From NCBI GenBank assembly GCA_964637135.1, contig CAZWTX010000001.1, forward strand, positions 124,001-188,000: a DNA stretch of 64,000 bases, read 5' to 3'. The notes under the pieces are model-generated. The model saw only the letters and a list, made by a program, of their open reading frames with translations. It was not told the origin of the DNA and did not search any database. Source of the DNA: an uncultured Methanospirillum sp. (GTDB lineage Archaea > Halobacteriota > Methanomicrobia > Methanomicrobiales > Methanospirillaceae). Positions 1 through 64,000 of the stretch are shown one piece after another (position 1 is the stretch's first letter; the number at the start of each line of letters is the position of its first letter). The position numbers and the translations under genes are program-made.

Positions 1-222
1 GCTGCTATCCGGGATGAAGACCTATCTCCGCTCCCCGATCAGATCCCTTCCATCCATCCCATACCGTGGTATCCGTCATGGGTGCCGGGATACACCGGAG
101 TTCCTCCACCAGGACTCCCGGAATCCACGAGCAACGGGATGGACTATGGCCGGGGAGGAGCCGCTCAGGACCCAGGGTTCTGGTGGCTTTATCATCTCCC
201 GGGGGAATACCCACAGGTAGTC

Positions 223-918
223 ATGTCGCATATCCTCACTGCTCTCCTGATCTTCAGTCTCTGTGTCCTCTGTTCACCGGCGGCTGCCGCGTATTGCATC
301 AATATATCAGACGAGATGGGCGGGGCGGCTGCCTGGCAGGGGATCGGTGATCATCCTGACTCTCCCTGGTACACGCCGTTTTCCCTGAACGATACACCTG
401 ATACCTGTATTGTGATCCCGGTTCCTACGATGCAGCAGCATTCCGAGATCTCCTGTGGTGCCTGTGCTGCTATCAATAATCTCCGGTACTGGGGCGAGGA
501 CGGAGATGAAATGACCATCGCCGCCGAGATGGGCACGGTCCCGGTGTACGGGGTGAACGTTGAGACTATGGCAGAATGGTTCGAGAACCGGGGATGGACT
601 GTTCACTCAAGTACCCGGGACGAGGACGGCAGCCTGGAGATGCTTCGTGAGCATCTTGCAGCCGGAATTCCGACCATGGTTGCATGGGCAGACTGGGGAG
701 GACACTGGATGGTCGTGACCGGATATGACACGATGGGCACCGAGAATGAGATCGATGACGTGATCATCTTTTCAGATTCCTATGATATGACCGATCATAA
801 CCAGGACGGGTATTACCGGTTCCCGGCATCGCGGTTCTATTCGCTCTGGTTTGTTCCCCACTGGTCTCCGGACCCTGATGCGGTTCGTCCGTGGCTGACT
901 GCGGTTCCACCGGAGTGA
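223..918 (+). CDS. Secreted C39-like (papain-fold) cysteine peptidase
   Basis: Signal-peptide-like N-terminus from ATG 223 (MSHILTALLIFSLCVLCSPAAAA). Motifs QQHSEISCGA (Gln/Cys), GHWMVVTGYD (His) and FSDS. TTTATCAT box ~30 nt upstream. The frame is also open back to base 1, so the start is inferred. Confidence 0.75.
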   Translation: MSHILTALLIFSLCVLCSPAAAAYCINISDEMGGAAAWQGIGDHPDSPWYTPFSLNDTPDTCIVIPVPTMQQHSEISCGACAAINNLRYWGEDGDEMTIAAEMGTVPVYGVNVETMAEWFENRGWTVHSSTRDEDGSLEMLREHLAAGIPTMVAWADWGGHWMVVTGYDTMGTENEIDDVIIFSDSYDMTDHNQDGYYRFPASRFYSLWFVPHWSPDPDAVRPWLTAVPPE

Positions 919-1133
919 GGGGAGTGAGGGGAGTCGATACGTTATCCGGCCGTTTCGTATGCCTGGATGAAATCTTCACGAGTTATACCAGCCTGGGTGC
1001 AGATTGCCCGGAGAGTGGAACTTTTAAGGGTGTTATATCCCTGTTTATTGAATAAAGGGAGATGATGAACAGGGAAAATCTGATGATCCAATAACTACAC
1101 CATATTTTAATAGTATGACCTGAATTGACAATT

Positions 1134-1334
1134 ATGTCATATGAGGAGATTACCTGCAGAACATGCTCCGGATCAGGGAATGTCTCCTGTTCTGATTGCC
1201 AAGGGAAAGGTTCGTGGATTGAAATAATTGGGGGAGAATCAATCACTCGTATATGCCCTTATTGTGAGGGAAAAGGATTTAAAACGTGTAATACATGTAA
1301 AGGCTGGGGAAAAGAAAAAATCTGGGTTGATTGA
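1134..1334 (+). CDS. Small DnaJ-type zinc-finger protein (four CxxCxGxG motifs), no J domain
   Basis: CRTCSGSG, CSDCQGKG, CPYCEGKG and CNTCKGWG in 66 aa. Confidence 0.7.
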   Translation: MSYEEITCRTCSGSGNVSCSDCQGKGSWIEIIGGESITRICPYCEGKGFKTCNTCKGWGKEKIWVD

Positions 1335-1728
1335 TCCAATGCATAACATTTTGACAAAAATTGGCTTTTTGAAGCTTTTTTTAATACCTTTGAATATTTG
1401 TTCGTGCAGGGGTTCTGATTTCAAAATTAATGATATATAAAAATTTTAATAGTGCTGAATGTTTTAAAAAAAGGAAGATGATGGTAAAAGAAAGTACTGT
1501 AAATTCAAACGGTCATGTGGTTTTTTTAGGTAGATAAGTGCCGTTGAATTATCGACAATTTCCGCATACTATAAGAAGGATCGAATATCTAAACGTTAAT
1601 GGACAAAAACACTGATTGCCGCATAATTCAATGAATCCGTATCTTCTAGACAATATCTAAACTCTCAACAGAGAATAGGAAAAAGCGGCTCTGAAAATAG
1701 TATGTATAGCTTTAGATTCAGGCCTTAA

Positions 1729-1801
<73 letters not shown>

Positions 1802-1892
1802 ACTGATTCTGCGTCAGGCGTTATGCCTTGCGCCTATACATGTAGGAAAGTCGGACTTATAAAAATTGTGAATGCCGGAATAAACCCATCGC

Positions 1893-2909
1893 TTATACCA
1901 TGTGGACATCCATCTGGGGGAACGGAATGGTGATATTTGCTTTTTTGAATTCCTCGTCTATCCGGCAGTTGATGAAATCCTTCACCTCGAAGGTCTTATC
2001 GTACTCCTGTATGGAGACAATGAGCTGGAAATTAAGGCTCGAGGGTCCGAATTCAAGAAAATAGACCTCCGGCTCGGTATCCTCAACGCAGAGACCGGCC
2101 TGCTGTGACTCCTGCCCGATATCATGGAGAATCGCCTTCACGCGGGCAATATCGCTCCCATAAGCGACTCCGATAGTGATCCTGACCTTCACCTTGGTAT
2201 CAGGCATCGCATAATTCACCACGACATCGTTAGTCAGCATCATATTCGGAACGGTGATGATCTGGTTGTCGAGCGTCTGGATCCGGGTACTCCTCGGTCC
2301 GATGGTCAGGATATCACCGATATCGTCTCCCACCCGTATCCGGTCACCGATTCGGAACGGCTGATCAGCCGCGATTACCGCACCGGAAAGGAAATTCCCG
2401 ATGATATCCTGGCCACCAAGACTGATGATGATCCCGATCAGGCCACCGGTTGCGAGCAGTGGGGTGACATCGATCTTGAGGATGGAGAGGATGAGGAGGA
2501 ACGCAACGATCCAGATAAGATATTTCGAGCCCATCTGGAGGAAATGCACCATGTTCTCCCCGTTCTCCTGCCCGGTCCGGATCGCAACATCCCGTCCGTA
2601 ATTCCTGAAAATACCGGTGATAAACGAGGCAGTTACCCATGCCCCGATGATCACGTAGAATGCCGTCAGGTATCCTGGATTGAATACATCGGGGTACATC
2701 CCGGGAAGCGGAGTGCCATAGAACACCGCTGACCAGATCGTCGACCCGGTAATCAGGATGAGAAGCGGTTTGCCTATAGCATCAAGTACGATATCGTCGA
2801 TCTTGAGACCGGTGTTCCGGGTATATCGCCTGAGCCATTTTCCTATTGCATGTACAAATGCGGCGATAAAAAAGCCGGTTAGCAGAATAATGAGAAACTG
2901 GACATACAT
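1893..2909 (-). CDS. mscS: Small-conductance mechanosensitive channel (MscS family)
   Basis: N-terminal TM helices; motifs DQPFRIGDRI, GPRSTRIQTLDNQIITVPN, IGVAYGSD, IPFPQ. Start set at MYVQF to avoid overlap with hypD. Confidence 0.9.
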   Translation of the reverse strand: MYVQFLIILLTGFFIAAFVHAIGKWLRRYTRNTGLKIDDIVLDAIGKPLLILITGSTIWSAVFYGTPLPGMYPDVFNPGYLTAFYVIIGAWVTASFITGIFRNYGRDVAIRTGQENGENMVHFLQMGSKYLIWIVAFLLILSILKIDVTPLLATGGLIGIIISLGGQDIIGNFLSGAVIAADQPFRIGDRIRVGDDIGDILTIGPRSTRIQTLDNQIITVPNMMLTNDVVVNYAMPDTKVKVRITIGVAYGSDIARVKAILHDIGQESQQAGLCVEDTEPEVYFLEFGPSSLNFQLIVSIQEYDKTFEVKDFINCRIDEEFKKANITIPFPQMDVHMV

Positions 2910-2955
2910 ATGAATCGGTTTGTTTTTACCCTTTCTCGTCAATATTATTTGATTT

Positions 2956-3981
2956 ATGCCTCCAAAGAACGTTATCGCTGAAAAACTGCATGAACAATGT
3001 GACCGCCCCATGACCTTCATGCATGTTTGCGGAACGCATGAGGCAGCAATTGCGAAGAACGGCATCCGGAGCATGCTTCCGGCCAATCTCAAGATCGTCA
3101 TGGGCCCGGGGTGCCCGGTCTGTATCACCCCCCAGGGAGAGATCGATGCCGCCCTTGAACTGGCCAGGAAAGGGTGCATCATCGCAACCTATGGCGATCT
3201 TCTCAGGGTCCCCGGTTCTGATGGTTCTCTTGAGACCTCCGGCGGGGATATCAGGGTCGTGCAGGGGATCCACAAGGCAGTCGAGATTGCCCGTGAGACC
3301 GATCAGGAAGTCGTCTTCATCTCGGTCGGGTTTGAGACGACCGCCCCGACGGTTGCCGCCACCCTCCTGACGCATCCCCCGGAGAACTTCTCCATCCTCT
3401 CCTGCCACCGGCTGATTCCCCCGGCAATGACCTGGCTCCTTGGTCAGGGAGAAGCAGCCCTCGACGGGTTCATGCTCCCCGGGCATGTCCTCGTGGTCGC
3501 CGGTCTTGCAGATTACCGGCAGTTCCCGGTCCCCCAGGTCGTTGCCGGGTTTGAGGCCGATGACATCCTGCTCGGCCTCCTCATGCTGGTGACCCAGGTA
3601 AAAGAAGGCACGGCACGGGTCGATAACGCCTACCCGCGGGCAGTGAAGGAGGAAGGAAACCCGAAAGCCATTGCGGTGATGAACGAGGTCTTCGAACCCT
3701 GTGACGTGGAATGGCGGGGTTTTCCAGTCATCCCCGGTTCCGGACTGAAAGTCAGGAAGGAATTCGAGGTATACGACGCACAGAAGAAGTTCGGTATCGT
3801 GTTCAAACCGACGAAGAAGCATGCCGCGTGTATCTGTGACCGGGTCCTCCGGGGTATCGCCTCTCCGTCAGACTGCAAGCTCTTCGGGAAAGTCTGCACG
3901 CCCCGGACCCCGGTCGGACCATGCATGGTCAGCCACGAAGGAGCGTGTAAAATATGGCACCACTACCAAATTAAGAAATAA
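2956..3981 (+). CDS. hypD: Hydrogenase maturation protein HypD
   Basis: MHVCGTHE, GPGCPVC, GFETT, PGHV and C-terminal GPCMVSHEGAC motifs. Confidence 0.95.
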   Translation: MPPKNVIAEKLHEQCDRPMTFMHVCGTHEAAIAKNGIRSMLPANLKIVMGPGCPVCITPQGEIDAALELARKGCIIATYGDLLRVPGSDGSLETSGGDIRVVQGIHKAVEIARETDQEVVFISVGFETTAPTVAATLLTHPPENFSILSCHRLIPPAMTWLLGQGEAALDGFMLPGHVLVVAGLADYRQFPVPQVVAGFEADDILLGLLMLVTQVKEGTARVDNAYPRAVKEEGNPKAIAVMNEVFEPCDVEWRGFPVIPGSGLKVRKEFEVYDAQKKFGIVFKPTKKHAACICDRVLRGIASPSDCKLFGKVCTPRTPVGPCMVSHEGACKIWHHYQIKK

Positions 3982-4085
3982 TTAGAGTGCGTTCGCATTT
4001 TCGGCTTCATTTCTTGAGAAAAGGTACAGAACGGGTCTGCAAGCAATTATCATCTCGCCGGACAGGATCACCTTCTGGTGATCCC

Positions 4086-4427
4086 ATGACGGATCAAAAT
4101 GGTGAGAATGAGATTAAGAAACTAAAAATCACCCAGGGCTACAACCTCTCTCTCATTGGGCTGTTTATTGCCGGCGTGATTACTCTTTTCCTGGTAATGT
4201 CAGGATTTCATGAAGCATCAGACATTGTAGCGATTGTAGGATTATTTACCAGCATCCTTGGCACGCTTGTCGGGGCCTTTCTGGGTGTCAGCTTAGGATC
4301 GCAGGAAACAGAAGTCGCGCAGAAAGCTGCTGCGAGGAACCGGGAAATGGCTTTTCGGGCATTGCTGGCCGTCCCGCCGGAATCATCGGGATTGGATGAC
4401 ATCAGACAGATGATGCAGGAGTGCTGA
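4086..4427 (+). CDS. Hypothetical membrane protein (2 TM helices)
   Basis: ATG 4086 after GGTGA; two hydrophobic segments. Confidence 0.6.
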   Translation: MTDQNGENEIKKLKITQGYNLSLIGLFIAGVITLFLVMSGFHEASDIVAIVGLFTSILGTLVGAFLGVSLGSQETEVAQKAAARNREMAFRALLAVPPESSGLDDIRQMMQEC

Positions 4428-4543
4428 CCGGCAATCAGATCATCTGTTCGGTTCCCTATCCGGTCAGAACGGCAACAATGAGGATAAATCGGATAGGTGA
4501 ACCCCCTTCATTTATCAGATACCAGATACAATATACTAGGGTT

Positions 4544-4615
4544 GCCCCGGTAGGGTAGAGGATATCCTAGAAGCCTCCGGAGCTTTTGACCTGGGTTCAA
4601 GTCCCAGCCGGGGCG
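4544..4615 (+). tRNA. tRNA-Arg(CCG)
   Basis: Acceptor GCCCCGG/CCGGGGC, anticodon loop CTCCGGA, T arm CTGGG-TTCAAGT-CCCAG. Confidence 0.95.
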
Positions 4616-4616
4616 T
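4602..4616 (+). repeat. attL core (tRNA-Arg 3' end)
   Basis: TCCCAGCCGGGGCGT, identical to 11262-11276. Confidence 0.9.
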
Positions 4617-4722
4617 GAGGCGACAGAGTTTAACGCTCTTCTCCTTTTTCAGATCACAATTATTTGTTTCCGTGATGATTTCGCAGCGATCGCCCGATCG
4701 ATCATGTTCTGAATGTTGGATT

Positions 4723-5850
4723 TTATCGCCCGCCAGTCCGATTAAATACATATCCCAGTTTCTGGGCTGCAGACCAGTTTTTGTCAGTAGCACAGGACAC
4801 CATGCAGATCCATCCATCCCGGTCCGTAAACGAGTATTGGATCTCAATAATACGAAGTTCATCTTCTGGGATACCTGGGAACCCGACAAATTGTTTTTTC
4901 TGTATGTATTTCAGATCCCAGTGGTCAAAAAAGACATATTCATAGGTCGTTGACGGAATCCCTACCAAACCAAATATTTTTTCAGTTTTTGCCTTCACTG
5001 ATTCTTTTGCTTTTGCCTCAGTGGTACCCTCCGGCAACTGATACTCGTAGGGATAAATTCGTTCAACAGTGGTACCAGTATAGGTCTCCGGGAAATATGC
5101 CCCTTACCGTGTCTCTGAACCGTCGCTTGCAGTAAGTATTCCCTCTACATATATTCGGTTATAGTATTGGGACTGATCGTCCTGTTTCCGGAACGTACGC
5201 CCATGGGGGTTAACAAAATCGATCATTCGGTCAGAACACGTTAGTACTAACGTCGGGGGGAGGTTACAGGAGGTATTCAGGTGATCGATGGTAGCCAGGT
5301 AACTCTTTGGTTTCCAGATCCCCTCTTCCAGTACCCAGTCGTCATAATGGAACAGATCCAGTTCAGCACAGATATTGTCGATTTGGGTCTGGATCGTGGC
5401 TGTACATGAAACCTGTTCAAATGGCTGATACGGGCACTCATCTTTCCCCCAGTTCTCAACTGACTCCTCCCAAAACCCCTTCTCAAGTCCACAGACAGCC
5501 ACCCCGCCGGGCCATATCAGACGGTTCAGGTACGTGATCGGATCCTCAAACTGTTGTCCGGAGGTGTTCTTTAGTGCCCGGTCCTCCAGTTTCGTCAGAG
5601 GTCGCTGAAGGTACATGCCGTGAGAATAGCCGGACACTACAACACAGTCTTCTGCATTATCTGACATCACATGCTCGGATTTGACGGTCTCACCGAGAAA
5701 CAGGCAGTTCCCATCCCTCTCCAGGTATACATCTTCCCATTTATCAGGGATCTCGGAATCCCCATCAACCTCCATCTGATAACTATGACAGGCATCTGAG
5801 ATCGAATGTCCAAACTGATATGAAAATGCCCGGTACTGGTTCAGGTTGAT
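4723..5850 (-). pseudogene. Interrupted, 5'-truncated gene, possibly a viral structural (tail/baseplate-like) protein
   Basis: ORFs 5104-5775 and 4723-5037 share one frame separated only by TAA at 5104-5106. The frame stays open upstream until it runs into the IS fragment. The viral function is a guess. Confidence 0.55.
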
Positions 5851-6056
5851 AGCTCTGCTATACGGGCTTTCAGTTGGGCGTTTTCTTCTCGCAACTCGGA
5901 GATGATTCGATTTTGATTTTCAATGATGGTTAGAAGAGATTGAATATATGATGCAGGATCTAATTCGGGGGTAGTGTGATTCTGCTGATTTCCAGTCACT
6001 AATTGTAATTATGACGTCATAGTACTAGGATCTTGCGGTTGATCCTGAACAGTTAC
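5841..6056 (-). mobile_element. IS66-like left-end remnant with the 5' stump of a transposase
   Basis: Terminal GTAACTGTTCAGG (minus strand, 6056-6044). GTG ORF 5999-5841 encodes a coiled coil, IISELREENAQLKARIAEL, typical of IS66 transposase N-termini, then stops. Confidence 0.65.
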
Positions 6057-6075
6057 AAATGATTTAGAATTAATC

Positions 6076-6450
6076 TCAATCTGAAATTCTTTTAGGATCT
6101 TTTGGTGGAAGTTTCTTTTTTGCTTCAGCATATTTTTGTTCAAAGAAATCAAATCCCTTCTCATCGGTTTTTGTAAATTCATATGTTCCCCCTTGTCCTT
6201 GCAATTCTATAGGCTTTGTAAACGTGTATTTAAATTCATATTTTTTATCCTTCTCATCTATAAGATCCATCGTAAAATCACCATAATTGAAGGGTGATTC
6301 TGTTTCTTCCCAGAATCCTGAAAGTTGAGTTCCCTGAGAGATAGCTATGAGAAGTGTTCCTTTACCTTCATAATATCCCCTAATCCGACCATTTTCGTAT
6401 TCTAGTAAAAATAGGGGCTGATTTCCTCTGTATATTCCGGACCAGTACAT
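6076..6450 (-). CDS. Hypothetical protein, beta-rich
   Basis: Intact 124-aa ORF, AT-rich, GAGG upstream; no motif recognised. Confidence 0.6.
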   Translation of the reverse strand: MYWSGIYRGNQPLFLLEYENGRIRGYYEGKGTLLIAISQGTQLSGFWEETESPFNYGDFTMDLIDEKDKKYEFKYTFTKPIELQGQGGTYEFTKTDEKGFDFFEQKYAEAKKKLPPKDPKRISD

Positions 6451-6472
6451 GGAGATTCAACCTCGAAAAAAA

Positions 6473-6635
6473 TTAACAGGCTTTATTGTCCTCGCAAGCA
6501 ATCCCATCTTTATCCTTATCCAACCCGAATATATCCCCTAATCCCTTCGACAGACAATATTCATAGCATCTCTGAACAGTGCATTGATTCAAAAAATCCC
6601 CCAATTAACGTCCGGACCATTATTCTGTGTTAGTT
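6473..6635 (-). pseudogene. Excalibur calcium-binding domain remnant
   Basis: Manual translation GPDVN/GDFLNQCTVQRCYEYCLSKGLGDIFGLDKDKDGIACE* with a 1-nt deletion near 6600; contains the DxDxDGxACE motif. Confidence 0.65.
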
Positions 6636-6718
6636 CTTAAAAATGAATAATAGTTACGGAAAGAATTGATCATTATATAAGGAAAGTCAGAGTTATTCAA
6701 AAAATGAGAGAGAAATTC

Positions 6719-6726
6719 AAAAAAAA
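6719..6726 (-). terminator. Oligo-T terminator candidate after the radical SAM gene
   Basis: T8 run on the minus strand ~10 nt after the stop at 6736. Confidence 0.45.
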
Positions 6727-6735
6727 GGATTTTGG

Positions 6736-7833
6736 TTACACTACACACTTTTCGGGCCACAATTTAAACGCTTCATCAAATCCTTTTGCTGAAGTGAATT
6801 TATTCACCAAGCCTTCATATGGAGGAAATGCACCACCACGTCCGATTACTCTTCGAGCATCAGCAACCATCTCTAACTCATTTTGAGTCCAAAAGGGTGA
6901 GATAAATTTGTTTTTCTCAAGAGCTGTTGATGGTTCATATCTCATCGGATATGATACACAGCCTAATTTTGCAATATCGGTGATGATATCAAAAAAGTCT
7001 TCAGGTGTATCTCCAGAACAACTCACCGGATTGTAAAAGTTGTAAAGAGAATAAAATAGCATGTTTTTCTTTCTTAATCCCGCTGATTCAAATAAATTTA
7101 CTGCTTTTTCGACAAATGGATATTCATCTTTAAAGTCGTAAGCCATCCTAATTAATGGAGTCCGAAGTTCTGATATTAAATTGGCATTTTCCTCATTGAT
7201 TAGTCTTGCATCTAATCCTTGATTAAAATCGATCTTTAAACCGCTTTCTGCTAATATGAGAAGGTTTTTTTCCCAATCAGGAGATGCCAAGAAATTATTA
7301 TCCCATATTATTACTTCTTTATGAGAAGGATGGATAAAATCTCTAATGTCATCAACCGCTTGTCGAATCTGTCCTTCTAGTTGAGGAACAATACAAAAGG
7401 GGCATTTTCGAATACAACCCCTTGATGTGAAAAGTATAGTTTTTTTCCAGTCTTTCCATTTATCCACATTCTTAAGCAGATCATATGAAGGTATGTACTG
7501 TTCTGATTCTTCAAAGAGACCAACATGAACTTCAATAAATGGATATACTTTTCGTAATCTATCAGGCATTATGGAGGCGTATAGACCTCCCACAATCATT
7601 CTTGCATTCGGGAATACAGAATGGTATTGTTCTATGATCTTATGAACTGGTTTCCAAGCATATGTAAATAGAGATGTTATTTTTATAATATCGGGTATGA
7701 AATCTAACGTTTCTTGAAATCCCCTAACTAATTGAACTCTATCCCCATAAGAACGGTGAAAAGAAGCTATTTTCAAGAGCCCCAGAGGTGGGTATTGAGT
7801 ATAGTATTCTGGTTCAACAAGTAAGATATTCAT
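6736..7833 (-). CDS. B12-binding-domain radical SAM protein
   Basis: N-terminal ILLVEP...PPLGLLKIAS...TSLFT...IVGGLYAS (B12-binding-like); TSRGCIRKCPFC (CxxxCxxC); DNNFL and DFNQGLDARL. Confidence 0.9.
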   Translation of the reverse strand: MNILLVEPEYYTQYPPLGLLKIASFHRSYGDRVQLVRGFQETLDFIPDIIKITSLFTYAWKPVHKIIEQYHSVFPNARMIVGGLYASIMPDRLRKVYPFIEVHVGLFEESEQYIPSYDLLKNVDKWKDWKKTILFTSRGCIRKCPFCIVPQLEGQIRQAVDDIRDFIHPSHKEVIIWDNNFLASPDWEKNLLILAESGLKIDFNQGLDARLINEENANLISELRTPLIRMAYDFKDEYPFVEKAVNLFESAGLRKKNMLFYSLYNFYNPVSCSGDTPEDFFDIITDIAKLGCVSYPMRYEPSTALEKNKFISPFWTQNELEMVADARRVIGRGGAFPPYEGLVNKFTSAKGFDEAFKLWPEKCVV

Positions 7834-7879
7834 ATTATAGTTTCTTCATACATACAAATCAAGGATCCGGTGATTAGCA

Positions 7880-9805
7880 TTATTGAATGTCTTCATATTT
7901 TTGTGTATGAGATAGGATATGGAGAAGAAGATCTATTGTTGCCTGAACTTGAACAGTTATTCTCTCCTTTTCTTTCAACGTTAAAGATTCATACCACTTG
8001 AACGACTGTTGTCCTTGTTCGTGTATGTATAAATTCCTTACCATGTCCTCACAAGTATATATAGCCAAACCTAACCGCTGATTTCGATAGGTATTAGAGG
8101 GAGGATTGTGATTTTTTTTCCCAATATTCTCCGGATCAAGAATCAAAATTGGTGGCTTTTCAGAATTTTCAATTTTTTTCCAGCCAAATGCAGCTTTCGA
8201 CAACTCATTCATTGAATCTTCAGTGAGATTAGTTCTTTTTTGTAATTCTGCTTTCAAAATATCCGTAATGGAAATAGCCCATTCTCTCTGACTCTTTTTA
8301 TTGAACCTTTGAAAAGATGCTCGGGTTTCAGGATTAATAGTTGAACGCAAAAGCCTAATATATTCTATATCTGATAGGTAAGTTTCAGGTTCTTCATTTG
8401 GAGAAAAAACCCCATTATTTCCTTCTTTTTCCTCCCTAATATCTGCTTCCTCTTTTTTTCCAACATCATGACCCGATTGTTTTTCATCAGATGAAGAGGA
8501 TGTGATTGTTTCCTGTCGATGAATATTTTGATCAAGCAACAGATCTTGAGCCTTTTGTTGGTTGCCATCAATTTTGTTTTTCAGTGCTTCAGCATTTAGT
8601 CCTTCTGGAAAATGACGAGTACTATCCATTTTTCTGATAATCTTTCTTTTTTCGGAATCATATTTATCTGAATCAATCAATCCTTTTTCATAATCAGATT
8701 TTAGTTTTATTGCCTTTTTATACTGGTTTTTTGTTGAATTATATCGATTAATATTTTCTAATTTAAGGATGAATTGCCCAATTTGATTTAAAAAATCCTC
8801 AATATGAGGATAATTATATTCAAAGTTATTTCTGGCAGTATTTTCTTTAATTTGTGAAGATACAATATGAATTTCTCCATATTGCCAAAAATGATAACTA
8901 CCGTTTGCAAGATTCTTTACAAAATCGCGATCCCCGATTGTAAATCCTTTTTTTCTAAAATATATCCCTCCATTAGGTTTTGGAAGAGCTACTGAATCCT
9001 TTGAGGAAATAAACCAAGCAACAGCTAATAATTCTCCAGTCTCATTATCTTGCGGATAATAAAATTTGCGGCAAATAATCGCATCTTTAAAGAAAAGACT
9101 TTCATCTGTAGGTGGTCTAAAAATTTTTTCTTTATTATATGTTATTGAAACATCTGGAATTGTTACCTGATTATTTTTTAGCCACTCATTAATTTTATGA
9201 GCATTTGAAAATTTAGACTCGTTAATTGAAGCTGGAACAGTTTCAATTAGATAATCTTTAATCTTCTGATTATTGTACACGTTAATTAATGTTCGAAGTA
9301 TTGATTCTAATCTAATAATTGTATAATGAGATTCCTCATATGATTCATCATTAGACAGATCTAATTCAGAAATTTCAGAAGTTGTTTGAGACAATACCTC
9401 AATTGCACTGAAATCTCCTAAATATATATTACGTAAATTATCACAGTCAATTGAAATTAAAAACTTAGGAGAATTACGCTTTTTAGTGATTATTTGTAGT
9501 TTTTTTGATACGGCAACTCCACTCCAAATACCGATTCCCCTCCATCCGATATTTGATTCATTTTTACTTGATTTACCTATACTAAGAGCATTAATCAATT
9601 CCTCTTTATCCATCCCATTGCCATCATCTTCAATAACTAGGGTTTTTTCATTTTCAAATACCACAGATATATTTTTTGCCCCAGCATCGACACCATTTTG
9701 AATGTATTCTCGAATGCAGTTTAAATTCCCGTCATACAAACCCTCTGTTATAGCTTGAATAATTCGGGCCCCGATTGATTCTTCAGAAAATTTCATAGAT
9801 ATCAA
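7880..9805 (-). CDS. GHKL (Hsp90/MutL/MORC-type) ATPase with C-terminal HEPN-like domain
   Basis: N box IREYIQNGVDA, G1 IEDDGNGMD, G2 IGWRGIG; S5-like region GIYFRKKGFTIGD...GEIHI...ENTARNNFE; charged linker; C-terminal RNLYIH. Start TTG 9805 or ATG 9796. Confidence 0.85.
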   Translation of the reverse strand: MISMKFSEESIGARIIQAITEGLYDGNLNCIREYIQNGVDAGAKNISVVFENEKTLVIEDDGNGMDKEELINALSIGKSSKNESNIGWRGIGIWSGVAVSKKLQIITKKRNSPKFLISIDCDNLRNIYLGDFSAIEVLSQTTSEISELDLSNDESYEESHYTIIRLESILRTLINVYNNQKIKDYLIETVPASINESKFSNAHKINEWLKNNQVTIPDVSITYNKEKIFRPPTDESLFFKDAIICRKFYYPQDNETGELLAVAWFISSKDSVALPKPNGGIYFRKKGFTIGDRDFVKNLANGSYHFWQYGEIHIVSSQIKENTARNNFEYNYPHIEDFLNQIGQFILKLENINRYNSTKNQYKKAIKLKSDYEKGLIDSDKYDSEKRKIIRKMDSTRHFPEGLNAEALKNKIDGNQQKAQDLLLDQNIHRQETITSSSSDEKQSGHDVGKKEEADIREEKEGNNGVFSPNEEPETYLSDIEYIRLLRSTINPETRASFQRFNKKSQREWAISITDILKAELQKRTNLTEDSMNELSKAAFGWKKIENSEKPPILILDPENIGKKNHNPPSNTYRNQRLGLAIYTCEDMVRNLYIHEQGQQSFKWYESLTLKEKERITVQVQATIDLLLHILSHTQKYEDIQ

Positions 9806-9828
9806 GCCACTTTTCTATTACCTTTAAC

Positions 9829-9835
9829 ATTTAAA
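9829..9835 (-). promoter_or_regulatory. TATA box candidate for the GHKL/radical SAM pair
   Basis: TTTAAAT on the minus strand ~24 nt before TTG 9805. Confidence 0.4.
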
Positions 9836-9981
9836 CCCAAAATCAGAAATCCTGTTCAATTGGATACTCTGATCATCATTTACCACAAAGGAAAATTACC
9901 TTAATCAACTAAAAAGTTGACGAAATTGTAATTGTTAGACATTTAGGGAAAAAACCCGCTCTCTCACGAAATAAGGTAAAA

Positions 9982-11262
9982 TTAATTAATTCCTCCCATC
10001 TTTATCTCCTTTAAATCCTCAATGATATCATCCAGAAATCCGGGGTCATGAGAGCATTCTTTAATCAATTGCCGAATGTTCTTTGTTTTTTCTGTTAATT
10101 CTGTTCCACACAGATTACAATACCGGGATGTAGGGGAATTGTGATTGTGACATTTCGGACACATCCGCCCAGTAATTCTCCTCTCCTGTTTCCGGTTCTC
10201 CTCATCGGTGATTATCCCAGCATGTTTCAAGAGGATCCGATCCTGCTGGGTCGGAGACATCCGAATATATGTCCGGATCTGTTTCGTATTCTGATTCCCC
10301 CATAAAAGTTCAACGACTGAAGCAATCGGAAGACCCTGTTCGATAAGGTGAGTTCCCCGAGACTTCCGAAAGAGATGGGTTGTAATTTTTTTCTTAATTC
10401 CTGCTCTTTGAGCTGCTTTTTTGAAGATCTTCAGAACGGCTGCATAGGTCAGGACATCACTCCGTTCGGAGAGGAAAACATAGGTCTCACCCTCCGGAGT
10501 TCCTGGAAAGTTGTCCCGCCACATTGCAAGATATTGTGAGGAAGCGGATGGAGTAAGACTAGCCATCCGGATCTTGTTCGTTTTCGTATCGGTGATTCGG
10601 AGCCTGGCCCCATATTCATCCCAGATAGCATCCCTCCAGCGAAGCCTTCCGATTTCCCCAATTCTTGTTGCAGCCTCATAATGGACGGCAATCAGGGCCC
10701 TATCTCGGATAGCAGTTCTACCTTCACAGGCAACCAACATGGAGATGATCTCCTCAGGATTGAGAATCTCGTCCGGGTGAGTTACATCCTGATTTTGTGC
10801 GGGAGGCTTGATATCTTTGATTTTCTCTTTATTCAGGTGGGGATTGATCCCATTCTCGATCATCCAGAGTAAAAATCGGCGAAGAATAACGACATAATCA
10901 TATTTGGTGTTCTGTGCAAACTCCTGACCCTTCTGATTCTTCGATGAATTGAGTGATTTATGCCGGAAAAAAGATCTGCCATTTTCATCGATTGGTACTC
11001 GACGGAAATCAGATTATTTTTTTCTCCATCCGAGAAGGGTGGTGGATATTTTCATTTCCCGGTTCTCACTTAACTGGTGAAGAGCGATCATTTCCGAGAT
11101 ATAGTTCTGAATGATTTCAGAATCTTGCGCGGATATTTGGCCCTTTTGCATGGCTTTTTCAAAGGAAGATTTAGTGTATTTTTTTCCAAAGTGAAAATTG
11201 ACTGCCTGCCTGACCTTGTATATAAGATGCCATGTCAGAGCCTTAACTCTCTCGTCACGCAT
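9982..11262 (-). pseudogene. Tyrosine integrase (archaeal type with C-terminal zinc ribbon), interrupted
   Basis: Catalytic motifs ATRIGE (R), DTKT (K), HLFR, LWG, RTY (Y); C-terminal CPKC...CNLC. ORFs 11014-11262 and 9982-10863 are in the same frame, separated by TAA at 11014-11016. Confidence 0.85.
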
Positions 11263-11276
11263 CCCAGCCGGGGCGT
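11262..11276 (+). repeat. attR core
   Basis: Duplicate of the tRNA-Arg 3' end. Followed by a TGACAG/CTGTCA hairpin (11281-11301) and a T-run, the likely original tRNA 3' flank. Confidence 0.9.
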
Positions 11277-11313
11277 AACGTGACAGGATAATCAGCTGTC
11301 ATTCCATCGTTTT

Positions 11314-13182
11314 TCATGCATCCTGTGATTCTAACGTCCATATTCTCCCATAATTCCCAGGGATAACCAGGTTGGTCTGTTCGCCTGCCACAACGCCGGT
11401 AAGATTTTCATTTCCCCAGAGTTCCTCGACATATGATCCACTTGTCGGGAACCAGAACGGAACGGTTCGTTCAGCATTTCCAAAATTCAGGGCAACCAGG
11501 CTGAATCTCTTCCCGTAATTCCGGGAGAAGAGGAGGACCCCCTGAGACTGGTAGTGATCGTGGTGATCATAAAAATAATACGCTCCTTTCCTGAACTGAA
11601 TCGCATCTCTCCGGATTGTAGTCAGCTTTCGTACGAGCGATACGAGTTTTTTCCCCGGTTCCGTGTAAAAATAATCCCATCGCATCGGGCGGAACAGTTT
11701 TACCCGTTCATATCCCCCCTCCGGGAGGTAATAATTCTCTCCGAATTCCTGGCCCTGCCAGAGAAACGGAATCCCCTTTGCCGTAAAAAGGGCAATCAGG
11801 TATGGCTGGAGCCGGTACCAGAGCTCACGATCTCCCTCCTGGATAACAACGTTTTCGTTTGGATTGCGGATTTTTATACGGGTAATAAACCGGGGGTTAT
11901 CATGGGTTTCCACATACTGAAACGCAGACTTATCCAGACAATCCCCGTTTACTGTCGATTTTTCACAGAACCCCTGCAGACCAAGGCAGAAACCAAGCCA
12001 CCGGAGCTGGTTCCAGTCTCCCCTGACAACGCTTGTTGCCGCATCAAGCGTCTTATTCTGCCAGGTACAGGTGCTGTATGTCTGCTCCAGGATCCCACAC
12101 GGATCATCGAGGTGTTCAGCACACTGGATCAGGTTGCATTTGTCTCCGTCAAAGAACCGCTGCCAATGGCCGGGAGTATCCCGGTGAGCCTCGACTGCCT
12201 TGTAGGTGTGTGAAACGAGGGAAGCATATCCCTCCTTATCCGGGCCAAGATAGTACCCGGGCACATAATCATACCTGAATCCATCGATATGGAACTTTTC
12301 CAGCCAGAACAGATTCACCGTGTAGAAAAAGTCCCGGGTAAGGCTCTTATTGAAGTCAGTACTGTTCCCATATTTATCCTCGGCAAACGGGCCGGTCATC
12401 GGATACGGAATAGTGCCGATACTATTATACAGATACAGGTAGGGAAAACAGAAATCCGTATGGGCATACACCGAGTCAAGAATGACTGCCATCCCCCGGT
12501 TATGTGCCTCGTTTACCAGCTGCTGAAAATTCTTCCGGTTTCCGAACCGTTCATCAACTCCGAAATATCCTACCGGTGAAAATCCCCAGTTAATCGTCTC
12601 CAGGCAGTTTGAAACCGGCATGATCTCAAGGCAGGTGATACCGAGATCAGCCAGGTAATCAAGCCGTTTCAGGGTATTTTCAATCGTTCCGGCAAATTCG
12701 CTGATCATCATCTCATAGACGACAAGATCAGACAATGACGGGGTTTTCCAGGTCTCTTCTCCCTTATCCCAGGGATGATCCCGGTACCCCATCGTGAAGG
12801 CGGAGAGCTTGCCGATACCAAATTCACGGGCAAAGGGATCGATGATCCAGTCGGTTTCCGGTTTATCCGGATTCGGATACGTGAGACAGAACCGGTAGAC
12901 ATACCGCCCGGTCTGTCCCCAGGCAGAAGAAGGTATTACGCGATCTTCCGGGGTGATCTTCAATTCGACAGACCAGAAATCCCCGTACCCGGGAAGCACG
13001 GAGTGCCCGAGGGCAACTTCTTCCGGCTGAATGCCCTGCAGAAACTGGTCATGTTCATGAATGATCCGCAAGGATACCCCGTAGTTTTCATCCGATGATA
13101 TTCCGGGAAGCAACAACCCGAAGTGGATTGTACCCGGAGTCATTTCCCGTGGACCAAGAATGTCCATTGGAAGCTGGTTCAT
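11314..13182 (-). CDS. GH13 alpha-amylase-family glycoside hydrolase (branching enzyme/TreZ-like)
   Basis: LDYLADLGIT.LEIMP, WG, AVILDSVYAH, IDGFRYD (nucleophile), CAE, YVETHD, GIPFLWQGQE. GGAAGGGG precedes ATG 13182. Confidence 0.9.
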   Translation of the reverse strand: MNQLPMDILGPREMTPGTIHFGLLLPGISSDENYGVSLRIIHEHDQFLQGIQPEEVALGHSVLPGYGDFWSVELKITPEDRVIPSSAWGQTGRYVYRFCLTYPNPDKPETDWIIDPFAREFGIGKLSAFTMGYRDHPWDKGEETWKTPSLSDLVVYEMMISEFAGTIENTLKRLDYLADLGITCLEIMPVSNCLETINWGFSPVGYFGVDERFGNRKNFQQLVNEAHNRGMAVILDSVYAHTDFCFPYLYLYNSIGTIPYPMTGPFAEDKYGNSTDFNKSLTRDFFYTVNLFWLEKFHIDGFRYDYVPGYYLGPDKEGYASLVSHTYKAVEAHRDTPGHWQRFFDGDKCNLIQCAEHLDDPCGILEQTYSTCTWQNKTLDAATSVVRGDWNQLRWLGFCLGLQGFCEKSTVNGDCLDKSAFQYVETHDNPRFITRIKIRNPNENVVIQEGDRELWYRLQPYLIALFTAKGIPFLWQGQEFGENYYLPEGGYERVKLFRPMRWDYFYTEPGKKLVSLVRKLTTIRRDAIQFRKGAYYFYDHHDHYQSQGVLLFSRNYGKRFSLVALNFGNAERTVPFWFPTSGSYVEELWGNENLTGVVAGEQTNLVIPGNYGRIWTLESQDA

Positions 13183-13765
13183 CCCCTTCCCTCGGATGAA
13201 CATTTTTTTCACATGACTTAATACTGATCACGTATATCAGGAAAAAAGCCCGGAACGGAACAGATGAAACCTTCGTTCCCGGATTCCTCAAACCGGTGCA
13301 TGTGCCGTGTATGAGGGGACGAAACCATCGGGTTACCTCCCCTCCTCGGACCAGATCTGCTTCGACAGAGTCTCCGGGGCATGTAATGAATGGTGCTACC
13401 CGGGACCTCTTTATCCAGAAGCATACTCCGGGAACACGGTTGAACGGAGTTACTCCTTCGCTGGGGTGACGAAACGCGGGAAACCTTCAGGCAGCCCGGA
13501 TTATCATCCGGATGAAAAGAGAAGATACGGTCTCCTGACCTGAGGATAGAGAGTTATTTTCCGCTTTTTCAGATGGAACTGGATTTCCATGAACAGGGAG
13601 GAAAATGTTTCTGTACATCGGGATGGATGCACCCTGGGGTGATTTTTCAAGGGTGAAAGAAAAGGATTAGATTACCCCTCATGCAACTATCTCATCATGC
13701 CACCAGACCCACGATCTGAATACTCCCGGATCAGACCTGGCAGGGCATTGGGAGACTGAACCCGC

Positions 13766-14536
13766 ATGAATAAGGATATCAGGGAATTACAACATCTGAC
13801 TGCTGCAGATGAAGAGAACAGATCATTTGACAAGGTCATTCTCCCTCTCGGATCCCTCGAGAGCCACGGGCCGCATCTTCCGTACGGAACCGATGCCCTG
13901 ACCGCATACCATCTTTCGCTTGAGATTGCAGGCCGGGTTCCGGGGGCCATCGTACTCCCCCTGATCAATTACGGGGTGAGTGAACATTACCGGGACTTCC
14001 CGTTCACCATCTCCCTGCGACCGGCGACGGAAACTGCAATCCTTGAGGATATCCTTGAATCTGTCTATCGCGAAGGCACCCGGAGATGCTTCATCATGAA
14101 CGGGCATGACGGGAATATTCCCTGCATCGATATTGCCGCCCGGACCGTGAAGGTCAGGCACCCGGATATGAAGATCGTCTCCCTTGATGCCTGGTGGGAG
14201 ACGCTGACACCGCTCCTTCCTCCCGGGTTCTTCGAGGTCTGGCAGGGACTCGGTCACGGGGGAGAGGGGGAGATGTCAATGGGCCTTGCCCTCTTTCCCG
14301 AACTCTGCATCCCGGATAAAGCAGCAGGAGTGGTTCCTGATCTGCCCATGCACCTGAACGTGAAATGGCTCTTCAACGAACTGACGAATACGGGAGCAAC
14401 CGGGGATCCGACAAAGGGCAACCGGGAAAAAGGCCTGAAGATGAAGGAAGTGCTGATCGATACCATCGTATCAGAACTGCAAAAACTCGATGCCAACGGC
14501 TGGGATTACCACTCTCCCGGCCTTAACGGGAAATAA
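13766..14536 (+). CDS. Creatininase-family amidohydrolase
   Basis: LPLGSLESHGPHLPYGTD, NGHDGN, GHGGEGE motifs. Confidence 0.9.
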   Translation: MNKDIRELQHLTAADEENRSFDKVILPLGSLESHGPHLPYGTDALTAYHLSLEIAGRVPGAIVLPLINYGVSEHYRDFPFTISLRPATETAILEDILESVYREGTRRCFIMNGHDGNIPCIDIAARTVKVRHPDMKIVSLDAWWETLTPLLPPGFFEVWQGLGHGGEGEMSMGLALFPELCIPDKAAGVVPDLPMHLNVKWLFNELTNTGATGDPTKGNREKGLKMKEVLIDTIVSELQKLDANGWDYHSPGLNGK

Positions 14537-14852
14537 AACCGGCCATTTCCCCGGGCAGGGGTATTGCCTCAGGGAATCGGGTGTGATACAGGATAATCGG
14601 TGTATCCACCATGAGTCCGGGTTGTATCGGTTGAACAGACAGCACCCTCTTCTTTTCAGGCACCGGGTTCGCTTGGGTTCGCTGGATACCGGCATGATGT
14701 AATACACCGATATCCCACGATGATCAGGGGATTCTCCCCTGAACCACCCACTTTCCTCCTACCATCATTCGGTTTTTGGTATTTCCCTCCAAAACGAAGA
14801 GAATTCGGATGGACTATTTGCCTCCCGAACGGGCAATCTAATCAGGATAGGT

Positions 14853-15878
14853 ATGAATCTGAAAGATACCACCCTGATGAAAATTTCATGGTTCCTGGCA
14901 GCAGGACTTGCTTTCCTGCTCATGGGATGCCCATTCACCATGGCCGATATATCAACGGAAAAAATTCCCGAACTAGTACTGGTAGGACCTCCGGGACCGA
15001 TGGCCATCCCCATGGCGTACCTGGCCGAGAATCACAAACTCGACGATATTGCAGGGAACACCACCTTCCAGATCTGGGAGAACCAGGACCAGCTTCGTGC
15101 CATGATCGCGGGCGATAACATGGCAGACTTCATCACCATGCCCTCGAATGCTGCAGCAACCTTCTACAACAAGGGAACTGACGTAAAACTTCTCGACATC
15201 TCGATTTGGGGGATCCTCTATATCGTCAGCACGGATCCCACGATCACAACCATCGATGATCTCAAAGGCCGGGAAGTAGTCATTCCCTTCCAGGGCGATA
15301 TGCCTGATCTCCTGTTCACCTATCTCGCTGAAAAGAGCGGAATCGACACTGCCAATGACCTGACCCTCTACTATGCAGGTTCTCCCCAGCAGACCGCCCA
15401 GCTCCTCCTCTCCAGGGAGAAGGATTGTGCTGTCCTCACCGAGCCCCTGGTAACCCAGGTCATGATGAAAGGGAAAGAGGCCGGACTGGAATTCCATCGA
15501 TGCATCGACCTTCAGGAAGAATGGGACAAGGTGACCGGTTCAGGCGATAAAGCTCCTATTGCCGGTACGATAGCACTAGGCGGGATAGAGAATAAACCGG
15601 AAGTTGTCAACCGGTTCATGGAAGAATATGCACTCGCAGTAGACTGGTTGAAAAATAACCCTGAAGAGGCAGGAGAACTGGGTGCTTCAATCCCGCAGTT
15701 AGGATTCGAAGCAAAACCGGTTGCAGAATCCATCAAGAACACCCGCTGGCAATTCACCCCGGCTTCGTCATGCCGGAGCGAGATTGAAGCCTTCCTTACT
15801 GCTCTCTCCGAGAAAAATCCAAAGATCATCGGGGGTTCCCTCCCCGATGGCGAATTTTACTACGGAACCGGGCAGTAA
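14853..15878 (+). CDS. ABC transporter substrate-binding protein (NitT/TauT/SsuA type)
   Basis: Signal-like N-terminus; TIDDLKGR and AVLTEP motifs; first gene of an operon. Confidence 0.85.
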   Translation: MNLKDTTLMKISWFLAAGLAFLLMGCPFTMADISTEKIPELVLVGPPGPMAIPMAYLAENHKLDDIAGNTTFQIWENQDQLRAMIAGDNMADFITMPSNAAATFYNKGTDVKLLDISIWGILYIVSTDPTITTIDDLKGREVVIPFQGDMPDLLFTYLAEKSGIDTANDLTLYYAGSPQQTAQLLLSREKDCAVLTEPLVTQVMMKGKEAGLEFHRCIDLQEEWDKVTGSGDKAPIAGTIALGGIENKPEVVNRFMEEYALAVDWLKNNPEEAGELGASIPQLGFEAKPVAESIKNTRWQFTPASSCRSEIEAFLTALSEKNPKIIGGSLPDGEFYYGTGQ

Positions 15879-15898
15879 TTGCTAAAACCTGAATCAAT

Positions 15899-16729
15899 AT
15901 GCAGACAGATCGCTCCCGGTTACGAGAAAACATGCTGAAAGGATTTCCCTCCTCGTTCCCCTCCTCCGGAACTGGAGAAAAAATCCTCTTCGGCCTGTTT
16001 GGAACTCTCCTCCTGATAATTGGATGGGAAGCACTCTCCCTGACCTTTGGAGGAATGATCATCGCTTCCCCCGGGGAAACCGGTGCTGCCCTCTCTGATC
16101 TTCTACAGGAACAAAAAACCTGGGAATATATCTTCCTGACCCTGGAACGCCTCCTTCTGGGGTTATTCCTCGGAAGTATTCTTGGCCTCGGATGTGGTCT
16201 TGCAGCAGGAATCAGCCGGAGGATCCGGATGATCCTCGAACCCCTCCGATGGGTGACCATGACCATCCCGGCGATCGTCATCGCCATTATCGCCATGCTC
16301 TGGTTTGGAATGGGAAGTGTCCAGGTCGTCTTTGTCGTGATGCTCATCGTTGCACCGATCACCTACGTAAATGCCATGGAAGGGAGATATTCCATCGATG
16401 AGCGACTAGTTGAGATGGGCCGGAGTTTCCGGCTTCCGTTCCGCATGTTCTTCTCCGAGATCTTCTTTCCGGGAATAACTGCATCGGTGATCGCCGGGCT
16501 GACTCTGACAGCCGGAATGGGGGTCAGGGTAGTGGTTCTGGCTGAGTTCACCGGGGCCCATGACGGGATCGGGTACGGTCTTTCCCGGGCATGGAATTAT
16601 CTCGATACCCCGGAATTGTTTGCATGGATCCTGATATCGCTCGCCCTGATGGGTATTTTGGAATTCTGTATCATGAAACCCCTGAAAAAACACCTGATGG
16701 GGTGGAAACCCTTGGAGAAAAACCAATGA
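15899..16729 (+). CDS. ABC transporter permease (NitT/TauT type)
   Basis: Multiple TM helices; IDERLVEMGRSF (EAA-like loop); VVLAEF...GIG. Confidence 0.9.
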   Translation: MQTDRSRLRENMLKGFPSSFPSSGTGEKILFGLFGTLLLIIGWEALSLTFGGMIIASPGETGAALSDLLQEQKTWEYIFLTLERLLLGLFLGSILGLGCGLAAGISRRIRMILEPLRWVTMTIPAIVIAIIAMLWFGMGSVQVVFVVMLIVAPITYVNAMEGRYSIDERLVEMGRSFRLPFRMFFSEIFFPGITASVIAGLTLTAGMGVRVVVLAEFTGAHDGIGYGLSRAWNYLDTPELFAWILISLALMGILEFCIMKPLKKHLMGWKPLEKNQ

Positions 16730-17451
16730 TCACCTTTCAAAACGTTTCTAAGTCACTCGGCGAACGACTGGTCCTCCATGACCTGACGTTTACCGTTCGT
16801 CAGAACTCGGTTGTAAGTATTCTCGGTCCTTCCGGGATCGGAAAGACGTCTATCCTCCGGATGATAGCCGGGGCAATCCGGCCGGATGCGGGGGAACTCA
16901 CGGTCCGGGCAGCGAAGATTGGATATATCTTTCAGGAGCCCCGTCTCCTCCCCTGGCGGACGGCGGCCGGAAACATTTCCCTTGGACTCCGGGCAGAAGG
17001 AATGAACAAAAAGGCCGCCGAGGATGTGGCGAGGGAGTGGATGGAGAGACTCGGAATGGCCGGGTTCGAATCCTATTATCCATCCCAGCTCAGCGGAGGA
17101 ATGATGCAGCGGGTCTCCATTGGACGGGCATTGGCCATCAGGCCTGATCTCCTCCTCATGGACGAACCGTTCAGTAACCTGAACCGTGAACTCAGGGATT
17201 CCCTTCTCGAAATTCTAGAAGGAATACTCCGGCAGTACCGGATGACAGTTGTGTATGTCACCCACGATCTTTCCGAGGCTGTCCGGCTCTCTGATACGAT
17301 CTTACGGCTTCATCCCGGTTCCTCCCTGGAGGAGATCCGGCCAGGTGACCTTGACACACTGCCCGACGTTCCCTCCCTGCCGATACGATATCCCCCGATA
17401 TCTTATGGCGAGTTCAGAACCCTTTCAGGACATACGGCGGTACCGCGATGA
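16726..17451 (+). CDS. ABC transporter ATP-binding protein (NitT/TauT type)
   Basis: GPSGIGKT, FQEPRLLPW, LSGGM, LLMDEPF; ATGA overlap with the permease. Confidence 0.92.
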   Translation: MITFQNVSKSLGERLVLHDLTFTVRQNSVVSILGPSGIGKTSILRMIAGAIRPDAGELTVRAAKIGYIFQEPRLLPWRTAAGNISLGLRAEGMNKKAAEDVAREWMERLGMAGFESYYPSQLSGGMMQRVSIGRALAIRPDLLLMDEPFSNLNRELRDSLLEILEGILRQYRMTVVYVTHDLSEAVRLSDTILRLHPGSSLEEIRPGDLDTLPDVPSLPIRYPPISYGEFRTLSGHTAVPR

Positions 17452-18131
17452 AATTTATCACGGTTGCCGGACCGCCTTCCTCAGGGAAGACCGCGATACT
17501 CATGCACACCATCCAGCGACTTCTTGACGAAGGAACCCGGGTTGCAGTCGGGAAAATTGACTGCATCGAAACCGATGACGGGGAACGGCTGAAAAAACTC
17601 GGGATACCAGTAATTATTGGCCTGAGCGGGGATCTCTGCCCTGACCATTACTATGTCTCTAATCTCGAGGAGATTCTCGACTGGGCCAAAGAACAGGAGG
17701 CAGAGATGACAATCCTTGAAACTGCGGGGCTCTGTCACCGGTGTGCCCCGGCAATCGATGGCTGTCTCTCGGTTGTGGTGATCGATACCCTGAGCGGGAT
17801 CGAGACACCCCGGAAAATCGGCCCCGTTCTGACCACCGCCGATGTCGTTGTGATCACCAAGGGAGAGATCGTCTCACAGGCAGAGCGGGAGGTCTTCCGC
17901 CAGAAGGTCAGCCTGGTCAACCCGAACGCAGAAATCGTTGAGTTCAACGGGCTGACCGGGAAGGGATCCGTTTCCCTACGGAAGATCCTTGCCGGATCGC
18001 CCGATATAAGCACGCTCGTCGATAGCACCCTGCGAAGTTCCATGCCTGCTGCGATCTGTTCGTACTGCACCGGTGAGACCAGGATCGGGAACTCATTTCA
18101 GCTCGGAAATGTGCTGAAGATCATCTCCTGA
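17448..18131 (+). CDS. HypB/UreG/CobW-like (G3E) metallochaperone GTPase
   Basis: GPPSSGKT, LCPDH, ETAGLCHRC, TKGE and C-terminal CSYC. Confidence 0.85.
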   Translation: MKFITVAGPPSSGKTAILMHTIQRLLDEGTRVAVGKIDCIETDDGERLKKLGIPVIIGLSGDLCPDHYYVSNLEEILDWAKEQEAEMTILETAGLCHRCAPAIDGCLSVVVIDTLSGIETPRKIGPVLTTADVVVITKGEIVSQAEREVFRQKVSLVNPNAEIVEFNGLTGKGSVSLRKILAGSPDISTLVDSTLRSSMPAAICSYCTGETRIGNSFQLGNVLKIIS

Positions 18132-18142
18132 GGCGGGGTACC

Positions 18143-18901
18143 ATGTCAGTCAAAAGAGCTATTGAAAAGATTACCATAACCGGCGGGTTTACCAAGAACG
18201 GTGAACGGGAGAACATTCAATCCCTTGAGATCCTGAAAGGGGAGATCCTGGTACTGGTCGGACCGACCGGTTCGGGAAAAAGTATGCTCCTGGCCGATAT
18301 CGAACTTCTGGCCCAGGGGGATACTCCTTCCAAAAGAACCGTTTTTGTCAACGATGGGGCCTTTGCGGGATCCCGGAGTGAGATCATCGCCCAGTTATCG
18401 CAGACGATGAACTTTGTCATGGACACAACCGTTGGGGAGTTCCTCGGGCTGCATGCATCCAGCAGGAATATCAGCGATCCATCCGTTGTCAGGGAAGTGA
18501 TTCAACTCGCAAACAGTCTCGCCGGCGAACCGATCAATCCGGAAGATTTTGTCACCGCACTCAGTGGCGGCCAGTCCCGATCGCTCATGATAGCCGATAT
18601 TGCCATGATAAGCAATTCGCCAATCGTACTCGTGGACGAGATAGAGAATGCAGGAATAGACAAGTTCCGGGCATTGGAACTCCTCTCCGATTCAGGAAAG
18701 ATCGTCATCGTGGCAAGCCATGATCCCGTGATCATGCTCATGACCGGACGACGGATCGTGATGCAGAACGGGGGAATGACCCGGATAATGGAGACGACAC
18801 AGAAAGAACGGAAAGTGCTTGAAGAAATCGTCTCGTTCGATATCCGGATGTTCGGCCTGCGGGAATCGCTCCGGACGAATGGAACCCTGGAAGAAACCTA
18901 A
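18143..18901 (+). CDS. Second ABC-type ATPase
   Basis: GPTGSGKS, LSGGQ, LVDE, SHD. Confidence 0.85.
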   Translation: MSVKRAIEKITITGGFTKNGERENIQSLEILKGEILVLVGPTGSGKSMLLADIELLAQGDTPSKRTVFVNDGAFAGSRSEIIAQLSQTMNFVMDTTVGEFLGLHASSRNISDPSVVREVIQLANSLAGEPINPEDFVTALSGGQSRSLMIADIAMISNSPIVLVDEIENAGIDKFRALELLSDSGKIVIVASHDPVIMLMTGRRIVMQNGGMTRIMETTQKERKVLEEIVSFDIRMFGLRESLRTNGTLEET

Positions 18902-19779
18902 TGAACTTTGAAGAAAAGGTAAAAATGACCACCATTGATATCGGACTGCCGGTCTCTATTGCACGGATGTTAATCCAGAAGATCGGGCCTATCGTGCCAG
19001 ATGCGACAATCATCACAAGGAGAGTCCAGGAAGAAGAAGTCGAGCCACATTCCGGCAATCCGGACGAGATACCAGACCTGACCACGACGCACCAGATCTC
19101 GATCCTGCGAAACCGGGACCGGATGGCAGCATCCGGATTGTATGAGACTAATCCCGGGAGAGTCTCCGGGATGCGTGAAGAGCTGGTTACTCGGGGATTT
19201 GAGGATCCATCCGGCCTCTTTACCACGGTCTGTGTCGTACCGGTAGTCCTCATCTATCACCGGGAGGTTCAAAACCCCCCCGTTTCCTGGGAAGATCTCC
19301 TGGATCCCCGCTGGGAAGGAAAAATTCACGTGCCGTCGCCGGTGATCCTGAAAAAACTGTTGACGATGTATGGCCTGAGTCTCTTCCAGGACCGGGCAGA
19401 ACGTCTCTTCCGGAACGTGGTCTTTGACGGACTTCCTATCGATGTGAACCAGAAAGTGAATGCAGGAATCTATGATATCGGGGTTGTCTCGCTTCCCTTC
19501 GCCCGGGCATCCCGGGCGGGAAACGTCACGATCTGCTGGCCCCGCGAAGGAGCACTTGCCCTGCCCCAGGTGATGATCCAAAAGAAAGGGGTAGAGGAAC
19601 AGGTACTCCCGGTCTGCCGGTACCTCCTTTCTGAGGAGGCACAACAGTACCTCTCTGATATCGGTTGCATGGTCCCGGTCAATCCTTCCATTCCCGTCCC
19701 CCGCGAAGCAGAAGAGAACAACCTTACATTCTACTGGAAGGGGTGGGACTGGTTTATCGGGAATCTGCAGAATGTCTGA
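18901..19779 (+). CDS. Type II solute-binding-fold protein (Fe3+/polyamine class) without signal peptide
   Basis: PVSWEDLLDPRWEGKI, WPREGALALP, YLLSEEAQ; no hydrophobic N-terminus. Confidence 0.75.
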   Translation: MNFEEKVKMTTIDIGLPVSIARMLIQKIGPIVPDATIITRRVQEEEVEPHSGNPDEIPDLTTTHQISILRNRDRMAASGLYETNPGRVSGMREELVTRGFEDPSGLFTTVCVVPVVLIYHREVQNPPVSWEDLLDPRWEGKIHVPSPVILKKLLTMYGLSLFQDRAERLFRNVVFDGLPIDVNQKVNAGIYDIGVVSLPFARASRAGNVTICWPREGALALPQVMIQKKGVEEQVLPVCRYLLSEEAQQYLSDIGCMVPVNPSIPVPREAEENNLTFYWKGWDWFIGNLQNV

Positions 19780-20001
19780 TTCTTCGGAATCGAAAATCCA
19801 TCCTTCTCTTTTATCCGTCCGATCAACCCCTGCTCTGCTGATCTACCGGGTTCACCGCCGGGGAGAACCTACCTGATCGGCATTCCCCGCCAGGAAAGAA
19901 TAGTGCCATTGTCCGGACAGTGCAGAGATCACCGGGTGCAGGGGACTGGTTTACCGGGAACAATGACCGGTCTGTGGCCCGGCATCCCTCCGGAACCGGA
20001 A

Positions 20002-22824
20002 TCAGGACTCCCGGAGATACTTCCCCTTCGGGACGAATATCTCGAACCGGCACCCTTCTCCGAAGATGCCGGTCTCCTTAATGGTAATTCCTGACATGGA
20101 AAGGATCTCCCGGGTAAGGAATAATCCATACCCGGTATTTTTCCCAAATCCCCGCTCGAATATAATCTCCTTGAGATCATCCTGAACACCGCAACCATTG
20201 TCTTCAAAAAGGATGACAAGGCCGGTATCGGTCTCCCGGGTACTGATATTGATCCGGGTCAGTCCGTCACCATGGCGGAGGGAATTATCAATCAGGTTAT
20301 AGCAGGTCTTCTCAAACAGGGGATCTGCCAGGATTGAGACATGGGGAGTGTTAATTGATAATGCAACAGCTCCGAGGGGAACCTTTGAAGCAGCATTGGT
20401 ACATGTCTTCTCCAGGTCCTGCCAGGCGGGAAGGTTCACCCCAATCTCCTGGTATGTCCGGGTGAAATTGACAAAATGTTCGGTCTCCTCAAGTGACCGG
20501 CGCATGAGTCGGATCGATTCATTCTGCTCCGGGGTTAATCCGGATTCTTCGAGCAGATAGATATGTGCCTTCGCGATCATCAGTTTGTTGAGGATATCAT
20601 GCCTCGTGATGCTGGAGAGGAGGTTGAGTTTCTTGTTTGCGGCGAGAATTGCTTCTTCTGCAATCTTATGTGAAGTAATATCACGCATCGATTCAATTGC
20701 ACCGATAATCTCACCCGTCTTCCCATAAATCCGCGATGCAATATGCGATATGTATCGCTTCTCACCAGAAATTCCGAGCCAGTTATTTGTTCTGAACAGG
20801 TCTCCGTCTTTCTCAAGATGGGGGTACAGGTCAGCATGGGGAATCTCAGGGTGGAGGGCAATGTCGATGAGAAGAGGCCGTTCAGTGTCGTAGAACCAGT
20901 GCCAGTATTCTCCGTTCGTTTTACCGATGGCCTGGTCTGCCGTAATTCCGGTCATATGTTCAAGGGCCCGGTTCCAGAAGAGAACCTTTCCGTTCTTATC
21001 AATGACAAAGGTTGGATCGGGGAGAAATTCCAGAATTGTCCGGATGCGGGAGTATGAATCACGGAGTGCTTCCTGTTCTGCATGCAGTTTGATGGCGCGG
21101 TTTTGAACGGAGATATCCCGTATCTGGACGAGCACCAACGGTTTGTTCTCCTCTGGTATCCGTGAGAGACGGATATTGAATTGTTGTTCAGTTCCTTCAT
21201 GGCTCCGGGAAACAAGGTGTTCACTGAACTCCTGGCCGGAACAGGTGAGATACTCCTGGATCATGGCAGCAATATCCGGTCCAATCTCCCCGAAGAGTTC
21301 ATCGGGTTCCCTGCCAATGGCGGCCTCCCGGGAAACCGGGAGAAGATCTTCCCCTGCCCGGTTGATGTTGACCAGGCGGAGTCCTTCGAAGAGAAATAAC
21401 GCATCTGCAGATGACTGGAAGAGACTGATGTACTGTTCCCTGCTTTCTTTCAATGAAGAGAACATCTTCCAGAGCTGATCGGCCATGACCGAGAACGAGT
21501 GGGAGAGTTCACCCAGTTCATCTTTCCGATCCAGTTCCTTCCACCGGGTCCAGTCTCCGTCGGCAAGAGCTTTCGCTGACCGGTTCATGGAAAGGATGGG
21601 ATCGGTAATCCACCGGGCAAGGACGATACTCAGGAGAACTGCTCCCGACACCGCGATGAGGAACAGGTAAAATGTGTTCGTATTGTTCCGGGTGATATCC
21701 TCCATAAAGTCAGATTCCGGGATTACGACGAAGATATTCCATGAAAGACCGTATTCATCCCGGTATGGGGATACCGTGACATAATGACGGGTTCCATTGT
21801 GTAAAAAGGTCTCCTGCCGGTTCAGATGAGCATCCGGCGTATCATGACCGCTTTCACTGAAGTGCCGGTAGGCAGATTCGATCACCGGATCCCCACAGTC
21901 TCCCGAGGACATACGGACAAGTTCATCGTTTACCCGTTTGTATGGTTCCCGGATCTTTGAGGATGCAATGAGGTTTCCGGATGGATCGATAATGAAGGCT
22001 TCTCCGTTCTTTGAAATGTTCATTGCCTGCAGGTACTCACCGATACCCCCCAGGGTGAGCGAGGTGTCCATAACTCCGAGAAACGGAGAATCTTTGGATT
22101 TGACCGGAACCACGGCGTCAAGACCGACAATTCCCTCCATCCACATGTACACCGGGGTCCAAACCGGCCGGTCTTCTTTCTGGGCAGATTGGTACCATGG
22201 CCTTGTTCGCGGATCATAATCCGGGATGGTGAGCGTCTTCTCAAGGATCACCCCGTTCCGGTCAATCAGGTATTCGAAAAAGGAATTATTCGTCTCTTTG
22301 CCGGAAATTCCCAGGAAACGGTTATTTCCATCTGCAACGCCGGGTGCACCGACTGCAGAGATGATCGTATAATTGCCATCCGCATGGTTTGCGTAACAGA
22401 TTGATTCAATCGTGCCAAACCGGTAGGTGAGTTCCTGGAAATGTCTCTGAAGGGCCTCGTTATCACGGGTATCCACTTCACCGAGGCGGATGGAATCAAG
22501 GCAGATCTGGTTCACAAGGTGGGGGGTTGTCAGGTATCTGTCCAGGTGACCGGCAATCTCCCCGGATACCTCGTCCATGAGCTGGTTTGCGAGGTCATTA
22601 ACCGCGTACTGGCTGTTCTGGAAGGAGAGGTACCAGGTGATACCGGTTACACAGAGGACCACGAGAACAATGGACATCGTCAGTACGGTACGTAATCTGA
22701 ACCTGCCGATGAATCGTTGAATGAGGGAAGACTGGTGGTGAGAACCGATCTCAGGTCTCACAGCAGGGCCCATGGGTGAAGATTCATCATCATTTTTCAT
22801 GATATAGATACCGATATCAGCCAT
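20002..22824 (-). CDS. Membrane sensor histidine kinase (Cache, HAMP, PAS x2, HisKA, HATPase)
   Basis: YDPRTRPWY (Cache), DELGELSHSF (HAMP), SITRHDILN (H box), NLIDNSLRHG, EDNGCG, GYGLF. Confidence 0.92.
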   Translation of the reverse strand: MADIGIYIMKNDDESSPMGPAVRPEIGSHHQSSLIQRFIGRFRLRTVLTMSIVLVVLCVTGITWYLSFQNSQYAVNDLANQLMDEVSGEIAGHLDRYLTTPHLVNQICLDSIRLGEVDTRDNEALQRHFQELTYRFGTIESICYANHADGNYTIISAVGAPGVADGNNRFLGISGKETNNSFFEYLIDRNGVILEKTLTIPDYDPRTRPWYQSAQKEDRPVWTPVYMWMEGIVGLDAVVPVKSKDSPFLGVMDTSLTLGGIGEYLQAMNISKNGEAFIIDPSGNLIASSKIREPYKRVNDELVRMSSGDCGDPVIESAYRHFSESGHDTPDAHLNRQETFLHNGTRHYVTVSPYRDEYGLSWNIFVVIPESDFMEDITRNNTNTFYLFLIAVSGAVLLSIVLARWITDPILSMNRSAKALADGDWTRWKELDRKDELGELSHSFSVMADQLWKMFSSLKESREQYISLFQSSADALFLFEGLRLVNINRAGEDLLPVSREAAIGREPDELFGEIGPDIAAMIQEYLTCSGQEFSEHLVSRSHEGTEQQFNIRLSRIPEENKPLVLVQIRDISVQNRAIKLHAEQEALRDSYSRIRTILEFLPDPTFVIDKNGKVLFWNRALEHMTGITADQAIGKTNGEYWHWFYDTERPLLIDIALHPEIPHADLYPHLEKDGDLFRTNNWLGISGEKRYISHIASRIYGKTGEIIGAIESMRDITSHKIAEEAILAANKKLNLLSSITRHDILNKLMIAKAHIYLLEESGLTPEQNESIRLMRRSLEETEHFVNFTRTYQEIGVNLPAWQDLEKTCTNAASKVPLGAVALSINTPHVSILADPLFEKTCYNLIDNSLRHGDGLTRINISTRETDTGLVILFEDNGCGVQDDLKEIIFERGFGKNTGYGLFLTREILSMSGITIKETGIFGEGCRFEIFVPKGKYLRES

Positions 22825-23225
22825 CTGGTGCCGGAAAAAGGGTCTGTCACCGGAAGGTATCAGAGGTCAGCCGTTACGAAACTACCTGGGATTGACAGTT
22901 TAATATACCTTTTCATGGCCTGATTTGTACCGGTCCGTGATACCGGGGATATCCGGCGATTCTGCCGGATATCAGCATTCCGGTTCCTGTAACTCTCATA
23001 TCCGTCACCAACAGGGCCGTCCCGGTTCACCATTGGACGACAGGAAATCAGGATAATCCCGGGTTTGCGAAGAGCACCGGCACGACTGAAAGAGGACGAA
23101 GAGTGCGTTGCTGCCGGTGCCGGGTGTATGGTGGTGTGATGAATACCTCCCCGGAAGGGAACCTGATATGTACTGCTTCAACGTATCCGTATTATGAATG
23201 CAACGTTCCTCTTCAGGGGGGACAT

Positions 23226-25223
23226 ATGACAAATTATCTCATAGTAATTATTGGAATCTTTCTGATTCTTCTCATATCAGCCGGAACAGGATGCGCATCG
23301 CCATTCGGGCAGGAATCCGTACAACCGACATACCTGACATCTTCATACGGGTCTGATGGGGGGATGTCACCGACGTGGGAGAAATCGCGCTTTCCGGGAC
23401 AGGATCCCGGGATTATGGATGGTAATCCCGGCATGAATAGTGATCCGCAGGATGGCATTTTTAATCCCACCGGAGGGGCAGGCGGGATTGATACCGGTAC
23501 CACACCCGGATTTGCCGGTGATCCTGCACCGGTGTATCAGGGAAGCTCAGGATATTCAGACGGAGGGATATCGACATGGGTAACTCCCTCTATAGCCCCC
23601 GTTACCGGGGAAGATCAGGGAGTAATGGGAATTCCACCGCAGCAGGATAACCCGGCCGGAACCTGGACAGAGCCAGTACAACAGCCCGTTACAGGAAATC
23701 CGGAGATCATCTCAGGGGACGAACAGGGAGTGTGGAGGATTCCGCCACAACAGGATACCACATCCCAGACAGATATACAACCAGTATCTGAACCAGTCTC
23801 CACAAATCCGGAGATCATTTCAGGGGACGAACAGGGAGTATGGAGGATCCCGGCACAGCCGGATACCACACCACAGACAGGAATACAACCAGCCAACGAA
23901 CCTGCTCCAGGAAACCCCGAGATTATTTCAGGGGACGAACAGGGAGTGTGGAGAATTCCACCACAACAGGATACCACACCACAGACAGGAATACAACCAG
24001 TATCTGAACCACTCTCCGAAAACCCGGAGATCATTTCAGGAGATGAACAGGGAGTGTGGAGGATCCCGGCACAGCCGGATACCACACCACAGGCAGGCAT
24101 ACAACCAGCCACTGAACCAGTCTCCGAAAATCCGGAGATCATTTCAGGAGATGAAGAGGGAGTATGGAGGATTCCGCCACAACAGGAAAACCCATCTCAA
24201 CCATGGACACAGTCAGTACCTGAACCAGTCTCCGAAAATCCGGAGATCATTTCAGGAGATGAAGAGGGAGTATGGAGAATTCCGCCACAACAGGAGAACC
24301 CGGCTCAACCATGGACACAGCCAGTACAACAGCCGGTTGCCGGAAATCCGGGCTGCCAGATTATGCCGATACAGGATCCCGGGATCTGGCGGATTCCGGA
24401 ACAACCCCCGGTTACAGGGGTTCCCTGTACCCCGGTGGTCACTCCGGATCCCGGAGGGATATTCAATCCTCCCGGCGGATATCCGTCACCAGGATGTGAC
24501 CCGGGTTCGGGAGGAGGAAGTTCTCATCAATACCCGCCAGGATTCCATGACGGAGGAGATGATCCACCCCGTGAGGCCTACTTCCCCTGGGAAAAATATC
24601 CGGCAGACCGGTGGTGGCGGTCATCTGATTCGTCATATTTCAGGTATCATAATGCAGCCATCCTGGTAACCAGTTCACCTTCCGGTGCGAACGTATACCT
24701 GAGAGGCTCGTACAAGGGAAAGACACCTTCCCACGGATACCTTGAGATCTCTGATCTTGCTCCCGGTTCCTACACGATCCGGGTGGAACACTCTGGATAT
24801 GCAGAGTATTCAGAGTCGGTCATCGTGAGCAGGAACGAAGTACTGGTCGTGGATGCTGACCTGACCAAAGACCGGACTACTACACCGGTAAAGACCGGAT
24901 TCCTCAGCCTGAAATCCGAGCCGGCAGGAGCGGAGATCTACCTTGACAACCGGTACATGGGAGTGACCCCGCTTACCCTGCAGAATATTGGTCCGGGAAT
25001 ACACGGAGTAATACTGAGAAAAGCCGGGTACATGGATTACGAAACCGATGTCTCCATCGTGGCAGGACAACTGGCCCTCATATCAGCCATTCTCCCGGAG
25101 AATATCCCGCCGGCAGAAACACCGGTGGCGGCCGAACCGACCCGTGCCCCGGTGTCTCTTCCAATACTCGCTGCAGGACTCATTATCGCAGTATTTCTCG
25201 TCCGCCAGGTTCGGAACCGGTAA
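23226..25223 (+). CDS. Secreted PEGA-domain surface protein with 36-aa tandem repeats and C-terminal sorting signal
   Basis: Signal peptide; two PEGA domains (VTSSPSGANVY, LKSEPAGAEIYLD); terminal PTRAPVSLP + TM + RQVRNR. Confidence 0.85.
   Translation: MTNYLIVIIGIFLILLISAGTGCASPFGQESVQPTYLTSSYGSDGGMSPTWEKSRFPGQDPGIMDGNPGMNSDPQDGIFNPTGGAGGIDTGTTPGFAGDPAPVYQGSSGYSDGGISTWVTPSIAPVTGEDQGVMGIPPQQDNPAGTWTEPVQQPVTGNPEIISGDEQGVWRIPPQQDTTSQTDIQPVSEPVSTNPEIISGDEQGVWRIPAQPDTTPQTGIQPANEPAPGNPEIISGDEQGVWRIPPQQDTTPQTGIQPVSEPLSENPEIISGDEQGVWRIPAQPDTTPQAGIQPATEPVSENPEIISGDEEGVWRIPPQQENPSQPWTQSVPEPVSENPEIISGDEEGVWRIPPQQENPAQPWTQPVQQPVAGNPGCQIMPIQDPGIWRIPEQPPVTGVPCTPVVTPDPGGIFNPPGGYPSPGCDPGSGGGSSHQYPPGFHDGGDDPPREAYFPWEKYPADRWWRSSDSSYFRYHNAAILVTSSPSGANVYLRGSYKGKTPSHGYLEISDLAPGSYTIRVEHSGYAEYSESVIVSRNEVLVVDADLTKDRTTTPVKTGFLSLKSEPAGAEIYLDNRYMGVTPLTLQNIGPGIHGVILRKAGYMDYETDVSIVAGQLALISAILPENIPPAETPVAAEPTRAPVSLPILAAGLIIAVFLVRQVRNR
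23697..24344 (+). repeat. Six 108-bp coding tandem repeats (NPEIISGDE[Q/E]GVWRIP...)
   Basis: Unit starts at 23697, 23805, 23913, 24021, 24129 and 24237; degenerate copies on both flanks. Confidence 0.95.
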
Positions 25224-25531
25224 TGGCCGGTTCATCTCTTTTTTCTAACCTTTATTGAAAGGATACCCGGGGAGAGAAGCAGGGGTGAAGCACCCCGATA
25301 ATTCGGGATTTCTACAGATGGAAAGCCGGGAGCAGGATCTCACCCGTTTCTCACGGTGTATCCTGATGCTCCCAAAAAGATAGGAGATGATAGTACCATG
25401 TCCAGGACGGCCATACATGGAACAGAGACGGTCCTGACTCAAGGGGAGATGATGGACCAGCACGAATGAAAAGACCTTTGCAGCCGGACCAATGGAACTG
25501 AGTGAAGAGGTACTTTTCGGAGGAGATACTG

Positions 25532-25615
25532 ATGCTTGAATATGAATTGGCGATTGCCATCGGTTCTGCAGGGGCTGCAGTTCTGAATGGAGTCGGGCTT
25601 ATCATTATGTGGTGA
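25532..25615 (+). CDS. Candidate 27-aa hydrophobic small protein
   Basis: GGAGGAGA upstream of ATG; MLEYELAIAIGSAGAAVLNGVGLIIMW*. Confidence 0.35.
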   Translation: MLEYELAIAIGSAGAAVLNGVGLIIMW

Positions 25616-25790
25616 AGATATCTGTCTTGCTGATTCCTCACGGGCATTTGCCGGTGATGTGATTGGTCATCTGAGGGCATATCCTGATGGAAACGGGGAA
25701 GTAATCCCATAGGAGGTATCGGTACCACTCTGTTATATCTGGATGATCTGACAACAAAGAAAGAAAAAATTCTATTTCCACAGATTTCGA

Positions 25791-26036
25791 TTATATCTGC
25801 ATACTTACTTCGCCTGCAGCAAGAGGTTTCATGCATAAACTTCCCTTTCGTGCTTCTTCTATGATAATATCCATTTTTCGGGAAATTTCCGGAGTAAAAT
25901 ATGCCTCATTACACCGCTCACACACATATGCTGGAATATCCTTGATAACTACAATTTCATCGTCAACTCGTGCCATGAATTCAGTGTGACCTTCTTTCAG
26001 TGTCCCTTTGCAAAAGGAACATCTTTCAGGTTTCAT
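25791..26036 (-). CDS. YgiT/MqsA-type zinc-finger protein (antitoxin-like)
   Basis: CSFC...VIKDIPAYVCERCNEAYF. Confidence 0.85.
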   Translation of the reverse strand: MKPERCSFCKGTLKEGHTEFMARVDDEIVVIKDIPAYVCERCNEAYFTPEISRKMDIIIEEARKGSLCMKPLAAGEVSMQI

Positions 26037-26335
26037 TCTCTTCTCCTCTCATTATAGGTAATCCAATGGGTATCATCTGGATAGTAACAGGTGATTATTC
26101 GAAGGTGATCATCACATACACCAATTACAACATGCAACATTATATCGGTTGTCTCAATACCCATTAGAACTGATGGGCAGGGCTCATCATCCGAATATAT
26201 TTCAATTATCTCTCCGGTTAATATCGCCAGTTCTATAGCACCTGTTGTTATGCCACGTTCTGCCATCCTGAGCCTGGCATGGGCAGTAATAAGGTATTGA
26301 TCTGAACGGATGTATGACCGAATCTTTTCAATCAT
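26033..26335 (-). CDS. DUF4258-family protein (putative toxin)
   Basis: ITAHARLRMAERGI, GEIIEIYSDD.PCPSVL, LHVV...IITCYYPD; ATGA overlap with the YgiT-type gene. Confidence 0.85.
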   Translation of the reverse strand: MIEKIRSYIRSDQYLITAHARLRMAERGITTGAIELAILTGEIIEIYSDDEPCPSVLMGIETTDIMLHVVIGVCDDHLRIITCYYPDDTHWITYNERRRE

Positions 26336-27126
26336 CGATAATAAGCCTCTTAATGAGAGGTTCAATCTGTTGTATTGAGATAATATGATTGTCGTTTACT
26401 CATTACATACAGTCAGAAAATATTGAAGACTAATTCTGGGTATCCATACATTAGTCTCTGAATTGATACAGATCCCGTCGGGATATTCACTTCTTATCGG
26501 AGCACACTGGTTATGACAACCTTCAGAAGATAACACATATGTGCCGTTATAGGCATGGGAGACACAGAGGACTGATTTGATTTAGTCCTCGAAAATTCCT
26601 GGAATATCGCTCCGGGTATTCCCCCCTATTGTAGACATTTACCGCTGACTTTGTTCGTACACGTCACCCATTGGAACGTTGAATTCACCGCCTCTCTCGT
26701 TCCTTTGATTAATATCAGATTTTTGACATTATGGCGAAATACTATTGTATTGATGCAATTGCAATTCTCTCTATACCGATAAACAACGTTTAAATTGGTA
26801 AAAGAAGCGCTCAATCGTATTAATCATGCAGACTGGAAGAATCGCAAAATAAGTGATATCAGGTATTCCGGGATTAATGAAGGGCACGAGTAATGGTGTG
26901 ACTATTGGCGAAGAGTAATGTGTAACTCAAATACAAACTCGTTCTTCTCGTTGATTCGCGATTAGATAATAGATATTGATTCTAATGGAAAAAATTACAT
27001 CCCCTTCTTTTTTCGGGTGTCTTGCAACTGGACAATCCTTCATTCATCTGCCCGGACCTGGGTAAAAGCATTCTCCGGATATGACGGAGGTGTGATCTCC
27101 ATGCACTCAGGGAAGAGAACCGGGGG

Positions 27127-27144
27127 AATTAGGTTAACCTGATT
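27127..27144. promoter_or_regulatory. Near-perfect 18-bp palindrome, candidate operator
   Basis: AATTAGGTTAACCTGATT (one mismatched pair), ~100 nt upstream of the Fe/B12-type binding-protein gene. Confidence 0.4.
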
Positions 27145-27242
27145 AAAGTAAATTGTTTTACTGTTGAAGATATTCCGGTCACCCTTTAAACGGATAGTAA
27201 CCATGTGTATAGGATCAAGATCAGTTCTTGACAGGTGAATTC

Positions 27243-28289
27243 ATGCACACTGTAACCAGATATTTATTAACTCTGATGTTGCTTGCCCTCGTGGGTATTC
27301 CAGCCGGAGTCATTGCAGCAGAGACTCATACCATCACTGATATCACCGGAACCGATGTCGAACTTCCGGTCGATATCACCCGGGCAATAACTATTGATCC
27401 GTTTTCCAGCCAGTTCCTGTATGTTATCGGTGCCGACGACCAGCTGGTGGCTACCTGCATCGGTCCGGCAAACCGGGACCTGATAAATGTCACCCAGCCG
27501 GAACTCGGTGCTCTTCCCAATGCAGGATGCAAGACGAATGTGAATATCGAACAGATTCTTGCCTATGATCCTGAAGTGGTAATCACTGACCAGAAGTACA
27601 CCCAGACGAACGAGGATCTCCTGAATGCCAATATTCCGGTCGTTCAGTTGGATCTCGAATCGTTTGAGAACCTGAAGAAGAGCTACACGATCCTCGGCGA
27701 AGTATTTGGAAAAGAGAAGGAAGCCGGCGAGTTTGTCACGTACTTCGATGAAAAGATGACGATGGTATCAGACAACGCTGCGAACATCTCTGATACCGAT
27801 AAGAAGAATGTCTATTTCGGCCAGCGGGATCCCCTGCAGACCCTTGGTAATGATTGGTACGAAGCCGAAATGCTCACGACCGTCGGGGCAGAGAATGCGG
27901 CAGTCGATCTGCTTGGAGGAGATAACAAGGTCTCTATTGACCAGGTATACAACTGGAACCCGGATGCGGTTATCCTGCTGCCGTACTGCCCGGTGAGCGT
28001 TGACGAACTGATGGCAGACGATGCCTGGAAGGCATTACCCGCAGTCGAGGAGAAACAGGTCTTCAGGATGCCGAAGTACCTCATGAGCTGGGAACTTCCA
28101 GTACCGGAATCAGTCCTTGGAGCGATCTGGATGCAGGGGACGCTGTACCCGGATGCGGTATCCTACGATCTGAAGGATGAGATAATCTCGTTCTACAAGC
28201 AGTACTATGGTCTTGACCTCACATCAGCAGATGTTGATGCAATGCTTGCAGATGATACGCCGGTTATCCTGAACAAGCCGTCGGCATAA
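27243..28289 (+). CDS. Fe-siderophore/cobalamin-type ABC substrate-binding protein
   Basis: Signal peptide; TITDITG..V.LP, NIEQILAYDPEVV, WNPDAVI, LPAVEEKQV. Confidence 0.88.
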   Translation: MHTVTRYLLTLMLLALVGIPAGVIAAETHTITDITGTDVELPVDITRAITIDPFSSQFLYVIGADDQLVATCIGPANRDLINVTQPELGALPNAGCKTNVNIEQILAYDPEVVITDQKYTQTNEDLLNANIPVVQLDLESFENLKKSYTILGEVFGKEKEAGEFVTYFDEKMTMVSDNAANISDTDKKNVYFGQRDPLQTLGNDWYEAEMLTTVGAENAAVDLLGGDNKVSIDQVYNWNPDAVILLPYCPVSVDELMADDAWKALPAVEEKQVFRMPKYLMSWELPVPESVLGAIWMQGTLYPDAVSYDLKDEIISFYKQYYGLDLTSADVDAMLADDTPVILNKPSA

Positions 28290-28298
28290 GGATAGTCA

Positions 28299-30008
28299 AT
28301 GACCACCGAGATGGAATGCCAGGTCTGTGATCACCGGTGTTTCATCCCGGAAGGCCGAACCGGCAGATGCCGGATGAACACCATGGAGAGCGGGGTGATA
28401 AGGGAACGATTCCCTGATCACTACCTTGCCCTCTGGCCGGGAGCCATTGAAACCATTCCTTTTCTTCATTACCATCCCGGAGGGCGATATCTTCTCCTTT
28501 CGACGATCGGATGCAATCTCTCCTGTACGGGATGTGTATCACACATCCTTGCCAAACATCCTGATCTCGTATCAGATGCATTACAGAAGGTCTTACCCGG
28601 TGACGTGGTCAGAATGGTCAGGGAGCATTCCTGTCTCGGTGCGGTATTCTGCCTGAATGAACCAACCATCTCACTCAAAACCCTCTCCCGGGTGGCAGGA
28701 GCACTCCGGAATAAAGGATTACCCACCGGGTGTGCGACGAACGGATGTATGAGCCGGGAAACGGCAGAGATTCTGAGTGAAAAAATTGATTTCATCAATT
28801 TCGGGATGAAAGGATGTTCTGACGACGTGTATGCAGCCTGCGGGTCTCCCTGTCCGCCGGACAGTGTTTTTGAGAATATGCACCTCTTCCACGCAGCAGG
28901 GGTGCATCTTGAGGTCTCGGTGGTATACCGGCGTGGGTACGAGGAAGAGGTGACCGGAGTTGCAGGGCGGGTTCGTGATATCTCACCGGATATCCCGTTC
29001 CATATCATGCGATTTATTGCTTTTGAAGAGGCAGATGAGGATGAAGAACCATCGATACGGCAGGCTGAGGAGATGCATGCGAAATGTAGCAGCATCCTCC
29101 GATGGGTATATCTCTTCAACACGCCGGGAACGAAACACCTCTCATCATGGTGCCCTGAATGCGGCTCGCTCCTGATTGACAGGAGTTTTAACGGACCCAT
29201 GGGTGCGAAACTGACCGGGAACAGATCTCTGACGGTCTGCACCTGTGGAGCAGGCATTCCCGTATCCGGCAGGATTCAGGGGACGTATACCTGTGAACCC
29301 CGGTTCAGAGGAGGATACCGGACATCAATCGCGCTTGACCTTGTCGCCGGAACCCTCCGGCGTGCCGGGATTACTGACCATGAAACGGTCAGCAGGGCTC
29401 TTGTCCGGGTCCTTGAGGGTGATACCCTTGAAGATCTCCAGGTTTTTCTCTCATCACCGGACGGATACCTGCAATTTCTCTCTCTTCTCTCGGAATGGAC
29501 CGGTACGACGGCATGGGATCCCCTGATCTCCTTTCTTTCCAAAAGAATCAGGACCATACAAACCCTGACCGGCGGGAGAGAACACCCCCGGGTATACGTG
29601 GCATTATCTCACCCGTTTCTTGCGATGTATCCTGACAAGATGGAGTGTGCCATTATTCCCATTGCCGGGGGGAATCTCCTCAACACGACGCTTGAATATT
29701 CTGAAAAAAACCCTGCACCGCTCACGAGGGAAGCATTCCTTGCAATGAATCCTGATATCATCCTCGTTTCAGCCCCGGATGATGACGGAACGGAGAACTT
29801 TATCACCCATTGCCAGGAAGCAGATCTTATGATTCCGGCAGTGGCAACCGGTGCGGTTTACCAGTTTCCAAAGAAGTACCGTTCATCCGGGCCATCCTGG
29901 ATCCTTGCCCTCGAATGGGCAGCACGGATCTTCCACCCGGGACTTCCTCTCCCTGATCCAGAAGAAGATATCAGGATTATCCAATCGCTCCTGCCGGGAG
30001 CCGGGTGA
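28299..30008 (+). CDS. AmmeMemoRadiSam/PflA-like radical SAM protein fused to a C-terminal solute-binding-protein lobe
   Basis: CQVCDHRC...GRC, GCNLSCTGC, NEPT, CPECG; C-terminal MNPDIIL...IPAVATGAVY...GPSWILALEWAARIFHP. Confidence 0.8.
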   Translation: MTTEMECQVCDHRCFIPEGRTGRCRMNTMESGVIRERFPDHYLALWPGAIETIPFLHYHPGGRYLLLSTIGCNLSCTGCVSHILAKHPDLVSDALQKVLPGDVVRMVREHSCLGAVFCLNEPTISLKTLSRVAGALRNKGLPTGCATNGCMSRETAEILSEKIDFINFGMKGCSDDVYAACGSPCPPDSVFENMHLFHAAGVHLEVSVVYRRGYEEEVTGVAGRVRDISPDIPFHIMRFIAFEEADEDEEPSIRQAEEMHAKCSSILRWVYLFNTPGTKHLSSWCPECGSLLIDRSFNGPMGAKLTGNRSLTVCTCGAGIPVSGRIQGTYTCEPRFRGGYRTSIALDLVAGTLRRAGITDHETVSRALVRVLEGDTLEDLQVFLSSPDGYLQFLSLLSEWTGTTAWDPLISFLSKRIRTIQTLTGGREHPRVYVALSHPFLAMYPDKMECAIIPIAGGNLLNTTLEYSEKNPAPLTREAFLAMNPDIILVSAPDDDGTENFITHCQEADLMIPAVATGAVYQFPKKYRSSGPSWILALEWAARIFHPGLPLPDPEEDIRIIQSLLPGAG

Positions 30009-30023
30009 TGAAAAGAGAGAAAA

Positions 30024-30284
30024 TCAGGAGTTTTCGGGTGTTTCAGGTTCCTTTTTTACGAGTTCAGTCACCTGTACCTTTATTCTCTGTTTTAGTGGCT
30101 GGTTTGGTTTCCGTGTTCCATCCCAGGTATATCCCGTGACCATGCATCTGACTTTTTCCCCGGCGATATCACGTTCAATAATCGTGTCTTTTCCCTGGTG
30201 GTAATTCGTCTGGACATCTCTGACAATGGTATTCCACACCGCCGGAAAGACGGGAATCTCGTAGACTTCATTTACTTTAACCAT
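30024..30284 (-). CDS. Hypothetical protein
   Basis: 86-aa ORF preceded by AAGGTG; protein-like composition. Confidence 0.65.
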   Translation of the reverse strand: MVKVNEVYEIPVFPAVWNTIVRDVQTNYHQGKDTIIERDIAGEKVRCMVTGYTWDGTRKPNQPLKQRIKVQVTELVKKEPETPENS

Positions 30285-30525
30285 TTGTCAACACCTTTTT
30301 CCATACAATAGACGTTTCTTGATCCATATAATAGAACCGGTTTTCTTTCCGGGACCCGATTAGAGGCGTGAATGATCGGTACTCACCTGATACCGGCAAA
30401 CCATTCCGCCGTACTGACAGAGCGAATGGATATGCCATATGTCATCGCAATTGCAGGTATCGACCGCCCGGTTCTCCTTCGTATATCAACAGGTATGTAA
30501 TCCCGTAACTGAAATGTATTAATTC

Positions 30526-31380
30526 ATGATAGATGTAAACTCCATTGACTGGAATGCTGCCTGGAAAAAGCCGGGGGAAGAGGAAGAAGGCAGGCAGGGG
30601 TGTATGAGCTGCGGAAAACGATGGAGTGATCCTGACCGGTGCAGGAAATTCAGTGAATCAATGAAGGAGAATAATTACGCCGGATCACAATCCCGGATCA
30701 TGGGAATGGATATATCACGGGAAGCCCGGGTTCTTGATGTCGGGGCCGGTCCGGGAACCCTTGTCATTCCGCTTGCCCGCATTGCCCGGGAGGTTACCGC
30801 GGTTGAACCTTCCGGCGCTATGATCTCCTGTATGAAGGAAAATATCGCTGAAGCAAATCTCCATAACATCACGATTGTCGGAAAAAAATGGGAGGACGTT
30901 GATATCGAACGCGATCTCACCGCTCCCTACGATGTTGTCGTCGCGTCATACTCCCTTGGTTTTCCTGATCTCAGGGAGGGACTCCAAAAGATGCATGATT
31001 CCTCGCGTGATTATGTGTATATATTCTGGTTTGCCGATATGAATTCGCCATGGCAACGGAATTACGGTGAGATCTGGGAACAGTTGTATGGCTATCCCCG
31101 TCACCCGGGAACCAGACCGAATATCATCTATAACCTGCTCCACCAGATGGGGATCTATCCGAATGTCCAGGTTACCTGGGAGGATACGTCGATCCGGTTT
31201 AAAGACCTGGAAGAAGCCGTTACCGATCAGGGAGCCGGTCTGAACCTTTCCACCCCAGAACAGATTGCTGTCTTACGGGAATACCTCTCATCCAGGCTTG
31301 TCCATGAACAGGATGCCTGGTACCTGAAAGGGAGATCCCCACGGGCAAAGATCTGGTGGAGAAAGGAAGATGGTTCCTGA
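30526..31380 (+). CDS. Class I SAM-dependent methyltransferase
   Basis: VLDVGAGPG, AVEPS, YDVVVAS. Confidence 0.9.
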   Translation: MIDVNSIDWNAAWKKPGEEEEGRQGCMSCGKRWSDPDRCRKFSESMKENNYAGSQSRIMGMDISREARVLDVGAGPGTLVIPLARIAREVTAVEPSGAMISCMKENIAEANLHNITIVGKKWEDVDIERDLTAPYDVVVASYSLGFPDLREGLQKMHDSSRDYVYIFWFADMNSPWQRNYGEIWEQLYGYPRHPGTRPNIIYNLLHQMGIYPNVQVTWEDTSIRFKDLEEAVTDQGAGLNLSTPEQIAVLREYLSSRLVHEQDAWYLKGRSPRAKIWWRKEDGS

Positions 31381-31456
31381 ACGGGGTATACTGAAACCTC
31401 CCCCGAAGATATGAGGTTTTGATAAACTGATGAAACACCGTGGAAAAGATTAGATC

Positions 31457-32401
31457 ATGGACCCGGCAATAGTAACGCGAATACAAACGATTACCGGGTG
31501 TTCGGAGTATATCCCGCTTCAGGCCGGGTATTCATCGGATCAGAAATGGATCTTTTCCGGTGGTCATGGGAGACGCTATCTCGTCCGTATTTCCCCGGAT
31601 GGGGATGCTGTATCGGTTGCCGCGAGGGAGGAAGAGTTCAGGGTGATTGAACGGCTCCATGCCCTCTCACCCCTCGTACCCGCACCAATCGCTGTTTTCA
31701 GGGGTCCCGGCAATCGATCCAGTGTCATGATCCTCGAATATATCGAGGGTGCTGATGGAGAAGATATTCTGCCTCAAATGACCCCAGATCACGTATCCCG
31801 GGCAGGGTATCAGGCCGGACAGGAACTTTTCCGCCTGCATCTCCTCCCTGCCCCAAACGACCTGGTGAGCTGGTCTGATCGGAAACGGGAGAAGCATGCA
31901 CGGTATTGCTCGGCCTTCACCAAAGATCCCTGCAACCCGGGATACGATCTCCGGCCGGTACACGAATTCATCGGAAAAAACCTCCATCTCATGGATGCCG
32001 TGGAGGAAACCTTTCTCCACGATGATTTTCATCCCGCTAACCTGATCTTTTCAGAGGGATCCCTCACCGGCATTATCGATTTCGGGAGGTACGAGTGGGG
32101 AGATCCGATCCATGATTTCTGCAAGATGGCCTTCTTTACCCGTGAGGTGAGCACGGTATTCGCCTGCGGCCAGGTTGCAGGGTATTTTTCCGGGAAGGTT
32201 CCACCGGGATTCTGGCAGCGGTATGCACTCTATACGGCCATGAGTATGATATCAGACCTGGTATGGTCGGCCAGGTATGAACGGATATCCGGGAAGAAGG
32301 GAGAATTGCATAAAGCAATGATCAGGACACGGCAGGTTTATGAAGACCATGACGGATTTCAAAACGTCGTCCCCACATGGTATGAAGAAGGAACACCATG
32401 A
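31457..32401 (+). CDS. Aminoglycoside/choline phosphotransferase (APH)-family kinase
   Basis: GYSSD, HDDFHPANL (Brenner motif), IIDFG...GDP. Confidence 0.88.
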   Translation: MDPAIVTRIQTITGCSEYIPLQAGYSSDQKWIFSGGHGRRYLVRISPDGDAVSVAAREEEFRVIERLHALSPLVPAPIAVFRGPGNRSSVMILEYIEGADGEDILPQMTPDHVSRAGYQAGQELFRLHLLPAPNDLVSWSDRKREKHARYCSAFTKDPCNPGYDLRPVHEFIGKNLHLMDAVEETFLHDDFHPANLIFSEGSLTGIIDFGRYEWGDPIHDFCKMAFFTREVSTVFACGQVAGYFSGKVPPGFWQRYALYTAMSMISDLVWSARYERISGKKGELHKAMIRTRQVYEDHDGFQNVVPTWYEEGTP

Positions 32402-33258
32402 CTGGTAACCAGGATCCCGGGGCCCGGATACCCGGTGAAACCCCGCTTGAGCTCTGGGATGCGGCGGCAACCCGGTATGCAGCGGAAGAGGGAAAAACCC
32501 TGCACAATCCGATCATCCTCCCGATCATGAACCGGCTCATCGGGAATGTAACAGGTGCCGCGATTCTCGATGCCGGATGTGGCACCGGGTGGTTTTCAAC
32601 TGAACTTGCGGATCGGGGAGCACGGGTATCAGGGATTGACGGTTCAGCAGAGATGATCCGGATAGCCACCCGGAAAAACGCTCATCCCCGCGTGACATAC
32701 AAGATTCTCGATTGCACCGGGAACCTTCCATTCCCGGATAAATCGTTCGATATCGTGGTCTCGAACATGGTTCTGATGGATCTTGAAGATATTGATCTCT
32801 GCATCAGGGAATGGGCACGGGTTCTCCGGACCGGTGGCAGGGTCATCTTCTCCCTGACCCATCCGTGTTTCTTTACGGCAGAATGGGTGTATGGAGAAGA
32901 TGGAACACGGAAATACAAGGCAGTTTCTGCATATCTCCCGGAAAAAAGCGAGTGCCTTGAGTTCTGGGGAAAAACAATGCATTATCACCGTCCCCTCTCC
33001 CGGTACATCTCAGCCTTCGGTTCTGCCGGCCTCTGGATCCGTGCTCTGGAAGAACCGGTTCCCAGTGATTCGGGAGCCACAGATGATCCGGAATGGAACC
33101 CGCATTTCAGGATCCCGTCATTTATTGTCGGAGAGGCAGTCCGGTGCCGCTCGTCCGCGGGAGAATCCTCCCGGGATGATGCGTTGAAGAATCTCGTCAC
33201 CTATACAGAATGCACACATGCATTCGTTCAGCACGGTCACCCATCCGGTTCCAGGTAG
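32398..33258 (+). CDS. Class I SAM-dependent methyltransferase
   Basis: ILDAGCGTG, FDIVVS, RVLRTGG, HPCF, YHRPLS. Confidence 0.9.
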   Translation: MTGNQDPGARIPGETPLELWDAAATRYAAEEGKTLHNPIILPIMNRLIGNVTGAAILDAGCGTGWFSTELADRGARVSGIDGSAEMIRIATRKNAHPRVTYKILDCTGNLPFPDKSFDIVVSNMVLMDLEDIDLCIREWARVLRTGGRVIFSLTHPCFFTAEWVYGEDGTRKYKAVSAYLPEKSECLEFWGKTMHYHRPLSRYISAFGSAGLWIRALEEPVPSDSGATDDPEWNPHFRIPSFIVGEAVRCRSSAGESSRDDALKNLVTYTECTHAFVQHGHPSGSR

Positions 33259-33899
33259 ATGATCCGGGGGGGCAGATATCCGTATGTTTTGAAAACCTCT
33301 CCGGTATATCTGCAATCCTCTTCAAGATGGGGTTTAATCCGGGTAGCAACCGGCACGGATCCCTTCTCACTCAGCCGGATGATAACATCCGGGCAGGCAA
33401 AGGAATAGCCTGAAACATGAGCATGGGCAAGCCAGTGCAGGGAGGCCTGTTCATCAAGAGCCTCCCGGATCAGGGTAAATACCGTGGGGGGACACCTATC
33501 CTTCCCGATATCAAGGCTGTCAGCCAGGTGGAAGAGGGCTCCAAGAAGATCGGTCCGGTTGTTCTCTCCACTGGTACCGCTCTTCCCGTCGGCATACTCC
33601 CTGAACCTGATGATCTCTTCCAGAACCGGGTATTCGTCAGGAGTGAGCGGGAAAATTTCCGCATCAGCAAGGATACGGCAGGATAATTCCGGGTGAACGG
33701 CACGGGTATGAATCGTCTCGGGATGCAGGTACCCGAGATCATGAACCCATGCGGCAAGATACAGAAAGTACGCTTCCCGGGAACTGACCGGGATACGCCA
33801 TGACCGAAGGATGGAATTGATGTTTCTGACAATGGTCTGTGAGTGAACGATTCCGTGTGACTGGTAGACCGGAAGGCCCCGGGGAATAAATGGAAGCAT
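33237..33899 (-). CDS. HD-domain phosphohydrolase
   Basis: H...H (SHGIVHS), WVHDLG, H, LADSLD. Confidence 0.75.
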   Translation of the reverse strand: MLPFIPRGLPVYQSHGIVHSQTIVRNINSILRSWRIPVSSREAYFLYLAAWVHDLGYLHPETIHTRAVHPELSCRILADAEIFPLTPDEYPVLEEIIRFREYADGKSGTSGENNRTDLLGALFHLADSLDIGKDRCPPTVFTLIREALDEQASLHWLAHAHVSGYSFACPDVIIRLSEKGSVPVATRIKPHLEEDCRYTGEVFKTYGYLPPRIIYLEPDG

Positions 33900-34014
33900 C
33901 TCCGCTGCTCTCTCCCGGAGGGCAGCGAGCCGGGATGAACAGGTGTAATCTCCGGAGAGATAGGGGTAAAAATCAGAGAAATCTGAGATTCCTTCTGTAG
34001 TATGGTGCAGAATG

Positions 34015-34896
34015 TCACTCCGGCTTTCGGATCAGGATCTTCCGGGCTGACGTTCCAAAGAAATGAAACCCGGATCCTCCCTGCATGATCGCATCGAGCA
34101 GTTCATCCGGTTTCGTCACGATGTCTCCGCCGATAGCGGTGACCCCCCGTGAAAAAAAGGCGTCAGGCAACATACTCACGGTCGGTCCGCCAATGATAAC
34201 CGGAACTGACGGCGGGCATCCTGCCAGGATCCCTTCAAGGGTACTGGTCACAAGGGTGGAACCGGTGATGACAATCCCCCCTGCACCCTTGAGAACCTCC
34301 TTCTGCCGGTCAGGCGGGACATAATGGGACCGTTCATCGTCCCGAAGGGCATCAGGGTTCAGTTCGAAGATATAATACGGATTGCCCTGGCTTTTTATCC
34401 GGTGAACTGCCGGCCAGAGTGCCCCGATGACGACAACCGGCCGGTCGGGGGGTATAGAGCTGATGAGGGAGAAGGCATCCGTATCGTCTTCAATCCGGTA
34501 TCTCCGGTCTGGATGCAGATCCATGTACCAGGCAGAGAGGGCATTGATGAGACTGATGATCACCGCCCTGACCAGGGGACCGGGCGAGGTCACATGGGTC
34601 AGGACGTCGGTAACCGGCAGGCCGATCAGGTTTCCGTTATTCGGCATCGCACTGGCAGCCATGGAACAACAGACCGTCTCGGGGATGAGGTCGACCGGGG
34701 TGTAACAGATGCCGCCATACCCGTTACTCAGCTTGACCCCGGTAAAGAACACCCCGACAACGAGCCGTTCAATGGTGACAGAGTCCAGGAGATCACCGGC
34801 ACCGGAGGAGATGATCTCAATCGTCTCACGGAGAATGGTATCCGGCTCTTCAGGGATTCTCTCTGTACTCCTTGATTGAGGGTCCATATCGCTCAT
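34015..34896 (-). CDS. DUF364-family (putative heavy-metal chelation) protein
   Basis: VVGVFFTGVKL, INAL, VVVIGA, ITGSTLV, GPTVSMLPDAFF. Confidence 0.8.
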   Translation of the reverse strand: MSDMDPQSRSTERIPEEPDTILRETIEIISSGAGDLLDSVTIERLVVGVFFTGVKLSNGYGGICYTPVDLIPETVCCSMAASAMPNNGNLIGLPVTDVLTHVTSPGPLVRAVIISLINALSAWYMDLHPDRRYRIEDDTDAFSLISSIPPDRPVVVIGALWPAVHRIKSQGNPYYIFELNPDALRDDERSHYVPPDRQKEVLKGAGGIVITGSTLVTSTLEGILAGCPPSVPVIIGGPTVSMLPDAFFSRGVTAIGGDIVTKPDELLDAIMQGGSGFHFFGTSARKILIRKPE

Positions 34897-34920
34897 CCAC
34901 CATGTACCGGCACGGGAAGA

Positions 34921-35490
34921 TCAGGATTCTCCATGGTCTTTCTTGCGGGAATAGTATGATCCGTTCAGGCAGTTTTTACAGAGAACCCTGCCATCCCTGA
35001 TAATCTCTCTCCGGTCGAGGATCTGTTCCCCACACTGGCTGCAGACATCCTTATGGGTCGGGAACCCGGGAAGATCCTGCGGAGGGATGGTAATCTCCAC
35101 TGCTTCAATCGTGAAGATTTCTGACTCCGGAATGGTCATGAGCTGCCTCGATATCTCCTTGAAATCCTGCTCGCCGTTGTTCTTCTTCGGAAGGGCTGCC
35201 ACCCTGAAGGCTCTCCCGGTTGATGCGTCGGCGAATGTCGCGGCAAATTTTCCATAATCCAGAAATTTCAGTGTCCGATGCCCGAGGGTCACCCCGGTTA
35301 TCGCCTGGATCGCATCGGTGGCACACCGGTCGATCTCAACGTACACGATGAGATCCCGGTTATGAACGAGGGGGTCCATACCGAGTTCCCGCATGGCGGC
35401 GATGGTCATCCGGGTACCCATAACTATCCCCGGGCAGACTTCACCATGAAATGCCCGTGCTTTTTCGAGAAGTATACCAATATCGTCCAT
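34921..35490 (-). CDS. fmdE: FmdE-family protein with C-terminal zinc finger
   Basis: FHGEVCPGIVMG, EIDRCATDAIQ, CSQCGE...CKNC. Confidence 0.88.
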   Translation of the reverse strand: MDDIGILLEKARAFHGEVCPGIVMGTRMTIAAMRELGMDPLVHNRDLIVYVEIDRCATDAIQAITGVTLGHRTLKFLDYGKFAATFADASTGRAFRVAALPKKNNGEQDFKEISRQLMTIPESEIFTIEAVEITIPPQDLPGFPTHKDVCSQCGEQILDRREIIRDGRVLCKNCLNGSYYSRKKDHGES

Positions 35491-35885
35491 GTATGAATCC
35501 TGGCTCTCTTCCGCTCCTCACTGAAACCGACGGATCAGATGACCTGCCATGGGGGGAATCATCTACCGTGGTATTTCCGGATATCCTGCCGATATGTCCC
35601 GGTTTATCAGACGAGGTGACAGAAACAGCCCAGACCATCCGGTGAATCCCGTGAGGGTTTCCATCGCAGGGATGGCTGATATACCAGTATTGGCCCTGAT
35701 TTCTGATAAAGATGATTAATAAAAACTGTTAATTGGGTAGAGAAATAAATTGCATGAACAGGGAATTAATTTTAGTAAAAGTAAATGCCCTGAATGATAC
35801 TCTCGGAAAGAAGGATACCACCATGGCACAGGTAAAACCGCACCCCTCACCCGGCTCTGTTCATGCATACGGGGAGCTCACCCGG

Positions 35886-36758
35886 ATGGAGATGATATTC
35901 TCGGTTGATAATCTCTCCTTCAGCTGGGATGGGAAAAAACCGGTATTTACCGGAATATCCTTCACACTTCACCCCGGAGAAATATTCTGTATCCTTGGAC
36001 CGAACGGGACCGGCAAATCCACGCTTCTGCGATGTCTCATGAATCTCCTGGATATCACGTCCGGGGCCGTCAGGATGAACGGCGAAGATATCAGGGAGAT
36101 AGACCGGCGATCTCTTGCCGAAAAGATCGCATATGTCCCCCAGGGATACGAGATTGCCTTCCCGTACACCGTGCTCGAATACGTACTCATGGGACGGGCA
36201 CCGTACATTTCTCCCTTTTCTCATCCCTCTGATGCAGATCTCAGGATTGCCATGGATGCCATTGCCGCGGCCGGGGTCAGGCATCTCATCGATAAACCCA
36301 TCAACCAGGTAAGCGGAGGAGAACACCAGATGATCACCATTGCCCGGGCCCTTGCCCAGCAGCCGGACATTCTCCTCCTTGACGAACCGACATCACACCT
36401 CGATTTCGGAAACCAGATGCAGGTCATGGAACTGGTGGAACAGCTCTCGAAACAGGGGATCAGCATCATCATGACCTCGCATTTTCCGGATCATGCCTTC
36501 ATCACGTCTCACCAGGTAGCAATCCTTCGTAACGGAACCTTTGCCCGGGTGGGTCCGGCAGAGGAGGTTATCACCGGTGAAAGTCTGAAAGAGACCTACC
36601 AGACCGATATACGGGTTGAATATGTCAGGAAAGCCGGACGGAAAGTCTGCATCCCGGTCAAAGATATCCCTGACCGGTTTTGTCCCACAGTCTCTCCCGA
36701 TCTCTTCGAACCTGCGGGATATCCGGTAGCCAGGTGCGTGCAGGACGTCTACTGGTAA
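35886..36758 (+). CDS. Fe/cobalamin-type ABC ATP-binding protein
   Basis: GPNGTGKS, VSGGE, LLDEPTSHLD; start uncertain. Confidence 0.88.
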   Translation: MEMIFSVDNLSFSWDGKKPVFTGISFTLHPGEIFCILGPNGTGKSTLLRCLMNLLDITSGAVRMNGEDIREIDRRSLAEKIAYVPQGYEIAFPYTVLEYVLMGRAPYISPFSHPSDADLRIAMDAIAAAGVRHLIDKPINQVSGGEHQMITIARALAQQPDILLLDEPTSHLDFGNQMQVMELVEQLSKQGISIIMTSHFPDHAFITSHQVAILRNGTFARVGPAEEVITGESLKETYQTDIRVEYVRKAGRKVCIPVKDIPDRFCPTVSPDLFEPAGYPVARCVQDVYW

Positions 36759-36869
36759 ACCGCCCGGTCCCGGGATAACGGACAATCGTATTATTGTCTT
36801 TCCGGCACGATAGTATCAGGAGAATCTGGAGAAATCAGGGAATCATTCCCGTTCAGGCAAATCATCCGG

Positions 36870-37628
36870 ATGACTATCGCTATGACCGACTATATCACCT
36901 TCACCGGAGACGGAAAACCAGGTCGGACGGATTCCGGACCAGCCCTTTCAAAAGAACTTCCAATCGCCCTTTTCCTGAACGGACGTCACCTGATAACCCT
37001 CTCCGCAAGCCCGGATGATCCCGCCGGGCTCGTCACCGGGTACCTCTTCACCGAGCAGATTATTACGAAATCCGGGGATATCGAATCCATCAGGATAGAA
37101 CAGAACAGGGTCAGTGTCCTCACCACCAACCTCTTCAGCGGAACCCTCCCGAAAAAGACAATCCTGTCCGGGTGTGGCGGAAGCACGTCGTATATCAACC
37201 CACAGACACTCCCCCGCATCGAAGGAGATACGGTCTTTTCCCGGGACATGATTGCCGTTCAGGTACGGGAACTGATCGCCGGTGCTGCAAAAAACGCCGG
37301 AACCGGGCTGATACACGGCAGGCTCATCCCTGACTCAGGGGATGTCCTTGAGGCATCTGATATCGGGAAACACAACCTCGTTGACCGGCTGATCGGTGCT
37401 GCTCTTCGGGATAACCAATCGATGCCAGGGTCTGTTCTCGTGACAACCGGTGCGATATCAGGCGAGATCGTCAGGAAATGCCTGGTAGCGTCCATACCGG
37501 TGCTGGTATCGGTTGAAGGATCGACTGATCTTGCGGTTGATCTTGCTCAGAAAAACGGGCTGACCATCGGGGTGCATGCCTCGCCGGAGGGCATGTACCT
37601 CCTCTCCCATCACGGACGAATCCGGTAG
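36870..37628 (+). CDS. fdhD: Formate dehydrogenase accessory sulfurtransferase FdhD
   Basis: SP...LVTGYLFTE, SGCG, DIGKHNLVDRLIG, GAISGEIVRK. Confidence 0.85.
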   Translation: MTIAMTDYITFTGDGKPGRTDSGPALSKELPIALFLNGRHLITLSASPDDPAGLVTGYLFTEQIITKSGDIESIRIEQNRVSVLTTNLFSGTLPKKTILSGCGGSTSYINPQTLPRIEGDTVFSRDMIAVQVRELIAGAAKNAGTGLIHGRLIPDSGDVLEASDIGKHNLVDRLIGAALRDNQSMPGSVLVTTGAISGEIVRKCLVASIPVLVSVEGSTDLAVDLAQKNGLTIGVHASPEGMYLLSHHGRIR

Positions 37629-37641
37629 TCCGGGATTGGTA

Positions 37642-40302
37642 TCAGGAATGGCCAAGGGCACGGCTCATCTCTTCCACCGCGGCAACCAGGAGATCCACTT
37701 CGGTTGCGGTCGAATACGGGGCAAGACTTGCCCGGATCGTTCCTTCGTGAAGACCAAGGTACTCCATTAGCGGCTGGCAGCAGTGATGACCTGACCTGAC
37801 CAGGATATCAGCCTCGTCATCAAGATGCTGGGCAGCCTCATGCGGGTGCATCCCGGCGAGCGTGAAGGAGACCACTCCGATCCGGTCTTCCGGTTTCGGG
37901 GTTGCATACACGGTTACTCCGGGGATACCTGATAATCCGGTAATCAGCCGACCCGAAAGAGCGGAATCATGTGCACGGACCTTTTCCATCCCGATTGACC
38001 GGAGGTAATCTGCGGCAGCTCCAAGCCCGATTCCCCCGCCGATACTCGGTGTTCCAGCCTCGTATCGTTCATACCCTTCGTGGAACCGGACATCATCACC
38101 GGAAACCACATCGACCATCCCTCCCCCGAGCAGGACCGGAGGAAGAATCGCCTCTTTCATCCACAGAACCCCGGTTCCGGTCGGACCAAGCATCTTGTGC
38201 CCGGAAAAGCAGAAGAAATCACAACCGATCTCCCTGACATCCACCGGCATGTGGGGAACGGACTGGGCTCCGTCAATGAGAAGCAATGCACCATATTCCC
38301 GGCAGATGTTGGCAATCTCACGCACCGGGGTGATGACACCGATGGCATTGGATGCATGGGTGACAGAGACCAGCCTGACCGATTCATCCATCAGCGATCT
38401 GAATGCGTCGATATCAAAGAGGTACTCCGGGGTTATGCCGACGATATCAGTTTGTACACCATTCCGGGAGAGCGCCTTCCAGGGAAGGAGGTTAGAATGG
38501 TGTTCAAGGATGCTGGTGAGTATCCGGTCTCCCGGGCTGAACTCAAGCCCTGCAGCCACCATGTTCACCGCTTCGGTGGTGTTTCGGAGAAAGACCGTTG
38601 TTCCCTCTGAACCGCCGATGAACGAAGCAATTTTTTCGTGTGCATGCCAGTACCGCTGGGATGCAATCCTCGTGTACCGGTGTACCCCCCGCCCGATATT
38701 TGCCCGGTACCGGTGCTCATACTCAACCTGGGCACTGATGACCGGTTCAGGAGAAAAACTGGTTGCCGCATTGTCCAGGTAGATGACATCCCCGATGATG
38801 GGGAAATCTGGGCGGATCGTGTCGGGATTAAATCCTTCAGGAGTGGTCATTTCTTCCTGAAAACCACTCTCCGGACCGGCTGAAACGGTCGTGACGGCAG
38901 ACGGCTTTCGGGAAGGAGACCGGGGAGATCCTTTCCGGAGGGTAAAGTCTGCATTGACCGGAATATGGTGTTCACGACAGAGTTCACGCATCTTTGGCGG
39001 GAGTGCCTTCCACCGCCAGAGCCCCCAGGAATAGAATACTTCCGGGTATCCCTTCTCTGCTGCCCACCGGTCGATGAATGCATCCCATCTGGCCGTTATA
39101 TCAGGATGCGTCTTCCTGATCAGTTCGTACTCACTCTCAAGCATCGCGGGGCAGAGATAACAGCCGATACGTTCCAGTCCTTTTTCGTACAGCGGATTAA
39201 TCGCGATATCCTGCCACCAGAGGTAGAGGTATACTTCAAACGCCCGCCAGCTGCGGATCGGGGAGATGTTCAGCTGGAGTGGATTAGCCGGGTTCTGGCT
39301 CGTTTCGTCAAGACCTGCCCGGTTCCAGGACTCATACCACCGGTTTCCCTGGATGGTGACACACGGTCCGGTCTTTGCAAGATAGAGCTTTAATGGATTG
39401 AGCTTGAGGAGCTTGCAGCACCACCGGTTGTCCTTGCCGGGCGGGCCGGCCTTCTCCACTGCCTGCCAGAAATCTCCTCCCTTCGGGATGATCTCGACGC
39501 CCTGTTTCCGGATAAAATCAAGCGTCTCCGGAAACTCAAGACCGGTGTCGATGAAGAAGGCATCGGTGACCCCTGCCTTCTGTGCCAGGCGGAGAACGGC
39601 GGTACTGTCCTTTCCGCCGGAAAATGAGACATTCGCAGTGGGACGATCATGCATATGCTGCTTTATCGTCCGGATGGCATTGCGTTCAAGGTTCTTCAGG
39701 TGGTACCGGTTTTTCCCGATAACCTCATCCCACCCGGGATTTCGCGGGGTCTCCGGCAGAACAGCCTGTATCTCCCTGATCCTGATAGACCCGTCCCTGA
39801 TGACAGCACTGCCGGTCTTTCCCTTGTACCTGACAACGACTGCCCCGTCAGGATGATCTTTTTTCAAGGGAAACCGTTTCCCGCCGATCCTGACCTTTCC
39901 TTCACCAAGATCAGCGATCTCTTCGAGGGGAAGGATCCCCTTCTGTGCATGCGGGAGGATGAATGCCAGTCCTTCCGGGGCGATATCAAGGGAGTATTTC
40001 CGTGATGCCGGACTGAAGGTAAGCCAGCCAAACCGCCGGCCATGCATGATGACCAGATCAGCCCGGTCCGTTCCCCCCGACTTGTTCAGGAGAATAACAT
40101 CAGGAAGCGGGATCTTTCCGAACTGATCATCAAGCAGACCGGAGAGGATCTCGCGATCGGCAGTAAGGGCAGGCCTGAGATCGTACGGCTGGAGCAGCGG
40201 GAGGCTCCGTCCTGTTGCCCCGCAGCCGCATCGCTGCCCAATCAGGGGGACATTACAGGTATCGCACCAATAGAGGACTTTTTTTTGTGCCGGCTCCCGC
40301 AT
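37642..40302 (-). CDS. Fusion of a PAPS/APS-reductase-like domain and a SufS-type cysteine desulfurase
   Basis: N-terminal WCDTC Zn finger, SFSGGKDS, RWCC, RIGCYLCP; linker; YLDNAAT, SGHKMLGP, RSGHHC. Confidence 0.9.
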   Translation of the reverse strand: MREPAQKKVLYWCDTCNVPLIGQRCGCGATGRSLPLLQPYDLRPALTADREILSGLLDDQFGKIPLPDVILLNKSGGTDRADLVIMHGRRFGWLTFSPASRKYSLDIAPEGLAFILPHAQKGILPLEEIADLGEGKVRIGGKRFPLKKDHPDGAVVVRYKGKTGSAVIRDGSIRIREIQAVLPETPRNPGWDEVIGKNRYHLKNLERNAIRTIKQHMHDRPTANVSFSGGKDSTAVLRLAQKAGVTDAFFIDTGLEFPETLDFIRKQGVEIIPKGGDFWQAVEKAGPPGKDNRWCCKLLKLNPLKLYLAKTGPCVTIQGNRWYESWNRAGLDETSQNPANPLQLNISPIRSWRAFEVYLYLWWQDIAINPLYEKGLERIGCYLCPAMLESEYELIRKTHPDITARWDAFIDRWAAEKGYPEVFYSWGLWRWKALPPKMRELCREHHIPVNADFTLRKGSPRSPSRKPSAVTTVSAGPESGFQEEMTTPEGFNPDTIRPDFPIIGDVIYLDNAATSFSPEPVISAQVEYEHRYRANIGRGVHRYTRIASQRYWHAHEKIASFIGGSEGTTVFLRNTTEAVNMVAAGLEFSPGDRILTSILEHHSNLLPWKALSRNGVQTDIVGITPEYLFDIDAFRSLMDESVRLVSVTHASNAIGVITPVREIANICREYGALLLIDGAQSVPHMPVDVREIGCDFFCFSGHKMLGPTGTGVLWMKEAILPPVLLGGGMVDVVSGDDVRFHEGYERYEAGTPSIGGGIGLGAAADYLRSIGMEKVRAHDSALSGRLITGLSGIPGVTVYATPKPEDRIGVVSFTLAGMHPHEAAQHLDDEADILVRSGHHCCQPLMEYLGLHEGTIRASLAPYSTATEVDLLVAAVEEMSRALGHS

Positions 40303-40462
40303 CGTAGTATTTATTGGACTGACCAGGTGATAAGGGGCGTTGCGAGTGGAGGAAAAAAATAATGAGAGGAATATTTAATTAATAATATAAAATAAGGGGA
40401 TATATATTCGGAATCCGGACCTTCTTCCGCCGGGATTAACAATAATACCCGTATTATCTGTT

Positions 40463-41029
40463 ATGCATCTTTTCCTGACCTGCGGACAGCATCCGGTTCA
40501 TACAACCCGTCTCGAACTCATCCCCATGACGGCTGATACCTGCCGGTGGGAACTCGGAAAGGATTATCGTTCCCTTGCATCCTGGCTTGATGCAACCGTT
40601 CCCCCCTCATGGCCTCCTGACCTGCTGGATAAGGATGCTCTCGAGCAGTTCATGGCGATGATCTCAGTTCCCGGTTCTCCTGATTTTCATTCATTTTACT
40701 GGATAAAAAAATCAGATCCTGAATCACCCGGACGGATCCTTATCGGAAGCGGGGGCTTTTTTGTTCCCGGGGATGGGATCCCTGAAATTGGCTACTCTGT
40801 TCTCGAATCGTTCCAAAACAGGGGATATGCATCAGAAGCGGTCAGGGGGATGCTCAGTTGGCTCTTCTCGGAGACCGGTGCTGAGCATGTCCAGGCAACA
40901 ACCTTTCCTGATTTCATTCCGTCAATTAAGGTTCTGACTAAAACAGGGTTTACCCGGAACGGAACCGGAGAACAAGAAGGAAGTATCCGGTTCGAACTGG
41001 CCAGGAACACGGACGAATACCGCGCATAA
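40463..41029 (+). CDS. GNAT acetyltransferase (RimJ/RimL-like)
   Basis: TTRLELIP, EIGYSV..FQNRGYASEA, SIKVLTKTGF. Confidence 0.88.
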   Translation: MHLFLTCGQHPVHTTRLELIPMTADTCRWELGKDYRSLASWLDATVPPSWPPDLLDKDALEQFMAMISVPGSPDFHSFYWIKKSDPESPGRILIGSGGFFVPGDGIPEIGYSVLESFQNRGYASEAVRGMLSWLFSETGAEHVQATTFPDFIPSIKVLTKTGFTRNGTGEQEGSIRFELARNTDEYRA

Positions 41030-41337
41030 AATTTTTAGTATCAATCGCTATATTCTAATACTATGACTTAAGGTACCAAGTAGAGTTTAAATTCCGCTGA
41101 ATCATAAAACCCAAGGCCTAGATCCATCTTTAAATATCAATCTCTTCTTTCCACCATATAATAACCAAATCGCATCATCTCTAATTTGTTAGAAATTACG
41201 CTCAACTGAAAACCCGTATCGCAGAGAACGGTAGTGATTAGTAACGAATTAATGATATCGTGTACTATACCCCACAAATAAAAATATTATTATATGAAAA
41301 GGGGTATTTGCCAATTATATAAGTTACAAAATGGAGC

Positions 41338-43076
41338 GTGTTGAACATGGTAAACAAAAACAGAATGAAAATCACTCATACTGACTCAATGGACTATAAT
41401 GAACGCGAGAAGACTGCACCAGATAATATTAAGTTAGCACTTGCGGATCTTCGCAAAATGAAAGAGCAGTATGGGTGGACATTTGAAGTTGGCTACACGG
41501 CTGCGATGGACTTTGAGATCGAAAAGATCACTGGATTAGTACTCGATAAAGACTGGCTGAATACAGCAAAAAAGCACAACGAGAGTATAAAACCTGTTGA
41601 ATGGATTCGAAACGTGTTCCAAAGTATATGTGATCCAACTCAACAAAAGTTCGACTGGTGCGATCACAATGGAGTCAGATCGGTACGAGATCAAGGATCA
41701 TGTGGTAGCTGTTGGGCTTTTGGTACAATCGGTGCCTTCGAAGGAAGTTACTCTGTCCTGAACCAAGTTCATACCGAGTGCTCAGAACAGAATCTGCTTG
41801 ATTGTACTGGAGGATCCTGTGACGGTGGGCCTATCAGTTTGGATTATATCAGAGATAATGGGGTCGCCAGGGAGTCTGCCTATCCATATGTGGCAAAGAA
41901 GAATCCCTGTAATACAACGATCCCAAGACCATACAAAGCAGTGGTGTATGGGTATGTTGATGACTCTGATAAGGTTCCATCAGTAGATAAAATCAAGCAA
42001 GCTCTCTGCATGTATGGACCGCTTGCGGTTTGCGTCAGAGTAACCCCTGCATTCAGAGCATATACAAGTGATATCTTCAATGAGAATTCCAAAGAACCAG
42101 TAAATCATGCAGTCACCTTGGTTGGATGGGATGATGCAAAACAGGCATGGAAAATAAAAAATTCATGGGGTACCGGTTGGGGAATGTCTGGTTTCATGTG
42201 GATTAGATATGGAGCAAACAAAGTTGGGACTGCAGCACAATGGATTCAGGCTGTCACAAACACAAAGGTCTCAAATATTGGTGCGTTATCGGATCAAACA
42301 GGATGGGACAAACCGCAGTATTATGAAACAATCCAGAGTGCTGACATTGACGGGGATGGCCATGCTGAAATNNNNNNNNNNNNNNNNNNNNNNNNNNNNN
42401 NNNNNNNNNNNNNNNNNNNNNNNNNNNNNNNNNNNNNNNNNNNNNNNNNNNNNNNNNNNNNNNNNNNNNNNAAACAATCCAGAGTGCTGACATTGACGGG
42501 GATGGCCATGCTGAAATATTCGCACGGGGCGTCAACGGTGTCGGAATCTGGAAGTACAATGTTCAGGGCAATAACTGGAGTGAATTATCTCCTATTGGTG
42601 CGTTATCGGATCAAGCAGGATGGGACAAACCGCAGTATTATGAAACAATCCAGAGTGCTGACATTGACGGGGATGGCCATGCTGAAATCTTAGCCCGGGG
42701 CGTCAATGGTGTCGGAATCTGGAAGTACAATGTTCAGGGCAAAAACTGGAGCGAATTATCTCCTATTGGTGCGTTATCGGATCAAGCAGGATGGGACAAA
42801 CCGCAGTATTATGAAACAATCCAAAGTGCTGACATTGACGGGGATGGCCATGCTGAAATCTTAGCCCGGGGTTTCGATGGTATCCGAATCTGGAAGTACA
42901 ATGTTCAGGGCAAAAACTGGAGAGAGGTATGTCCTATTGATGAAATGAAGGATAATATCTGGGATAAACAGCAGTATTATAAAACAATCCAGAGTATTGA
43001 CATAGACGGGGATGGCCATGCTGAAATCTTATCCCGCGGTGTCTATGGTGGCCTAATCTGGAAGCATAGTATATGA
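41338..43076 (+). CDS. C1A papain-family cysteine protease with C-terminal 57-aa FG-GAP/VCBS-like repeats (spans the assembly gap)
   Basis: DQGSCGSCWAF, NHAVTLVGW, KNSWG. After the gap a continuous frame encodes SADIDGDGHAEI repeats to TGA 43074-43076. Confidence 0.85.
42277..43060 (+). repeat. 171-bp coding tandem repeats
   Basis: ACAATCCA[G/A]AGT anchors at 42328, 42474, 42645, 42816 and 42984. Confidence 0.9.
42372..42471. other. Assembly gap (100 N)
   Basis: Run of N. Confidence 1.
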
Positions 43077-43118
43077 TCCCTATCATTTTTTTGCCAATGA
43101 TTATACGGAGGGGTATGA

Positions 43119-43442
43119 TTGGTAAAAAGATTGGTAGTTAATAAAGATTTTAAAAATCCAGTTGAAGCCAATCTCGGTGATGATATTGAAATCCAGCTTG
43201 ATGAAAATATTAGTACCGGTTATAGCTGGATACTTGAAGAAGGGGATCTATCAATTCTTGAAATGGTGAATTCATCGTATGTTGACTCGCAAGGAACGGC
43301 ATTAGGTCGGCCCGGGACGCGAATTCTGCATTTTAGAGTAAAGTCGCGAGGGATACAGCAGATTGTCCTCATATTACGTCGAGTGTGGGAACCTCTGGAA
43401 AAGATAGCGGAAATTATTAAAATTGAGGTAAGGGTTGAATAA
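43119..43442 (+). CDS. Chagasin-family (I42) cysteine protease inhibitor
   Basis: LDENISTGYSW (NPTTGY-like), LGRPG, RRVWE (RPW-like); GGAGGGG upstream of TTG. Confidence 0.85.
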   Translation: MVKRLVVNKDFKNPVEANLGDDIEIQLDENISTGYSWILEEGDLSILEMVNSSYVDSQGTALGRPGTRILHFRVKSRGIQQIVLILRRVWEPLEKIAEIIKIEVRVE

Positions 43443-44008
43443 TTGAGGGAGTTTTGTCAGATATATATTGAAAATAGTATCATTTCCTGGCTCTGTTGAG
43501 AGCCTCAAGAAGAAACAAATAATCTAGGTCTTAACGCTCCTTGTTTAAACATATCTAAACAAATCAAGGGATTATCTTTTTGTAACGGTTCAACCAGTTT
43601 TGTTCGCAATAGAGGGGATGAAAGGATCCCCTTCGAACACCTTGCGAAGAGATCCAAACACAGGCACTTCATTGTTTTTCACGGTTGAAATGTATCCCCT
43701 GACCCTACAGAACTATTCATCCCCTCTGCCACTCACAAAATAGATTGCACGGTTACTGATGCACTCCCCGCAAGTAATACTCACCCGTGCTCATTCATCA
43801 TCCCGGGGGAACGGCAGCCGGTCACCGTCAATCATAGCCGGTCCGGGGTACCTTTATTAACATCCGGTCGTGTCTTATATTCTGGTACCGGGAATTACCT
43901 GGGATATCAGGGAACAATCCGTCGTGAGGATAAAGTCCCATGACTGCACACGACCGGATTCCTGATCATGAATACCTCCCTCTTATTTCCGGATTCAGGG
44001 GTGACGGG

Positions 44009-46786
44009 ATGAATCAGATAAAATGGGTATACGGGTTTTCCGAAGGCAACGGCAAGGACAAGCAGCTGCTCGGCGGGAAAGGAGCGAATCTCTGTGAAAT
44101 GACCCGGATCGGGCTGAACGTTCCCCCGGGGTTTGTTATCACCACCCAGGCATGCCTGGCCTACCTTGCCGATCCCATGCGGCATCTTCCCGAAGGGCTG
44201 ATGGAACAGGCACGCCGGCATCTCGCCGACGTGGAAGCAAAGACCGGGAAGACCTTCGGAGGACGGGAAAAACCACTTCTGGTCTCGGTCAGGTCAGGAT
44301 CTGCCATGTCAATGCCCGGTATGATGGATACCATCCTCAACCTCGGTCTGAACCGGGATACCCTGGCCGGCCTCATATCGCAGACCGGGAACGAACGGTT
44401 CTGTTACGATGCATACCGCCGGTTCATTCAGCTCTTCGGAAAAGTCGCCCTGAATGTCCCTGAGAATCTGTTCGATGCCGAGTTCGAAGAGATCAAGGAG
44501 AGAGCCGGGGCACGGCATGACGTGGATCTTACGGCACAGGATCTTGCCGGGATAGCAGATCGCTTCCTTGAGGTCGTTGAGAAGTATACACACAAGCCGT
44601 TCCCGATGGATCCCTATGAACAGCTTGAGATAGCGATCTGTGCAGTGTTCAACTCATGGATGGGAAAACGGGCCGTCGATTACCGGCGTGAATTCAGGAT
44701 AACACCCGACCAGGCAGATGGAACTGCGGTAAACATCGTCGCAATGGTCTTCGGCAACATGGGTAATGACTCGGGAACCGGTGTCGGGTTCACGCGGGAT
44801 CCCGGTACCGGCGAAAACGTCCTTTTCGGAGAATATCTCGTCAATGCCCAGGGAGAAGATGTGGTCGCCGGTATCCGGACACCTAAACCGCTCAGCGCCA
44901 TGGAAAAGGAGATGCCTGACATGTACCGGCAACTGGTCGCACTCAGGAATCGCCTCGAATCGCATTACCGGGAAGTTCAGGATTTCGAGTTCACCATAGA
45001 ACAGGGGACCCTGTACTGTCTCCAGACCCGGAACGGGAAGATGAATGCAGTTGCACTGGTCCGCACCTCTGTCGAGATGGTAACAGAAGGGATCATCAGA
45101 AAACCGGAGGCATTGCTCAGGATAAAACCCGGCTTACTTGAACAGCTCCTGTTCCCGCGGATAGATACGAATTCAGGGATGAAACCGGTGGCCCGGGGTC
45201 TTCCCGCCTCACCGGGTGCTGCAAACGGTATTGCCGTATTCGATGCCGACCGGGCCGAGATGCTTGGACGGAGCGGAGAAAAAGTTATCCTCGTCAGGGA
45301 GGAGACAAAGCCTGAGGACATACACGGATTTTTTGCGTCACAGGGTATCCTGACGAGCAGGGGAGGAAAAACATCCCATGCAGCCGTAGTGGCACGGGGA
45401 ATGGGAAAACCCTGTGTTGCCGGAGCAGAAGGGATCCATGTTGATGGTGCCATGAAAACCGCTCATGTAGGGGATCTCACCTTCAGTGAAGGAGCATTCA
45501 TCACCATCGACGGCTCCACCGGGGATGTGTATCTGGGGAATGTCCCGATGATCGAACCGGAATTCAGCCAGGAACTGACCACCCTTCTTTCATGGGCAGA
45601 TGAAGAAGCACGCCTGCTCGTGATGGCAAACGCGGATACCCCCGAGGATGCCAGGAAAGCACTTGCGTTCGGGGCGAAGGGGATCGGGCTCTGCCGGACA
45701 GAACGGATGTTCAACGATCCGGCCCGGCTCCCGGTAGTCGTCGAGATGATCGTCTCCGAGACGGCGGAAGACCGCAAAGCCGCCCTTAAAACGCTTCTTC
45801 CAATGCAGCGGGAGGATTTTTCAGGGCTCTTTTCGGTCATGGCCCCACGGCCGGTTACCATCCGGCTGCTCGATCCACCCATTCACGAGTTCCTTCCGAC
45901 TGAAAACCAGCTGGTCGATGAGATCAGGCAACTGAAGAGTCTCCGTGACCAGATCGCCGGGATGCACACTCTTGCATCGACGGTCGATTTCATGTACCGC
46001 GGCAGGGACAACCCTCCATTGATTCCCCGGGCTGCCGATCCGGAGATCGTGGATGCAGCGATTGAGAAGAAGGAGGCGATGCTGAAAAAAGTCAGGTCAC
46101 TCCACGAGATCAACCCGATGCTTGGACACCGGGGTGTGAGACTCGGCCTGACCTTCCCCGAGATCTACATGATGCAGATCCGGGCCATCCTTGAAGCAGC
46201 CGCAGAATGCCAGAAGAACGGAATCGAGGTTCATCCCGAGATCATGGTCCCGCAAGTCTGCACGGCCCAGGAACTGAGGCGGGTCAAGGAATGGGTCGAA
46301 GAGATCAGGGCAGAGGTCGAGGCGTCATACGGGGTGACCCTGGCATTTTCCTTCGGGTCCATGCTTGAGGTCGTCCGTGCCTGCATGCGGGCAGAAAACC
46401 TCGCCGAGGAGGCCGAATTCTTCTCTTTCGGAACAAACGATCTCACCCAGGCAGTATTCTCCTTCTCCCGCGAGGATGCAGAGAACAAATTCCTCCCGAT
46501 GTATAACATGAGCCATATTCTCCAGGACAACCCGTTCGAGGTCCTCGATGTGAAAGGGGTCGGAAGGATCATGGAACTGGCCGTGAAATGGGGACGGGAG
46601 AAACGTCCGTCAATGAAAGTCGGGATCTGCGGGGAACATGGCGGTCACCCGGAGTCTATCGGGTTCTGTCACCAGATCGGGCTGACATACGTATCCTGTT
46701 CAGGTCCCCGTGTTCCGGTTGCCCGGCTTGCTGCCGCCCAGGCTGCCATCCTTCAGGGGGCGAAAGCCGAAGACCGGGCGATCTGA
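44009..46786 (+). CDS. ppdK: Pyruvate, phosphate dikinase
   Basis: LLGGKGANL, VSVRSG, GGKTSHAAVVARG (phospho-His), GIGLCRTE, FGTNDLTQ, GICGEHGG. Confidence 0.97.
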   Translation: MNQIKWVYGFSEGNGKDKQLLGGKGANLCEMTRIGLNVPPGFVITTQACLAYLADPMRHLPEGLMEQARRHLADVEAKTGKTFGGREKPLLVSVRSGSAMSMPGMMDTILNLGLNRDTLAGLISQTGNERFCYDAYRRFIQLFGKVALNVPENLFDAEFEEIKERAGARHDVDLTAQDLAGIADRFLEVVEKYTHKPFPMDPYEQLEIAICAVFNSWMGKRAVDYRREFRITPDQADGTAVNIVAMVFGNMGNDSGTGVGFTRDPGTGENVLFGEYLVNAQGEDVVAGIRTPKPLSAMEKEMPDMYRQLVALRNRLESHYREVQDFEFTIEQGTLYCLQTRNGKMNAVALVRTSVEMVTEGIIRKPEALLRIKPGLLEQLLFPRIDTNSGMKPVARGLPASPGAANGIAVFDADRAEMLGRSGEKVILVREETKPEDIHGFFASQGILTSRGGKTSHAAVVARGMGKPCVAGAEGIHVDGAMKTAHVGDLTFSEGAFITIDGSTGDVYLGNVPMIEPEFSQELTTLLSWADEEARLLVMANADTPEDARKALAFGAKGIGLCRTERMFNDPARLPVVVEMIVSETAEDRKAALKTLLPMQREDFSGLFSVMAPRPVTIRLLDPPIHEFLPTENQLVDEIRQLKSLRDQIAGMHTLASTVDFMYRGRDNPPLIPRAADPEIVDAAIEKKEAMLKKVRSLHEINPMLGHRGVRLGLTFPEIYMMQIRAILEAAAECQKNGIEVHPEIMVPQVCTAQELRRVKEWVEEIRAEVEASYGVTLAFSFGSMLEVVRACMRAENLAEEAEFFSFGTNDLTQAVFSFSREDAENKFLPMYNMSHILQDNPFEVLDVKGVGRIMELAVKWGREKRPSMKVGICGEHGGHPESIGFCHQIGLTYVSCSGPRVPVARLAAAQAAILQGAKAEDRAI

Positions 46787-46805
46787 TAGGTTTTTTCTCA
46801 ATTTT

Positions 46806-47873
46806 TCAGAACATCGTCCTCTCTTCGAGCATCCCTTCAACGAGAGAGAGCCGCTGTTCCAGCCGCTCATCGTAGGTAAGTGCCTTGGCAAGAACGAGGT
46901 ATTTCCGTGCCTCGTTGAGATCGTTTTCCTCAAGGCATTCATCGGCATACGCGATCATCAATTCGACAATCTCCCTGTCCGGTCCGAAGGGAATGCCCCG
47001 TTCAGCGAGGATTCGCTCCCCGTTGGCATTATACCAGTCACGATCGACCGTGATCCCGGTCTCCTGTACCAGGATCTCAAGATCGTGCCGTCCGGCAGGA
47101 TCCGGATCCCAGGTCTCTCCCATGAGAAAGCAGGCAACAGCCCCTTCCATATCCCCGTCACGGGCGAGGAGAGCGGCATAATCCCGGTACGACGCCGCGA
47201 GATCGCCCTCGGTCCAGGAACACCGGAACGCCTCCCTGAGATGAACCCGCATCTCCGCATCCCGGTTCAGGATCAGCTCAAGACCGGCCTGCTCATGGTA
47301 CAGGGATGCATTTACCGGTGAAATGTCAGTCAGCCGGGAGATGATCCGGTATGCCTCACTCACATCGCCCATCTTCCTGAGCAGGAGTGCATGATGAAGC
47401 AGGATATCCACCGGAAGATAGGGAATAACCGGTCGGCCGGTGTCCGGAACAGAACGTGAATAGAGGGCATATTCGATGAAGTCCCTGAAGGCAAGGGGAT
47501 GATGCGGCTCTGCCGCAGCAAGAACCTGTTCGGCTGCGGGAAGGATTCCTGCAAGGATTTGTGCCGTCCGGGGGATGTCGCGGGCATGGAGGGTGTCTCC
47601 GGCCTCCTCAAGGAGGAACGCCATGATGGGAAACGGATCCCTCAGCCGGTCAATAAACGCCGTCACATCCCCGGTTGTGGTCTTCGAGAGAAGGACCGTT
47701 CCCATCTCTGCAAGAATCTGCTGAAAACACCGGCTGTGCCGGTAGTCATCGTACCACCCCGCAAGGTACGCGAGACAGTCATCGCGGTTCTCAGGCAGAT
47801 GCTCCCTGAACCGGTCCAGCAGTGCCTGGCATCTCTCCGTTTCAATCATAGAGGTCACGAACCCTGCAGCCAT
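46806..47873 (-). CDS. Helical-repeat (TPR-like) hypothetical protein
   Basis: Long acidic helical ORF; AGGGGA precedes ATG 47873. Confidence 0.65.
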   Translation of the reverse strand: MAAGFVTSMIETERCQALLDRFREHLPENRDDCLAYLAGWYDDYRHSRCFQQILAEMGTVLLSKTTTGDVTAFIDRLRDPFPIMAFLLEEAGDTLHARDIPRTAQILAGILPAAEQVLAAAEPHHPLAFRDFIEYALYSRSVPDTGRPVIPYLPVDILLHHALLLRKMGDVSEAYRIISRLTDISPVNASLYHEQAGLELILNRDAEMRVHLREAFRCSWTEGDLAASYRDYAALLARDGDMEGAVACFLMGETWDPDPAGRHDLEILVQETGITVDRDWYNANGERILAERGIPFGPDREIVELMIAYADECLEENDLNEARKYLVLAKALTYDERLEQRLSLVEGMLEERTMF

Positions 47874-48018
47874 GATGTCTCCCCTGATCGGCAGCGAGAC
47901 CGGATGCATGGGAAATAGGCAGGTATCCACCTCCTTTGAACCCCATCTGCGATAATACCTGGCATTCCGGGGATACGAATACATATCACACATCATGCCC
48001 GATTCCTATCAGGGGATC

Positions 48019-49497
48019 ATGCCAAGAAAACAGAAGATAGACCTGAGAAGTATCGCCTGGGACGCCATGCAGCGATACGGGTTCTCCCCCCGGTTTCCAA
48101 AATCGGTGCTCAGGGAAACCGACCGGAAAACTCCTCCCGATATCTCACGAAGCATGAGAGGAGTTACCAATCTCACCCATCTCCTCTGGTCTTCGATTGA
48201 CAATGCAGACTCGGAAGACCTGGACCAGATTGAGTACTGCGAGAAGGGTCCAAACGGCGAGATCCATGTCAAGGTGGCAATTGCTGATGTCGATCTCTAC
48301 GTGCCGCGGGGTACGGTAACCGACCGCCATGCATCCCATAATACAACTTCAGTCTATACCGGCATCGTGACCTTTCCGATGCTCCCCGATCACCTCTCCA
48401 AGGGGATTTCATCCCTTCTTCCCGGGAACACCTGTCCTGCCATCGTCATCGGATACACCGTCCTTACGGACGGAACTATTCGGTTTGATGGAATTAGCCA
48501 GGCTCTTGTCCTGAACAAGGCCAAAATGGTCTACGAGGAAGTCGGCGAATGGCTTCTCGGAACCAGCCCTGAACCGGCGTATATCACCCGCACCCCCGGG
48601 CTCCGGGAACAGGTACAGCTGCAGAACGAAGCGGCGTCACGCCTCCGTACCAGACGGCGGCAGCAAGGGGCCCTCGATCTTGAGACCCTTGAGGCCGAGG
48701 TTATCAGGGATGGAGATGTCGTCGTGGACATCGTGGTCCAGCGTCCGAACCCTGCCCGGTTCATCATCGAGGAGTTCATGGTCGCTGCCAATCAGACCGT
48801 TGTCCATGCCCTCAATGAAGCACACGTACCCATGATCCATCGGGTGGTCCGGCTCCCGAAGTACTGGGAGGAGATCCGGCTCGTCGCTGCACGGTACGGA
48901 GAAACTCTCCCCGCAGATCCCGATGCCCGGGCTCTCTCGGCATTTCTCACGACACGGCGACAGGCAGATCCCGAACGGTTCACCGATCTCTCCCTTACCG
49001 TCGTCAAACTGATGGGATCGGGAGAATACGTTGCATACATGCCGGGGAAAATTCCCATCGGTCATTTTGCCCTTGCCGTGACTGATTATACTCATTCAAC
49101 CGCTCCGAACCGGCGGTACCCGGACCTCATCATCCAGCGGATTCTCAAGGCGGTTCTAACCGGGAAGAAGAGCCCGTACCACATGCGGGAACTTGAAGAA
49201 CTGGCTGAATGGATATCAGAGCGGGAGAAAGATGCGAAAAAAGTCGAACGGTTCATGCTGAAGTCGTCTGCCGCGATGCTCCTCATGGATCGGATCGGAG
49301 AGGAATTTGAGGCAATCGTTACCGGTGCATCTGAAAAGGGGGTCTATGCCCGCCTCCTCCCCATCCCGGTTGAAGGCCGGATCACCCTTCATGAACGCGG
49401 ACTGAAGGTAGGCGAGAAGATCATGGTCCGGCTGATGAAAACCGATCCGTTCAATGGTCATATCGATCTCGATCGGATCAAAAGCGCCCACCCCTGA
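48019..49497 (+). CDS. RNB-domain exoribonuclease (RNase II/R family)
   Basis: SIDNADSEDLDQ, VAIADV, IEEFMVAAN, HFAL...YTHSTAPNRRYPD, C-terminal S1-like domain. Confidence 0.92.
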   Translation: MPRKQKIDLRSIAWDAMQRYGFSPRFPKSVLRETDRKTPPDISRSMRGVTNLTHLLWSSIDNADSEDLDQIEYCEKGPNGEIHVKVAIADVDLYVPRGTVTDRHASHNTTSVYTGIVTFPMLPDHLSKGISSLLPGNTCPAIVIGYTVLTDGTIRFDGISQALVLNKAKMVYEEVGEWLLGTSPEPAYITRTPGLREQVQLQNEAASRLRTRRRQQGALDLETLEAEVIRDGDVVVDIVVQRPNPARFIIEEFMVAANQTVVHALNEAHVPMIHRVVRLPKYWEEIRLVAARYGETLPADPDARALSAFLTTRRQADPERFTDLSLTVVKLMGSGEYVAYMPGKIPIGHFALAVTDYTHSTAPNRRYPDLIIQRILKAVLTGKKSPYHMRELEELAEWISEREKDAKKVERFMLKSSAAMLLMDRIGEEFEAIVTGASEKGVYARLLPIPVEGRITLHERGLKVGEKIMVRLMKTDPFNGHIDLDRIKSAHP

Positions 49498-49716
49498 CCG
49501 GTACACAGAGGGTAACCGGAAGATTCCACCCCTCTCCCTTCCTCATGATGCAAGGTATGCAGAAACGGCTGTGGTACCGGTGATCGTCCGGCTGGAGAAA
49601 ACCTTCCCTCCCGCTTTGCCATGCGCCGGGGTTGTTCAGGCCTGTATTGGAGAGAGCCGGGGCTACATGATCAGGTTAATGGGATCAGGCGCCAATCATC
49701 ACGCAGGGGTGATCTG

Positions 49717-49869
49717 ATGACTACCCATGCATACATTCCCGACCCGGCCATTGTCGCAGCATTCCACCAGCCCATAACCGACGACGCAGGTATCCTGTTC
49801 TCCACCATCCTCGCTATCCTGCTTCTCCTCCTGATCTGGAAACACTTCCACCCACATCAGTACTCCTGA
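49717..49869 (+). CDS. Candidate 50-aa single-TM protein
   Basis: GGGGTGA upstream; ILFSTILAILLLLLIWK; T-rich tract downstream. Confidence 0.45.
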   Translation: MTTHAYIPDPAIVAAFHQPITDDAGILFSTILAILLLLLIWKHFHPHQYS

Positions 49870-50010
49870 TGTCTTGCCGGCAGGATTTCCTTCTTTTTTT
49901 GAAACCCCCAGATATTCATCGCCGGGTCAGAAAATGGGCGATCAGGTACCGGGAGAGGAACAGCTTTTCACCTTTTATTACTGGTGAGATCATATGGATC
50001 AGGGATTATT

Positions 50011-50640
50011 GTGGGGATTAAGGAATGGCTGATTCCTCAGGATCGGATTTTTTACGACCTTTTTGAAAAACAGGCCGGTTTAATTGTATCTGCGGCACAG
50101 GAACTCGAACAACTTGTGCACGGTGAGACAGATTCCCAAACCTCGTACCGGAAAATCCGTGATCTTGAACACCAGGGTGATCTCATCACCCATGAACTCT
50201 ATGAATACCTGAATCGCACCTTCATCACCCCGCTCGACCCGATGGAAATCTCACGGCTCGGTTCATCTCTTGATGATATCCTCGACTACATCGATGACTC
50301 CGCGGAAAAGATCGTCAATTACTCGGTCACTGAATTCGACCGCCCGATGCAGGATATGGCACAGCTCATCCGCCTGAGCGCGGTCCAGATTGAAGGGATG
50401 GTCAGGTATATCAGGAATATCCGCTCAGGTAACCAGATTATCACCTGTGCAATCGAGATTAACCGGCTGGAAAATGTTGCCGATGATGTCCTCACGAAAG
50501 CTATCTATACGCTTTTCCAGACGCAGGATGCCACGACCATCATCAAGCTCAAGGATATCTACGAGTGCATGGAGACGGCGACAGACAAATGTGAGGACGT
50601 GGCGAATGTCCTTTCAGATATCGGGATTCGCCACACGTGA
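50011..50640 (+). CDS. DUF47/PhoU-like phosphate transport regulator
   Basis: LEHQGD, TFITPLD, LDDILD, LENVAD, ETATDKCEDVA. Confidence 0.92.
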   Translation: MGIKEWLIPQDRIFYDLFEKQAGLIVSAAQELEQLVHGETDSQTSYRKIRDLEHQGDLITHELYEYLNRTFITPLDPMEISRLGSSLDDILDYIDDSAEKIVNYSVTEFDRPMQDMAQLIRLSAVQIEGMVRYIRNIRSGNQIITCAIEINRLENVADDVLTKAIYTLFQTQDATTIIKLKDIYECMETATDKCEDVANVLSDIGIRHT

Positions 50641-50645
50641 TTCAG

Positions 50646-51830
50646 ATGGAACCGGTCCTTATTTTTGGTATTATCGTTGCTCTTCTTTTTAATTTTCTGA
50701 ACGGCCTTCACGATGCCGCAAATTCGATCTCCACGATTGTTGCGACCCGCGTGCTGACTCCCCTTCAGGCAGTCATCCTTGCCGCGTTCTTCAACCTGAT
50801 CGGACCCCTCTTTCTCACGACAGCGATTGCAAAAACGATCGGAAAGGGGATCATCGCTCCCGGCTGGCTCACCCTGGATGTTATCATCATCGGGATCCTG
50901 ATGGCATCGCTCTGGATCTACCTGACGGCATACATCGGCATTCCGATCTCTTCCACCCATGCGATGGTCGGGGGGCTGATCGGTGCCGCGGTTGCGTACG
51001 GGGGAATCGGGGTGGTCATTCTTCCCCAGGTAGACCTCATCGGAAAACTCATCCTCTTCGGGCTTTTGGGAAGTGTTTGTGGTGCGGTGTTGCTTGCGGG
51101 GATTGCAAAGTATAAACACGAACCAGAGATCAGCGGATATGCCGGAATAGGGGCATTCTTCGGATTTGTATTTGCAATCCCGATCGGGATCATCACCCAG
51201 ATTCTGCCGATCAGCGGGCTTCTCGGGATCATTCTCTTCATTGTTATATCCCCCTCCCTCGGATTTGCCGGTGCGTTTCTCATCGGATGTCTCGTCATCC
51301 GCTTCTGCAGGAATGCAGAACAGAAACGGATGAACCGGATCTTTAACCGGCTGCAGATCGTCTCTGCTTCCTTTTACAGTATCGGCCACGGAAGCAATGA
51401 TGCACAGCATGCAATGGGTATTATCACCGCGATGCTCGTGACTGCCGGGGTGCTCTCCGATTTTCATGTCCCGGTATGGGTCATTCTCCTCTCCAGTGCC
51501 GCGATATCCCTCGGGACCCTCACCGGCGGCTGGCGGATCGTCCAGACGATGGCGAAACGGATCACCCACCTGCGGCCATACCAGGGATTCTGTGCCGAGA
51601 GCGGGGGCGGTCTCGTCCTCCTCTTCGTGACCTTCTTTGGGGTGCCGGTATCCAGTACCCATGCCATCAGCGGATGCATCATGGGGGTCGGGGCAACCCA
51701 GGGTAGTTCCGCCGTCCAGTGGTCTGTTGTCCGCCGGATCGTCACGGCCTGGATCATCACCATCCCGCTGACGGCGGTCTGTTCCTGGATAGGGTACCTT
51801 CTGATCGGCAGCATCTGGCCGCTCTCCTGA
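50646..51830 (+). CDS. Inorganic phosphate transporter (PiT family)
   Basis: NGLHDAANSI, PISSTH, HGSNDAQ, PVSSTH. Confidence 0.93.
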   Translation: MEPVLIFGIIVALLFNFLNGLHDAANSISTIVATRVLTPLQAVILAAFFNLIGPLFLTTAIAKTIGKGIIAPGWLTLDVIIIGILMASLWIYLTAYIGIPISSTHAMVGGLIGAAVAYGGIGVVILPQVDLIGKLILFGLLGSVCGAVLLAGIAKYKHEPEISGYAGIGAFFGFVFAIPIGIITQILPISGLLGIILFIVISPSLGFAGAFLIGCLVIRFCRNAEQKRMNRIFNRLQIVSASFYSIGHGSNDAQHAMGIITAMLVTAGVLSDFHVPVWVILLSSAAISLGTLTGGWRIVQTMAKRITHLRPYQGFCAESGGGLVLLFVTFFGVPVSSTHAISGCIMGVGATQGSSAVQWSVVRRIVTAWIITIPLTAVCSWIGYLLIGSIWPLS

Positions 51831-51908
51831 AAGGAATTGGATATTATTTATTAAATTAAATTTATCACACCGAAGTGTTCATATATTTGGGTTTACTACG
51901 TTCTTCAC

Positions 51909-52727
51909 ATGAAAATTGCACACCGATTGTATCTGAATGTGTTTCTTATTGCTCTGGCGTTCTGTCTTATGCTCTGCGTAGCCGGAGTAAGTGCAGAAAA
52001 GACCGTATCTGGTGACATCACTGCATTTACCGCTGCATCCCTTACCGGTGCTTCGGAAGAACTCAACGAAGCCTTCACCGGTATCAATCCGGATGCAAAG
52101 GTAATCTTTAACCTCGCGGGAACCCAGGATCTGAAGACACAGGTAGAAAATGGTGCAAAGTCGGATGTATTCATCTCTGCCAGCGCCAAATATACCAAGG
52201 AATTAAAAGATAAAGGATTCTTTGTCAATGAGACGGTTAAGGATCTCTGTACTAACTGGATCATTGTCATTACCCCGAAAGAAAATCCCGGTGAAATATC
52301 TGAACTTGCTGATCTGGCAAAAGACGGTATAAAGATTGCAATGGGAACAGAGGATGTGCCGGTCGGCATGAATACCCGGAAAGTGATCGACAAGATCGCT
52401 AATGATACCGGATTCGGCCAGGAATGGAAGGATGCTGTTATGAAGAACACGGTCACCCTTGAGACCGCTGAACCAAGTGTTGTCGAGAAAACGAAACTGG
52501 GCGAAGTTGATGCAGGATTTGTTTACGAATCCTCATACATGGCTTCTGCAGATGAACTGAACGCCGTTGTTATTCCTGAATCGTTCAACGAAATCCAGAA
52601 ATACAGCATCGCAGTCCTCACAGAAGCGCCGAACGCAGATGGAGCAACAGCATTTGAAGAATTCATGCTGAACAGTACCGGTGGCCAGGCGATTCTTGAA
52701 GAATATGGCTTTACCCCGGTAGCCTGA
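51909..52727 (+). CDS. modA: Molybdate/tungstate ABC substrate-binding protein
   Basis: AASL, QVENGA..DVFISA, VPVG, GEVDAGFVYES. Confidence 0.9.
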   Translation: MKIAHRLYLNVFLIALAFCLMLCVAGVSAEKTVSGDITAFTAASLTGASEELNEAFTGINPDAKVIFNLAGTQDLKTQVENGAKSDVFISASAKYTKELKDKGFFVNETVKDLCTNWIIVITPKENPGEISELADLAKDGIKIAMGTEDVPVGMNTRKVIDKIANDTGFGQEWKDAVMKNTVTLETAEPSVVEKTKLGEVDAGFVYESSYMASADELNAVVIPESFNEIQKYSIAVLTEAPNADGATAFEEFMLNSTGGQAILEEYGFTPVA

Positions 52728-52736
52728 ACTTTTTTT

Positions 52737-53552
52737 ATGCATTCACGGGACAGGAGAGAGAACAGGAAAAAAGGTCTCTTCTATCTCCTGGCCTTTGTCT
52801 GCCTTGTTGTCCTTCTCCTGTACCTTGTTCTCCCGCTCATTGCCCTGTTTCTCCGAACCACACCGGAACACCTTATCATCTCCCTACAGGAACCGATCGT
52901 TATCCAGTCACTGGTTCTCAGCCTGATTACAACCACTATTTCAACAATCCTCATTCTCCTGATCGGAACCCCGGTGGGATACATCCAGAGCAGATACTCC
53001 TACCCGGGGAGACAGGTAATCGACACCCTCATTGATCTCCCTCTCGTTCTTCCTCCCGCTGTTGCCGGTTTTGCCATGCTCCTTCTGTGGGGACGGATGG
53101 GCCTTCTCGGAAAGATGATCGCAGTAACCGGATTTTCAATCCCTTTTACGACCCTGGCGGTTATTATGGCCCAGTTCTTTGTTGCTGCTCCTCTCTACAT
53201 CAGACAGGCCCGGTCCCTCTTTACCCACCTCGATCCTGCCTATGAGGAAGTAGCCTCCACGCTCGGGGCCGGACCATTCCGGGTATTTCTGACGATAACC
53301 CTCCCATTATGTGGATTCGGGTTAATATCAGGAGCAATCATTTCATTTGCCCGGGCACTCGGTGAGTTTGGGGCGACAATCATGTTTGCCGGTAATCTCC
53401 CGGGAGTGACCCAGACGATGCCCCTCGCAATTTACACCGCGATGCAACGTGATTTCGATGCAGCAGTGACGATTTCAATACTTCTGATAGGTATTTCACT
53501 CATTGTGATGCTCATGGTCAGAGTGTTCTCCAGGGATGATGCAGATGCTTGA
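52737..53552 (+). CDS. modB: Molybdate ABC permease
   Basis: LPLVLPPAVAG, FARALGEFGAT, TQTMPLAIY. Confidence 0.92.
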   Translation: MHSRDRRENRKKGLFYLLAFVCLVVLLLYLVLPLIALFLRTTPEHLIISLQEPIVIQSLVLSLITTTISTILILLIGTPVGYIQSRYSYPGRQVIDTLIDLPLVLPPAVAGFAMLLLWGRMGLLGKMIAVTGFSIPFTTLAVIMAQFFVAAPLYIRQARSLFTHLDPAYEEVASTLGAGPFRVFLTITLPLCGFGLISGAIISFARALGEFGATIMFAGNLPGVTQTMPLAIYTAMQRDFDAAVTISILLIGISLIVMLMVRVFSRDDADA

Positions 53553-54198
53553 AGCCAGACTCCAAAGAGAACTGCGGGATTTTATCCTTGATATCTCAAT
53601 AACCGCACGTGAAGGGGAGATCACGATCCTCAAAGGTGAGAACGGTTCGGGGAAAACCACCATTCTCAGATTAATCTCAGGCCTCATGGAACCTGATGCC
53701 GGATATATCAGGATCCGGGATCGGGAAATACTCGATACCAAAAGAGAGATCTGTGTCCCGGTTCAGAACCGAAAGATCGGTTACATCCTTCAGGACTCAA
53801 TGGTTTTTCCCCATATGACCGTCATGGGAAATGTGGTGTATGGGCTCCAGGGATCGGGTCTTTCTGTATCTGATATGAAAAATAAAGCAGAGTTATGGCT
53901 TTCACTGCTGCGTATCACGAGTTTTGCCGGGATTAAAGCGAAAAACCTGTCAGGAGGACAGAAACAGCGTGTAGCACTTGCCAGAGCTCTTGTTACCCGG
54001 CCTGACCTTCTTCTGATGGATGAGCCATTCTCGGGACTTGACCAGGAGACCCGGGAAATCGTACGGATCTGTGTTCAGAAATATGTCCGTGAAAGGAAGA
54101 TCCCCTGCATCCTCGTATCTCACCACGATACCGAGATAACCGGACTCGCCGATAGAATTCTAGAAATTTCAAACGGCAAAATGATTGAAGAGGGGTAA
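53536..54198 (+). CDS. modC: Molybdate ABC ATP-binding protein
   Basis: GENGSGKT, LSGGQKQRVALARAL, DEPF; follows modB. Confidence 0.88.
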   Translation: MMQMLEARLQRELRDFILDISITAREGEITILKGENGSGKTTILRLISGLMEPDAGYIRIRDREILDTKREICVPVQNRKIGYILQDSMVFPHMTVMGNVVYGLQGSGLSVSDMKNKAELWLSLLRITSFAGIKAKNLSGGQKQRVALARALVTRPDLLLMDEPFSGLDQETREIVRICVQKYVRERKIPCILVSHHDTEITGLADRILEISNGKMIEEG

Positions 54199-54311
54199 GC
54201 TCTTTTCAATCCATTACCGGGAACCCTTTTTTTTATTCAGGATTGACGGAATCTTTTTCAAGGTATCATCACCTATTGACCTATGCTTCAGGACGATTCG
54301 GGGGGATACTG

Positions 54312-56822
54312 ATGAAAACCTCGTTCCTTGATTTTAATTCAATACAAAAGAAGATCCTGTTCTTCGGAGGCATTGCACTTCTTCTTGTCGCAGTTGGAAT
54401 AATCGGATACGCAGCGGTTACCTTAAACCAGACGGCGGTCCTTTCGGCACGGGAAGATCTCTCCAGCATTGCCGACCGGGAGAGCGGCCGGGTTCAGGCG
54501 GTTCTGGTAGAGCCCTTTACCACGTCTTCCGCAGCGGCGGCCCAAATGGCAGGCATCCGGGACAAGAACAGCAATTTTCCCCGGGACGATGTCAACTCGA
54601 TGGTATATGGCATTCTCAGGGACCGGCCCCTCTATAACGGGATATACACGATATGGGAACCCGGCGTCTTTGATTCAAAGGATTCCGAGTACAAACTGAA
54701 AGATGGATTTGATAAAACCGGAAGGCTCCGGTATTACTGGTACCGTGACGGATCAGGAAACCTCGTCAGGAAGATGTATGATGCTACCACCGGCGATCCC
54801 GGCAGTTATTACGATCTTCCCCGGGCAAACCTGAAAGGAGCCATCATCGAGCCATACATCGAGACGATGCAGGGTGCCCCGGTCCTTCTCGCTTCCCTGG
54901 TTATCCCGATCATCAGGGATGGCACCTTCAACGGAATTGTAGGGGTTGATGTTGCCCTGCAGGATATCGAGACTATCGCGGATTCACTTGATATCTACCA
55001 GGGGACGGGAAAGATGATCATCCTCAGCAACGGGGGTATCGTGGCCGGTGCCACGGGAGACCTCGATGTCATGGGAAAACCGATAGAAGAGGTCGCACCG
55101 CTCTTTGATCTTGATGCGGGGATGATCAAGGAAGCAGTCAGCGCCGGAAAGCCGATCTCGTTTGAGGATAGTTCCCATCTCGGGGCTATTGTTCCGGTTA
55201 CGATTGGCGATACTGAAACACCCTGGGGAGTTGTGGTCTTCGCCCCGACAAGCGAGGTCACCCATGAAGCAATGATGCAGACGGTTGCGCTGATCCTGAT
55301 CGGCATTCTCATCTCATGCATCGGTATGGGTCTGTTATACATCGTTGCCCGCTCGATTGCCCGGCCGATTGCCGATATTACCGCGGTTTCACTCCTGATC
55401 GCAGAAGGTGATCTCAATACCAGCATCGCCATTGAGCAACAGGATGAGGTCGGCAGACTTGCTGATGCATTCCGGCAGATGCTCGGGTCCCTCAGGGGCA
55501 AGGCAGATGCAGCAGAACAGATCGCCATCGGAAACCTCGCGATAGATGTCCCGGTAGCAAGTGAACGTGACCAGCTCGGTCACTCGATGATCATGATGCG
55601 TGACGCCGTTTCAGCAGTGACGCAGGCGACTAAAGATCTTGCCGAAAATGCCGCTGCAGGGAATCTTTCAATCCGGGGCGATGTAACGAAATTTTCCGGT
55701 GAATTCGCTGCAATCGTCACCGGGTTCAACCGGACGCTTGACAACCTCATCGCCCCGCTCAATGAAGCCATGAACCTGGCCGGCAAATATGCAACGGATA
55801 ATTTCAGTGCCCGGTTTAATCCCACTGTTCCGGTTGCCGGCGACTTTATTCCGTTCAGGGATGCCATGAACGGGATCGGAATCCAGGTCTCTGATACCAT
55901 CAGGGTGATCATCAGCAAGATGGCAGACCTGCAGACAGGAGCCGAACGGGCACAGGTATCTGCTGATGAGGTGGCAAACGGTTCTTCAGAGGTCGCCCGG
56001 TTTGCCGGGGCCGTCTCGGAGAACACCGACCAGGGCAGTGAAGAGATCTCCCAGATCCTCAAGGCAATGGAAGACCTCTCCATGGCCGTTTCAGATATAT
56101 CGGTAAAGACAGAAGGGGTCTCCCGGCTTGCAGAGGAAGGAAACCAGCTCAGCAACGAGGGTGAAGCCCTTGCAAAGACTGCCGGTACAGGTATGGAGGG
56201 TATCCGGGATGCAACCGAGGATATTGCCCGGATGATCCATACCATCAAGGAACAGATGGAGCAGATAACCAGTGCCGTCACCATTATCAGCTCGATTTCT
56301 GACGAAACCAATCTCCTTGCCCTCAATGCCGCCATCGAGGCTGCCCGGGCCGGAGATGCAGGCAAAGGATTCGCCGTGGTCGCTGACGAGGTGAAACAAC
56401 TGGCAACCGAGAGTCACCAGTCGGCAGAAAAGATCGAGGAGATGATTCGCAATCTCAGCCGGGAATCTGCCAATGCAACAAATGTCATGGAAAAAGCACA
56501 GGAACAGGTTCTGAACGGATATGCGGCTGTCCAGCAGACACTCGAGATATTCAACCGGATCGTGACGATGCTCTATGAAATCACGAAGAATGTCAGTGAA
56601 GTCGCGGCAGCCACCGAAGAACAGGCAGCGTCAGTCGAGGAGATAACGGCAAGTATCAATGAAGTGAACGATATGATCCGCAAAACGGCTGAAAACGCGG
56701 TCTCCAGTGCGGCAATCTCGGAGGAATCATCGAGTGCCGTGGACCAGATCCGCCGGGTGATCGAGGAGGTCAACCAGGTGGTAACCATTCTCCAGAAAGA
56801 GATCGATCGGTTCTCGATCTGA
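54312..56822 (+). CDS. Methyl-accepting chemotaxis protein (Cache, HAMP)
   Basis: TNLLALNAAIEAARAGDAGKGFAVVADEV; two TM helices flanking a Cache-like domain. Confidence 0.95.
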   Translation: MKTSFLDFNSIQKKILFFGGIALLLVAVGIIGYAAVTLNQTAVLSAREDLSSIADRESGRVQAVLVEPFTTSSAAAAQMAGIRDKNSNFPRDDVNSMVYGILRDRPLYNGIYTIWEPGVFDSKDSEYKLKDGFDKTGRLRYYWYRDGSGNLVRKMYDATTGDPGSYYDLPRANLKGAIIEPYIETMQGAPVLLASLVIPIIRDGTFNGIVGVDVALQDIETIADSLDIYQGTGKMIILSNGGIVAGATGDLDVMGKPIEEVAPLFDLDAGMIKEAVSAGKPISFEDSSHLGAIVPVTIGDTETPWGVVVFAPTSEVTHEAMMQTVALILIGILISCIGMGLLYIVARSIARPIADITAVSLLIAEGDLNTSIAIEQQDEVGRLADAFRQMLGSLRGKADAAEQIAIGNLAIDVPVASERDQLGHSMIMMRDAVSAVTQATKDLAENAAAGNLSIRGDVTKFSGEFAAIVTGFNRTLDNLIAPLNEAMNLAGKYATDNFSARFNPTVPVAGDFIPFRDAMNGIGIQVSDTIRVIISKMADLQTGAERAQVSADEVANGSSEVARFAGAVSENTDQGSEEISQILKAMEDLSMAVSDISVKTEGVSRLAEEGNQLSNEGEALAKTAGTGMEGIRDATEDIARMIHTIKEQMEQITSAVTIISSISDETNLLALNAAIEAARAGDAGKGFAVVADEVKQLATESHQSAEKIEEMIRNLSRESANATNVMEKAQEQVLNGYAAVQQTLEIFNRIVTMLYEITKNVSEVAAATEEQAASVEEITASINEVNDMIRKTAENAVSSAAISEESSSAVDQIRRVIEEVNQVVTILQKEIDRFSI

Positions 56823-56830
56823 CCAGAGTC

Positions 56831-58921
56831 ATGACCGGGGGGACAGAAATACCGGAAAACAATCGGCAGTACCGGCACTATCTCCGGATATACGGACCCT
56901 ATATTCTCCTTTTCCTCCTGGTATTCGCCATAGTTGCCATCCCGGTCTACCAGGTTCTGATCCTCACCCCGCACATCTCCCCGGTACCGGGTATTCCGGG
57001 TGAGTATACCCCACTCTCCCTTACCACTACCGAGCGTGCCTGGATCGGGAGCCACCCGGTGATCCGGGTCTGTCCGGATGTGAATTACCCCCCGTTTGAA
57101 GTATATACAAAGACCGGGGGATACGAGGGAATATCCGCAGAACTGCTTCGTGAGATTGCAGACATCACTGGGTTCACCCTCGTGGTCGTGCATGAGAACG
57201 ACTGGGGCAGATGCGTTCAGAATGTCGCTTCAGGCGATGCAGATATTCTCGGTGCCGTCTACATATCAGATCTCAGGGATGAGTACCTCAGTTACTCGCT
57301 CCCGTACTACCACTCCACCCTTCCGATCATCACCCGTGATTCGGTACAAGGAGAGATCACCCTCGATGATCTCACCGGAAAGAGCGTCGCTTCAGTGACC
57401 GGGTATACGACAACGCTCCTCATCAGGGAGAAATATCCCCAGATAAACCTCGTGGAAGTTCCCGACACGAAGACCGGGCTTGAAAAAGTATCTTTTGGCT
57501 CGGTTGACGCCTTCTTCGGTGACCTGGCGGCCTCGACCTACTATGTCGGAGCCGAAGGACTCAGCAATCTCAGGGTAGCAGGCCGATACATCCCTCCCGA
57601 AGAAGAAAAAAATGCCTACAGTTACGCGTTCGGCGTCCGCAAAGATTACCCTGAACTGGTCTCCATCCTGAACAAGGGACTTCAGGCGATTCCAAAAGAG
57701 AGACGAAACGAGATCTTCCGTTCCTGGATCTCACCGACCCTGACGAGGCCGGATCTCACCGGGACATTAACCATCCTCATCGCCGGTTCGACCGGTATCC
57801 TGGTTTTCATCCTTCTTATCGTCATTCTCTGGAACCGGACACTGAACCGTGCCATTGAAGAGAAGACCCGCGAGATCACCTCCAAAATGGAAGAACTTAA
57901 TCAAACCGCCGGACAACTGAAACTCACCCGGTTCAGTGTTGACCAGAACCATGCCATGATCTTCTGGATTGATCAGGATGGCAGGATCAGGGACATGAAC
58001 GCTACGGCCATCCGGATAACCGGGTATACCCGGGAAGACCTCCTCACACTCAACGTCCTGGGACCGGATACCCCCATGGATCCGGAAACCATCAGGACGA
58101 TCATGACCCGGATTCCTTCCCGTGAACCGATCAGTATGGAAGGAGAACTCAGAATCCGTGATGGAACCCTTCCCGTTCATCTCTACCTCTACTCCTTCAC
58201 CTTTGAAGGGGAAGAATGGTTCTGTGCCGAACTGAATGATCTCAGCAACTGGAAACTGGCTGAACACCGTATAGAGGAGAGCGAACAGAAATACCGGGAC
58301 CTGTTCAGAAACGTGAACGATGTCATCATCGTCTTTGATCTCGGTTCAGACCGGCAGCCCGGGCAGATCATCGAAGTGAACGACCCGGCAGAGACCCTTC
58401 TCGGGTATACCCGGGAAGAACTTCTCACCAGGCGATTCACTGATCTCGACGGGAAGAACGAAATTTCCCTGGCCACTGCCCTGCAGGCATGTATTGATAC
58501 CAGTTGTACCTTTGAATGGACCCTGGTGTCATCTGCGGGGAGGGAGATCCCGGTCGAAGTCCGTCTCCATTTCTACCAGCAGGATGCGGATGAATTCGGG
58601 TTTGCCCTCATCAGGGATATCACCGAACGCAAGGCACACGAGATCCAACGGGAAGCTGCGATCAGGCAGATTCAGAAGAACCTCACCGAACTGTCCCTCC
58701 TGAACGATGGGATCCGCAATCCCCTGACAATCATCCTGAGCATCGCTGAAAATCTCTGCCCGGATGGATTTGCCGCCATTTCCAAACAGATTGACCGGAT
58801 CGACGAGGTGATCAACACCCTGGACAACCGGTGGAACGAATCTGAAAAGATCCTCACATACCTGCGTAAATATTACAACATCAGGGTCTCCGAACCGGAT
58901 CCCGATCAGAAGAAGCCCTGA
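56831..58921 (+). CDS. Sensor with extracellular solute-binding domain, PAS x2 and a degenerate HisKA-like tail
   Basis: YPPFE, LDDLTGK, LNKGL; PAS motifs GYTREELL; C-terminal LNDGIRNPL with no HATPase domain. Confidence 0.85.
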   Translation: MTGGTEIPENNRQYRHYLRIYGPYILLFLLVFAIVAIPVYQVLILTPHISPVPGIPGEYTPLSLTTTERAWIGSHPVIRVCPDVNYPPFEVYTKTGGYEGISAELLREIADITGFTLVVVHENDWGRCVQNVASGDADILGAVYISDLRDEYLSYSLPYYHSTLPIITRDSVQGEITLDDLTGKSVASVTGYTTTLLIREKYPQINLVEVPDTKTGLEKVSFGSVDAFFGDLAASTYYVGAEGLSNLRVAGRYIPPEEEKNAYSYAFGVRKDYPELVSILNKGLQAIPKERRNEIFRSWISPTLTRPDLTGTLTILIAGSTGILVFILLIVILWNRTLNRAIEEKTREITSKMEELNQTAGQLKLTRFSVDQNHAMIFWIDQDGRIRDMNATAIRITGYTREDLLTLNVLGPDTPMDPETIRTIMTRIPSREPISMEGELRIRDGTLPVHLYLYSFTFEGEEWFCAELNDLSNWKLAEHRIEESEQKYRDLFRNVNDVIIVFDLGSDRQPGQIIEVNDPAETLLGYTREELLTRRFTDLDGKNEISLATALQACIDTSCTFEWTLVSSAGREIPVEVRLHFYQQDADEFGFALIRDITERKAHEIQREAAIRQIQKNLTELSLLNDGIRNPLTIILSIAENLCPDGFAAISKQIDRIDEVINTLDNRWNESEKILTYLRKYYNIRVSEPDPDQKKP

Positions 58922-58982
58922 TACCGGCATGGATTCCGGCCGATATCAGAATGCATATTGCGTTCCCGGGAGACAGGTACGC

Positions 58983-59849
58983 ATGATACGGCTGATCGAA
59001 TCACCGAACATTATCGCAGCAGCAGGTCAGCCTCCCAAGCAGATCGAGGAGTATATCGGGGCGGCGGTTACCGGGACCGATGCTCTCAGCATTGCCCGTA
59101 TGATCTCCCCTCCCGGATGGAGCGAGCCCGGACAGGCACCGGCATTCGACGAATACACGGTTGTGCTCAGGGGATCACTGTATCTTACCACCCCGGAAAA
59201 AGAGGTTATCGTAACCGCCGGCCAGGCAGTCATTGTCCCGGCACATACCCGGGTGAGATACAGCACCCCTGACGGGGCCGAGTATATTGCCGTGTGTCAT
59301 CCTGCGTTCACCGAAAACCGGGTCATGCGGGAGAACCAACATGATACAGGAGGCCCGGTCTCACTGGCCGGCACAACGGAGACGGTCACCTACGAGACCG
59401 GCGGAACCGGGATGTTCGATGAGATTGCCCGGCTCTGGCTCAGGCAGCGGGATCATCATGCTGCAACCTCCCGGTTCTTCGGAGAAGAGATCCAATCCCG
59501 TTCCTTTGAAGATCGGAAAGCCGAGATCCTCTCCCACAACAAAGACCGGTCCCTGTATCTCATTCTTGCCAGGAACACGGAGAACCAGGAACCTGTCGGG
59601 TTTGCGATCTCTTCCGGCGCAAGGGGAGAGAGCGGTGAGATAGAATCGATCTACGTCCTTCCTGCATTACGGGGATCCGGAATCGGAACTGAATTGATGA
59701 AGATGTCCCTTACCTGGATGGATTCCTGCGGATGTGACGGATGCCGGGTACTGGTTGGTGACGGAAATGAGAACGTTATTCCGTTCTACCGTCAGTTCGG
59801 ATTTTACCCACGGTTTCATCACCTGATTCAAAAAAAGGAGATACCATGA
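58983..59849 (+). CDS. Cupin-GNAT fusion protein
   Basis: GWSEPGQAPAFDEYTVVLRG (cupin) followed by EIESIYVLP..RGSGIG and FYRQFGF (GNAT). Confidence 0.8.
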   Translation: MIRLIESPNIIAAAGQPPKQIEEYIGAAVTGTDALSIARMISPPGWSEPGQAPAFDEYTVVLRGSLYLTTPEKEVIVTAGQAVIVPAHTRVRYSTPDGAEYIAVCHPAFTENRVMRENQHDTGGPVSLAGTTETVTYETGGTGMFDEIARLWLRQRDHHAATSRFFGEEIQSRSFEDRKAEILSHNKDRSLYLILARNTENQEPVGFAISSGARGESGEIESIYVLPALRGSGIGTELMKMSLTWMDSCGCDGCRVLVGDGNENVIPFYRQFGFYPRFHHLIQKKEIP

Positions 59850-60406
59850 AAAAAACAGCTCTTATCCTTGTCGATATCCAGAACGATTACTTCCCGGGCG
59901 GCGCAATGGAACTTGTCGGAAGCGTTGACGCCGGTAAAAATGCAGGACTCCTCCTCTCGGCTGCCCGGAAGGCGGACATCCCGGTCTTTCACATCAGGCA
60001 TATCTCGAACCGGCCGGGAGCGACGTTTTTCCTGCCGGGAACACCCGGCTCTGAAATCGCCGGGCCGGTCAGACCGAAGGAAGGCGAAGTCGTCATTCAG
60101 AAAGAACTTCCAAACAGTTTCAAAAACACGGATCTCCTTGATCATCTCAGGCGGGAAGCGATCACCGATCTCATCATTGCCGGCATGATGACCCACATGT
60201 GCATTGACTCCACCTGCCGGGCCGCTGCCGATCTCGGGTTTTCCTGCACGCTCGTCAACGATGCCTGTGCAACCCGGGATCTCTCCTTTGAAGGAAGCAC
60301 AATTTCGGCAGCAGCGGTTCAGACTGCCTTCATGGCTGCGTTATCCAGCCTCTTTGCCCGGCTCGTCCCGACCGAACGTATGGTCAGGGAACTGACCGGA
60401 CAATGA
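59846..60406 (+). CDS. Isochorismatase-family cysteine hydrolase
   Basis: ALILVDIQNDYF, K...NSF, GMMTHMC. Confidence 0.92.
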   Translation: MKKTALILVDIQNDYFPGGAMELVGSVDAGKNAGLLLSAARKADIPVFHIRHISNRPGATFFLPGTPGSEIAGPVRPKEGEVVIQKELPNSFKNTDLLDHLRREAITDLIIAGMMTHMCIDSTCRAAADLGFSCTLVNDACATRDLSFEGSTISAAAVQTAFMAALSSLFARLVPTERMVRELTGQ

Positions 60407-60463
60407 CCCGTACCAGGCAGGATTTGCACACCGGCCGGGCAGACGACCTGCCGGTAAAAAAGA

Positions 60464-61651
60464 TCAGGATTCCTTCAGGTAGTCATGAAGGATATCACCA
60501 AGCGTTGCAATGCCGTCCCGGATCTTCTCCTTGCTTGAATTCGAGAAATTCAGCCGGATTGTGCTGTCTCCTCCGCCATCCGTGTAGAACGGAATGCCCG
60601 GCAGGATGGCCACATTCCGGGCAATCGCCCGGTTGAAGACTTCCATCGAGGAATAATCCTCCGGAAGGGTGACCCAGAGGAACATGCCTCCGTCAGGGTC
60701 AGTGCAGGTGACTGATTCGGGGAATGACTCCCTGATGGCTGCTCTCATGCAGGCACACTGGTCCCGGTAGGTTGCCGTGATCTTCCCGATGTACGCATCA
60801 AGCGGGTAGTTTTCGAGGTAATCGCTGATGATCCGCTGGGTGAGGAAGTTTGAGTGAAGATCGGTTCCCTGCTTGACGGTGACTGCCTGGTTGATGATCT
60901 CTTCCGGTCCGCACAGCCAGCCCATCCGCATGCCGGGAGCGATGACTTTCGAGAATGAACCGGTCATGACCGCCTGGTCAGGAAGATACGACCGCATCAT
61001 CGGAAGGGACGTGCCGGTGAAGCGAATTTCCCCGTACGCGTCGTCTTCGACGAGGACCAGATCCTGATCCTGTGCAATGCCTGCGATCTCTTTCCTCCGC
61101 TCCCCGCTCCAGGTAACCCCGCTCGGATTCTGCGAGTTCGGGACTCCGTAGAAGAAGACCGGTTTTTTCTCTGCGGCCATCCGGGAAAACTGCTGTGGAT
61201 CCGGGCCGTTCATGTCAAGGGTGACCGCGGTGAACTCCGGTTCGTACATGGAAAAGGCCTGGATTGCCCCGAGGTACCCGGGCCGTTCCATCCCGACACA
61301 GCTTCCCTGGTTGATGAATACCTTCCCGATCAGGTCAAGGCACTGCTGGGATCCGTTCGTGATCAGGATCTCTTCAGGCGTGACGTTCAGGTTGTGCCGT
61401 TTCCTGTACCGTTCAGCAATCCATTCCCGAAGGGGGAGATACCCCTCGGTGGTCGAGTACTGGAGGGCCGATGCCCCGTTCTTCATGATCACGTTTTTTG
61501 CCGTCTCTGCGAGTTCCCCGACCGGGAAGAGGACGGGATTCGGAAGCCCGCCGGCAAACGAGATGATCTCCGGTTTTTCGGTTACTTTGAGTATTTCACG
61601 GATAAAGGACCGGGGAGTTTTTGCCATCCGGTCAGCGAAGGTATAATGCAT
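60464..61651 (-). CDS. PLP-dependent class I aminotransferase (LysN-like)
   Basis: ISFAGGLP, QNPSG, EDDAY, GSFSKVIAPGMRMGW. Confidence 0.92.
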   Translation of the reverse strand: MHYTFADRMAKTPRSFIREILKVTEKPEIISFAGGLPNPVLFPVGELAETAKNVIMKNGASALQYSTTEGYLPLREWIAERYRKRHNLNVTPEEILITNGSQQCLDLIGKVFINQGSCVGMERPGYLGAIQAFSMYEPEFTAVTLDMNGPDPQQFSRMAAEKKPVFFYGVPNSQNPSGVTWSGERRKEIAGIAQDQDLVLVEDDAYGEIRFTGTSLPMMRSYLPDQAVMTGSFSKVIAPGMRMGWLCGPEEIINQAVTVKQGTDLHSNFLTQRIISDYLENYPLDAYIGKITATYRDQCACMRAAIRESFPESVTCTDPDGGMFLWVTLPEDYSSMEVFNRAIARNVAILPGIPFYTDGGGDSTIRLNFSNSSKEKIRDGIATLGDILHDYLKES

Positions 61652-61832
61652 GCTCTCAGATGCATCAGCTCTGGTTCCATATCAGGTACTCCCGGCAGAA
61701 TTATGGCATTTTCAGAAATTTCCAAAAAGATAAGAACCGGACGACAATCAGGCACGACATCAGGTCTGAGACCGTCACCCGATGGTACAGACTGACCGGC
61801 ACTCATACCCGGATATCGAACGGGGAGTGATT

Positions 61833-62519
61833 CTAGGTTACCCGGGTATACGCCGGGAACGGTGCAGGGGTATCACCTGTGATGAGTATCCCGAGATGCG
61901 AGTAGGTTACCTTTGAATCGTCATCTCCGGGATTGGTTTCATAATCATGCCAGCGGGATACGAACTCATCGATCGGGATACATCCTCTCGTCCCGATAAG
62001 GGACGGATCTTCGAAATACACATTCCTGCTGTCAACCCCGATTACCACCATGTAGTGTCCGTCCTCCCAGACATCCTCCCAGTTGTCCGGTATATCGGTC
62101 ACCCAGTTCCCGTCGGAATCATACCATCCGTTCCAGGCCTGGACTGCGACTATGACCGGAGTGCCATTCTGCGTTAGTGATCTCAGGTCGTCAACGGTCA
62201 TATCCTCTTTCATGGAAGCAGACAATCCATATGCAGATGCGATATCGAGGATGTTCCCGGGAGGCGTTCCGACTTCCGGACTTGAATTGAGCTCTCCGAT
62301 AAGAGTATCCTCCCTGACGTCTCTACCCCAGTACGCCAGGACTGCCTGAAGAGAAGAAGCACCACAGCTGTATTCAGTACTCTGCCTGACATCAGGAACC
62401 GTCTGTAATATGACGGTTCCGGGATCGGGGACATCAGAATCCTGGCCGGCGACCGGGAGTACCATCATAAGATAGATCCACAGTCCGGTAAACAGATACC
62501 TGGCATGCATATGGTTCAT
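61833..62519 (-). CDS. Secreted C39-like cysteine peptidase
   Basis: Signal peptide; RQSTEYSCGA, GHYMVVIG, FEDP. Confidence 0.85.
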   Translation of the reverse strand: MNHMHARYLFTGLWIYLMMVLPVAGQDSDVPDPGTVILQTVPDVRQSTEYSCGASSLQAVLAYWGRDVREDTLIGELNSSPEVGTPPGNILDIASAYGLSASMKEDMTVDDLRSLTQNGTPVIVAVQAWNGWYDSDGNWVTDIPDNWEDVWEDGHYMVVIGVDSRNVYFEDPSLIGTRGCIPIDEFVSRWHDYETNPGDDDSKVTYSHLGILITGDTPAPFPAYTRVT

Positions 62520-62698
62520 GTACCTCCATCGGGTTTAACGCTCACCGGTTCAGATCTTCACCGTCCGCAGGGAAAGAGGTTTGACGTCCCCTGTTCAGGG
62601 TCAGATTCTGGATCCGGCTGTTCACGCCAAGCTCCCTGATACCGGGTGATCCCTGCAGATGGCAGGAAGATCTCCCAACCGGTCCGGATATCAACCGG

Positions 62699-63511
62699 TC
62701 AGCGGGGTTTTCCCGGGGAGACGTCCCGGTGGAACAATTCACGGAGGGATACCCCGGGATTGATGTATCGTGACCTTCCGGCTGTTTTCTTCCCTGCCTC
62801 GATGGCCTGGACCGGACAGTGATGGATACAGCCACAGCAGAGTTCACAATGATGGTTCCATACCGGCGTTGTATCAACAATCCTGATATTATCTGCCGGG
62901 CAAACCGCTACACAGATCCCGCACGAGGTACACTGTGGACCAACGGTGAATTTCCGGTCCTTCTCATGAACAGTCCTGATAAACCGGGGATAGAGGAGCC
63001 GGTACAGGAAGGATGTGATGAATGAACGGGAAGGAGGATGGATCAGGCATCCGGCTACCTCGCCGGTTATCTTCTCAATTTCCCGGTCTGCCGCAGCCAG
63101 GATATGTTCGCATTTGTCCACGGAGGGGGAATCATACATGAGGATATAGTTGCCCGGCATTATGACCGTATACCCGGCAGAAAGACCCATACCAGATCGG
63201 TTTTTGAGGATGCCGTCAAGCTGGGCAAGCGCTGCACCGCCCCCGCCACCCCCGTGAGTCAGGACCGCAAACGGGAATTTCACCCCGGAAAGATCCAGCC
63301 GGGCGGCGAATGACGCGACCATAGCGGGAAGGCCGGAGAAGTAGACCGGGGAGATGATCCCGACCCGTTCTGCCGGTGGGACAACATCCCCGGCAGTCTC
63401 ATTCATCGAAGGGATAGCGATCAATTCACACTCATCCAAGCCGGCGGCAATCTTTTTTGCTGCAGCAAGGGAATTTCCGGTCCCGGTGAAGTAGTAGAGG
63501 ACAGTCTTCAT
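62699..63511 (-). CDS. EFR1-type flavodoxin/ferredoxin protein
   Basis: YFTGTGNS, MPGNY, CTSCGICVAVCP, CELCCGCIHHCP. Confidence 0.9.
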   Translation of the reverse strand: MKTVLYYFTGTGNSLAAAKKIAAGLDECELIAIPSMNETAGDVVPPAERVGIISPVYFSGLPAMVASFAARLDLSGVKFPFAVLTHGGGGGGAALAQLDGILKNRSGMGLSAGYTVIMPGNYILMYDSPSVDKCEHILAAADREIEKITGEVAGCLIHPPSRSFITSFLYRLLYPRFIRTVHEKDRKFTVGPQCTSCGICVAVCPADNIRIVDTTPVWNHHCELCCGCIHHCPVQAIEAGKKTAGRSRYINPGVSLRELFHRDVSPGKPR

Positions 63512-63519
63512 GACGGTTT

Positions 63520-64000
63520 TCACTGAAGAGGTGTTTTCACCCTGTGAGGTAATGAATACTCCACTCCGACCAGTTTTGCATACCCCTTCAACCAGATCTC
63601 CTTTGCCTCGGCGGTATCCGGGAGCTCACTCATATAATGATGGAGGCCTGCGATAAGCGAACTGCAGAGGAGAGCAAGAGTCCGGGTATCAAAATTCGGA
63701 TGAATGATCCCGTTCTCAATCTGTCGTTCAAAGCCGGCCTGCATCATCCCGATGAACTCTTCATGATATCGGGGGTGAATATCCCTGAATAATGTATTTC
63801 GTCTTGTTACCTGGAAGATATCCAGGACAAGAACCTTGTATTTCAGGCTGAATTCAACCGCTGCATCAAAGTATGCACCTGCATTCGCGAGGATATCATC
63901 TCCGTCGAACAATACCTCCTGGATCTGTTCGTACTCGGTTACCGCCGTTTCGACGATTGATGACAGGAAGAGTTCGTCCTTGCCCTTGAAATACCGGTAA
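63520..64000 (-). CDS. TetR/AcrR-family regulator (5' end outside the window)
   Basis: Frame open to the window edge and reads YRYFKGKDELF (end of the TetR HTH). Confidence 0.85.
   Translation of the reverse strand, partial: YRYFKGKDELFLSSIVETAVTEYEQIQEVLFDGDDILANAGAYFDAAVEFSLKYKVLVLDIFQVTRRNTLFRDIHPRYHEEFIGMMQAGFERQIENGIIHPNFDTRTLALLCSSLIAGLHHYMSELPDTAEAKEIWLKGYAKLVGVEYSLPHRVKTPLQ

Follow-up and report, generated by a model that had tools for sequence, protein, structure and literature searches.

A mobile archaeal gene pair encoding a GHKL ATPase with a probable HEPN tail and a radical SAM enzyme as a possible modification-and-guard defence system

The two genes described here lie within a 64,000-nucleotide stretch of DNA from an uncultured Methanospirillum sp. 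(the window, by which that whole stretch is meant) and encode a GHKL ATPase with a probable C-terminal HEPN domain and a radical SAM enzyme with a B12-binding fold. The pair is a real, conserved and apparently undescribed system that falls outside each of the named families with which it was compared, and the cassette is mobile among archaea and conserved as a pair. We consider it about an even chance (probability roughly 0.5) that a DNA-marking enzyme is here combined with a bound, PrrC-like guard nuclease in a modification-and-guard defence. The radical SAM enzyme would write a self mark on host DNA, most likely through cobalamin-dependent radical methylation of an unactivated carbon in a base or sugar. 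The GHKL ATPase would serve as an ATP-gated DNA clamp, in the manner of MutL and MORC, helping the enzyme to engage DNA, and, bound to the enzyme, would keep its probable HEPN ribonuclease silent. When the complex met unmarked DNA or was attacked by a virus, the ATPase would change its state; the HEPN domains would then dimerise and cut RNA, and the cell would be arrested, in the way described for PrrC behind EcoprrI.

The sequence-only reading from which this work started had described two intact, co-oriented, AT-rich genes separated by 46 bp, and this was borne out: both lie on the minus strand (Table 1), with GC contents of 31.8% for the ATPase gene and 35.4% for the radical SAM gene against 52.4% for the genome. 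For the ATPase, the ATG at 9796 (638 aa) agrees with homologues and is a likelier start than the TTG of the open reading frame. Of the two flanking signals that had been pointed out, the downstream T8 run is present, as the sole T8 of its strand within 6000-10000, and the upstream TATA-like box exists as a TTTAAA match but is weak evidence given the AT-rich DNA. A sigma-70 promoter scan was rejected, as its output was at chance level and the sigma-70 model is unsuited to archaea.

Table 1. Features of the cassette and its surroundings (positions in the window)
Feature	Position	Strand	Remarks
GHKL ATPase gene with probable HEPN tail	7880..9805	-	ORF; 641 aa from TTG
Radical SAM gene	6736..7833	-	ORF; 365 aa
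Intergenic spacer	7834..7879	-	46 bp, between the ATPase and radical SAM genes
TATA-like box TTTAAA	9830..9835	-	consensus match only; about 35-40 nt 5' of ATG 9796
T8 run, candidate archaeal terminator	6719..6726	-	10 nt past the radical SAM stop
tRNA-Arg(CCG)	4543..4616	+	left attachment site within its 3'-terminal 15 bp (4602-4616)
Right attachment site	11262..11276	+	repeats 15 bp of the tRNA 3' end; lies where the integrase starts
Tyrosine integrase pseudogene	9982..11262	-	in-frame stop 11014-11016; 33% identity to an intact 436-aa paralogue
Insertion-sequence remnant	5851..6065	-	further copies on contigs C30 and C78 and at other places in the window
Excalibur-like Ca-binding remnant (presumed)	6473..6604	-	six-frame translation; stops precede the remnant

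Both genes are carried by a 6.7-kb island at tRNA-Arg(CCG) together with a broken integrase. The 15-bp attachment match is at chance level genome-wide (E 0.26), yet it is positioned at the integrase start. The neighbours of the pair had been portrayed as broken, which holds for the integrase, with its in-frame stop, for the insertion-sequence remnant, which we take from its motif to be IS66-like, and for the remnant that is presumably Excalibur-like on the same kind of grounds; it could not be confirmed for a supposed virus-like gene, the open reading frame at 5104-5775, which had no match in Pfam, PHROGs, NCBIfam, PADLOC or phage genomes and therefore cannot be called viral or broken. Four other runs yielded contigs that cover the greater part of the island and are near-identical to it, no indels being listed; the integrase stop is crossed by one of these contigs without any difference. 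Two compensating frameshifts in the integrase were considered and dropped, the verified lesion being the in-frame stop alone.

Homologues of the two genes proved to be linked in other genomes, as the earlier reading had expected of a functional pair. ATPase-driven searches fetched 122 loci, yielding 109 family members and, at 95% identity, 85 non-redundant loci (median pairwise identity 41%), from which 17 with less than 1 kb of downstream DNA were set aside to leave 68 informative ones. ATPases with an intact C-terminus are accompanied by a radical SAM gene of the same family at all 61 informative loci, directly downstream in 53 and, in the other 8, beside a DGQHR-type, long-form or other sister-clade module. 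The four informative loci that have no radical SAM gene all carry truncated ATPases, and three more combine a divergent tail with a radical SAM gene. Among the loci set aside, L273 is a possible exception to the pattern of intact ATPases always having a partner. The enzyme-side survey covered 72 loci with 20 informative genes of clade A, the branch of the radical SAM tree to which the window enzyme belongs; 15 of these 20 have the ATPase upstream, and the remainder comprises four intact genes, two of which represent one syntenic event, and one gene truncated at its 5' end. A further partial enzyme gene (L321), 59% identical and outside the tree, follows NurA-HerA rather than the ATPase. The enzyme thus occurs by itself, which was not observed for the intact ATPase, an asymmetry of loss that fits the addiction invoked earlier, alongside selection, for the retention of the pair. 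As a caveat to the asymmetry, a single deletion could take out the downstream gene along with the tail of the ATPase.

The distribution of the pair is sporadic. In 401 genomes of the class, with relatives that include records named Methanoregula, Methanoculleus and Methanocorpusculum, the ATPase was found in 12 and the radical SAM enzyme in 26, and none of the 24 other genomes of the window's own genus has the ATPase. Seven of the nine close ATPases from these class genomes are intact and have a partner (four adjacent to clade A, three facing a DGQHR-type module), and the two broken ones come from genomes that each consist of a single contig (87% and 91% complete) and give no radical SAM match. 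The pair is also present in named genomes, for example that of Methanohalophilus euhalobius. The pairwise identities of ATPase and enzyme co-vary, with rho 0.74 over 39 pairs and 0 of 60 permutations. The ATPase tree contains, in five separate places, ATPase-HEPN genes that have lost a partner of their own and lie beside a sister-clade module, a pattern that fits a dependence on the product of the enzyme more than on one protein. The family as a whole is surrounded by defence and mobile genes, without any recurrent metabolic partner. Together with the sporadic occurrence, this makes it very improbable, and the least probable of the readings considered here, that the pair is non-defence cargo of the island, engaged in tRNA, lipid or cofactor modification.

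The ATPase consists of a GHKL domain (residues 1-230), an S5 transducer domain to about residue 354, a helical stalk (355-430), a disordered linker (433-476) and a probable Ymh-type HEPN domain (about 480-641) with the motif R590-N-L-Y-I-H595. The GHKL domain matches HATPase_c_3 (E 4e-19) and has the ExxxNxxD, DxGxG and glycine-rich ATP-lid motifs, with E33, N37, D40, G64, G87, G90 and G92 invariant in 75 aligned rows and D60 kept in 73 of them; the S5 transducer domain that follows is likewise present. As a DNA-pattern query the ATPase alone returned only distant GHKL proteins, and the family alignment was needed. The window protein has the Rx4-6H motif expected of HEPN ribonucleases, which is not conserved across the family: the arginine occurs in only 3 of the 75 aligned members, the asparagine in 69, a lysine at +4 in 69 and the histidine in 70, the motif of most members being xNxxKH. 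Arginine and lysine exclude each other (three members have the arginine only, 67 the lysine and histidine), and in most members the role of the canonical arginine, which the window copy keeps, would fall to the lysine at motif position 5.

Other evidence on this domain comes from several sources. Pfam PF09509 does not match the window ATPase and matches one of 41 family members (E 0.0028), and ESM Atlas matches of the C-terminal domain, to be read as leads only, are to RNase LS, Ymh and Csm6 HEPN proteins with scores of 0.79-0.85. No stand-alone relatives of the domain were found among proteins of 74-249 aa (one match, E 0.36), and a PDB sequence search gave nothing significant for the ATPase, the radical SAM protein or the C-terminal profile. 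On evidence that is weak and concordant, the domain is probably a Ymh-type HEPN domain, and it would likely cut RNA. The earlier description as an ATPase fused to HEPN is hence sound for the GHKL and S5 part, whereas the HEPN part has weaker backing than was stated and a family motif other than RxxxxH.

Absence of the arginine of RxxxxH from 72 of 75 members could also mean that the C-terminal domain is a non-catalytic one for dimerisation or nucleic-acid binding, the ATPase then being a chaperone or clamp of the enzyme, with restriction supplied by other genes or absent. Consistent with this are the similarity of the ATPase fold to Hsp90, the distant long-form enzymes that also adjoin a GHKL ATPase lacking HEPN, and the clade-A pairs that sit beside Pbe or DrmAB genes (L025, L293, L239). 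We regard it as decidedly unlikely, however, as the asparagine, lysine and histidine are kept in 69-70 of the 75 members despite a mean column identity of 35% in the C-terminal domain, and the mutual exclusion of arginine and lysine is likewise what would be expected of an active site. Moreover, extra ATPase-HEPN copies lie beside modules that have an ATPase or DGQHR partner of their own (L020, L242, L197, L098).

The radical SAM protein has a B12-binding-fold domain at residues 1-110, followed by a radical SAM domain with the motif C140xxxC144xxC147, whose cysteines are invariant in 67 aligned rows; Pfam matches to both domains are below the cut-offs (B12-binding E 1e-6, Radical_SAM E 1.5e-4), and the radical SAM barrel and the N-terminal Rossmann domain of B12-binding type are both present. 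Judged by its full-length match to PHROG 9298 (E 6e-63), the protein is a member of an uncharacterised family related to that group. AprD4, the closest solved fold, presumably keeps this fold without using cobalamin, so that B12 use by the window enzyme stays putative; of the B12 radical SAM enzyme first proposed, the fold and the CxxxCxxC motif stand and the use of B12 is weaker than stated. AprD4, MgmA, TsrM and TokK, solved radical SAM enzymes with a B12 domain, are only 13-19% identical to the window enzyme, whose chain is much shorter than theirs, a comparison that gives no inference on the substrate.

The fold bears on a further reading, in which the enzyme makes an antiviral or signalling nucleotide, as in viperin- or Ophion-like systems, and the ATPase-HEPN protein senses it. 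Dehydration chemistry of the AprD4 type is structurally possible, and radical SAM enzymes do occur in antiviral systems, as the main text on Ophion describes (10.1101/2025.09.30.679545). According to that text, Ophion has three genes, for a radical SAM enzyme, a PHP protein and a PRTase, and no ATPase or HEPN protein. Genes for PHP and PRTase proteins are absent from the island and do not recur among the neighbours of the family, and prokaryotic viperin is a single-domain barrel without a B12 domain, unlike the window enzyme with its B12-fold domain. The antiviral nucleotide, an option also raised at the outset, found no support in the present analysis, and we hold this reading to be highly improbable.

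The two proteins are predicted to bind each other via the GHKL domain. Prediction of a complex between ATPase residues 4-638 and enzyme residues 1-361 gave an ipSAE of 0.62, the best of three controls reaching 0.00. Among solved pairs, 116 of 157 attain the ipSAE mark, and among mismatched ones 2 of 215, figures that apply only roughly to a prediction from alignments of our own. The runs share at least 47% of contacts, and partner pLDDT is at least 85. The ATPase would contribute residues 51-55, 101-116 and 148-174, on the outward side of its GHKL domain, and the enzyme residues 24-32, 45-48, 114-118 and 164-170, in its B12-fold domain and linker. The interface overall is no more conserved than average, and two of its enzyme residues, S28 (54 of 56) and D118 (55 of 56), are fixed only in ATPase-linked enzymes. 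We know of no similar solved complex; histidine kinase-receiver complexes join related folds, so that the memory of the model may underlie the prediction. The ATPase had been cast as a sensor that kills or restricts, and with the predicted binding it looks less like a sensor acting independently than like a partner attached to the modifier.

What the enzyme acts upon may be argued from the sister clades. Among 18 genomes with full-length PbeA, 14 have DndC, three have no DndC and carry a radical SAM gene and a DGQHR gene adjoining pbeA, and one, which is fragmented, has neither; six further genomes with Pbe beside the enzyme, for which completeness is not given, have no DndC over the cut-off. 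This argument from the slot beside PbeA is weakened by the main text of PMC10853773, which mentions Pbe modules that have no Dnd or are accompanied by cytosine methylases. Six DrmA/DrmB/DrmC loci have radical SAM and DGQHR genes and no match to 19 DNA-methylase domains, one generic methyltransferase in the vicinity being UbiE-like. Pbe, Drm, DGQHR-HEPN or ATPase genes lie near 29 of 32 DGQHR-type representatives, and other members of the enzyme family are accompanied by NurA-HerA or by PIN and a second ATPase. A type IIG-like methylase occurs in 12 of the 72 enzyme loci, and a DNA methylase anywhere in the fetched DNA in 7 of 61 clade-A loci. The family thus lies among defence genes, as had been anticipated, and in the place of DNA-modification genes, with Pbe lacking DndC and DrmABC lacking a methylase match. 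Since one family serves many unrelated DNA-directed effectors, and does so in the slot of a modifier, the enzyme is most simply a DNA marker, and DNA is its likely substrate as inferred from this context.

The same observations bear on an unlikely alternative, a toxin-antitoxin or abortive-infection pair with no DNA mark, in which the enzyme silences the ATPase-HEPN protein by binding, by methylation or through an inhibitory small molecule. In that case, the predicted interface would not be expected on the GHKL domain rather than the HEPN domain, nor would the ATPase have switched to sister-clade enzymes repeatedly across its tree; for an enzyme family found with Pbe, DrmABC, NurA-HerA, PIN and DGQHR-HEPN alike, a shared DNA mark is the simpler explanation.

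PADLOC-DB 2.0 gave no full-length component match for either protein: the ATPase matched only through its ATP-binding N-terminus (TmtA E 7e-7, MzaB E 0.002) and the radical SAM protein at E 0.006, in agreement with the view that the pair belongs to no named system. The main texts found by literature search, whose supplements could list such a neighbourhood, do not describe the pair, and come nearest to it with GHKL-Ymh fusions (2013) and a line on HSP90 and radical SAM proteins (2026 preprint); PMC3226654, PMC7641849 and the Tiamat preprint proved to have no bearing on it. GHKL-Ymh HEPN fusions in restriction-modification neighbourhoods have been proposed as analogues of PrrC/RloC (PMC3710099), and paraMORCs occur in such neighbourhoods (PMC2292703). 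The window ATPase resembles them in joining GHKL and S5 domains to a C-terminal HEPN domain most like Ymh. It differs in the xNxxKH motif of most family members and in having a radical SAM enzyme as its partner, with no DNA methylase in the island, and radical SAM proteins are not mentioned in the main texts of PMC3710099 and PMC2292703. With PrrC-EcoprrI, as presented in PMC3710099, the pair would share an NTPase-HEPN protein that is tied to a self/non-self module and backs it up as a further line of defence; unlike PrrC/RloC, it has a GHKL rather than an ABC ATPase and consists of two genes only, with no hsdMSR genes in the island.

Sister-clade enzymes with DGQHR sit with PbeA/PbeC or DrmA/B/C, recalling DndCDE-PbeABCD (PMC10853773) and DISARM; the sister-clade loci, however, have no DndC or methylase, the window pair has no Pbe or Drm effectors, and the main text of PMC10853773 names no radical SAM partner for Pbe modules. 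One sentence of the 2026 preprint mentions a three-gene neighbourhood of a PAACC cyclase effector, an HSP90-like ATPase and a radical SAM protein (10.64898/2026.10.19.760177), which is likened to the window pair by gene layout only and has a cyclase effector in place of the fused HEPN domain. Locus L120 has this layout, its cyclase being recognised by eye and not by Pfam. The design of the pair resembles restriction-modification with a back-up ribonuclease, and we found no characterised counterpart of this enzyme class in such systems.

Somewhat more tentatively, methylases and phosphorothioate/deazaguanine systems may be joined by the radical SAM family as a third class of enzyme that marks self DNA. 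It would install an unknown cobalamin-dependent mark and serve effectors of the Pbe, DISARM-like, NurA-HerA, PIN and DGQHR-HEPN types, and viruses would carry copies of it. The window would then hold its minimal form, in which one GHKL-HEPN chain is both loading clamp and suicide nuclease and the arginine of the HEPN site has migrated to a lysine. Members of this wide family occur in archaea, bacteria and viruses, and the pair is its smallest version. If the enzyme marks DNA, the epigenetic chemistry of anaerobes would gain a new type, self and foreign DNA would be discriminated on a new basis, and PHROG 9298-type radical SAM proteins would have their first function. Such a mark might escape standard methylome calling and could hinder the transformation of methanogens.

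ParB_N was rejected as a recurrent partner of the viral enzyme homologues, being found in 8 of 80 loci against 5 of 77 in controls. DNA methylases lie near these homologues in 26 of the 80 viral loci, compared with 6 of the 77 SSB controls, which speaks for DNA as the substrate; most queries of this count derive from the test loci themselves, near-identical matches were dropped and kin are not independent.

Among the homologous loci fetched for comparison (L-numbers, with coordinates after the colon counted within the locus), a conserved two-gene module of radical SAM and DGQHR is found in methanogens and Bathyarchaeia (L089-L104 and L296-L333; e.g., L099:7071-14382), where its partners are PbeA/PbeC, DrmA/B/C together with a 1,110-aa protein that lacks annotation, or a DGQHR-HEPN protein of 780 aa; DndC and a methylase are absent from these loci. 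The gene order NurA-HerA, 1,100-aa type IIG-like adenine methylase, radical SAM is seen in L330:1108-9149, L332:1824-9095, L302, and L343, and methyl-adenine hypermodification is a possible function of this set. In Proteobacteria, Acidobacteria, and methanogens, long-form radical SAM enzymes of 530-620 aa (L039, L041, L042, L044-L046, L109-L111, and L020) are accompanied by one or two GHKL ATPases, together with either NurA-HerA-like genes or a PIN protein. A three-gene set joins radical SAM to a ParB_N protein and an unannotated 503-aa protein (L292, L301, L307, and L335; e.g., L301:5450-9059). Two pairs from clade A, the tree clade of the window's enzyme (L255:5941-7830 and L314:6199-7926), have an ATPase C-terminal domain of another kind, and both loci also contain a C5 methylase.

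The cultured Marinitoga camini virus 1 (KP836355) carries a radical SAM gene (48% identical; L368:4995-8821) that faces HerA and a Rad50/Mre11-associated exonuclease. On a viral contig (L120:1764-6091), the gene faces two others, one for a GHKL ATPase and one for a protein of 391 aa that has no Pfam match and, judged by eye, looks like a nucleotide cyclase; this layout resembles the neighborhood of PAACC (a cyclase effector), HSP90, and radical SAM outlined in a 2026 preprint (10.64898/2026.10.19.760177).

Three ORFs of the island, the 6.7-kb element at tRNA-Arg(CCG) holding the studied pair, have no significant family matches and no paralogues in the same genome. Further AT-rich stretches of the window (39-43% GC) include one containing a tRNA-Thr and another in which the IS remnant of the island recurs in diverged form.

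Island ORFs and AT-rich stretches, in window coordinates
Feature	Length (aa)	Position
Island ORF	104	4723-5037
Island ORF	223	5104-5775
Island ORF	124	6076-6450
AT-rich stretch		1001-2000
tRNA-Thr within it		1729-1801
AT-rich stretch		26001-27000
AT-rich stretch		41001-44000
IS remnant copy within it		about 41034-41226
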